Positions 1 through 64,000 of a stretch of DNA of 64,000 bases are shown piece after piece. The stretch covers positions 19,344,001 to 19,408,000 of the forward strand of contig NW_026889763.1 of the NCBI RefSeq assembly GCF_033153115.1. Reading direction: 5' to 3'. Below the pieces are notes generated by a model. The model saw nothing but the letters and a program-made list of their open reading frames with translations. It did not search any database and was not told where the DNA came from. This DNA comes from Saccostrea echinata (lineage: Eukaryota). Each line of letters starts with the position of its first letter. Positions within the stretch are counted from its first letter, which is position 1. Both the position numbers and the translations under genes were made by a program.

Positions 1-534
1 ATTGGGAAAGGTATGTAACGTGATCGTATTTTAGCTGCCGTTATTTTCTACAGCTGATTGAATAGTTAACGGAAGGAAAATAAAACAAAAGGAAAAAAAA
101 ACATATGCTTATTCTTACAATAGATCTGACTTCATCATATATTGATATCATTAACCATTTAAAAAAATCAGTTGATATTCAAATCACAGGTGTTGCAAAT
201 TAGAAACGTGCGTACACACGTGTGTGTGTGTGTGTGTGTGTGGGGGGGGGGGGGTTATTTCATTGATCAGTGCATCAGTTTGCTTTTGCTTTTTCATGCA
301 CGAAATTTAGAAAAGAAATCTATTTATTTTTACTGGCATGTGTAAATATAGCGGAAAGGGAGTTTCTTGACAATTAAGATATCACACTGTTTTACAAATC
401 ATGTGCATTGCAGACCAGTAAAAATAAAATTCTCTCTCTCTCCAATAATAAAATGGATTGTTTCTGCATGCCCATAAAAAAAACAATGATCAAGTAACCC
501 CTACCCCGCGTTTCTCATCTCCACACACACACAC

Positions 535-579
<45 letters not shown>

Positions 580-929
580 TGTGAAAGGTGTCAAACGGGG
601 ACAGGGGTTAAAGACTGTCAAAGTGGGGACTTCTTTATTTTTATTATTTCATTGACTTTTGACCAAAAATATTTGTCCTCCTATAACTCTGATGGCGAAT
701 ATAATCAGAATATGTCAATATCTTTAATTTTAAGCCAAGCACTTTTTACAGCACAAACGGGGACCTATTTCACACTCATTAATATTCACACACCAGTACT
801 TGATTCATTGTATCTAATCGGGGACATTTTCAAAAAAGAATGCAAAATACTCCCTTTTGTGCCTTTTATTCAATAATTAACACCGTTCTCATCTCTGAAT
901 AGGATTCTTGTCTTCACAGGTACTTGAAT

Positions 930-1172
930 GTTTTAGATTTTAAATCAAATATGGAGATAACGAACAGTAATAAGCCTCAAAAGTCCATTGAAACCCATAC
1001 TATAAACATAACATGTTTGTAGTATAATAGATATATATTTTTTAACAATTAAGCTGGGGAGTGCCTAGTGCCTATGTTAAATCCGTACAAATCGTGAGCA
1101 GGGCAAACACGGACGTTAAAAACACTCAAGTTCACAGTGCCATGGAGGAGTAATCACCCCCTGCCGACCGGT
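930..1172 (-). mobile_element. 3' tail fragment of a Penelope-like retroelement
   Basis: Reverse complement matches 43985-44130 (ACCGGTCGGCAGGGG..ACTCCTCCATGGCAC..GTCCGTGTTTGC.CTGCTC). Confidence 0.6.
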
Positions 1173-1259
1173 GTCGCATGATATTTGGTCCGCCTCGTTT
1201 AAAGGTCGGGGGAGGGGGGGGGGGGGATGGCTAATACGATAACATATATGGTCCGCCTT

Positions 1260-1292
<33 letters not shown>

Positions 1293-1973
1293 ATCTGCCT
1301 ACGTTTAAAGGTCCGGGTAGTGCAAAAGGTTTTAATCTTGATTTAAACACATAAAATTAAAGATAGTTTGTATGATATATCTCTAGAGCAGGAATTCTAC
1401 TCCTTATTTAGTTGCTTTTAGCAGTGCCGTTTATTTTTTTTTAACATTTCCATGCTTGTGGTGTGAAAACTGCATACCAAAAATACAGATGGCATTACAA
1501 ATGTAGTTTTTTTTTAAATTACCTTGATATTTTTATGATCGATGATTTTAGCATTTCAGAAGAAAATCCAGGTTTATATATTAACAATACCCCCCCCCCC
1601 CCCCTAAAAAAAAAGAGAGACCAGACGAGAGATATTATTTTGTTTTGTGTCTTTCTTAATTTTTGTTTTTTTTTATATCTTTTTTTAAGCTTATTTCTAT
1701 TTTTTTTTTCTTGTTGGTTACATTTTATTGTGCTTTTTTATGATGTGTAGTTATAAAATATCGGCGGAAAACTCAGATTCATCTAATACTAGAGGCTTTT
1801 ATGCCCCCCCCTCCCCCCAATCCCCTTTAAAAAAGTTACACAGTTCAGATTTAATTGTTTGTTTGTAGGTTTTTTTCTCTGTTTCAAAAGTTTTATTCTA
1901 CGATTTTATGATCGGTAATTAAACAATTTCAGAGAAAACTTAAATATTTACAATACATGATCCCCACCCTATT

Positions 1974-2023
<50 letters not shown>

Positions 2024-4206
2024 TAATCAATATAATAAACCGCATATAAATTAAATCAAGCCGTTCGTCTAAAATACTTTCAGCCCTGGTGATTTTTCCC
2101 AAATGATAATTATGTTCCGGAATTTATTCCTTTTTGGAACAGTTTGGAGGAGCAGTTTCGATTGCACCTTTCCTCGCACAAATGACCCGAAGAACTTAAT
2201 AAAGAAATCATCCTCTCCAGCCGCCACTACACTTATCACAGGAAGCAGATACACAAGATTAGCTGAAGAAACACTGCATTAATAATACCTATCGCTGTAA
2301 TATAATTTTTATCCAGTGATCACTCCCTTCTTTCACGTATCTGCTGAAAATGCAACTTTCTTAGACAAAGCGTTCTTCCTTGCAGTGGAAAGCAAGCTCA
2401 CAGAGCAATCATTTTTACTCCGTTTTTACTGTTTCCTTATTAAAGCAATCCCAGAATCCACAAACTTTATAATGGTACATGACTTGCAAATGAAGGAAAG
2501 TTTTCGACCGTTAGCCAGTCATTATATTCTCCATGATAAATAAGTACCTATTCTTAGGAAAAAAAAGGATTAATTTTTTGAAAAAAAATAATACCAGTGT
2601 GCTTATTCCTGCTTGATTATAGATGACAATTTTGCTGAAGTTAAGACAAAAAAATTTGATTACACGTATTTATTTCTGCTACGCAGATAATAGTGCATTG
2701 CCACAAGAAGTGAATTCGGAATTTGCAGTGTGGTTAGGGTCCATATCTTTTAATGAATAAATACATACAATTTATCAGGATGAAGATTTCCGCAGAGGAT
2801 AAAGGTGCTCATGATCAAACATAAAATTTAGAGACCAATCATGGGGGGGGGGGGATTTCTGCTACTTTCTCTTTAAAGCATACATTTTGTGCACCCCTCC
2901 TTCAGGTGTGACGTACATTTTTATATTTAAAAGAAATTACTCCTCACGCATTATCACAACAACACAACTGTATTTTTAAATAAATTCGATTTCGCGTTAT
3001 ATAAGGAGTTTTCCATGTAATACATCGTCGGAGACCATAATGGTTTGGATTTAATTCTTTCTTATAACGTTTCAGTCTAATTTCAGATCAATTTAAAAAT
3101 ATTTATCTCTCAATAAGCGCTGATAATTTATTTAAGTCATTTATGGACATTGGCAACTCACGGTTATCCGGAGGAAAAAGTTTTTATTCATAGGTTTTTC
3201 CACTTATAAACTGATTTAGCCCCCTCCCCCTCTTCCTCGCCTGAGATCCATTGTACTACCGGAAATTTCTCCAGCCAATACCGAAAATATTCATATAATC
3301 ATTATTCAAAATTTTATTAGGTAATATTCGAAACATACGGAAGCCGTTAGGTGCCAGGTAGAAAAAATATTTTTCTCGCTTTGTACAAGGTTTATTTTCG
3401 TTGCATAAAAATAAGAGAAAGAGGCAAGGCGGACCTTAAAACGCAGTAAAATAAAAGGTCCGCCCCCTGTATTCAGGTATTTCAGATATTTTACTGTTAT
3501 CTATATAGAAAGCAAAAGTTATGGACAGGGTTTAATTACTGTAGCATTAAAACTGGTTGTTCTCATAGTGATCAATCGTCATTTTGTATATATACTGAAA
3601 CGCAAAAGAAACGCAAAAGCAGTAATCTACAAATATTTGAATTTTTTATCTAATGATTTTCAAAAATGAATACACTTAGGTAAAAGAATTGCAGCTTGAT
3701 TTCTACGATGCAATAGGTTCATCAATCTCGAGACCTGAGGGAAAGAAATATTCTTTGCCATTTTTAAATGCCTGTTTTTCAGATGATGAGGTCGAATTTT
3801 CTCTAGCCAAGCGCAGTGTAGTAACCCTTGGATGTACGGTCCAAGGACTGTCATTCATGCTAATGATAAGTAAGAGACTGTTGAGGCGTGATGTAGGTCA
3901 TATTTGCATCTGCAACTCTCCATCACCTTTATTTTGAGATTTTCCAGCTAGAGCAATGGAAATGTCTACTTAAGTCACTTTCAGACAGCCTTGGCATCGC
4001 TTTCAGAAAAGATAGGGGAATTTATTTTTCGGAACATTGCTGATTTACTTATGATAAACAGATACAATACCTTAAAACCCCATATTATTGCCAAATATTT
4101 TGTTAAACATGCAATTTCTGATATTTGTTAAGCACACTCAAACTTTACTTCCGATAATGGTACGAAAATGATTCAATTTTTAAATTACCGATATTTACAA
4201 AATTGA

Positions 4207-4470
4207 AGCCGTGTGCTCCTTGTCATGATCGGGAAAACGGAAAAATCCGTTGACAATTATATGTGTTAATAATGGCATAACAATTAGTTTGTAAAACGTC
4301 AGTCAGCATTCGACTTAATGATAGATTGTATTTACTGACAAAGTCATTTTATCGGTCATAGAACTTGTGAAATGATGATTTCAAACGAGACTGTTGATAT
4401 TCTTGTTTCATCAACGTGTTAGTCAATAAGTTGCCTCGTTTTAGAAATTGTTCGTATGTAGAACATGTTT
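4207..4470 (-). mobile_element. Penelope-like RT C-terminal (thumb) fragment
   Basis: Translates TCSTYEQFLKRGNLLTNTLMKQEYQQSRLKSSFHKFYDR; colinear with the plus-strand copy at 43720-43980. Confidence 0.6.
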
Positions 4471-5329
4471 TTGTGACATGAAAATATGCCCCCTTTAACA
4501 TCCCCAAATACTTTTTAAGATGAATCAAAATGGTTTGCACACTTGTAGTTTAACTGATAAAAAAGTGTTGGTAAGAGCTAAATAGAGAGTGGAAAACCTA
4601 CGTAATCAAATCTAAATTAAATTTTACGGAAAACACATTACATACAAATCTAATAATTATAATTATTTAATTTGAAGATTCCTGCACTTCCCTTTCACTC
4701 GGGATTTCAGTTGCGACTGCTGAAAATGGGGTACTAAACCAATTTTATGCAAAATCATTTGATTGGTTGAGACCAAAATACGCATGTAAATAAGTGAGTT
4801 CATAAGAAAGGTCATGATACAAATCATTTGGAATACGTTTCCTACTGTATTGGAGACAAAGGGCGGGGTGCGGCTCGAGCTCTCGCCCTCGTCTTAAGCC
4901 CCGCCCTGTATCTCCGATACAGTAGGAAACCCGTTCCCTAAATATAACCAAGAGTGGAACGTTTATCATAATACAATCGGGGAAATGTATATTTGAATTA
5001 TCAGGATACATTTCAGGGGGCATTTTGTGTATTAATTATTACAATACAATAAGGGATTATACACATGTTTACATTTGTATTACATTTGTACAATACAGTT
5101 ACTGTAGAGGAATTATTGTTAAGAATTATCGCAAAACAGTAGGGAATATTATGTATTACATGTAAGTATAGCAGTAAACTAGAGAACTAATGGATAATGC
5201 AAATAAGTAAGCTATATATAGGGACATTTGTGGATAAATTATCCCGATTCAGTAGGGAGATCTTTGTAATTTATAACAAAACAACAGAAAACATTTGTGT
5301 ATAAATCTTAGGAAACCATAAAAAAATAC

Positions 5330-5620
5330 AATAGGGGAATTGTGTGCTTGAATTATCACAATACAATTGGGGAGTTCATTTGTGTATAAAAACTACAATA
5401 CAATAGGGGACATTTGTGTATAAAAAATCACAATACAATAGGGGACATATATAAGTGTATAAAAAATCACAATACAATAGGGGACATTTGTGTATAAAAA
5501 ATCACAATACAATAGGGGACATTTGTGTATAAAAAATCACAATACAATAGGGGACATTGTGGGTATAAAAAATCACAACACAAAAGGGGACATTCCTGTA
5601 TAAATCATTACAATACAATA
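5330..5620 (+). repeat. 35-bp minisatellite GGGGACATTTGTGTATAAAAAATCACAATACAATA
   Basis: About 7-8 copies, with degenerate copies extending over roughly 5010-5800. Confidence 0.9.
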
Positions 5621-8600
5621 GAATTTTTTTTTTTATAAATCATTGCGAATCATAACGGACATGTATGTGTACCTGATCATTATTCAAGAAGGGACGTGTT
5701 TATAAATTATTCTAAAACCAATGGAGGAAAATTGAGTAAAAATTATCATAAAACAATAGGGGACATTAGTGTATAAATAATCACAGTACAATAAAGGACA
5801 TTGTGAGTATGAATAATAAAAGTGCAATTTCTTGATCTTGGAAAGCATAAAGCAATTGCACGAAAGTGCTGGTGAATTTCAAAATACGAAGCATTTTTTT
5901 TTAAATGAAATAATAATGTTTTTTTCTCTGATACCAATAACTTTTGATTCTACTTTGTTTAATTTGCTCCAATGAAAGCTTGAAATTGAGCTTGAATTTT
6001 GTTTAGGAATAAAATACAGTTACTGTGGAATCCCCACCCAACCGACTTTACCTCCAAGAGCATATCTCAATATTAAAGAAAAAACAATAAATACATCGAC
6101 AATAGTTTACTTATTCTTAAAAATATATGTATGAAACAAAAGAAACAATATATAAATTAGACTGGAAAGAAATTATTTACTTCCGTTAAATGACGACAAC
6201 TTTTGATAGGAAAAGTATTAGTAACAACTAAGAAGTGGTCACGGGTGGGGTTTCACTTTAAATGTTATAAAAATTTTCAAAATAATCAACCAAATGAACA
6301 TCAATCGCAAGCTCAACAAAGACAATAAATAAATCTGCATTACGGAAAAGATGAAAAATAAGCGCACCTGTTAAGCGAAAAAAAGGGTCGAGAATTTACA
6401 TACAACTTTGCAGTTTCTGATCTGTAGCTCGTTGATCTGCCAGAGGAAATTGGAATGGGCGATTAGAGAAGTATAGTGCCCCCCCCCCCCTTGACAAAAA
6501 TTGACAAAAAAAGTACATATTAATTGCGCACAAAAGAGTGTACTGAATTTTGATTTATTTCTCTGTATATTTAAGCTGTCAGCTCAAAATATTACAAACC
6601 ATGAAGTCTTAACATGCATTATATTTTTAGTGCATGATCGTCTGCGAAATATGAGGATTAAATCTTTGTCCGATGGTTTCCCCGGGGGAAATGGATTTTA
6701 TTGGCTGGATAAATGTTCGTATTTCCCTCATGATAATGAAACGAATCGTTTGCGGTATTATATATATAAGCCAAGCCATTGTAAATAACATTCAATTTAG
6801 GCTCCACTTTCTAATTCACTTTTTGAAAAGTCAATTGTCTTCCGTATCTTTTTTCCCCTTTTTCAAAACACCCTTATTGGAAAGAAGATAATTGCTAATT
6901 TCGTCACTGTTTGGCAGATGAATCCTTTCTAATATTATTAATTTTGCAACTCTCGGAATTTTTAGTTTAACGAACGATACGTATTGCAAAGGGAAAAAAT
7001 GTACGATGTTTTCGATGTGGTTTAGCACAACGGCGACAAGGAAATATGAAGTTTTAGGACCCTGTCAAGTGACTGTATTGGACCAATCAGGTAACGCGTT
7101 GTATAGAACAGCTATAATGAGGTATAATAAATTCTTTTACTACTTCTAACAACATTGAAAGCCCTGAGGTATGAATATTTGTTCCCATTAGTATTTATCG
7201 TTGATACAGAAAATACATTGTTTTATTTGGGATGGATTTCCCCTTTTTCCGGGACATCTGTGTAGTTTTTTTATGTTTTAATGTACATGTGCTTTATATA
7301 TATAAATTTTAACTGGGCTTTATTTTCAAATATAAAAAAATGCCTAATGTATAATTGTACAGTACATGTATCATATTTTTGAATTAATACAATCCGTTTC
7401 TTAAACCTGTTTGCCCCCCCCCCCCCTTCAAAATTACTGGATCTGCCTCTTGAATTGTACACATGTAAAAACTAAGGCAACTTCAGAATATATTGACAAT
7501 TTAGGAGCTTGGGAGAAGACATATATATAAAACATCTTCTAGAGTTTATATGTGTTACGAAAGTTATAATTTGAATAATTAGAAACTGAATTTGACGCAT
7601 GCCTCGTCATTACGTCCTAACGTCGTTTTGAAGCGCCTTACTAAAATGATCACAAAATGGTGAAAAAATGAGATATTTATAAAAGTGGTGTATATTTAAA
7701 TTCAGAGAGAGTTGGTCTATCAAAATTTACAAAAAGTTATTTTGTGAAATATTGACCTCAAGGGCCTTTTTCTCATGACGGCAGTCAAGTAATAAATAAA
7801 TCTGAATATTATTCTTCACTGTTCTTCACGCCTTCCTCCTTTCTCTCTTTCGACTCTGATCAAGTCCATTTTCGTAAACATTGTACGACAACGATAACGA
7901 ATTCCACAAACCGGGACTGCAATTTATTCTGTGTATTATAAAAGTATGACATTTTAATTTGAAATTAGCAGATAAAATGGTTGTAGGAGTACATACAATG
8001 CTTAATTATAGATAAAAGATACTTTTAATTAATACAATTTATTGTAACTAATCTATATAAGCTAACTTTATGAATCGCGCAGGTTTAATTTATGGTTTTT
8101 GCAATATTTGAACTTTATCTGCAAGTGCAATGTAATGGATGTGCATAAGTATGTACAGTAAATTAAAACAGGTGGTAGTGATATTTTACTGTTATTTGAT
8201 GGAAGAAAGTCTTCTTTTAAAAAAAAAAAAAAAATCATACCCAAAGGCAAAAAAAGAGTATTCTGCGCACACTGATCAATTCGCCGTTACATATAGACAG
8301 CATAAAACTTCTACCCTCCCTCTGCTCATTCAACACCACATACATGTAGAACTTTGTTTTCTTGAAGCAAAGTATTCATTGATATTTTGAGATTTCTTTA
8401 CGTATCTCTCCCCTTCAGAAATTTCAGGCTGTCGAAATGAAATGAAACTTTAATTAAATGTTAAATCATATTACATGCATTTGTTACTAATGAGGCACGT
8501 TTAGGAATTTCAATCTAGTCTCATGCATAAATATGGATAAGTTTACCATCCTTAGCCAGGCAAATAACAGATCACAAATAAATTGGTAAAAACACTGTAG

Positions 8601-10974
8601 CTCCCCAATCCCACCTCTGCACTAACCCCTTCCTTTCAAAAAAAGAATGCATGATAATGTTCAGATCTGGTAAAGTGTATACTTATATGTGGTATTAAAT
8701 TAATTTTGCAAATTATACAATAAAACTCATATTAATTTAATTGAGTATTATTTTGCCACGAAATCAAGAACAAGTCTACCAAAATCGAACTGACTGCAGA
8801 ATTCAAACGCAATATAAACAATATAATTTCGAATTGATACCTCATTTTATATTTCAAGAATAAAACAATTTTTAGCATAAAATACTACTATACGATAGAT
8901 AAATTTATGAATGATAATGAAAACTTTCAGTGCGGAAATTAGGCTATAGTAATAAAAAATGTACTTTTGGATGAAACCTTTACATTCAAGAAAAAAAAAA
9001 TTAAAAAATTCAAAATCAGAGCTGGACGTTTAATGTTCTTCTTTCTTTATATAGTACTGGTGAAGCAAGATTTAATGAAAACAGAATCCGATACATCGCG
9101 ACGGCTAATTCTTCTATCATTATACTGTAATAGTTTTAATAAATTCCGAGAGAATCAGAAAAATTAAGAATGAAGCCAAAGCGTGTGAGAATCCTGTACA
9201 AAGTGCAGCCCTACATGTAAACCGAGTAGCATTCCGTGTGAACTGCTTTGTGCAATCCGTGTACGCTTCGTTCAACCCACGTAGCGTTTTGCTAAACTAT
9301 TAGGCGTATTTGATTCGTGCAGTGTGCGACTGGGCTAGTATAACGATAACCGTCCTGAAGTTTTCAGATGGAGCACTTTCTTATGTTTTGTTATGATATG
9401 AAGACTCAAAGACCTAATGTTGATGAATAAATATAAAGAAAAATATATTTTGGAATAGAGTTCTTCTGAACCTTAGGGTGTCAAATATTCGGAAACACGA
9501 TGCATTTTTATGGAAAAAGCCAAGGGATTAAACAGAAGACTTCAAGACGACCATGACTGTAAGCTGTCACACCATATGTCCAATCAGTCAAAATGTAATA
9601 AATAAGTACAGAAAAGAGAAACTACTCAGTAAAGACGGGGTGTTACTAAACAAAAATTAACAATAGAAAACGCATTAACATAATTTTTCTAACGGAAATA
9701 ATTGCATGCAGATAGATGGACAGGTAGACAAATGTTAAACAGTAATTAAATAATAAGACGCGTGCTACACAAGGACACCTATATTATCCGTTTTCAAATA
9801 ACCCCATTCCTGTGTTGGAAACAACCCCTTTGAACGGGGGGGGGGGGGGCAGGGGGCCCGTCCCCTCACTTTTTCTGAGTAGTTTTTTCTAGAATAATCT
9901 CCATTTAGATGCCGGTTGCCCCCCCCCTCTTTTTTGTTGCTGTAAGATCGAGCAAATACCAAAACTTTTTTTTTTTTAATTTTGTACCAAAATGTAAGGG
10001 AAATGTCCATAATCCCCCCCCCCTTCCCCTTTTCGAGATTGGACGGTTTAGTTTTTTTTTCTTTGTCAAAATTTTTGGGAGGTGTCCCCTTTTAAAACCA
10101 TTGCTACGGATTGCTTTAAAATGATAGGGCATGAAAAGTAGACTACTAATTAAAACCATGTACAAACTTTCTTTTATGAAGGAACAAGCGAAAATAACGA
10201 GTGATTTCCGAATGACAACTGAAGGCCGGTGACAGCTTTGGACAGATAACGTTAGCACGCGTCAGATTCTGTAATCGAAACGAAATCGGACACAAATTTT
10301 ATGCTGTAAAAAACAAGGTATCGGAGACATCACTGTGTAAAGAACAGGGAAAATAGTAACTTAGCAATGAAATTCAAGGTCGGAATTCACAGTAAAACAG
10401 ATTGCACAGGTGTCAGATTACAAAGTATACTAAACGGCGCTTCCTAGCCATGCTTCTTCAAGATGGGCAGAAGAAGTGATGACGATTTTCTGAGATTAAT
10501 TAAATTTTCACTGTGTAACAGTCTTAATTCAATATTCTCGGCAGAGTGCTTTATGCATATTCCACTTTTAAACACTAAAACATTGCCTAGATTCTTACAA
10601 AAAATGAATGATTTGGATATACGTATCAATTAATTCTTTTTCTGGCATCAAATTTGATCTCTGCGTCAATTAAATTAAACATTTTTTCCTAAATGATCAC
10701 AATGATAAAATGGATGTATTAAGAGGGCTGGGTGGTCATGGCCATTTTTAGACTATTTTGATCTCCTTTAGAAGAAGAGCCCCATATAAAGATATACAAA
10801 AATGATCAAATTTTGAAACTAAAATATATGAATTTTTTCTTTGCCGAAATGATAGTTGACATCTTAAGATATAATATCTAAAAAAATAAGCTATATCTGA
10901 TGGTTAATTTGTTGACCCCCCAACCTCCTTAATGGTCCAAAAGGTATCGATATCAATTTTATAGAATAGTTTCG

Positions 10975-11225
10975 TTTGTTTGTTTATATAACGCGTCCCT
11001 TTCGAAAAAAAAAATCACTCATATCGAGACGCCACCATTTGCTGGAGCAGGGGTGCAAATTTGGACCTATTCTAAGCACTCAAAGCCATTGAGCAGTGAG
11101 GGATCTTTTTGGTGCCAGCATATACTGCAACACTGGACTTCGGTTTATGCGGTCTCATCCTAAAGACCGGTCTCCATGTCCTGCAGTTGGATTTGAACCC
11201 GCGACGTAAGGCCACGCGGGTGACT
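10975..11225 (-). mobile_element. tRNA-derived SINE, V-SINE-like core
   Basis: On the minus strand: B-box-like GGGTTCAAATCC, core GGATGAGACCGCATAAACCGAAGTCC...AAAGATCCCTCACTGCTCAATGGC and an (AAAC)n tail. Confidence 0.65.
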
Positions 11226-11315
11226 TTAGAATAGGTTACCTATTATATTCAATTTTCTGAGCCTGCAATCACATCAAAGTTCTAACTCCCATAATGCTTA
11301 TTTACTCCGATTTCT

Positions 11316-11515
11316 GGCGTTGCGCAGTGGTGGATAGAGAGTTTTAGAGTGTTCGCTTTAGAGTCGAGGGGTAAGAAGCTGATCCTTACCTGCAAGTTTG
11401 AATCCGGCTGAGGGACGTTAAGACTGGTCCTTTGGATGAGACCGTATTAACCAAGGTCCTGTGTAGGAGTAAGTGCTGGGACGGAAAAGATCCCTAACTG
11501 CTCAATTGCCTTGCG
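11316..11515 (+). mobile_element. tRNA-derived SINE, V-SINE-like core, head-to-head with the previous copy
   Basis: A-box-like GCGCAGTGG, B-box-like GTTTGAATCC and core GGATGAGACCGTATTAACCAAGGTCC...AAAGATCCCTAACTGCTCAATTGCC. Confidence 0.65.
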
Positions 11516-12767
11516 TAAATATATACATTTATGGTTAAAGAAAACATGGTGCAAGGATCCGATAAACCTGAAAAACACTTTTATGAAAAAACGTTGGTAT
11601 CTCTCCGAGAAATACTTCAAGTCCATTTAGTCAATGTTCATATCACAAACATGATTTAAATGTCATTATTCATCCAGAGTTGTAAAGCGTGTTAACGTTA
11701 GTCTAAAAAGATATTAATATTCAGGATTTTTATTGCCAGGGTTTGAACCCTATGAATACGACTTTATCTTTTTTAATGCTGGTTATAGAATAGGTTTTTT
11801 TTTAATCAAGAACGTTTTGTTTGTCATAATTTCATAAATTTCAATTATGAGAACTTTACTCTTAATATTTAATTCACAAATTTGATATGATTTTTAAGTA
11901 TCTAATGCCATAGCATTCTGCACGCCTTGTTCGCCCATCTCCTTTATATAGAAAACCTTCATAAAGAGCAATTTCCTATAATTCAAGTGTTTAAAGTATT
12001 TAAATTAAAGGTTCATGTGTTTAACTTATTCGTAAAAATTAAGACTACTCTTATTGATATATTTTAATTCAAAATTATATGATGTATCAATTCAAGGCAA
12101 ATTTTGCGCTCTTATGTGTGTTAATTACAATCAAAATCTTTAAATTTTTCTCCGAAAAAAAAAGACAATCGAATACAGAATTGCCAAATTGTAAATCGCA
12201 AAATGAGTATATTTCGATGATAATCTGAAAACATTCAGTAACAAAAGTACTAGTGTACGTCACAAGCATAAATGCTAAGTCGATCATACATCTGTAACCC
12301 AGGTGTTCGATTGACATTGAACGTTTGTGGGACGGACTGATGTTCATACATGAGTAAGGATAAATAATATATCTAAATTCTCTCTCTTAAAATAAAATAC
12401 CGGATATAAAGCAAGAATGATATCTCAATGTAATGTTTGTTTCAGAAAAGTCACGTGACTTGTTTTTCACTATACAAACGGGGACCCGTGTGTAACCCCC
12501 AAATACAATCTTCGGTAATTGTGAAAAGTTCACACTCACACACATGTTTTAATCCTAACTAACCGGGGACATTTTTTCAACATGTTGAAAAACAGATCTT
12601 TTCGGCTTTTTGGGGTAATTAGACATCCCTGATTTCGAATTTGGCGCTATTTTTAATCAAAGACAACCGGGGACGTCCCCGGTTGGGAGGTTGTCCCCGG
12701 TTGGAAGGTGTGTAAACAAACGATTGTCCCCGTTTGACACCTTTCACGCACGCATCCTCAACCTCAC

Positions 12768-12820
<53 letters not shown>

Positions 12821-13184
12821 CACACACACACACACATGCACTTCTAATTTGCTAACCAATGTACAAATGCACGTCGTACATGCATATCAAGAGCTTTTAA
12901 TGGACCCATGGTCAATCTTTAGTTATCAAGAATGTTAGTAATGGATATATAATACAGACTGATTTATAAACAGACATGTCAATCAAAGTTAAGTTAATAA
13001 TTTATAAGTATTCAATAAAAATGTTAGAAACAGAGTTTAAAAATATACGATTAGATTAAGTAATGTCCGTTAAAGCCGTAACGTTTGTCTAATAATCTAA
13101 AGTCTGTCTGTTTAGTAAATCGAGTTTCCACATTGTTATATGTTTAATTCAATTTTGTGATGTTTCGCATTGAAAACAATACAA

Positions 13185-13209
<25 letters not shown>

Positions 13210-13215
<6 letters not shown>

Positions 13216-13452
13216 TTTTTATTACATTTTGTTTTATTTCATTTTGCGTTGTCTTCAACGCAAAAAATAAGTAACACGAAATGTAACAATCAAAAGTGCA
13301 TTACTAGATTTTGCGTTAATTCCACAAAATATAATAATCAAAAATCGTGTTATTACATTTTGCGTTGATCTCGACGCAAAATGTAATAACACAAAATGTA
13401 ATAATCCCAGTTTATTACATTTTGTGTTGTTATTACATTTCGCGTTGTAACA
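13210..13452. repeat. MITE-like array of TTATTACATTTTGCGTTG / AAATGTAATAA motifs
   Basis: Multiple direct and inverted copies, ending in GCGTTGTAACA. Confidence 0.5.
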
Positions 13453-26288: not shown

Positions 26289-27429
26289 ATGGCTGAGAGC
26301 AGTGGTTTTTACATGACATTACCCAGTGATAGCTCCGTGCAATCTTTTCCGGGGAATACGACCGCTCAATTTAAAACTTTATTACCACATTCTGTGGATT
26401 TAACGGATGGTCAATGGGAAGTAGCATTAACCGAAATGATCTATCCTTGTAGTATAGAAAATATGTCATGATGAATCTTATATCGATGTGTGTATAGTGG
26501 AAAAAGTTCCACCTTTTTTTAAAGACGTTTCACCAACAGAGAAACTGGATCTCGAGGACCCCGATAAGTACCAGTGGGGACGGTTTCAATTATTGAAAAG
26601 TACTCCCATCACTTTTCAACAAACCCAGCTTTTAGTACATTGGAGTAAAGCTTATTGGTTAAGCGGTACTTATGATCCTAGAGAGAAATTGAATTTGTAT
26701 CGACTTCGATTTAGATCGGGACCTTATCCCAACCCTACAGGTATCCTGGCAGAAATCAATGAAGGTTTAGTACAGACCATGAAAAAAATCTGGAAAAAGT
26801 ATCACAAATGGACCAAGAAAAAGAAACCCACAGATCAAGGAAGTGTGATGGTGGTGGACAGTGATGATGATGAGGTGTATGGGGATTTAAAACAGAGCTT
26901 AAAGACAGTGATACAAGACCTGAAAGAAGAAGAAGAAAAACCCTCAAAAATTGAGATGAAATTTAATTATCGGGAGGATTTCAATCGAGTGAATTATGTC
27001 ACTCATTTACGTCAAATTCCCATCTTTGTACGTCTTCCCTTAAGTCTGGCTTATAAAATAGGATTTCATGGTTCTAAATTAGTCCCGGAAAATTGGACAG
27101 AAGACACGACCAAATGGATTAACATCAGTTATCTGGCTCCAGACACTGTAGATTTATATCGAAATTTAAAATCCATGTATGTGTATTGTGATCTGATTCA
27201 ACCCCAGACCGTAGTATCGAATGCCTTGAAATTATTAAGAGTGGTCCCTTGTCAATTTGAACAGAAAGACAGTCAATATAAATGGGAACCCATACGTGCG
27301 GAATATCTCCCTTTGAGTAAAAAACATTTTGATACCATTGAGATACACATCATGACACCTTTAGGAAAACCCATGCCCTTTTTAAGTGGAAAAACTCTAG
27401 TCAAACTTCATTTTAGAAAAGTGTACTGA
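26289..27429 (+). pseudogene. Minor capsid (penton-like, PX) protein
   Basis: N-terminal FYMTLPSDSS..FPGNT..WEVALTE and C-terminal MYVYCDLI..LLRVVP..TIEIHI..VKLHF. Stop at 26469. Confidence 0.85.
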
Positions 27430-27557
27430 GATGAGTGTACAATTATTGTGTTACATCCTATTGGGAGTCATGGCTTGTCTATATTGCATTCACCCCTAAG
27501 GGTATAAAAGGAAGTCCCCAGAATGCAGGAAAGTCAGTTTTAAGAACAGTTATCACC

Positions 27558-28076
27558 ATGCAGTATCATCCAGGAATATTAAGACAGAGAGGACACGGTT
27601 GGACTTATCATAAAGGTTTATTAAGACAAAAAGGACACGGGTTTGGTCTTTTAGCTCCAGTGTTAAAATTAGCAGCTCCAGTAGTCAGTAATCTATTAGG
27701 TGGAATATTTGGAGGGGGTCAACAGCAACCACCCCCACCCCCACCACCAGCTTATTATTATCCACCCCAAAACTATGAAAGAGGGGAAGGATTTTTTACG
27801 GATTTACTGAAAACGGGAGCTAAACATGCCTTGACCGCTGCTGCTAGAACGGGGTAAGACGTGTTAGAAAATAAGAGATCTTTAAAAGACGCTGTCAAAA
27901 CTCACGGAGTACAAGCCCTGAAAAATACTTCGGGAATGGTGAAACAAAGAATGAATCTAGGAGGTAGTAAGAAAAAAAGAAAACAGACAGAAAGAGTTCT
28001 GTTGGCTAAGGAGGTCCTAAGAGAAAAAGAAAAAATCAAGGAGGCAATATTCCCAAGAAGAAAACACGGTCTTTGA
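27558..28076 (+). pseudogene. Basic core/membrane-active precursor-like protein with repeated (Q/E)-(R/K)-G-x-G motifs
   Basis: QRGHG, QKGHG and ERGEG, two of them followed by amphipathic helices. Premature TAA at 27855; lies directly upstream of the major capsid gene. Confidence 0.65.
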
Positions 28077-28114
28077 CTGACACTATGAAAAATCAATCTT
28101 AGTAGACATACATC

Positions 28115-29520
28115 ATGTTACAGCCCGATTCCTGTGCCTGTGGGATGGACAATTTTCAATTGTTCCAAGTCCCTCCGACTAATATTGCTTTAGAAGACTC
28201 CAAATGGGAAGAATATTACCCTATTTCTAGTACTTTAGATTCAGAGACAGCTCCGATTGAATTTGAAATTAAAGGACAAGGAGATCAATATCTGGATTTA
28301 TCTCAAGCTTATCTTCAAATGGTATGTCAATTTGTCCAAAATGATGGAAGTAATCTGGCTGGAGATCCTGCTAAAACAGCCCCAGTGAATAATATCTTAC
28401 ATTCCTTGTTTACGGAAATTGATGTCAGTCTCATTGGAAAAATAATCACTCCAGGAACCGATACTTATCCTTACAAAGTTTATCTGGAGAAATTACTGTC
28501 TTACAAACCCAGAACTTTAGCCACACAAATGAAAGCTTGTAGTCTATGGGAAAAAGATACGGCAGGACATATGGATGAAAGGGGGTTAGCAGCTCTTGAT
28601 GTGGCTGCTAATCAGACATTTAATGTATCCAACGCTAATACTGTGACCATTAACAAACCCATCATCCCAGCGTACCCAGCCAATTCTAAAAACGAAGGAT
28701 ACAGAAAACGTCATGAAGCCATAAATGCTAGTAAGAAAATTACTTTGTTGGATCGTTTACATCTGGATTTGTTTCAACAAGATCGATTTCTACCGAATAG
28801 AATCGACGTCCGTTTGAGATTTAATCGAGCTAGACCTGATTTCTACATGATGACGGCTCAAGCCAATACGGGAAAAGTCAAAATATTAAGTATTGTCTTG
28901 TGGGTGAGAAAAGTGAAACCTTCCCCTACTTTAATGAATCAGATCAATGAAAGTTTGAATACTCACAGAGCCAAATATCCATTAAGAAGAGTCGAAGTCA
29001 AAACTTTTACCATACCTACAGGAACTCAATCTAAGATTACCGATCATCTGTTTCAAGGCCAGATGCCTAAACGTCTCATTTTAGGGTTTGTGGAGAATGC
29101 TGCTTTTAATGGAGATAAAACTAAAAATCCCTTAATTTTCAAAATTTTGGGATTAAAAAATTAGATGTTAGTATCAATGGAGAGACCATGATGACTCGTT
29201 GTTTCGAACCTAATTTTAATGAAGATTTATATCTGAGATCTTATCTGAGTATGTATCAAGCTTTGGGAAAATTAGGAGAAGATTGGGCTCCGGACATCAC
29301 CTTAGAAGAGTATAAAAACGGATACACTTTATGGGGCTGGGATTTCACTAAAGATCAAGAAGCCTAATCGGATAAATTCCATCTCATAGAAACAGGAAAT
29401 TTAAGAGTAGAAGTCCAATTTACTGCCAATACGGTTACCACTTTAAATTGTGTGGTGTATACAGAATTTGATAACATCTTAGAAATCAACAAACACAGAG
29501 AAGTGAGCATTGATTATTAA
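28115..29520 (+). pseudogene. Major capsid protein (double jelly-roll, PY)
   Basis: LFQVPPTN, PIEFEI..YLDLS, PVNNILHSLF, YPYKVYLEKLL, LHLDLFQQDRFL, AKYPLRRVEVK, GQMPKRLILGFV. Frameshift at about 29130, stop at 29365, C-terminus [17 protein letters not shown]. Confidence 0.92.
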
Positions 29521-30023
29521 TGGATATAGGACAGTTGAGAGAAGTGTTATCTAGAGAATAAAAGAGTTCGTTTGGTGGAGTGTATCCTTTAGATTTATTA
29601 CCAGATCAATTAAAATTTGGAGAAAAAGCCATTGTAGTCAATACAGATCCTCAAGATCAACCTGGAGAACATTGGGTGTGTTTATATGTAAGCAGTCCAG
29701 TGGTAGAATATTTTGATTCCTATGGATTTCCTCCTTTAAAGAAAGAAATTCAAGACCTTATCCATCGTCATGGTCATCAATGGATTTATAATCCGTATCG
29801 ATATCAAGATTGGAATACTGATGTGTGTGGACAATATTGTGTGTATTATTTACATCAAAGACATATGAATAAAATCAAAGCAGATGAATGGTTATTTCCC
29901 TTTGAGCATAATACAGCTTTACAAAGAGATCATTATGTAGCTCAATGGTTTAAAGACACTTATCATAAAAGACCAACAGGTCATGGACAAACTTGTCAAT
30001 GTTTCTATCAAAATGTATTGTAA
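29520..30023 (+). pseudogene. Adenain/Ulp1-like cysteine maturation protease
   Basis: VNTD..PGEHWV, EYFDSYG and YQ....DVCGQYC (His-Asp-Gln-Cys). ATG 29520 is followed by an in-frame TAA at 29559. Confidence 0.92.
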
Positions 30024-30442
30024 AAATTGTTATTGTTGTTTTTATTGTTGTTTGTTTGTTGTTCTCAAAATAAAAAAAAAGAAAAAAATAATACTTGCTG
30101 TTATTCTTTCAATACGTAGAGGACTGATGACGTCACAATGAGTAGCATTTTTTCTACTGACTTGCTGTCTGTTATAAGTGTTCTATGTGATAATAAAAAT
30201 CATTATGTGTTAATAATATCTTCATAAAAATAAGAGTTCTATGTTAATAAAATGATTATGTGTAAAATAAAAAAATGAAAATTAAATTAAAAAAAAAAAT
30301 TAAAATATCTACAAAAAAAAAAAATAACAGTGACCTGGTGTTATTAGACGTTTCTATAACCAGATGTTTTTTAAAAGGTATCTTTTCGAATCATTGAAGT
30401 GGCCCTTAAAAGGACCGTTGTTGTTTTTTTTTTCTTTAGGGT

Positions 30443-31098
30443 TTACTCCCTGGGACGTCGGCCTCGCCCTCGACCCGCAAACTCCCTTCTCTCGGAGAGA
30501 GGCCTCCTAGGTGGAGGAGGAGGTGGTGATGTGGGAGGGGCAGGAACCGGTTCAGGCGCACCATACCTGCACAGGGGGCAGCCCTCATTCCGGTCAATAC
30601 GTCTGGCCGCACACAGGTAGCAGGCAGGCCTCTGTAAACATCTGCCGCACATGAAATTGGACTGCTCATCCTGACATAAACACAAGACACAGTATCCCTC
30701 CTCCACAGGCGCTTGTATCCCCCACACGGGGATACAACCCTGAAAGACCACACGGTCCTGCTCGGGTGGTGGTGCTGCGTTCAGGAGGCGGTGGACCCTT
30801 GCCGATGGTGACGAAGGGGGGGGGATTCCGGGGAATCCGCCAGGTCGAAATTCCGTCCCTCCTCTTCTGGCCGCGGATGGTATATTGTCCTGTAATCTGG
30901 TGCTGCTGGTCGTGTTCTACTATATGGGCTGTGCCTTGATCTTCTTCGGGTGGTGAAGCCGGCAAGATCAGGGACGCGAATTCTTCCTATATTCAGGACC
31001 GCATACTCTTGCCCGGTGTTTTGGTTCCTTACAATTAACTGACAGATCACCTCCACGCCTGGTTCGATGAAAATATTTTCGTGGAATAAAGAAGCCAT
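30443..31098 (-). pseudogene. GC-rich RING-finger-like accessory protein (about 218 aa if the G-run 30816-30824 gains 1 nt)
   Basis: CVLC..CGRC..CYLC..CPLCR (8 Cys) with Arg-rich and Ser/Pro-rich segments. TATA + TCATT module at 31164/31130. Confidence 0.65.
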
Positions 31099-32600
31099 CG
31101 TCGTATCGCTGAATCAGATAGCTAACGAATGACAGTTAACAGCTGACAAGCGTCGGTATTTATACACACAGCGCGAGCCGAAAAGAGAGCACCCAAAAGC
31201 CCGGATGACGAACAGCTCAAAAAATCATGGAGAATTCAAATTTGTGTTATTCTGTGTTTGTGAATACATCTATTGGAGTAAATAAGTTATTATGGAATGA
31301 TATATACTTTCAAACCCTCCAGTGAAAGAATGAAGGTAAGTTTTGAGGATGATTTCACAGTATTATTCATACATGACATTCCTCCGTTGTTTAGAACAGG
31401 CTCATTCATGTCGAACCGAAGGGCTAACCTTGACTGACCTGAACACATAAAATAAGAAGTTAAGCTATTTTAAAAGTGTGACACAAAGAAAACTTAATGT
31501 ATATAATAAGATTGAACCTAAGGAAAAGTGTTGATATGGTTTTTAAATCAAAAGAATCGTTGCAAGTGGAGAAATAAACTTAGCGTCGGTTTAGGGATAA
31601 AGACAAGGGAGGTCAAAGGACAGCCATTTTCAGAAAATCATTGTATAGACTTGTATAGAGCCTATAAGATTTTTTTTGCAATCCTGATCTTTTATGATAA
31701 AAATTTTGAAATGAATACAATCGGAAACTTATAAAAATCATTTGTATCTACTTTATTTCCAATGGGAAAGTCTACATTTTAAAAGAAAAACCCTATTCAT
31801 ACACGCAGTGTTGGTACAACAGACACCGTGTTACACACATACATTTGATTTTTGTATTGTAACCTTATGAAAATAGAATTGTGAGATCAATACAATCGGA
31901 AACTTATAAAAATCATTTGTATCTACTTTATTTCCAATGGGAAAGTGTAGATTTTATAAAAAGACCAAAAAAATCTCAGCGTCTTAAAAAGGACACAAGA
32001 TGGCGTCATACACTAATTACAATGACGTATTGTAATTCTTTTATTGCATTATTTCTTGAAGACTAACAATTGTTCAAACTGCCAAATTCTCCTTTGAAAT
32101 CTTAATCGATCCGCTACTAGAGCCATCCATTTCACTTTTCCGATCATCGGGGGTGGTAAATCGTAATTTTTTTTATTGAAACTCGTATTAAAAGTCACAC
32201 GCAAAGTTTGATTTTAGATATTAAACTATCATAGCTTTTTTAAGAGTAGGCTTAAGTTAAGTTTTTTTTTGCACAAGGTGTTTTTAAGACTCTTGAATCG
32301 GTGCCAAGATTAGGTACATGACCTGTGCAGGTGTTTTAAGAATCAGATCTCGTGCTCAATATATATTATTATAGTAACAAAAAAAAGTGAAAAAAAAAAT
32401 AGTTTTTCAGACTTGAATCGATGCCAAGATTAAGTACATGATCTGTGCAGGTGTTTTAAGAATCTCATCTCGTGCTTTTTTCTTTTTTTTTTTGCACGAG
32501 ACCCTTAAGTAAAAAAGGTATATAAACTCAGAGTTGAGTCATTTATAGCATCAGTCTTTCAGTGAATACTTGCAGAGAATAGATAGGAAGGACACAAGTA

Positions 32601-33556
32601 ATGATGAATCCTAACGATGTTTCAGAGCAGAATCTTCCAGAACTGATCAGCAGGGAAGATTTTGAATGGATAGTGAATGAGATTAAAGATCCCATTGGAT
32701 TAGATTTGGACATGTATCACATTCCAGAACCCATCACCAAGGAAGATATTTCAGCTGAGAATATTCCAGAACTAATGAGCAAGGAAGATTTGGAATGGAT
32801 AGTGAATGATGTTAAAGATTCTATTGGATTGGATTTAGGGGTCTACCTCATTCCTGAACCCATGACTAAAGAAGAGATGAGGAAAAAAGGTATGTAAACA
32901 CAAGAGTATATAGCATCTGTCTTGAGTTAGTATTTTTTTTTTGGCAGAGAATAGATATAGGACACATGCAATAATAAATCTTCATTATGTTTTCAGATGA
33001 GAATCTTCCAGAACTAATAAGCAAGGAAGATTTAGAATGGTTATTGAATGACGTTAAAGATTCTATTGGATTGGATTTAGGGGTCTACCTCATTCCTGAA
33101 CCCATGACCAAAGAAGAGATGAGGAAAAAAGGTATGTAAACACAAGAGTTCATAGCATCTGTCTTGAGTTAGTATTTTTTTTGGCAGAGAATAGATATAG
33201 GACACATGCAATAATAAATCTTCATTATGTTTTCAGATGAGACTCTTCCAGAACTAATAAGCAAGGAAGATTTAGAATGGTTATTGAATGACGTTAAAGA
33301 AGATCCCATTGAATTGGATTTGGAAATGTATAACATTCCAGAACCCATGACCAAAACAGATATGAGGATCTTGAGGAGTCAAATGAATGACATTGCTAAT
33401 TTACTGGAGGATTTTAAAACAAATAAGGACACCGCAATGTGTTTATTACAGGAAAGATTATCCAGATTAGAAGGACAAGTCACCAACCATGATAGAAAAG
33501 AACATGAGAGGCGGTTCTTACCAGAAAAGAAAAGACTCACCAGCCCTCAAAAATGA
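32601..33556 (+). CDS. Spliced acidic-repeat accessory protein (exons 32601-32889, 32997-33131, 33237-33556; 247 aa; may extend to 33800 via a frameshift)
   Basis: Two AG|GTATGT...TTTTCAG| introns (107 and 105 nt), both phase 1 and frame-restoring. Four LPELISKEDLEW..DLxxYxIPEPMTKE repeats. Confidence 0.75.
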
Positions 33557-34102
33557 GTGTATAGAGGATCAACACTTAGTGAAAACTCAGGACAAAAAGA
33601 CCCAGAAACAAAAAAAGACTGAGGAACAAAAAAAGACTCCTTTTGTGATGTTATATGATGTAGAAAAGACTCTTAACACAGTGAGTAACAAAAGAAAACT
33701 TCAGAATAGTGATATAAATGACAAACTGAAAGCGAAAATCCAAAGAAAAGATCTAAAGGATAAAGTGAAAATCCAGAAAAAAATGGACACTTTCTGGTGA
33801 ATTAGTGTTGTGATTATTAGTGTTTTAATATTTTTTTATGAATCATCTATAAATTTTTGAAATCCTTCTCATGTTTTTTTTTTGGTTTTGTACACTCTAG
33901 TGTGTGTAAAAACCTTGGTTTTCAGAAAATAGAGAAACGGTTGTGAATGACATGACGTCATAATGCATAAGTCGGTGTGAATTTGAATCCCTGCCAAGAT
34001 TATGTGTCTGTATGACTGGTGTTTTTTAAAGAATCTCATTATAGTAACAAATAGATAGCTGTGTCGAAAAAAACAACCTCTATATAAGGCTATCAAAGGA
34101 TA

Positions 34103-34359
34103 AGGGTCTATCTATTTTTTTTTTTAGAATTTTAAAATCTATTTTTTAGACCCATCCCAAGTCTATTTTTAGACCCATCCCAGGTCTAGCTATTTTTAGA
34201 CCCATCCCAGGTCTAGCTATTTTTAGACCCATTCCAGGTCTATTTTTAGACCCATCCCAGGTCTATTATTAGACCCATCCCCAGGTCTATTTTTAGAACT
34301 CTGGGGGGGGGGGGAGAGTGCACTCAGTTGACCCGCCCAACTAAACCCTTTATACTACT
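34103..34359 (-). repeat. Polinton right TIR
   Basis: Reverse complement of the left TIR, with about 6 copies of a 24-28-bp unit TCTAAAAATAGACCTGGGATGGG. Confidence 0.95.
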
Positions 34360-35329
34360 GTAATCAAACTTCATATGCTGATACATACTGATGTAAGCTT
34401 TTCAACTGCATCAACCTTTTTGGCCTTGACCTTTCCTTTGACCTTGACCTCACTTTTCTTAAATTAGTGTCTAGATCAGTCTTGAATACACAATTCAAGA
34501 TAATCAAACTTCATATGCTGATACATACTGCTGAGAGCTATCAATTGCATCAACTTTTTTTTTTACCTTGACTTTACTTTTGACCTTGACCTTACTTTTT
34601 TAAATTAGTGTTTATCTACGTTTTAAATAAACCATTTATGATACTTTTATCAAACTTCATATATTAATAGTAAATACATACTGATGTAAGCTTTTTAACT
34701 GCATCAACATTTTAACCTCAAACTTTCCTTTGACCTTGACCTTTCTTTTCTTAAATAAGTGTTAAGCTCAGTTTTAAATAAATCATGCAAGATATTTTTA
34801 TCAAGTCTAGTATGCTGATATGTATTTAAGTGAGAGCTATTCAACTGCATCAAAAACTTTTCACCTTTCACTTTCCTGTGACCTTGACCTCCCTTCTCTT
34901 TAATTTGTATTTTGCTTAGTTTTAAAGAAACAATTTAAGATATTTTTATGTAAGCATGCATTAATACATAATTTGGTAAGAATTTTTCATCTATATCCAA
35001 TTTTTTTAAATTTTAGTTTCAATTCTAAAGAAACTGTTCAAGATATTCTCATCAAACTTCATGCACTCATACAAATTTTCAGGTTGCATTAGTAATATAC
35101 ATTCGGCGGGGCATTCATGTCCGATGGACATATTTCTAGTTTTCAAATCATGACCTCCGAGGGTAGGGTCAGGCAACAATAAGGGTTCAAAGTTTTATAT
35201 AGGAATAAAAGGAATAAAAAACAAGAGCATGATTAATATGGAAACATTCTCAAGAAGTGTAGATTCAAGTGTGTACAAATAATGACCCCATGGGTTAGGG
35301 AGGGGCCATTTTTTTTCTGCCCCTATTTG

Positions 35330-36338
35330 CCATCCACATGGAAATGCAAATTTTGAAACCATTTTACACATCCACAGGACAAAACCAATCATCTTTCAAA
35401 TGATCATGTTTTAAAGCTAATGCATAAAATATAAGGGTAGTTCTGGGAACCAGGGTGTTTAAACATGTTTAATATTTAAAAGAAAATTGACCCCAATTTG
35501 ACTCACAGGGTGAAAATGAAAATTCCGAAACCTTTATGCACATCTACAGGACACCACCAGCCATCTCCCAAAAGATGATTAGGCTACTGTGTAAAATGTA
35601 GGAGGAGTTCTGGGAACCAGGGGCTTTTTGCATAAAAAACGTCATTGTTCGACCCCCCATTTAACCCCCAGGGTGAAAATGAAAATTCCGAAACCTTACT
35701 GCACATCTACATGACATCACTTACAATCTCCTGAAAGATGATTAGGCTACTGTGTAAAGTGGTAGAGGAGTTAAGGGAACCAGGGGCTTTTTGCATAAAA
35801 ACTTTTTTTTACCCCCATTTGACCCCCAGGTTAAAAATGAAAATTCTGAAACCTTGCTGCACATCTACATGACACCACCAACCATCTCCAAAAAAGATGA
35901 TTAGGCTACTGTGTTAAATGTAAGAAGAGTTCTGGGAACCAGGGGCTTTTTGCATAAAAAACGTCATTTTTTTTTACCCCATTTGACCCCCAGGGTGAGA
36001 ATGAAAATTCCGAAACCCTACTGCACATCTACATGACACCACCAACCATCTCCCAAAGATGATTAGGCTAATGTGTAAAATGTGAGAGGATTTCAGGGAA
36101 CCAGGGGCTTTTGGCATAAAAAACACGTCATTTTTCGACCCCCATTTGACCCCCAGGGTTAAAAAGAAAATTCCGAAACCTTACTGCACATCTACATGAC
36201 ACCATCAACCATCTCCCAAAAGATGATTAGGCTACTGTGTAAAATGTAAGAAGAGTTTGAGAAGGAAAAGTGTGACAGACGGACGGACATGAGTAATAAA
36301 AATAATATTCGAACTTTCTTTAGAAAGTGCGGGTAAAA
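35330..36338 (-). mobile_element. Non-autonomous Helentron-like element, family D, with about-162-bp tandem repeats
   Basis: Reverse complement of the copy at 59601-60368 (TACCCGCACTTTCTAAA..GTCCGTCCGTCTGTCACAC, then repeats). Confidence 0.8.
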
Positions 36339-37366
36339 TCATTCTTCTTCACTTTTCGAGGTTAAAAGAATTTCTGATACAAAGAAATCGCTATCTTCAT
36401 TAGGTTATTGTCTTAAGAATTTTTTGGTATCAAAAACTGATTGAAACACTGTATTGTGGAAAAGGATGAATAAGGAAATCATTTCTCCAATAATATTGGT
36501 GTCTTGGAAAGTAAAATCCATATTATGCTGCTTTTGCAAGAGTGCCAAATATTGTGTTTTATACATTTATCTATTTCAATTTTAATATGCTAATCTTAAT
36601 ATTATGACAATTTTTTCCATATATATCATACGTGTGGTGCAAGATTCATATTAATTCAAAATAGGATTCATGATGCCTCGGTCCTTACAACACTGTACAA
36701 CTTCCAGTCAAAAGTTTGTATCAAAATAAATCTCCAACAGATTGTCACATATGTTTAAAAAGACGCAGCAGATATTATTTCAAGATTTCATATTTTGAAT
36801 CTACTGACAACAGTGCGACGTCATCAATATACGCATCGTCGATTTTTGTAGAAATCAACAACGTAGTTTCACAGTTGTTATCTCAAAGTTTTGTTAAAAA
36901 CGAAAATCGCATGAGATAAATAGAACATCTATAATTGTGTGATTTGATATTTGCCTTATCCTTTATCCAACAAGTTGAAATGGTGTATATTTGCTCGACA
37001 AGCCTCACGAATATACACCATTTCAACTTGTTGGATAAAGAGAATTTCAAACCACAAAATATATAGAGGATATTCAATGTTTTGTAGATGAATATGGAAT
37101 TTATTTCACGAGTGGGACAGGATTTTTTTTATATTTTCACGAGTGCAAAGCACGAATGAAAATATCAAGAAATCCTGTCGCACGAGTGATATAAATTCCA
37201 TATTCATCTACGAAATATTGAATTTTCTGTTTATTACATTTTCTTAGATTTTTCCCTTTGCCTCTGTCTTTTCGTAACACAGTGTCATAGGCTGTGACGT
37301 CATAGTTGAGCGGTTGAGACATCATAGCTAAGCGATTGTGAGATTGAAAAACGTTGTAAACATGGA

Positions 37367-37406
<40 letters not shown>

Positions 37407-37689
37407 CCGTTTTCGTCCGTCGGCGTGCGTCGTGCGTCGTGCGTTGTGCGTTAACATTTGAACATTTTCAGCTTCTTCTCTGAAACCGCTCAACCAATTT
37501 CAACCAAATTTGGCATATAACATCTATGGGTGAAGGGGGACAAAATTTGTGAATTTCATGGTCCCTGCCCCCCTGGGGCCTGAGGGGTGGGGCAAAAACC
37601 ACTAAAATTAATGCAATCTTTAAAAATCTTCTTCTTTACTCCTGGACATCAAGCAGTCAAACTGTTAGCATGATTGTAATAAGCATTGA

Positions 37690-37941
37690 ACCCTCTACCA
37701 AAATTGTGAAATTCATGGCCCCAGGGTAAGGGGTTCTGGGGCTAGGGTGGGGCTATATAGATCATATAGTAAAAGTGCATTATTTCTTCAAAAATCTTCT
37801 TCTCTGCTCCTGGGTATAAAATAAACTAACTAAGTACACAGTTATGATAATCAAGAATGCCCCTTCCAAAATTGTGAATTTCATGGCCCCTGGGTCAGGG
37901 GTTCTGGTGAAAGGGGGGGGGGCTCTATTGATTATATAGTG

Positions 37942-37975
<34 letters not shown>

Positions 37976-38880
37976 GCTTATGGGTATGAAATAAACTAAC
38001 TAAGTACATAGTTATGATGAGCAAGAGTGCCTCTTCAGAAATTTTGAATTTCATTGCCCCTGGGTCAGGGGTTTTGGTGAAGGGGGGGGGGGGGGTTATT
38101 GATTATATAGTGAAAATGCATTATTTCTTTGAATATCTTCTTCTCTGCTTATGGGTATTAAAGAAATTAACTAAAAACATAGTTATGATGAGCAAGAGTG
38201 CCTCTTCAGAAATTGTGAATTTCATGGCCCCTGAATCAGGGGTTCTGCTGTTAGGGTGGGGCTCTATTGATTATATAGTGAAAATGCATCAATTCTTTGA
38301 AAATCTTCTCTGCTCCTGGGTATTATTTAAACAAAGGAATTGCATGGTTATGATAAGCAAAAATGCCTCTTCCAAAATTGTGAAATTCATGGCCCCAGGG
38401 TCAGGGGTTCTTGTGAAAGGGGGGGTGGTTCTACTGATTATATAGTGAAAATTCATAATTTCTTTCAAAATATTTTTTCTACTCCTGGTTATAAAGCAAA
38501 GAAACAAGTGTATAGTTATGATGAACAAGGATGCTTTTACAAAATTTTTAAAACTTGTGGTCCCAGGGGTTCTGCTGTTTTTCTGAGGGGGTGAGAGGGG
38601 GGGGGGCTCTATTGATAATATAGTGAAAATGTGTGAATTCTTTGAAAATCTTCAACTAATTGCATAGTTATGATGATGAGGGTACCTCTTCTAAATTTGT
38701 AAATTTCATGACCCTCGGTCATGGTTCTGGTGTTAGGGTAGGGCTGTGTTAAATAGTAAAAGTGCATTATTTCTTTGAAAATCTTCTCTGCTCCTGGGCA
38801 TATTGGAGGCAAACAGAGTAAAAGTTTTAATAAGCAAGGGTATTTTTACCAGAATTTTAAACATCTGGACCATTTGGTCA
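37690..38880 (+). repeat. About-170-bp tandem repeats in the Helentron 5' region
   Basis: AAAATTGTGAA(A/T)TTCATGGCCCC recurs at about 37700, 37868, 38039, 38209 and 38376, with later degenerate copies. Confidence 0.85.
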
Positions 38881-41800
38881 AGTGTTCTGGTCCTGGCCAG
38901 GGCTCTATTAATTTGTATTCTACTGAGTGAAGTTATTCCCCTTTGCCATTCACCTTTGATAATTAATCAGTGTAGATAATGTATTTGAAAGGTTAATAGA
39001 ATAAGAGAATTATGCAAGAACATTGATTGTATAATACAAAAAGTACTTTCCTAGTTTTAATGATCAGGTAGACCTGGAAGTAATAGATGAATAAAAGTGA
39101 AACAAAAATAACTTATCTTTTTTAATGTTCTTCAAAGGCCAAGTGAGGCCAGTTTGAGATATTTTGTTAAAAGTCTGTATGGTAATAGCGATAAATGGGG
39201 GACAGATAGATAAATCTTACTATTTTCCTTGCTTTTGGAAAAAAAAAAGCTTTATTTTTAGGTCACCTGAGTTTACTCAGGTGACCTATTGCTATCCATT
39301 TTTGTCCGTCGGTGTGCGTTAACATTTGAACATTTTCAGCTTCTTCTCTGAAACCGCTCAATCAATTTCAACCAATTTTGGCATATAGCATTAATGGGTG
39401 AAGGGGGACAACATTTGTGAATTTCATGGTTCCTGCCCCCCTGGGGCCTGAGGGGTGGGGCAAAAACCACTAAAATTAATGCAATCTTTAAAAATCTTCT
39501 TCTTTACTCCTGGACAACAAGCAGTCAAACTGTTAGCATGATTATAATAAGCATTGAGCCCTCTACCAAAATTGTGAAATTCATGGCCCCTGGGCTCAGA
39601 GTTCAGGCTCTAGGGTGGGGTCAAGGTCAGGTGTGTGAATGTTGAAAATGCATATCTTAGATTTTTTTCTTAACTCCCAAATTTCAAGGAGGTTAAATGT
39701 TTTACTATTATATTGAGCAACGAGTTCTCTACCAAAATTGTGAAATCTATGGCCCCTAGGTTCAGGGTTCAGGTCCCAAGGTGGGGCTACAAATGTAACT
39801 TTGTCATATATTGAAAATGTATAAATTAAAAAAAAATGTCTTATGTTTCTAAATTGTGATCTGAAAGCAGTTAAATGTTGGCATGAATATAATAGCCCTC
39901 AACACTGTGGAATGTATTACCCCTCAGTTTTGGGTCCAGGCCCCAGGGTGGGGCTAAGTTAAATTGCACAATTAGGCCTATATATATTCAATTTTGAAGA
40001 AGCATTTTCGTCATAATGTACAATTTAACTATATGTAACAAATGTTTATGTGATGTTTGATGTTTTTAAACAATATCTTAAATTCATTCGCGCAAGGAAG
40101 AAAACAGTTGTGATTTTTATAGCGACGGTTAATCAACCCGGTGTTTAGGCCTACCATTAGAACATCCACGCATGCGCAGAAACGATCGTCTGGAAGAAGA
40201 TAGACTCGAGCGTCCTAAGTAGAATATTTACGTTTTTTTTCAGGTCTAAGGTTTTGCATTACGAACGGTGGGTTTGAGTGTTACGATTTTGTTACGTGCT
40301 TTTGCAAATACATCGCATTCTTTTTGGTAATCATTAGATCCCTTTCAGCTTTGTTGAAATAATGGCTTATGATGGACGAGCTACGAAGAAAAAGCATTTT
40401 ATATGCAGTAATAAATTATCTGCACTGGGTGTTTAATATTGTTTTTGTTTTGCTTTCTTATTGTATATAGGGAATTTATGCTCAGAACTTTAAATGTCAT
40501 GAAATAATCAGATCGAATTATCTCGGAAGCAGCGGGGTAGATCATTGAATTACGTCCGATTTGGTATGGTGGAAAATTTCTACATTTTAAAATTTGGGAT
40601 TAAGATACTGTTTCAACTTTTTACATATTTTTGTATTCAATACAGATTGTTAAGGCTAATTCTTTGATTTATTTTGGCAATGGGAAGTTTTGCCCCCTAT
40701 TGACAATTCGTACTGAGACTATATTCACCACATAAGACGTTTTGCGCCATATATAATGTATATGGTACATGTTAATATTTGTGTGTATACTTATAATTTA
40801 CTTATTTAGTATATTAGATTTGATTAAACTACTCAAAAAAAGGTGTTAGTTTTTTCATCTTGTTCTTTTAGTTTGGGATACTTGTATTTATCAAATCATT
40901 TATTCATGCACTTAGCGACTAGCAAATACATGTATGTATATATGTTTATTCAGGAATCTTAATTTTATTTGAATACACCTAAATGATTCAGAGACTCTCA
41001 AAGCAATTAGGCAAATTACTGGTATGCCAATAATTATTCGTGAGTGCAGGGCTAGAAACTCTCCAAACAGACAACTCAGAATTAATTGTTAGTATCAAAA
41101 AATTAACTCGTAATTTCCAAAGAGTACTTGCAATTTTATAATATTTTTATCATTAAAACATAACATTACTTAATAATACTACTGTTTAATACATAATGAC
41201 AATATGTACATATTTAACTTTACTGTTTATTAACAGAATGAATTTAAAAGGAAAATTCCAGAGGACATGAATTAAGATATTTTTATGTTAGACCCCTGAT
41301 GTCATTGAAGGATTTCATGAAATTCATTGAAGATCAGTAGATAAACATGTAATTAGTATGGAGTCCTATGCCTGCACGTGTTCTTGCTCTTTATAGGCTA
41401 TTCATTCAGTTAATTTCTCAATTATCAATGAAAGAAGATTTATAATGTAGGTTTATGTTATGTGTCCATAAAGTGAGGTTTCTAAATTGAAAACAAGTCG
41501 GGATATCATTGATGCCTATTGAAAATGGCTGCTATTAGGTTTAAACTTAAATGCATTTAGCATTTCATTGAACTTTTTCAAATGTATATATATATATATA
41601 TATATATGCAGCATAAACATAAAATCATTCAAAAAGGGAAGATTGTCAGCATGTGTATGCACATGCATTGAACTCTTATTGGCATATCATTTTACAGTAA
41701 TATTTACTTGAGTAAATGAGCTGTTTGGTAAACACTGTAATGACCACCATTACAATTAGTATTAGTTACTTTTGGAAGCAAAAGACTAAGATTTAGTTGC

Positions 41801-41922
41801 TGAATTTTTCTTTTTCAGGTGCAGGAAATTTAGATTGTTTTTTGCATGTTCATAATTATCAAACAAAACTTCTAACACATCATTAGAATAATAATACATG
41901 TATCAGTGTAGTCTTGCAGATA

Positions 41923-43305
41923 TACAGTAAAACGCACTTATAACAAAGTGCCATGGATGGACGCTTTTGCTTCACTTTAAGCGTAATTCGTTATAGCCAT
42001 TAATTATGCCCCTGCTTTATAATAGCAGGAGGCATATAGTGTTACCCTATTCTGTCATTCCGTCATCATTGACTCTCTGTTCATTATCTCTGCAACAGTT
42101 GCACACATTCAACTCAAATCTGACATACGGATACGTCATAGTAAAACCCAAGTCAAGTTCGAATTTGGTCATGCTCTGATGGTTTTTGACAGAGTTATCC
42201 CTCTTGAATTTAGAAAAAAATAAATTTTCAGTTTCCACTCTCTTACTTTTGTAGGGATGTATGCATAAGGTTGAAGTTGCATTTGAAGTTATTTAACCAG
42301 CAAATTCAGGTCAAGTTTGAATTTAGTCATGGTTCGTTGATTTTTGACAGAGTTATCCCTTTTGAACTTTAAAAAAAAGAAGAAATTTTCAGTTTCCGCT
42401 TTCAAACTTTTTTAGGGATGTATGTATAGAAACAATTTCACAAAACAGTTAAATTACCATCTTTGATTATAGGGCCATCCTAATAAGGTTAACATTGTAT
42501 AGTTTTTAGACGGGGTCACGTGACCCCGTCTGTTAGTTTACTGTCAGTCAAGGCCTCAAAACGGAAACCGTGTGTAGAACACATTAATCAAATCTATGCT
42601 ATATGAAAGAGTGCAGAAATTGTTTTGATCAAAATACAAACACTCTGTATCAAACTGAAGAGATTGATATGATGTTTTTCATACTCAAATTAATGAAGCA
42701 TTTTGAAAATTTCAAACGTAAATAATTTAATTGTAAATAACACTAGTAAACAAACTACTCACCTGCGTAGTATTATGACTGAGTACGCATAATCGATTGT
42801 TTGGTTCCGGAAATATATTAATTCGGACCCGGTGAAATTCGAACAATTCAAAAAGGTTTCTTTACTTCGATATTTCTACTACAAAGTAAATGAAAATCGT
42901 TAAGATATATTTTCACATTTTTTTATGTGCTATTAAAAAAAATAAGTTGGTATCAAAACCCTATAAAAAATTTTCCCAATGCGTTAATAAAATTTGTGAA
43001 ATCTAGCATGAAGTTTATTTTGACCCCATCTTTCAGTACTGTCTCAGTACTTTGATTATCTGAGTTATGCACCTTGAACTTATAGAAAAAAAATCTTTTG
43101 TGCAAACAAATTTAAAACTAAATGTGGCGTATGAAATTTTGGCTGTCTGCAGGGGTATTCAATGGCGTTATGACACAAATTTTTTAAATTGTTTAATTTT
43201 TTAAAAATATTTTACTATATATTTTAAAGTCATGGGAAATTAAAATCACTTCACTGTAAGCGCCAATTCATTATAAGTATGTTCTTGTAAGCGTGTTTTG
43301 CTGTA
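41923..43305. mobile_element. Degenerate MITE containing a nested Helentron-like element (about 42003-43190)
   Basis: TACAGTAAAACGCACTTATAAC and GTAAGCGTGTTTTGCTGTA are degenerate TIRs. The inner element runs from TTATGCCCCTGC to GCAGGGGTATT. Confidence 0.45.
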
Positions 43306-43397
43306 TTCCAAGTGCTAAAGTTTTTTGGTGTTTCTGCAAATGCAGTTTAAGGACAACTCGCCTGAGTCAAAATTCAATATATTTATAACGTTTTAGA

Positions 43398-44130
43398 TTC
43401 TTGCTGTGGCCTTCAACTCAACATTTAGATGTATGGACAATGTATTGTCAATTAACAATGGTTATTTCTATTCTTATGTCTACGCGATATATCCCGGTGA
43501 GCTTGAGATAAAAGATACCACAGAGTCTAACACATCTGTTTCATATTTGGTAATTTTATTAGAAAAAGATTGTAATGGTAATCTAACACCAAAGCTTTAT
43601 GATAAAAGTGATGACTTTTATTAACTTTTCAATCGTCAACTTCCCTTACTTATGCAGCAATATACCCTTATCACCTGCATACGGGGTTTATATCTCTCAG
43701 TTGATTCAATACGCCAGAGCATTCTCTATGTATGAACAATTTCTAAAATGAGGGAAGTTATTGACAAACAAGTTGATGGAACAAGAATATCAGCAGTCTC
43801 ATATAAAGTCATCATTTTGTAAGTTCTTTGGCGATACCATGACCTTGTCAGAGAATACAATTTTTCATTAAGTCAAATGCTGACTGACCTTTATCATACT
43901 AATTGTTAGGCCATTATTTACACACTGAATTGTTGACGGATTTTCCATTATTTCCTGATCATGACGAGGAGCACACGGCGGGTGTGACTGTTCGGCACGG
44001 GAAGCTCACTCCTCCATGGCACCTGATCCCACCTCTGATGTCTTAGAGGTCCGTGTTTGCTCTGCTCCTATTTTGTAATGTTTAATGGACATTTGAGCTC
44101 GAATACTGTTTGTTATGTCCACATATTTCA
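43398..44130 (+). mobile_element. 5'-truncated Penelope-like retroelement RT remnant
   Basis: FNSTFRCMDNVLSINN (degenerate YIDD), IYPGELEIKDTT, SYL, KLYDK.DDF, IVNFPYLCSNIP.SPAYGVYISQLI. Confidence 0.75.
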
Positions 44131-44329
44131 TTCTTTGGTGTTAAAAATTTTGTGAATTTTCATGCAGCATTGTAGTTTAATTGAATAGTGGGTAGGAAGA
44201 ACTGATAAAGAATATCAAAAGCTCAGCTAGCTTAAGTTGTTTTTTCATTTGTTCAAAAGACATGAATGCAGTTGTTCATAGATAATTAATATTTGTGTAG
44301 TTAACTTTAGTACAGCTTATGTGTTTTCC

Positions 44330-44905
44330 AGTAAGTTCGAGGTCACTAGAGAAACAAATAAAATTCTTGTGTGGTCTGTAACATTGTAAGGGACAATCAT
44401 TGGAAGCTCATACTTTCTACAAAAAATCTTTATGACATGAGGGTATATCATGAAGTTTACCCAAGGTCATTCTAGCAAGTTCAAGGTCAGGTAGATAAAA
44501 ATTAATTATTGTCTGGGCTATAACTTTGTAATGGAGAATCATTGGAAGTTCATACTTGGTATAGAGATTGTTTGTGAACAGAGGGTGTGTCTTGACTTTG
44601 ATCTAAGGTCATTCTGATAAGTTCAAGGTCAATGCCAGAAAAAGTATAAAATTCTTTTCCAGGGTACAGCTTAGTTATGGAGTATCAGTGTAAGCTCATA
44701 CTTCCTACCAAAATTCTTTATGACCTGAGGGTATGTCTTGATCCTGATCCAAGGTCATTGCAGCAAGTTCAAGGACACTGGTATTAAAAGTGTAAATCTA
44801 TAATTTTCTAATGAAGAAACATGGCATGTCCATGTTTCATTAAAAAATTACTAATGACCAGAGAATGTGTCATTTAACCAAGGTCTTTTGGCAAGTTCAG
44901 TGTCA
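44330..44905 (+). repeat. About-145-bp tandem repeat (about 4 copies)
   Basis: CCAAGGTCATT...AAGTTCAAGGTCA recurs at about 44461, 44603, 44749 and 44878. Confidence 0.75.
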
Positions 44906-45847
44906 CATTTACAAAATTTGAATGGCACATTAAAAGAAATGCAGAAGGGGGGGGGGGTATTTTATGAGATTGTTCCGAGTATTTTTTGTTACCAGTATTT
45001 CTATGAAGAAAGTTGAACCACTATAGCAATAAGGACTTTGACTTGGAAAAGAAAATCATTAACAACATTAGAATAGGTGCCATTACTTTGACTTATTACC
45101 CAATCATTCTTAAAAAGAAGAATTTTATAGATTCTTTCCTCTGTATTCCAGTGTAAAACTTTTTATTCCCTACTTGACACCCTATCACTAGAGATTATAC
45201 AAACTTGAATATAAAAACAAGGGCAAGGCTTCATATTGGTTTGATTAATAGTGGTCATACTGTTCTTGAGAAAAGATTAACTAGTTTTTCGTATTAAAAC
45301 TTCAGCTCTAAACTTATGTCTCACACTAGGCCAAGGGTTATATTAAGGACTCTCTATACCCGAGTGCAAAATGTTTTTTGGGACATTGAGAAAATTGTAA
45401 TGTATAAAGGGGTAAATAATAAGCTTATCTATTTAATTTTCAGTATTATGGTGTGTGGCATTTACTCCCAGAAAAAAATGTTCAAAGACAAGAAATTTAC
45501 AATAACAGAATTCACTACTGTTTTACTCCAGTGGAGAAAATATATGCAAATTAAATATTAAGTTAATTTATCTTGGCATTATAAAATGTTTTGAATGCTT
45601 GCATTAATTACAAATTGAGTAATACACTGTAGATTTCAATTTATTTGAATTTATATCAAATGGCAGATTACTCTAACTTGAGAAAAACACCACAGAATCT
45701 GAACTCTTTAGTGTGCAGTTTAGAGAGGGTTCTTCTGTTATTTTAGGGAAAGGTATTATTGAAAGAAGTAAGTACTAAATATTACTTAAAGAATACTGAT
45801 TGAATTACATGTACTAGTAGTTGTATGTGTTTTGCAGAAACCTGGTG

Positions 45848-47008
45848 ATGCCACGCAAGAAGAACTGGCGGGTTGGATTGGCCAAGAAGGGGAACCGGAG
45901 TCGTGCCAGCAGTGACAATAGACTCGTGGATACTAGCCACATAAAAAATAGTACAAAGGACCCAACGATTGACGAAACATTTGACAGACCTTTGAGACTC
46001 GTGGATACTAGCCACGTAAAAAATAGTACTAAGGACCGGGGGGATACTGCCTCCTTAAAAAGAGTACTAGATTTGCCTTCGGGCGCCAGTAACATTGCAA
46101 ATTTGCCTTCGGGCACCAGAAACATCACAAATTTGCCTTCGGGCGCCAGTAACATTGCCAGTTTGCCTTCGGGCACTAGATTATTTGGAACAATTAATCA
46201 AGCAAATAATTTATTTCCAACTTTTTCTCGAGGAGTTCAGTGCACATGTAATGCTTTGATGTCTATCATTTTGCAAAATGCATCCACTACATCAGAACTT
46301 GATGAGGTGCTCTTTGCTGGGGATGATTTATTTAGACTCAGAATTGCAGAATTACAATCAAGTGTTCAATTTGTTTCAAAAATGCTACAATTCCAAGAAC
46401 TTCCCAAGTCTGTTTATGTGCATGACAACCAGTATGAAATAAGCTATTTTGAACAGATCTATGGAACAGTGACTCATATAGATTGGGATCAGTCATGTCA
46501 AAATAATAATTTGAAGGAAGGTATTGAGCTGCTCTTTACAAGATACAATCAAGGATTAATTATAGTTGGAGGAATTTGTTCTGGAATATATGTGGATGAC
46601 AAGAGGTGTCCTGTATTTTTTGATTCACATTCCCATGGAAAAGATGGTCTTTCATGTGCAGATGGCAAGGCTGTAAAAATCACTTTTGGGGATATTGATC
46701 AACTTGTGGACTACATGTTTGCATTTGATCAAAGTTGTAATATATCATTGATAAGCCAGTTTGAGATTCAACCAGTGTCTGTAAAACGAAAAACAAATGT
46801 GTCCATTTGTGAGAGACTTTCCTTAATTGACAAGTACTTTGAGTTCCAAAATAACATGTCTAGATTATGTACTATTTCTGAATCATCACACGGAAATCGA
46901 AATGAATATATGAGAAACTACATGCAAAAAAGGAGGGAAAACTCACTTCCAGAAAAAGTGTCAGAGAAAATCCTGAAACAAAGCTCAAGGAAAGAGAACG
47001 TACATTAA
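45848..47008 (+). pseudogene. Helentron N-terminal part: herpesvirus-tegument-like deubiquitinase (VTD/peptidase C76 type)
   Basis: FSRGVQCTCNAL (catalytic Cys), LDEVLFAGD and FFDSHSHG (Asp-x-His). Splice acceptor TTTTGCAG at 45837 precedes ATG 45848. Frameshift at about 46940 to the Rep-Hel ORF. Confidence 0.8.
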
Positions 47009-47370
47009 AAAGCATGAACAAGGCAAGAAAAAATAAAGAGTTTAAAGAGAAAGAACTTGCTTCCAAAAAAAGTGTCAGAGAAAATCCTGAAACAAAGCTC
47101 AAGGAAAGAGAACGTACATTAAAAAGTATGAACAAGGCAAGACAAAGTAAAGAATTTAAAGAGAAAGAACTTGCTTCCAAAAAAAGTGTCAGAGAAAATC
47201 CTGAAACAAAGCTCAAGGAAAGAGAACGTACATTAAAAAGTATGAACAAGGCAAGACAAAGTGAAGAATTTAAAGAGAAAGAACTTACTTCCAAAAAAAG
47301 TGTCAGAGAAAATCCTGAAACAAAGCTCAAGGAAAGAGAACGTACATTAAAAAGTATGAACAAGGCAAGG
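46945..47370 (+). repeat. 114-bp (38-aa) coding tandem repeat, about 3.7 copies
   Basis: MNKARxxxEFKEKELxSKKSVRENPETKLKERERTLKS repeated. Confidence 0.95.
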
Positions 47371-50300
47371 CTAAATACAGGATTTTGTTTAAAAGAAAGA
47401 GAAGCAAAGAAAATGAAAAGAGACAATGTGCAGCAGCTGGAGAAAGAACGGCTTTGTAAACAACAAAGTAGAAGAAATTATAGAGAAAAAGAAAGAGAGA
47501 GTGAAAGAGTTTCTAAAGCTAAAAGGAGGCTTGATGCAGAATTTACAGACCATGAAAACAAATTATTAAAGAAAAGGTGTCATGGTAATTCGTTGGAAGA
47601 TTGTATAGAGAAATTTCATGAAGAAGTGAAAATTGGTCCAATTTATGTGTGTACATGTTGTCATCAAACTTGGTTTTGGAAAAGTGTTGTGAAGCTAGAT
47701 ACAACTAATCTTAGTGCTAGTAGTAAAAGTATTTGTACTGGATTAAGATCTGTGGATGGTATAGAATGGTTATGTATAACCTGCTGTTCAGCTCTGAAGG
47801 ATGAGAAAATTCCAAAACTTTCTGTTAGAAATGGAATGAAATGGCCTGACCAACCAGATGCTTTGAAATTACACCCACTGGAAGAGAGGTTGATATCTCA
47901 ACGCATACCATTCATGCAAATAAGAGAATTACCTAGAGGAGGTCAAATGTCTGTCAAAGGAAATGTTGTAAATGTCCCAGTTGATATTCAGCCAACTGTA
48001 AATGCCCTTCCACGACAAATAGATGAGCATGTGACTATAGCTGTAAAATTAAAGAAAAGATTATCTCACAAATCGGCATGCTTCACAGAAAATGTTCGTC
48101 CAAATATGGTGATGAGTGCTTTACAGTGGCTTATGAAAAATAGTGAGTTGTATAAAGATTCTGGTTTAGTGATAGACCATTCTTGGAGAGATGAAATTGA
48201 AAAAAGTAAAGAAGAAACAGTACAAGAACTGATAGGTAGTTCAAATGAAAGCGATGATCGTGAATCTGAAGGAAATGATGATGATTTTTGTGAAGTTTCT
48301 TCAAATGATTGTATTCAAGGCAATTCTGATACACTTGTTGATGAAGCAGATATTGATACAAATAAACTCTATGTGTTTGCCCCAGGAGAAAACCAAAAAC
48401 CAATAAGTTTATTTACAGATAAAGATGCAGAATATCTCTGTTTTCCAACAATATTTTGTGGTCACCGCAGAATTGAAAGTGAGGAAAGAGAAGTTCCAGT
48501 ACACTACAGTGATATCGCAAAATGGGAGTTGCGCAGTGTTGATAGACGAGCAGCACAATCTGTACCTAACATCTTTTTTAAATTGAAGAAAATTCAAATT
48601 AAACAGGTTAGTGATAAAGTTAACTTGGCACTTAGAAGATGTAAATCAAAGGGCAAGAAAATCACTGCAGAACAAGTTTTAAATCCAGCAAATGCAGAAA
48701 AAATTGTAAGATTAAATGAAGGGTATTATATATTCAGAACACTTCGAAATTCTCCTGCATATCTTTCATCTAAAAAGAAGGATGTATTTGCCATGATAAG
48801 ACAGTTAGGTCTCCCAACCTGGTTTATTTCTCTGTCATCAGCCGATACCAGATGGCAAGATCTGCTTAAAACATTGGCAACACTAGATGGAAAAACCCTG
48901 TCACAAGAAGAACTAGAGGCCTTGAATTGGAATGAAAAATCAAAACTAGTTAAACAAGATCCAGTAACATGTGCAAGATTCTTTGACAACAGAGTTCAAC
49001 TCTTCATCAATACTGTTCTTAAAAGTCCTCACAATCCTTTAGGTGTTGTCACTGATGTGTTTCGAAGAGTAGAATTCCAAAACAGAGGTTCACCACATAT
49101 TCATATGCTGGTATGGACAAGTGATGCTCCAAAGCACAAAGAAAATAGTAATGAGGAAATTGAAGCTTATGTAGATAAGTATGTCACATGTAGTTTGCAG
49201 GAAAATAATCCTCAAATGGAGCAGCTTGTAGAGCTTCAAGTACATAAACACTCAAAGACTTGCAAAAAAGGCGGTAGATCTGTATGCAGATTTGGATTTC
49301 CATTGCCACCTTTGCCCAAAACCATGCTTCTTGAACCATTGGATGTTGATGTTGAGCATTATAGAAAGATATATTCTGATATTCAGAAGAAAATGAATGA
49401 TTACAAAGATGGTTGCAGTTTAGACTATGAGTCCTTCTTAGAGACTATTGTAGAAATGTGTGAGGATGAGTATATAAAATGTATTCGAGCTTCCTTGAAA
49501 GGTCCCAAAATATTTCTGAAGAGAAGTCCATCTGAGATGAGAGTGAATTACTATAATTCATCAGTGTTAAAGGCCTGGAATGCTAACTTAGATATTCAGT
49601 TTGTACTTGATCCTTATGCATGTGCCACATACATTGTTGCTTATATCAGCAAATCTCAGAGAGGAATCAGTGCAATGCTTGATAAGGCATCTCAAGAAGC
49701 TGCAGAGGGAAATATGGATCTTAAGCGTCAAGTTCGACATATTGGAAACAAGTTCTTAAACTTTGTTGAGGTCAGTGCACAAGAGGCAAGTTACTTGATC
49801 CTTCAGATGCCACTTACACAAGCTACTAGAGAGGTTGTTTTTATAAATACTTCACCACCTGAAGACAGAGTTTTCTTACTCAAACATCAAGATGAATTGA
49901 ATGAGTTACCCAAGGATTCAACTGATATTAAGGCAGACAGTATGATACAAAGATATGCAAGAAGACCAAAACAGCTAGAAAATTGGTGTTTAGCTGATGT
50001 TGTTTCCGAATTGGAAGTAACTTTCCCCAAAGAAATCAGAAAAGATTTACAAGAGGAAGTGAATGATGATAACCCAGAAGATATTTCTGAAGAAACTTTT
50101 TTTACTGATCAGGATGTTTTAGTTCATTTGAAAAATGGGATTAAGATCAGAAGACGAAAAAACAAACGAGTTATTAGATATGTAGGGTACAGCCAAAAAA
50201 CAAATTCTGAACAGTATTACAGAGAAAGAATTCTTCTCTTTCTGCCTTGGAGAAATGAGAATGCTGACCTACTTGGTAGTCATCAAACTTATGAACAGCA

Positions 50301-52735
50301 CTACAGGCAAAAAGCATGTATAATACAAGTTAAGCAAAAGCAGTATGAGCATTTTGTGGATGAATTAGAACAAGCTCGACTTCAAGCTGAAGAAGATCTT
50401 GATAATATGGAGACAGTAGCACCAAATACAGAACATGCTGAGGCAGAGGATGCAGAGATAAGTTCTGAACCATCTGAGGAATTTGTTCATTATGATCCTG
50501 ATACAGTTCAACACAGAGATTTTGATATTGGTCCAGAACTTGGCTTGTCTTCAAAAGTATCTGAAACAGAAATGAGTGCTGTCCGCATTCCTGATGAGCA
50601 GTATTATAAACTTTTGCAATCCCTGAATACTAAGCAGAGAGAATTTTACAATCATGTAACAAACTGGATTCAAATCAGAGATGAACCATTATATGCTTTT
50701 CTAACTGGTGGAGCAGGTGCAGGAAAATCAGTGGTTATTGATGCAATTTTTCAAACATTACACAGAAAACTGTACTCAAAAGAAGGTGAAAACCCAGATG
50801 ATATTAGAATATTACTTTGTGCTCACACTGGAAAAGCTGCATATAACATCAAAGGGACTACTATTGCATCAGCATTTCACAGGAAAATGTATCAAACCCA
50901 GCAACACATGAGTGAAGATGAATTGAACTCATTTAGGACAAAGTACCGTAATTTGTCAGTTGTGATAATTGATGAAATTTCAATGGTAGGAAATAATATG
51001 CTGACATTTATAAATGACAGACTTCAGCAACTTACTGGTAGAAAACAAGATTTTGGTGGTATTAGCATCATAGCTGTTGGTGATTTGTATCAGTTACCAC
51101 CTGTTGGAGACAAATGGATTTTCAAAGACCTTTCTAATCCTGGTCAGAGTTTAGCAAAAAATTTATGGCATGAACATTTTCATATGCATGAACTAACTGA
51201 AATTATGAGACAAAAGGATGACCTCAGATTTGCAGAAATGTTGAATAGACTCCGTGAAAACAAGATGACAGATGAAGATAAAGAACTCATTTATCAACAC
51301 ATCATCAGGCAAGACATGCAAGTCTATCCTAAGGAGGCACCTCATCTGTTTATTGAGAACAAGTTTGTTGATTGTTTTAATAACAATCTAATAGAAAACC
51401 TTTCAACAAATAAAGTAAATGTAAGAGCAGACACAGACGTTTTATCACAGACAAAACTCTCTGCATCAGTGAAATTAAAACTAGTTCAAAACTTGCCTGA
51501 AAACCCAGCATCTACTGGACAATTAAGAACTAACTTGGTTATTGCTGTAGATATGCTCTATGACATATCCGTAAATCTTGATGTTACAGATGGATTGACA
51601 AATGGTGCTTCATGTGTTGTGAAATACATTGAATATCAACAATCGCTATTAAGACCAGCTATAGTATGGGTTCTGTTTGCTGACTCGAACATTGGTATTT
51701 CAAGAAGACATCAATACAGCCATTTGTTTAGCACAAATGTTAATACTACATGGACTCCCATATTTGAAGCAAAAAGAACATTTGTGTATAACAGGAAGAC
51801 CTATGAGAGAATTCAGTTTCCACTCCAACCAGCTGCTGGAAAGACAATCCATAAAGCACAAGGAGCAACTCTTTCAAGTGCAGTCATCAGCTTAGCACAG
51901 ACAAAGCAGCGCAAAATTCCTCATATACATTATGTTGCACTCTCTAGAGTAAGGTCACTTGATGGACTATTCATTCTGGATTTCAATGAAAAAAGTCTTT
52001 CTAAAGATGAAAATGTTGATAAAGAGATGGAAAGATTGAGAGAAAATAGATTGCAGCTCTCATACACACCACTTTACTCTGTATGTAAAGATATTAAATT
52101 TTTGTTCAACAATGCAAGATCTCTACACAAACACTACCTTGATATGAAATCAGAACCAAGTGTTTTAGCTGCAGATGTTATTGGTATAGCTGAATCTTGG
52201 CTTTGTGAATTAGATTCTGATAAATACTTTACTTTGGAGGGTTTTACAATGTTCAGAAATGATGCAAATTCTTCCCAGACCAGATCACATCATGGCATTG
52301 TCATATATCTGAGGAATCAATTACAGTGTGTGACATACAACTCTTTTACTACCAAATCCGTTGAATTTTCCATAATTTCCATTATGGCGTCCAATACTCC
52401 AATACAGTGTGTAGTTTTATATAAGCAACCTTCTTGTACTCTTCAACTTTTTTACGATACGTTGAAGAACAGATTGCTTCCATTTGTTGACAAAGATAAA
52501 AAAAATTGTGATTATGGGAGATTGTAATTTGGATTTGAATACTGGTCAGTATCAGCATTTCCTAAACTTTATGAGAGAAAACTTTGGTTGTGAGCAAGTT
52601 ATAAACAAGATAACCACAAAAAACAAGACACGGTTAGACCTAATATTTACCAACTTTACTGATATACAAACAGATGTTCTCCAGGCTTATTGGTCTGACC
52701 ATAATATAATTTATTGTGCTGCAAATATTACTTAA
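47014..52735 (+). CDS. Helentron Rep (HUH) - PIF1-family helicase - AP-like endonuclease polyprotein; the endonuclease is frameshifted in the A-run at about 52500
   Basis: VEFQNRGSPHIHML, YACATYIVAYISK, GGAGAGKS, IIDEISMV, GDLYQLPPV, TIHKAQGAT and YVALSRV. Endonuclease NARSL, IAESW, IMGDCN, LDLIF and SDH. Confidence 0.95.
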
Positions 52736-53859
52736 GCTAGCTAATGATAGAAGTGTATAATAATTGTCTTGTCCAGTATTATATAAAAACCCTCTAGAGC
52801 ACAACACAGGCAGTATGTAAATATTTAGTTTCCAGTGGAAGCTAAATATTTACAAAGTGCCAAGAGTGGTTAGGCAAAAACAAGGGTTGCCACTCATCAT
52901 CTACCTTATTTGTCCCAATAACTCCCCTGTATGTTTAAGTACATGTACATGTATATGATTTTAAAATTCACATAAATTTCCTTATTGGGAAGTTATTGGG
53001 ACAAAATTGTGTTTTAAAATTATAATGCCCATGAGATGAAATTATTTAGTTCATGTATGTTAAGTTTGCAACCTTTCAACAAACGGCAAAAAACGTACGT
53101 GCTGCCTGTCTTTTATATAGTATATTGTTTAATCACGATTCAAGCTCCATTACAACATTGTTTTCTTATAACAGAATATGTAAATTTTTGTGTAATTACA
53201 CAATATGTAAATTTCTTTGCAAATTTTTGTAATTATTGAATTAAACATTTAAGCCATGTATAAATGGAATGTTATAATGTTCTTTTTTAAAATTGGAATA
53301 TTATGTTAGTATTTAAAAAGAATCAAGTACTGGTGTATATCTGCAAGATTTGATTGGATCAAATATTAAAAGATATTTTTTATAACATACTTTTTTTTGT
53401 GATGTGCCTACATGACTTGATCTGTTAAGTGTGGATGAAATATACACTCAAGTAGCATTTTAATACTTCTATTCCAATGATGAGTTAAATTTACTTTTTT
53501 TTTTTCCATTTCATGTTTTTGTGTTTGTAAAGTACTATCTGTTTTGGTAATCCATGTACATGTATTATACAATTATAAAATTAATATTTCATCTCATGGG
53601 CATTTAAATTAACATTGATTTCTTTAGTAGATTAATTTATGCTGATACATATATATTGAATTTAAGAATTAGAATGAAAGAATTTTTGTGTTAATTTATT
53701 ATATACACATAATTAATGTAGTTATCATACAACCAAGTGTCACAATGGTGTATCAGATCTGCCAAGACATTGTATACAGAACAGTTATCCCTGTTATGTC
53801 AAAGACTAACTCCAAACTGTGTTAATGTGATACTGTTTTATCAACATTTGGTTTATAAA

Positions 53860-54240
53860 AAATACTGGCTCCTGTATTACATGTGAAACTGTTTCAAATC
53901 AACATTCCATTTCTGAAAAGACTAGTTATCTCCCGTGTTACATGTGAAACTGTTGAATCAAAATTCTATTTCTGAAAAGACTCTCTCCCGGCCGTGTTAC
54001 ATGTGAAACTGTTAAATCAACATTCCATTCCGGAAAAGACTGGTTCCCATGTTACATGCGAAACTGTTAAATCAAAATTCCAAATCTGAAAAGACTGGCT
54101 CCCATTGAATATGTGAAACTGTTAAATCAACACTCCATTTCTGAAAAGACTTATGATCTACAGTGTTACGTGTGAAACTGTTAAATAACATTTCATTTCT
54201 GAAAAGACTTTCTGCCATGTTACATGTGAAAATGTTATCT
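53860..54240 (+). repeat. About-57-bp minisatellite (GTTACATGTGAAACTGTTAAATCAACATTCCATTTCTGAAAAGACT...)
   Basis: About 7 copies in the Helentron 3' region. Confidence 0.9.
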
Positions 54241-57200
54241 GCATGCATTCTGTTGTACATATATTAATCATATAGATTTAGAATTCATTTCTTATTTATT
54301 TATTTTTCATTATGTTTTTGGTGATACTGATATGTTGTTGAGTTACGTACACTAAGACAATTTAGAATTTTCTAACTATGACATTTGTATATATAAGTAC
54401 TACCATCAAGCATCTATGCTCAAATCTTGTGGATGAAACTATCTACTTTAGGCGTACAGTGTACTGTTGATCAAGAGTTTAAGTCCTAGACCAGCTCTTG
54501 TAACTAATTAAATTATGTGTATATAGAAAATTTTATCACCAAATCATTACCAAATTTATCATTTTCAAGTTCTATTAAACCTTTTTAAATGTACATTTAT
54601 ATCCTTTTCCAATGTATATTTGATTATAAAGAGGCAGGTAGATCTATGTTAATTAATTGTACTTATTTTTGTTTAATTTTCATCTGCGGAAGGCATATAT
54701 TGGAATAGATACAATATTATATTTGATTTTGTAAAATAGGACATTTAAAGGACGTAGGATGTGGATACTTAAAAATATATATATATATATATATATACAA
54801 ATTTATGAAAAGTTTGTATAGACTTGTTTAAAACACATATTTATTATGAAGTTTTCCTATCAATCCATCCTTTCTCTTTTTGCATTATCCCCAAATCTAT
54901 ACTTTTAATAGCTGAATATATGTATATTGAAATTCAGTGCAAAAAAAATATGAACAAAATATCCCCCTAAGAAATTTAAGTTTACCCTCACTTACCATTT
55001 AATGAATAATTGGAATCTAGAACCAACACAATTCAAGAAACTATGATAAAACCCCATATCTCTGGATTTCAGGCATCCTATGACCTTAAGATTTATTTCT
55101 TAAATCTAAAATTTGTATTATTTAATAAAAGTGTTGATAAATGATTTCAGGCCCTTGTAAACAACTTTAATCTTTCTTTTAGCTTTTGTTATGTGAAGAA
55201 GTTCGTTCACAACAACGACTGAATATAGGAAAATTTTCCATTTCTTTGAAATATTTCAATTAGCTATAAATCGGTATTCATTATGCAAATATTTGAATTA
55301 AATTGTAATCACATATACTATGAATTTAAAAGTATATTTAATTAATATAAATTCACTGCTTTATGAAATCTTTTCTTACTTTTTTTTTTTTTTTAAATTT
55401 TAATTTTTTTTCCCTTCCATTGTTTTAAACTACAATTAAAGCAAATGATTTAAACCATGTACTAAATATATTTTTGTTCTTGCCATGTTGCATTTATCTG
55501 TTCAATACATTTTTGATCATATTGTGAAAAGTTTAGGATAACTTTATGGTTCAATTTTAACAACATCTGCAAATATTAAAATGTATGTATACAATTTATG
55601 CTAGGTGGACAATTCAGGTACAGACTCAAAACTTTCTATAATATTGCTAACTCTAATTAAAAAAAAATGTTTCATTGCTACCATGATTTCACAATATCTA
55701 TTTTATGTTGTAATTGTATGAAATCACCAAATATGAAGCATTCACTTTTTAAAGGTAAGTAGCATAGAAAGAGGGGGTCAATGGCCAGCCCGTAAAGGGA
55801 GGTAAACCTTGCTTCTTTCAGATGATATAGAAATAAAGTGAAGATTGCTTCCTACGTAGTATGATTGGTGGTAAAATTTCAGACAGTAGACCAATAAAGC
55901 ACTTTCATATTGTTTGAAAATTGAACAAAGTTAAATATCAATGAATTGTTCACCAGGCTTTATAAATAAATGCAATACTATAGTCAATAACTACGACTTA
56001 ATTATTTAAATTTTTTTATTAAAATCATTATTATGAACATATTAAAGTCAATAATTGATCCATTGTAATATTTACATGTACATGTATATACATGTAGTAA
56101 CATGCTTTTGAGTGTGTATATACATTAGTGTGTGCATAATGGAAGTTAAGCAAGCAGTAAATTTTATCTGGATCAATGTACTCTTTTATAAGGGAATGGT
56201 CCTCTTTGCAGTATGCGACTTTGGTTTTCTCCCCTTGATTTGCTTTTTTATGTTGAGTATTGTGTCATATTTTTATTTAAGTTATTGCACAATTTTAGAT
56301 ATTAAGATGTTTAATCATGACTCTTTCCAAACCTGATGTTATGAAAAAGAATTCCATTGATTACATGTAAATCATTATCCTGAGAGAATATAAAACACAA
56401 TAAATCTGATACGGCTTTTTGTGTATGTCTCAATTTTTATTACAGTATGTTTAAAGGACTGTAAGAAAGAAGAGGATTAATTTGCAGCATATCACTGCTC
56501 ACACATCAGAGTTTATTTTCAAAAGGATGCATACCTTGTGTAAAATCACATGTATGAGCTAAACAAAACCATGAACTGCACAATTTATCGCTCTAAAAAA
56601 TTATGAAATTTCTATTGGGGCACTTAAAGGTTTACAACTGTAACAAAAGTTGTTTAGTACTCTTAACTTACACAAAGTCACTTTTACTTAGGGTCCCGCA
56701 TCTTCTTCCTGCAAATGCATTATACATTGCATAGCAAAGAGCACATCGAATGTGAGAGTATAATGATTATGTGACTAAATGTCACATGATTTATATCTTC
56801 AATAATATTCTGTGAAAAAATCTGAAATACATTCACTGATGACATGATAATGGTACAGAATTCTTACATGAAAGTTAAGCAAGTCACCCATGTATTTCAT
56901 GATTTCTGAGATACAAGTGTATATTTCTTTCTTAAAATATTTTGGCTTTACTTAGTTGAAAGTTGTTCCATGATACTCAGGTGACCTTCAAGGCCCATGG
57001 GCCTCTTGTTAATGACATATTTGAAAACTGTTTGGCTGTATAACTATAAGTCTCTGTCAGAATGGCTCATTAACTCTATCTTATAACAGACCAGGGATTT
57101 TTTTTTTTAAAATACTCTTTGTGAAGGTAAGGAAAATCGTAAGTTTTGCCGCACTTCTGATATTCTCACACTGTGAGAATACCATTTTGATATCCTATAA

Positions 57201-57270
57201 CACTGTCAGAATATCAGTTTTATTCAGTAAATAAATTGCAGTATTTCACTGTTGAAAATGTAATAAAAAT

Positions 57271-57317
<47 letters not shown>

Positions 57318-57325
57318 GTACAATG

Positions 57326-57725
57326 TCGAGGGGTCATCAGAAAGTTCGCGAAATTTTGAATTTCTTCCTTAAACTATAAAATAAAATGAGGTTTCAGTGT
57401 CATTTTTTAAAGTAGTCCTCTACTATTGTAATGCACATCTGACATTGTTCTGCCCATGCAAGAAATCATGTGATCCAGGCGGATCCAGGCATGCTCCGTA
57501 AAGTTCTGTTCACAGAAGCTAAAAATTTTTCCGAGTCATATTTCTTACCATGCAATAAAATTAATAATAATATTTTTTTTTATAACAAGAACAGTCAATC
57601 TGTCAGAAATGGTCAAATCTCGGCAATAGGATGGATGGATAAGGATATCCCTTCCCAGAATTAGCATGGTGACCATCACAACCAGAGTCCTCTGTCTCGG
57701 GAGCGTCGTTTATCCAATGTTCATA
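57326..57725 (-). mobile_element. Mariner transposase 3' remnant with one TIR
   Basis: Minus strand HPSYCRDLTISD (cf. HPPYSPDLAPSD) and WAEQCQMCITIVEDYF. TIR-like CGAGGGGTCATCAGAAAGTT. Confidence 0.6.
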
Positions 57726-57744
57726 AAGTATATATGGGCGACTT

Positions 57745-59190
57745 CTTTTTGTCACCTGATTTTAAAATGGATTTTTGTCTTCGCAACTCCCCCAGAACGG
57801 CTAAAGATATGAACTGGGGACATATCAAAGATGATAGAGCATGGGTTGTAGCTCTACAACATTTTTTTTTTTTGGCGTCGTCATTTCTTCCGGTCGCCAC
57901 CGGAAGCGAATTTCAAAAGTCAGTTTTTCCAACTTGTTTGTTTTTCCAGTTTTTTTAAATGATATTAGTAGGGATTATAGAGACTTTCATTTGAAAACTT
58001 AATATATAATTTGTTTTAGAATTATTCTATCCATATTCCAGTTATTATCCCCCCTTCGAGAAAAATGTGTAGGCGGTTTCTCAAACAGTATTGATTGGAT
58101 TTCAGTGAAACTTTCAGAGGTAATGAGCAATGACATGAACTTTGTTCATCACAAAGAAAATTAGGAAAATTCCCTTCCGGTTCCAAGTTATGGCCAATTT
58201 TCTGATTTTAAAAATAGATTTTTGTTTTCGCAACTCCTCCAAAATGGCTAAAAATATAAACTGAAGACATGTCAAAGATGACAAAGCATGATTTGTAGAT
58301 GTTCAAAGTCATTTTTTTTGGCGTCGCCATTACTTCTGGTCCTCACTGGAAGCAAATTTTAAAAGTCAAATTTTTCAACCTTTTTGTTTTTCCAATTTCT
58401 TTTTATGATATTAGTAGATATAACAGAAACTTTCATATGAGAATTAAATAAATAATTTGGTTTAAAATTAATTTATCTCGTAATTTTTCTTTTTATTCCC
58501 ACATATTTGTGCAGACGATATCTCGAAAAGTGGATTTCAGTGAAATTTTCACAGATAATGGACAATGACATGAACTTTGTTCATAACATAGGAAATTTGG
58601 AAAGTTTTACTTCTGGTTCCATGTTATGGACAATTTCCTGATTTTAAAATGGATTTTTGTCTTCCGAACTCCTCCAGAACGGCTAAAGATATGAATGTAA
58701 GACATGCCAGAGATCTTAGAGGATGACTTGTAAGTTAATTTTTCTTGTGTCATTGATGCTTCCGGTCACCATTTGAAGCGAATTTCAAGAATTCATTTTT
58801 CCCCAACCTTTTTGCTTTTCAATATTTTTTAAAATTAGTCACTTTTCCTTTCAAAGCTTGTGTCCCCAATAGCATAGTGATTAACGTCGTGCCTCTCACG
58901 CGGGTGAGTCGGGTTTAATCTCAAGAGTGTTTGCAATTTTTTAATCACTTTTCTTTAGCTTAAATTTACGATTTTATCTTTAAAGTGTTTTCTGGTATTT
59001 ATTGCTGTTCGAATTTTGGATATTTTCACACTTTTTAAATTTTATTATATTTTTTATATGAAGGAGTTAAAAGGATTGCACAAATGTAACACATGACGTT
59101 TTATGAGTGAGGAATAGATTCTCCTATGATGTCTGATGACGGAGAAAAGACGGAAGACCTTCTTGTTGCCATGTCAACGAGTTTCTAGTA
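57745..59190 (+). repeat. Element with about-440-bp tandem repeats (3 copies) and a Helentron-like 3' end
   Basis: CTGATTTTAAAA..GATTTT..CGCAACTCC at about 57756, 58202 and 58638. Ends CTTGTTGCCATGTCAACGAGTTTCTAG. Confidence 0.6.
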
Positions 59191-59600
59191 ACTTCTAGTG
59201 ATTCTACTGTTTCTTCTTATTTATTTTTTACTTTCTAATTTTGTGCACGCGATTTCTCGAACACTATTTCATGGATGTACATGAAATTTTCAGGAACTAT
59301 GTGTTGTAACATGAATTTATAATATCCAAGAGAAAATTTGAAAATTCTCTTCCAGTGACAAGTTATAGACCATTTTCTGATTTCAAAATGACATTTCGTC
59401 CGCGGATAATCTCAAGAACGACAAGAGATATCTATGTCAAACTTTCAGGGATTATAGTTCGTGAGAGATACTAGCAGGGCCGCTACTTTTCGTTCGTCGT
59501 CGGCACTTCCGGTCGCTTAAAGTGATCAAAGAAATCGTAAAATTTCAGCTTTCCTTTTTTAAATCAAAACTTACATCACATTAGTGCATCTCTTTTGTAG

Positions 59601-60368
59601 TTATACCCGCACTTTCTAAAAAAAGTTCGGGTATATTGTTGTTACTCATGTCTGTCCGTCCGTCCGTCTGTCACACTTTTCTTTCACAAACTCCTCTTAC
59701 ATTTTACACAGTAGCTTAATCATCTTTTGGGAGATGGTTGGTGGTGTCATGTAGATGTGCAGTAAGGTTTCGGAATTTTCATTTTCACCCTAGGGGTCAA
59801 ATGGGGGTCGAAAAATGACGTTTTTTATGCAAAAAGCCCCTGGTTCCAATAACTCCTCTTACATTTTACACAGTAGCTTAATCATCTTTTGAGAGATGGT
59901 TGGTGGTGTCATGTAGATGTGCAGTTAGGTTTCAGAATTTTCATTTTCACCCTGGGGGTCAAATGGGGGTCGAAAAATGACGTTTTTAATGCAAAAAGCC
60001 CCTGGTTCCCTGAACTCCTCTTACATTTTACACAGTAGCTTAATCATCTTTTAAGAGATGGTTAGTGGTGTCATGTAGATGTGCAGTAAGGTTGCGGAAT
60101 TTTCATTTTCACCCTGGGGGTCAAATGGGGGTCGAAAAATGACGTTTTTTTTTTATGCAAAAAGCCCCTGGCTCCCAGAACTCTTCTTACATTTTACACA
60201 GTAGCCTAATCATCTTTTGAGAGATGGTTGGTGGTGTCGTGTAGATGTGCAGTAAGGTTGAGGAATTTTCATTTTCACCCTTGGGGTCAAATGGGGGTCG
60301 AAAAATGACGGTTTTTTTTTTTTATATAAAAAGACCCTGGTTCCCTGAACTCCTCCTACATTTTACAC
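59601..60368 (+). mobile_element. Family D non-autonomous Helentron-like element (about-162-bp repeats), interrupted by family A
   Basis: The unit TTTTACACA|..|CAGCCTAATCATC resumes at about 61641. Confidence 0.8.
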
Positions 60369-61498
60369 AAGAGGCCCATTGGCCACAACGCTCACCTGAG
60401 TCAATATGGTCCTGCTATTCTTCATCAGCAGATTTCTTCTCCTATATATTCATATATAAAGCTTTGATTGCCTGTTCTAGGCATACACTACCCCCAGGTG
60501 CCATGTTTTGAATGAAATTGAATATAAACCTTCTGAGGATGCTGCTATATTCATATAACTAATCATGGTTTTGCTGTTCTTTAAACGGAATTTTGAATAT
60601 GTCTGACACCCTACCCTGGTGGGTGAAGGTGGGGTTCATGATTTGAACAAACTTGTTTGTACACTACCTGAGGATATTTCCATATCAATATGACTAATCA
60701 TGGCTTTGTTGTTCTTGAGAAGAAGATTTATTTCCTATATATTTCCTTTCATAAAACTTATTGATCCCCCATTATGGCCCCAACCTACTACTGGAGGATG
60801 CCTTCAACAAACTTGAATCTACAATACTTGGGGATGCTTCCATATCAATATGATTAATCATGGCTTTCCTGTTCTTCAAAAGATTTTTAAAGATTTTTCC
60901 CATATATTCCTATGTAAAACTTTGTGCCCCACTGTAGCCCCACCCTACCCCTGGGAGTCATGATTTGAACAAACTTGAATCTACACTACCTGAGGATGAT
61001 TCCATATCAATATGATAAATTGTGGCTTTGTTGTTCTTGAGAAAAAGATTTTTAAAGAATTTTCCTATGTATTCCTATGTTAAACTTTGACCCCCCATTG
61101 TGGCCCCACCCTATCCCCGGAGGTCATGATTTGAACAAATTTGAATCTACACTACCTGAGGATGATTCCATATCAATATGACTAATTGTGGCTTTGTTGT
61201 TCTTGAGAAGAAGATTTTTAAAGAAGTTTCCTATTTCCCATTTAAACTTTGACCCCCCATTGTGGCCCCACCCTATCCCCGGGGGTCATGACTTGAACAA
61301 ATTTGAATCTACACTATGTAATGAAGGTTTCACATAAGTTTCAACTTTTCTGGCCCAATGGTTCTTGAGAAGAAGATTTTTAAAAGATGACACCAAATTT
61401 TCACCAATTCTTAATTAACTCCCCTTGGAAAAGGGTGTGGCCCTTCATTTGAACAAATTTGAACCCCCTTTACCCAAGGATGCTTTGTGGCAAGTTTT

Positions 61499-61531
<33 letters not shown>

Positions 61532-61640
61532 TCGAAAATATGAAAAGTTTACAGACGGACGGACAGATGGACAGACAGACGAACTACAGACAAAATGTGA
61601 TCAGAATAGCTCACTTGAGCTTTCAATTCAGGTGAGCTAA
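60369..61640 (-). mobile_element. Intact family A non-autonomous Helentron-like element (about-167-bp repeats)
   Basis: Minus-strand 5' TTAGCTCACCTGA..CTCAAGTGAGCT, GTCT/GTCC microsatellite, and 3' CTCAGGTGAGC + GGCCAATGGGCCTCTTGT. Confidence 0.85.
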
Positions 61641-61769
61641 CAACAGCCTAATCATCTTTTGAACTGATTATGATTGATTATTATTGTTTAACGCCGAGTC
61701 GGCAATCTTTCAGCCATATTTTGGCTATTAAATTAAGTGTATATTCCCATTTATGAATTTTGACACAAA

Positions 61770-62300
61770 TTTAAGAAAAGTGAGGTCAAGTCAAAGGAAA
61801 GGTCAAGGTAAAAAAATATTGATGCAGTTGAATAGCTCTCACTGATATGTATCAGCATATGAAGTTTGATTTAAATATCTTGAATGATTTCATTAAAACG
61901 GAGCTAAACACTTATTTAAGAAAAATGAGGTCAAGATCAAAGGAAAGGACAAGGTCAAAAAATGTTGATTCAGTTGAATAGCTCTCATCAGTATGTATCA
62001 ACATATGAAGTTTGATTACACTTTTTTGAATGGTATCTTTAAAACTGAGCTAAACACTAATTTAAGAAAAGTGAGATCAAGGTCAAAGGAAAGGTCAAGG
62101 TCAAAAAATGTTGATGCAGTTACATAGCTCTTATCAATATCTATCAGCATATGAAGTTAGATAAAAATATTTTTGATAGTTTCTTTGAAACGGCTTTGAA
62201 CAGAGCTAAACGCTAAGCGTGACAGAAACACAAACGGAAGGACTGAAGGATGAAAGGACGGAAGACGGACATGACAAACACTATATGCACTGGCCATATT
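61770..62300 (-). mobile_element. Partial family C copy
   Basis: Same about-140-bp repeats and GACAAACACTATATGC end region as 62347-63517. Confidence 0.75.
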
Positions 62301-62346
62301 GATCAAATATTTGCCGAGTGAAATTAAACGTGACGAGAATTCATGT

Positions 62347-63517
62347 AAAACTAGAAATATGTCCATAGGACATGAATGCCCCGCCGAGGGTATATTAATA
62401 ATGCAACATGAAAATTTGTATTAGTGTATGAATTTTGATGAGCATATCTTGAATAGTTTCTTTAAAATTGAAATTGAAATCTAAAAAGTTGGATATAGAT
62501 GATAAATTTTCACCAAATCATGTATAAGTGCATAAGCTTAATTGGTTTCTCTAAAATTAAGCAAAATGCAGTTTTAATTAAAATGAGGTCAAGGTCCCAG
62601 AAAAGTTCAAGGTGAAACGTTTTTGATGCAGTTGAATAGTTCTCATAAATAAGTATCAGGATATTCAGTTTGATAAAAATATTTTGAATGGTTTATTTAA
62701 AACTGAGCTAAACACTAATTTAAAATAATTGAAGTTAAGGTCAAAGGAAAGGTCAAGGTCAAAAATTGTTGATGCAGTTGAAAAGGTGACATCAGTATGC
62801 ATTAGCATATGAAGTTTGATAAAAATATTGTACACGGTTTCTTTAAAACTGAGCTAAACACTAATTTAAGAAAAGTGATGTCAAGGTAAAAAATATTGAT
62901 GCAGTTGAATAGCTCTCATCAGTATGTGTCAGCATATTTAGTTTGACAGTAATTTAAGAAAAGTGAGGTCAAGGTCAAACGAGGGGTCAAGGTCAAAAAA
63001 TGTTGATTTAGTCGAATAGCTCTCATCAGTTTGTATCAGCATATGAAGTTTGATAACACTATCTTGAATGGTATCTTTAAAATTGAGCTAAACACTTATT
63101 TAAGAAAAGTGAGGTCAAGGTCAAAGGAAAGGTCAAGGTAAAAAATATTGATGCAGTTGAATAGCTCTCATCAGTAACACTATGTATCAGCATATGAAGT
63201 TTGTTAAAAATATCTTGAATGGTTTCATTAAAACTGAGCTAAACACTAATTTAAGAAAAGTGAGGTCAAGGTCAAAAGAAAGGTCAAGGTAAAAAAATGT
63301 TGATGCAGTTGCATAGCTCTTATCAATATCTATCAGCTCGTGAAGTTTGATAAAAATATCTTGGATAGTTTCTTTGAAACAGAGCTTTGAACAGAGCTAA
63401 ACACAAAGTGTGACAGGAGGACAGACGGAAGGACAGAAGGACAGAAGAATGGAAGGACGGAAGACGGACATGACAAACACTATATGCCCCGGCCATATTC
63501 ATGGCGGGGCATAAAAA
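62347..63517 (-). mobile_element. Intact family C non-autonomous Helentron-like element
   Basis: SubTIRs ATGCCCCGCC/GGCGGGGCAT, 3' palindrome ATGTCC.ATGGACAT, and about-140-bp repeats. Confidence 0.85.
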
Positions 63518-64000
63518 TAGATGAAATGGGAGTTTTAAAGCATATACCGTGAATGTTATGTGTGATTCATAAGGAATTAAAGATTAAGAATCAGGTACGC
63601 TGATATATTCTTATCATGTTTTCTTATAATGAACACAGGCAGTGCTTTGAAATCCCAATCAGTCTTTCCTCTGTCGTTCTATAACAACAAAGATGCAAAA
63701 GTTCAACACTATGCTGCATACCTTGAAACATAATTTTTGTTCGTATCGAAAGCTTGTATTCTATAGTACTTGGAAAGTGCTGCTAGAATCGTGTGGTTAA
63801 CATGAATTGATAATAATTCCTTGATCGTATGTATAAAATGTAAAAATTTTGGTAAGGTTTCATGCGAAACTTTGGAACATTTCTTTCTGTGTCGGGAGAG
63901 AAGGATTCTAGCAGCACTTACCATGGCTCAGTGATGTTTTTACATTATTATTTTCACTAAAAGAAATGAATTAGCTCCGGGGTAGTGTTGAGCTTTTCAC

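Follow-up and report, generated by a model that had tools for sequence, protein, structure and literature searches.

The window, a stretch of 64,000 nucleotides from Saccostrea echinata, contains a Polinton/Maverick element of 17,990 bp (16370..34359), which is bounded by long terminal inverted repeats and a 6-bp target-site duplication. Its pPolB and integrase were recognized as Pfam matches, and further genes are presumably those of the capsid, the ATPase and the protease, as judged by position and motifs. The core genes of this copy are frameshifted and fragmented, and 11 copy-specific indel clusters were counted in the core-gene stretches that sister loci cover. The gene at 29520..30023 on the plus strand, which we take from its motifs and position to be an adenain-like protease (a Pfam search with it gave no match), is the convergent neighbour of the gene described here and served as a control for divergence.

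The gene of interest lies on the minus strand in two pieces. The 5' piece (30781..31098) encodes 105 amino acids from an ATG and comprises an N-terminal beta-rich domain, an Arg-rich stretch ending in PY and a Pro/Ser linker; the 3' piece, a stop-to-stop frame of 157 amino acids (30443..30916), comprises the RING domain, a Pro-rich stretch and an RGRG tail. There is no lysine in either piece. The original prediction had described the gene as antisense, which holds in that its strand is opposite to that of the core genes; it runs towards the protease gene in convergent orientation without overlapping any gene. A TATA box (TATAAATA; 31157..31164, minus strand) begins at 31164 and is followed at a fixed distance by an initiator-like TCATTCG (31126..31132, minus strand), with its A at 31130. 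The spacing between the two is identical in 16 of the 17 open-frame copies scored. A TATA/initiator of the gene's own, as had been proposed, is thus present and conserved, but the layout is common to other genes of the element. The host H3 and H1 genes carry TCATTCA at the initiator; a histone-specific promoter was considered and rejected, because other element genes have the same TATA/initiator layout and a comparison with the promoters of host histone genes gave no extended match. Farther upstream, a remnant of another gene was detected by tblastn (32052..32198, minus strand). In sister elements, versions of this gene carry a GADD34/ICP34.5-like PP1-binding region (PF10488, E 2.8e-5, 24.3 bits, under the cut-off of 26.1).

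The split gene and its family

It had been proposed that the two minus-strand frames are one gene, separated by a single slip in a homopolymer. The peptides on which this was based were found in the two pieces, as was a run of nine G (30816..30824). About 40 related places in the genome came up in a DNA search; 30 loci were fetched from them, and in 20 of these a single frame runs from the N-terminal motif through the RING, as expected for one gene; that the split gene is a real gene is regarded as virtually certain. Among the ten broken copies, the frame shifts at the same G run in seven and elsewhere in two, and the tenth is interrupted by an in-frame stop. The run is a hot spot of slippage and also the place where the frame of the window copy breaks.

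The recurrence at the run could speak for a homopolymer error of the assembly, or for programmed slippage by which the gene alternates between a shorter and a longer product, and 5 of the 11 core-gene indel clusters indeed lie near runs of five or more, against a background of 19%. However, since 20 of the 30 copies are in frame, a programmed shift is unnecessary. The other six clusters have no such run nearby, and the window copy alone among 38 distinct cores deviates at one predicted E2-contact position, an independent and damaging substitution; both observations fit real decay. Hence, an assembly error or a programmed slip is considered unlikely, and the window copy of the gene is probably non-functional and decayed. 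The G run does break the frame, as had been suggested, but a single slip does not account for the other damage.

The layout of the family begins with a beta-rich N-terminal domain of 47 amino acids and continues with an Arg-rich stretch, frequently closed by PY, and a Pro/Ser linker; after these come a PxW motif, the finger and a tail that is Pro-rich or RGRG. The N-terminal domain (30958..31098, minus strand, about 47 amino acids in the window copy) is predicted in a low-confidence model to form a beta-hairpin. It matches no known family, a PDB search gave no significant match (best E 0.63), and it is a candidate substrate-binding module. The model of the full-length protein is poor (pLDDT 38). 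Readings of a SUMO-interacting motif, a PY-NLS and an LxxLL motif in family proteins are taken here as short motifs only, and LxxLL is restricted to one subfamily.

The pattern C-x2-C-x2-R-P-[AT]-C was found at 141 places in the genome, compared with one for a reversed control. From these places, 20 loci with distinct motif sequences were fetched, and Polinton core genes were found within 6 kb in 12 of them. As family copies are related by descent, such locus counts should not be read as independent events. When 1.84 billion representatives were searched with a profile, seven matches came back, of which six are true relatives; P0003, a candidate member, was rejected as a chance repeat protein. 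Further searches added three damaged relatives of the family and three relatives of a paralog. None of the 652 candidates of a single-sequence homology search held up, and none of 8 pattern matches in viral contigs or 598 in metagenome contigs was confirmed. The two named database relatives are Saccostrea proteins; one of them, P0002, is close to the subfamily of locus L089 and may not be independent of the genome analysed (G000). No description of the family was found in the literature searched, which left out subscription papers, Repbase entries and supplements available only as figures, and look-up of terms in PMC11071296, PMC11131425 and PMC11296320 returned nothing relevant to it.

Purifying selection on the gene was shown by sequence comparison. 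The dN/dS of the finger was 0.065 (29 of 78 pairs usable, the rest being saturated or too close) and that of the N-terminal domain 0.116 (25 of 78 pairs usable), or 0.12 when rounded.

The gene had been described as lying in a GC-rich block, and the G+C content of 30443..31164 is indeed 0.55, whereas the mean of the window is 0.35 (SD 0.04, measured over 720 nt at a time) and the next-highest block elsewhere reaches 0.44. The further claim that this marks an acquired island did not survive, as four-fold sites resemble those of other element genes: their G+C content is about 0.52 in the halves of the window gene and 0.35–0.61 in 26 sister frames, compared with 0.29–0.60 in 13 other genes of the element. 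Judged by these composition figures, the GC island owes most to the amino acids encoded and is not evidence of acquisition. Host histone genes also have a G+C content of 0.52–0.61, which may be coincidence. Two paralogs carried by the same Polintons, which share the finger and the PxW motif (HH probability 97.5), are the closest relatives of the gene, and it is therefore native to the family; that it stands outside the core Polinton set, as proposed, was borne out.

The finger and its possible origin

The folded domain (30548..30757, minus strand) consists of the PxW motif, an extra N-terminal strand and an all-Cys RING, as judged by a structural model and fold searches. The core, C-x2-C-x10-C-x2-C-x5-C-x2-C-x10-C-P-x-C-R, spans 30566..30691 (minus strand). 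The description of an all-Cys, RING-like finger was correct, but the third of the nine Cys is replaced in 9 of the 38 distinct cores and is not a ligand. The zinc-ligand positions are eight Cys in four pairs ending in C-P-x-C, of which seven are invariant and the last is at least 90% conserved in 36 family rows. This departs from the canonical C3HC4 and C3H2C3 patterns in having no His ligand and in its C3-x2-C4-x5-C5 spacing. The RING of the window scores under the Pfam cut-off (19.6 bits vs 27), but all 36 family members match zf-RING_2 at E<=10, the best at 6e-6, and the 22 sequence matches in the PDB, with Mdm2/Mdm4 at the head (best E 2.6e-5), are RING proteins without exception. Atlas scores for the family domain are all below 0.9.

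An AlphaFold model built from 36 family rows has a pLDDT of 91 and shows, besides the extra strand at the N-terminus, one in the centre and a helix. The lists returned by Foldseek (PDB and viral models) and VIA (48,161 chains) are dominated by RING and U-box domains, though the matches are weak singly: no Foldseek E is at or below 0.001, with TM about 0.5, and the best VIA match has a Z of 4.5 and an rmsd of 2.9 with 62 residues aligned. This fold check, which had been suggested with the original prediction, came out as RING-like. A RING fold is considered very likely, and the fold matches suggest a cross-brace zinc geometry.

The surface that would face the E2 is strongly conserved. Among the 38 distinct cores, the position two after the first Cys is Leu or Val in 38, the position four after the sixth Cys is hydrophobic in 37, and Pro after the seventh and Arg after the eighth are found in all 38. 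In RINGs, this Pro and the linchpin Arg contact E2~ubiquitin. The first of these positions aligns with Mdm2 I440, mutation of which blocks binding of E2~Ub (PMC7190642), and mouse L466 has a reported role in contact with E2~ubiquitin in RINGs (PMC9119546). The proposal of an E3-type surface was upheld by this conservation, and it is considered likely that the product of an intact gene would act as an E3 ligase.

It could be argued that the finger is a non-catalytic hybrid of ZZ and RING, which binds a host protein or soaks up E2, and that the loss of lysine only shields it from host ligases. The spacing of the first six Cys is ZZ-like, the fold scores to RINGs are modest, and 10 of the 12 PDB rows for the paralog are presumably ZZ-bearing proteins, at insignificant E values of 0.11–5.7. 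ZZ fingers, however, have H-x3-H as their last ligands, whereas the C-P-x-C-R end is present in all 38 cores together with the conserved E2 face, and no ZZ domain occurs among the best 50 VIA rows. A hybrid of this kind is thus considered distinctly improbable, and a RING ligase remains the preferred reading.

The origin of the finger was examined with respect to Mdm2, whose RING has the ligands C2H2C4 (PDB 2VJE, 7AHY). The two share their loop lengths over 42 residues, the position of the third ligand, the E2-contact positions and the C-P-x-C-R end. A captured Mdm2/MdmX domain could act on the p53 pathway of the host, as a partner of its Mdm2 or in place of it. The top 16 PDB sequence matches are Mdm2 or Mdm4, the four alignments shown being gap-free over 42–43 residues, and Mdm2 stands first in the Foldseek list. 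The host Mdm2 was located at L088 (another locus, L084, was tried and is not Mdm2), and among 37 host RINGs it alone has both loop lengths (20 and 10). A tree of 46 columns and 41 rows (13 family cores, 12 paralogs and 16 of the 37 host RINGs) gave p-AU values of 0.41 and 0.27 in relation to Mdm2, the former being that of a sister relation, which was not rejected.

Several observations stand against such a capture. The family groups with the Polinton paralogs on one side of a branch with 99/99 support, and the scores of the host RINGs L036, which we take to be Neuralized-like, and L065 equal or exceed that of Mdm2. Only one of 38 members scores best against Mdm2 in pairwise comparison, and one more does so equally with L036. 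The family lacks the His ligands, with Cys at the position of H452 and His at that of H457 in just 2 of 38 cores, and the Gly matching Mdm2 G453 is present in just 15. Unlike Mdm2 and MdmX, the family has all-Cys ligands and an extra N-terminal strand with PxW, and it lacks the p53-binding, acidic and RanBP2 domains as well as the aromatic C-terminal tail, which Mdm2 needs for the activity of its dimer (PMC7190642). An origin of the RING from Mdm2, which looked strong in the PDB and was weakened by the host RINGs and paralogs, is neither shown nor rejected by these comparisons; that a captured domain works on the p53 pathway is highly improbable.

Kinship to herpesvirus ICP0 and baculovirus IE2 had also been implied. 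The RINGs of this type are C3HC4, whereas the family has no His ligand, and the match to the ICP0 RING has an E of just 0.003, so that the kinship was not sustained. The family resembles ICP0, IE2/PE38 and the RINGs of ostreid herpesvirus in that a small RING sits within a disordered protein rich in Pro and Arg and the gene has a TATA promoter of its own, and in weak fold matches; it differs from them in that there is no homology outside the finger and in its 18-kb Polinton carrier and histone-type 3' end. Oncoids and homologues of IAP and Bcl2 have been reported in adintoviruses (PMC8502044). Paired CXXC motifs and the presence of IAP homologues are common to those viruses and the present elements, but Oncoid lies upstream of PolB (PMC8502044), whereas the RING gene lies beyond the protease. 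An identity with Oncoid was rejected, since LxCxE or CR1 motifs occur in none of 23 family proteins. The word RING is absent from the main text and one supplement of PMC8502044, the supplementary figures of which may annotate such genes.

A histone-type 3' end

Downstream of the gene, 26 nt past the stop codon, lies a stem-loop of the type found in histone mRNAs (30401..30416, minus strand), which is the sole one found in the 64-kb window by a pattern scan. It contains a G-U pair and matches Rfam Histone3 (RF00032) with 29.5 bits (E 6e-5), short of the gathering score of 34; 13 of 20 sister loci have a stem-loop at or above this score. By pattern, the stem-loop is present in 44 of 50 family loci, in many as tandem sets of two to four hairpins, and absent from six, while chance matches amount to 0.003 per shuffled element. 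In the commonest hairpins among the 69 that were collected, the third stem pair is C-G in 36 and T-A in 26, which is a compensatory change, and the commonest hairpin of the family is identical to that of a host H2B gene. No host gene was found with the stem-loop pattern having a TTTC loop.

A histone downstream element (GAAAAGATACC; 30377..30387, minus strand) follows 13 nt beyond the stem-loop, as in host histone genes: in the three repeat units read, GAAAAGAT was found 13 nt after the stem in 13 of 13 genes. The element of the window has 15 of 15 bases in common with those of host H2A and H4. In the family, 41 of the 69 hairpins have a downstream element 13–14 nt away and 24 have none of their own. 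The first hairpin of full-length copies lies mostly 25–40 nt past the stop codon, compared with 28–52 nt in host genes, and a distance of 25–60 nt between stop and hairpin has been reported as critical (10.64898/2026.10.14.759114). AATAAA is found within 250 nt of the stop in many copies. Eight other places with the signal were examined, of which three lie after family genes, three after an unrelated ORF, one after another Polinton ORF and one after no ORF. The signal is therefore not exclusive to the RING gene.

In its stem-loop, downstream element, their spacing, the gap to the stop codon and the intronless gene, this arrangement is like the 3' end of replication-dependent histone mRNAs (RF00032), which involves SLBP and the U7 snRNP. 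It is unlike histone genes in that the signal, known here from sequence, stands on a non-histone gene of a mobile element and is often in tandem. The hairpins could alternatively be RNA decoys that titrate SLBP and lower the supply of histones, the mRNA being ordinarily polyadenylated; the tandem arrangement in many copies, the hairpins without a downstream element of their own and the frequent AATAAA would agree with this. Copies with a single hairpin nevertheless keep the downstream element at the host spacing, and the position of the first hairpin is near that in host genes and near the reported range, which makes decoys very unlikely. By contrast with the decoy reading, histone-type processing of the mRNA of the RING gene is put forward with good confidence.

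Absence of lysine, old alleles and possible function

The 26 open frames contain 11 Lys and 794 Arg in 5,976 residues; 21 of the 26 have no Lys, whereas Lys makes up 7.7% of other element genes. Shuffling at the same base composition predicts 5.8 Lys per copy, with P(0)=0.0005, and the other frames of the same DNA have 2–10. Of six distant database relatives, four have no Lys, one has two and one has 16, all of them beyond about residue 190. Although the copies are related, synonymous sites between subfamilies are saturated, and hence the absence of lysine is upheld by selection. In the E3 ligases San1 and Slx5, lysine deserts have been reported to limit the enzymes' own turnover (PMC10665810). 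These resemble the present family in combining a RING with lysine-free disordered regions; they are cellular and unrelated in sequence, whereas here the entire protein, RING included, is without lysine. By analogy, the lack of lysine supports an active ligase rather than proves it. The absence of lysine, the histone-type 3' end and the divergence of alleles described below had not figured in the original prediction.

When the same loci were compared in 36 pairs (L089 left out), identity at four-fold sites was 0.87–1.00 in the protease gene vs 0.18–0.92 in the RING gene; in the pairs with a protease identity of 0.96–1.00, that of the RING gene still ranged over 0.20–0.92. DNA identity to sisters of the same subfamily is 91–100% on the protease/capsid side in nearly all bins, 85–95% just upstream of the gene and 64–85% within it, and the nearer paralog is 93–97% identical in most copies listed. 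A nearly identical protease beside so variable a RING gene agrees better with a reshuffling of old alleles than with a clock that is faster throughout. From these identities, old alleles of the gene appear to have passed from element to element, which a locus in conflict with its host would be expected to show. Genes of the IAP, PP1-binding and Macro-like kinds are also present in sister elements, and a counter-defence role of the RING gene fits this company.

On balance, the gene is read as an accessory gene of an active Polinton family encoding a lysine-free, predicted nuclear RING ubiquitin ligase, whose histone-type 3' end would confine the mRNA to S phase. The gene would be transcribed by Pol II from its TATA/initiator, and SLBP and the U7 snRNP would cut the pre-mRNA past the stem-loop to give a non-polyadenylated mRNA, which would accumulate while DNA is copied and be cleared afterwards. 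The Arg-rich stretch may carry the protein into the nucleus. There the RING would recruit host E2~ubiquitin, and the N-terminal domain or the linker may bind a host protein, for which a factor that restricts the element's DNA or packs it into chromatin is the most likely candidate; the ligase, being free of lysine, would spare itself. Judged by its sequence features, the product is likely to tag host proteins during DNA replication. That the target is a host restriction or chromatin factor is plausible, though somewhat less probable than not.

It is proposed, more tentatively still, that the histone-mRNA pathway serves an animal Polinton to express a ubiquitin ligase from an S-phase-gated and non-polyadenylated mRNA; that this E3 contains no lysine at all and has a novel all-Cys finger; that its ancient alleles are shuffled between elements as an arms-race locus; and that it belongs, with the IAP, PP1-binding and Macro-like genes, to a counter-defence kit such as is otherwise characteristic of large DNA viruses. 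If this is true, the RING gene would be a non-histone, viral client of SLBP and U7, and its substrate would name a mollusc restriction factor. The 3' end, if used, would make the gene a non-histone client of a pathway thought to serve histones only, and its mRNA would be hidden from poly(A) sequencing. A protein without any lysine offers a clean natural test of the lysine-desert idea, and the finger domain of 70 residues is tractable for assay. The gene adds to the viral RING proteins, among which its lysine-free body and histone-type mRNA end are unusual. That an E3-like gene is under selection and spread through the family, next to genes for IAP and PP1 binding, suggests that animal Polintons may act as host-manipulating viruses.

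Paralogs and copies of the RING gene

Two paralogs of the RING gene lie in tandem (L111:327-770 and L122:694-1944 in sister loci) and share its all-Cys finger and PxW motif. Both also have a zinc-ribbon-like N-terminal part and contain lysine; the nearer paralog is 93-97% identical in most of the copies listed, and the window element has neither. Two near-identical copies of the RING gene itself, L011 and L012 (G000:C8:745189 and 756353), were found 11 kb apart in inverted orientation. At the locus L105, a RING-family gene adjoins pieces of the ATPase and pPolB genes, and this locus is probably an internally deleted element; a tRNA-like match is present both there and at the locus L108.

Accessory genes of the sister elements

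An intronless IAP gene is placed between pPolB and ATPase in the sister elements L061, L062 and L068-L070 (L061:1636-2190, minus strand), with BIR and RING matches above the Pfam cut-offs. The window element is without this gene, the equivalent site being 21518-21567, and an IAP-type match lies within 25 kb of the RING gene at 22 of 40 places. Upstream of the RING gene, the elements L110, L114 and L115 carry a gene with a predicted GADD34/ICP34.5-like PP1-binding region (L110:3895-4392; window remnant 32052-32198), its PF10488 match (E 2.8e-5) being slightly below the cut-off; a 137-aa ORF overlaps it in a different frame. Near the right TIR, the same three elements have a gene with two CCHC zinc knuckles (L110:2755-3450), of which a degenerate remnant, repeated in tandem, occupies 32583-33800 in the window. 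In one subfamily, a Macro-domain-like ORF (L113:4221-4718, L111:4158-4643; Pfam E of only 0.2) is located between the protease and RING genes.

Other ORFs and histone-type signals

Elsewhere in the window, two consecutive plus-strand ORFs (45848-52527) encode 386 aa, with a Herpes_teg_N match (E 1.8e-8), and then 1,837 aa, the latter presumably bearing Helitron Rep/helicase motifs. In the L159 element, a second histone hairpin follows the region of the CCHC zinc-knuckle gene. The hairpin and downstream element of the RING-gene type were also observed at the loci L156, L157 and L163, 9 nt past the stop codon of a repeated, unrelated ORF some 175 aa long, which we take to be SGNH hydrolase-like.

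Follow-up and report, generated by a model that had tools for sequence, protein, structure and literature searches.

Tandem duplication of a gene's 5' end, TATA box included, as the likely origin of an apparently spliced intron in an oyster Maverick/Polinton accessory gene

Results

Gene content of the locus and its host element

The window analyzed here, that is, the whole stretch of 64,000 nucleotides at C14:19344001-19408000, belongs to a 923-Mb oyster genome assembly, which was also the genome searched for relatives. It contains a Maverick/Polinton element, at the right end of which lies the gene under study. The relevant features are all on the plus strand:

16370..34359, +: Maverick/Polinton element of 17,990 bp, with TIR arms, ends, target duplication and polymerase/integrase domains
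32290..32470, +: two similar elements of ~60 bp, upstream of the gene and outside the duplicated segment, with a putative promoter role
32518..32625, +: probable source segment of the introns, comprising the TATA box (GGTATATAAA at 32517), the 5' leader, the ATGATG start and the first eight codons
32601..32889, +: coding part of exon 1, with repeats 1 and 2 and a phase-1 end
32890..32996, +: intron 1, probably promoter derived, GTATGT...TTTTCAG, 107 nt; its donor is used in sister-copy contigs
32997..33131, +: exon 2, which is repeat 3, chimeric and found in the window copy only
33132..33236, +: intron 2, a recent duplicate of intron 1, 105 nt; its acceptor is used in sister-copy contigs
33237..33556, +: exon 3, with repeat 4 and then a long predicted helix (about 33350-33484); the frame is broken near 33480
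33489..33800, +: Lys-rich tail, homologous to the parent tail minus its two zinc knuckles; out of frame here, in frame in sisters

The element is bounded by terminal inverted repeats with AGTAGT...ACTACT ends and by a 6-bp target duplication, GTAATC, on both sides; AG...CT ends and 6-bp target duplications are typical of Mavericks/Polintons, and the target duplication of a second element is GAGGTT. Using Pfam models, we identified a type B DNA polymerase on two fragments of the element (DNA_pol_B_2, PF03175, 4e-24 and 2.5e-9) and a retrovirus-like integrase (rve, 5.8e-10; Chromo, 4.4e-9), which is one ORF in the sister element L094. Candidates for the packaging ATPase and the protease had weak matches to FtsK (0.003) and to the ASFV S273R protease (0.07), respectively, and searches with the candidate capsid (467 amino acids) gave no match; capsid and protease are presumptive assignments from position. 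The window copy of the element is decayed, with the polymerase and integrase fragmented and the tail of the gene under study frameshifted. The ~60-bp element recurs upstream of the gene (32290-32350 and 32412-32470) and near both ends of the Maverick (33985-34050 and 16589-16644) and is a possible binding site.

The left end of the Maverick carries a different small gene (17014-17220, minus strand; 68 amino acids, with two 22-amino-acid WCINGDK repeats), which is likewise preceded by the AAAAGGTATATAAA word. A GC-rich neighbor gene at 30436-31098 (minus strand) has Cys-rich pieces, is homologous to the RING-like ORF of L092 and is broken or spliced here. Outside the Maverick, two adjacent long ORFs of 386 and 1837 amino acids, with 30- and 114-bp repeats (45848-52527, plus strand), are probably another mobile element.

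A first-pass annotation, made from the sequence alone, had described the gene as a terminal, spliced viral gene with two near-identical introns, four repeats and a 247-amino-acid spliced frame, and this structure was confirmed by our analysis, with splicing seen in sister copies. The two introns carry the splice words named there (GTATGT and TTTTCAG) and are identical at 103 of 105 positions; joining the exons (289, 135 and 320 nt) in phase 1 gives a total of 247 codons, and unspliced read-through meets four stops per intron. The four repeats are 77-95% alike in DNA, with TRF periods of 129 and 242. The suggestion that the Lys-rich ORF is the frameshifted tail of the gene is supported by 7 of the 14 sister loci, which continue in frame from the helix into the tail. 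As to the repeat number in sister copies, also proposed as a check, the four-repeat, two-intron form was seen only in the window copy, which is a broken one.

An intronless parent family and the likely order of changes

Whereas no homologue had been named before, we found that the gene is homologous to an intronless oyster family of zinc-knuckle proteins with the same promoter and start. This parent family has at least 150 matches in the genome (all 150 scored of 216 candidates), versus about 14 loci of the intron-bearing lineage; the genome searches scored 40 of 73, 40 of 56 and 150 of 216 candidates. The parent protein contains one DPIGLDLGLY...KED motif (QD-x-GLDLGLY/KED), a long helix (residues 53-103, with a pLDDT of 90-96 in a structure model), two CCHC knuckles (zf-CCHC, 2e-15) and a basic tail. 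Open parent ORFs share the conserved start MAEAMMN/MAQAMMN with named oyster proteins, all named relatives being from Saccostrea and Crassostrea, and eight more sampled loci have a single motif and no intron word. A profile search retrieved distant members with a layout like that of the parent; in two of them, the library proteins P0019 and P0007, the conserved motif is preceded by the words TPTYTPRSPSYNP, which we take to resemble the Pol II CTD. Together, these proteins define a hitherto unnamed oyster family of Maverick accessory genes' products.

The motif-plus-helix core of the derived gene is homologous to that of the parent family; the two CCHC knuckles are absent from the derived last exons. 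Searching by words for homologues of the derived last exon gave no match, the derived exons had only sub-cutoff matches in Pfam, and a BFVD fold search with the parent model gave none at E <= 0.001, with weak matches to Gag knuckles only. In a core-protein tree rooted on the distant relatives, the intron-bearing group (support, 96/90) is sister to L011 (100/100) within the zinc-knuckle group. Since L011 has a single repeat and lacks both the intron and the knuckles, this placement suggests that the likely order of events was loss of the knuckles, doubling of the motif, a single intron gain and further duplication.

Repeat 3 is a chimera, with no differences from repeat 4 and 5 from repeat 2 in its 5' half (first 55 nt) but 1 difference from repeat 2 and 21 from repeat 4 in its 3' half (last 71 nt), which shows that an unequal crossover added an exon and an intron in the window copy. 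The earlier proposal that the gene grew by exon-intron duplication holds for intron 2, but not for intron 1, for which a duplicate of the TATA box and leader is the probable source, as described below. L016 and L017 have expanded in another way, with two repeats in a middle exon that is interrupted by insertions.

The parent gene also occurs in further head-to-head pairs 10-20 kb apart. At C8:742547-759914 (L010, L008, L028 and L029), one 17.4-kb element with the target duplication GAGGTT carries the intron-bearing gene in both of its terminal repeats; these span at least 2.8 kb, and the two are 98% alike. Beside one parent-type gene (L092:5860-9480) lie ORFs with weak matches to RING (0.05), Viral_Rep (0.003) and PP1c_bdg/GADD34-like (9e-5) domains, as well as one that we take to be macro-domain-like and for which Pfam gave no match.

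Introns aligned to the promoter and leader

Over their whole length, the introns align with a segment of the gene itself (32518-32625) that spans the TATA word, the leader and the coding start as far as codon 9, with 80 of 98 positions identical and a score of 111.5, compared to a maximum of 59.5 in 500 shuffles. In the 37 segments compared, the first six bases read GTATAT in all 22 promoter segments and GTATGT in all 15 introns, and the CAG with which all 15 introns end matches a CAG of the old start region. Conservation of the splice dinucleotides among relatives had been named as a check on the annotation, and indeed GT donors and AG acceptors are present in 15 of 15 introns, as expected of U2-type spliceosomal introns. 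The T run before the acceptor is longer than 3 in 11 of the 15; such lengthening can reflect mere release from coding. The same TATA-like word is also found 65-84 nt upstream of the ATGs of other genes of the element, and that of the gene under study probably acts as its promoter.

In a tree of these segments, which included 8 of the 20 fetched parent-side loci, the introns form one clade on a single branch (support, 99/94). The promoter nearest to them is the L038-type variant rather than the gene's own, so that the copied segment may stem from another version of the element and not strictly from the gene itself. Judging origin and splicing in the family together, we consider it likely that each intron is a duplicate of the TATA box, leader and first codons of this gene.

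Apparent splicing in sister copies

The intron set comprises 14 loci in about 11 elements, with L008 and L010 being two ends of one element and L014/L015 and L016/L017 near-identical pairs. The 15 introns measure 102-116 nt, fall into all three classes modulo 3 and contain 3-7 read-through stops, yet both exons are open at 7 of the 14 loci. At 6 of these 7 loci there is no in-frame ATG in the spacer, which leaves the last exon without its own start.

The exon end was found joined to the acceptor in contigs from three of four probable RNA runs (X1, X2 and X4, from two studies), all from one-intron sisters; the RNA status of X1-X4 is guessed, and the contigs are of low depth. The X4 junction contig carries a GT..AG label. 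In the genome, 11 of the 12 exact matches to the exon end run into GTATGT and 1 is unrelated, leaving no joined DNA copy. Precise removal, as for a U2-type intron, is thus seen in the sister copies, in contigs of probable RNA runs, where the host spliceosome appears to remove these introns. The junction check proposed with the annotation gave a positive answer for sisters, whose contigs join donor to acceptor; at junction 32889/32997 of the window copy there was no contig among the runs, which contain at most 0.15 of the words. The X1/X2 junction contig has one additional base immediately before the donor, placing that spliced RNA out of frame. In X1, X3 and X4 there are also contigs over DNA upstream of the TATA box, and in X3 there is an unspliced intron start.

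Joints of high depth at 32814-33304/33307 were rejected as splicing, since the sequence at their loose ends is that of the L038-type variant, which has no intron and also provides the deepest contigs in X2. L038 itself (614-1060) shows an intronless multiplication of the motif, in which the entire N-terminal half is duplicated in frame and knuckles are absent.

Predicted protein function and selection

The derived protein has a multiplied acidic motif, a basic tail and a predicted long helix, and has lost the knuckles. An [ST]Q site before the helix, which we take to be an ATM/ATR-type site, is present in 16 of 17 relatives and lost in the intron lineage, the 17 being picked for their N-terminal match from 150 listed library matches with a profile that favored this site. 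The acidic repeats are reminiscent of VP16 and p53. For acidic activation domains, a rule has been described that takes 39-amino-acid tiles with a charge of <= -9 and at least 7 W, F, Y or L residues, together with a diagonal (PMC10550315, available text). The best oyster repeat tiles have charges of -9 to -10 and 7-9 W/F/Y/L per 39 residues (parent, -6 and 8). Counting tiles within exons, the rule was passed by none of the three window exons and by 1 of 19 derived exon pieces, with many just below the line. The repeats are thus like the domains described in that text in being acidic tiles with W, F, Y and L, but unlike them in that the strict rule is passed by a single piece and that the oyster protein has no DNA-binding domain. 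Given that the repeats lie at the edge of the rule, the acidic activation motif put forward in the first-pass annotation is unsupported so far, and the protein is a plausible but borderline activator. AlphaFold gave a poor model for the derived exon (pLDDT 50). It is possible, though rather doubtful, that the gene product acts as a nuclear regulator, its repeats docking a host cofactor and its helix pairing with itself or with the parent protein.

To look at selection, we compared 9 of the 14 loci, dropping the frameshifted L002 and L014-L017. The dN/dS ratio was 0.27-0.38 for the window copy versus each of the 8 others, 0.48-0.92 for other deep pairs and at least 1 for close copies; of three pairs put to Fisher tests, two had P values of 0.001 and 0.002, and the other (L004-L006) had a P value of 0.67. 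Exon length changes across the nine aligned loci are whole codons. The modest dN/dS pattern fits constraint during element activity followed by drift after insertion.

Discussion

Alternative readings of the spacer

Given that the spacer is a copy of a promoter, it could still act as one, with the downstream part forming a separate tandem gene that has its own start. An in-frame ATG opening onto the last exon is in fact present in 6 of the 15 spacers, including both of the window copy, but there is none at 6 of the 7 open-exon loci; moreover, the TATA word is altered in all 15 spacers, the upstream elements were not copied, and contigs bridge the spacer, joined at its GT and AG, making two genes a very improbable arrangement. 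The history could also be read in reverse, with a 5' intron already present in the upstream GTATAT...CAG segment and the later ones arising by plain multiplication. Although this segment has a GT start and a CAG end in 21 of 22 copies, it contains the conserved start of open parent ORFs and named oyster proteins, other element genes have a TATA-like word at a similar distance, and the leader is unspliced in contigs of X1, X3 and X4, which leaves this history with hardly any credibility.

Somewhat more weight, although still little, is due to neutral decay, in which an accidental duplication occurred in a dying gene lineage and cryptic sites are spliced with no useful protein as a result. The window copy and six other loci are broken, the knuckles are lost, there are about 14 loci compared with at least 150 parent-type matches, dN/dS is near or above 1 between close copies, and one type of spliced contig is out of frame. 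In contrast, the low dN/dS of the deep pairs (0.27-0.38), the whole-codon length changes in the exons of nine aligned loci and the presence of the intron form in about 11 elements, and in both terminal repeats of one of them, argue against mere decay, which we therefore regard as unlikely. Even so, neutral decay leaves the origin of the intron intact.

A proposed route from promoter to intron

We consider it likely that the new intron was born when the 5' end of the gene was duplicated in tandem, and that this also made the protein longer, its multiplied acidic helical motifs being predicted to dock host cofactors. The tree shows an intronless parent, with one motif, the long helix, both CCHC knuckles and the basic tail; tree and alignment show that one lineage then lost the knuckles and doubled the motif. 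Homology shows the copying of a ~240-nt segment, starting at the A run just before the TATA box, to a position behind repeat 2, although the place of this step in the order is a matter of inference. It is possible that a variant copy of the element donated this segment. The change of GTATAT to GTATGT would have produced the donor, the CAG of old codons 7-9 would have become the acceptor, and the copied ATGs would have decayed. The contigs indicate that the new intron came to be spliced, in sister copies. In the window copy, now decayed, the chimeric repeat 3 shows that an unequal crossover added a second exon and intron. The last step is rather doubtful, namely, that the product would be a nuclear regulator oligomerizing via its helix, as an activator or a decoy; without nucleic-acid-binding knuckles of its own, such a protein would act through partners.

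A bolder version of this proposal, which we put forward tentatively, is that a core promoter was turned into an intron by one base, from TATA box to consensus splice donor, so that a stray promoter was silenced and the frame rescued in one step. The exon-intron unit might then have served as a frame-safe cassette that multiplied a host-cofactor-binding motif in a knuckle-less protein regulating the element's own zinc-knuckle family. Given that TATA words of the GTATAT type are one change away from GTATGT, duplications of 5' ends could be a general and overlooked source of introns.

The record of this intron birth is likely to be unusually complete, since one genome contains a parent without introns, an intermediate with one repeat, forms with one and with two introns, the source DNA and junction evidence. 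With these stages and the source DNA at hand, the route from promoter to intron is directly testable with natural segments.

Comparison with known elements and routes of intron gain

Polintons/Mavericks and adintoviruses combine PolB with a retrovirus-like integrase, TIRs and accessory genes close to their ends (Starrett et al. 2021, PMC8502044), and the oyster element is like them in its PolB, integrase, TIRs and terminal accessory gene. A zinc-knuckle or spliced accessory gene, as in the oyster elements, is absent from the Maverick/adintovirus text of that paper available to us, and our literature search retrieved no paper pairing a zinc knuckle with a Maverick/Polinton. Neither did it retrieve a promoter- or TATA-derived intron donor, subscription papers being largely outside its scope; Gao and Lynch 2009 may contain closer cases.

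Gained introns mostly have no identifiable source, according to the available text of two papers (PMC3443670, PMC4974935). Intron gain by tandem duplication is an established route, in which an exonic AGGT segment is duplicated and both splice sites are supplied (PMC3265369, PMC3443670), and in its "imprecise" form coding sequence is added via latent sites inside the duplicate (PMC3443670). As in these cases, duplication supplies both splice sites in the oyster gene. In contrast to them, its intron consists of a core promoter, leader and start codons with both sites in one copy, and its donor is a TATA word plus one change rather than an exonic AGGT. The oyster case differs from the classical AGGT duplication (Rogers), in which the duplicated segment is exonic and coding sequence stays the same, in that the source is mostly promoter and leader and that a repeat was added to the protein.

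The potato RdRp gene resembles the oyster gene in having a recent intron with a source traceable in a tandem duplicate, but most of its signals came from a pre-existing intron (Ma, Lan and Niu 2016, PMC4974935), whereas the oyster parent is intronless. Exon-intron multiplication, as in Arabidopsis TOUCH3 and in Gao and Lynch 2009 (both as cited in PMC4974935), fits oyster intron 2 but leaves intron 1 unexplained. In Polinton-type elements, the sources available to us describe introns in host-captured cargo of nematode Mavericks (bioRxiv 2022.07.12.499685), introners in dinoflagellate elements (PMC12166617) and group I introns (PMC12220804). All of these are of external origin, whereas the oyster intron probably comes from the element's own DNA, and here a Polinton gene appears to use the host spliceosome via a self-made intron.
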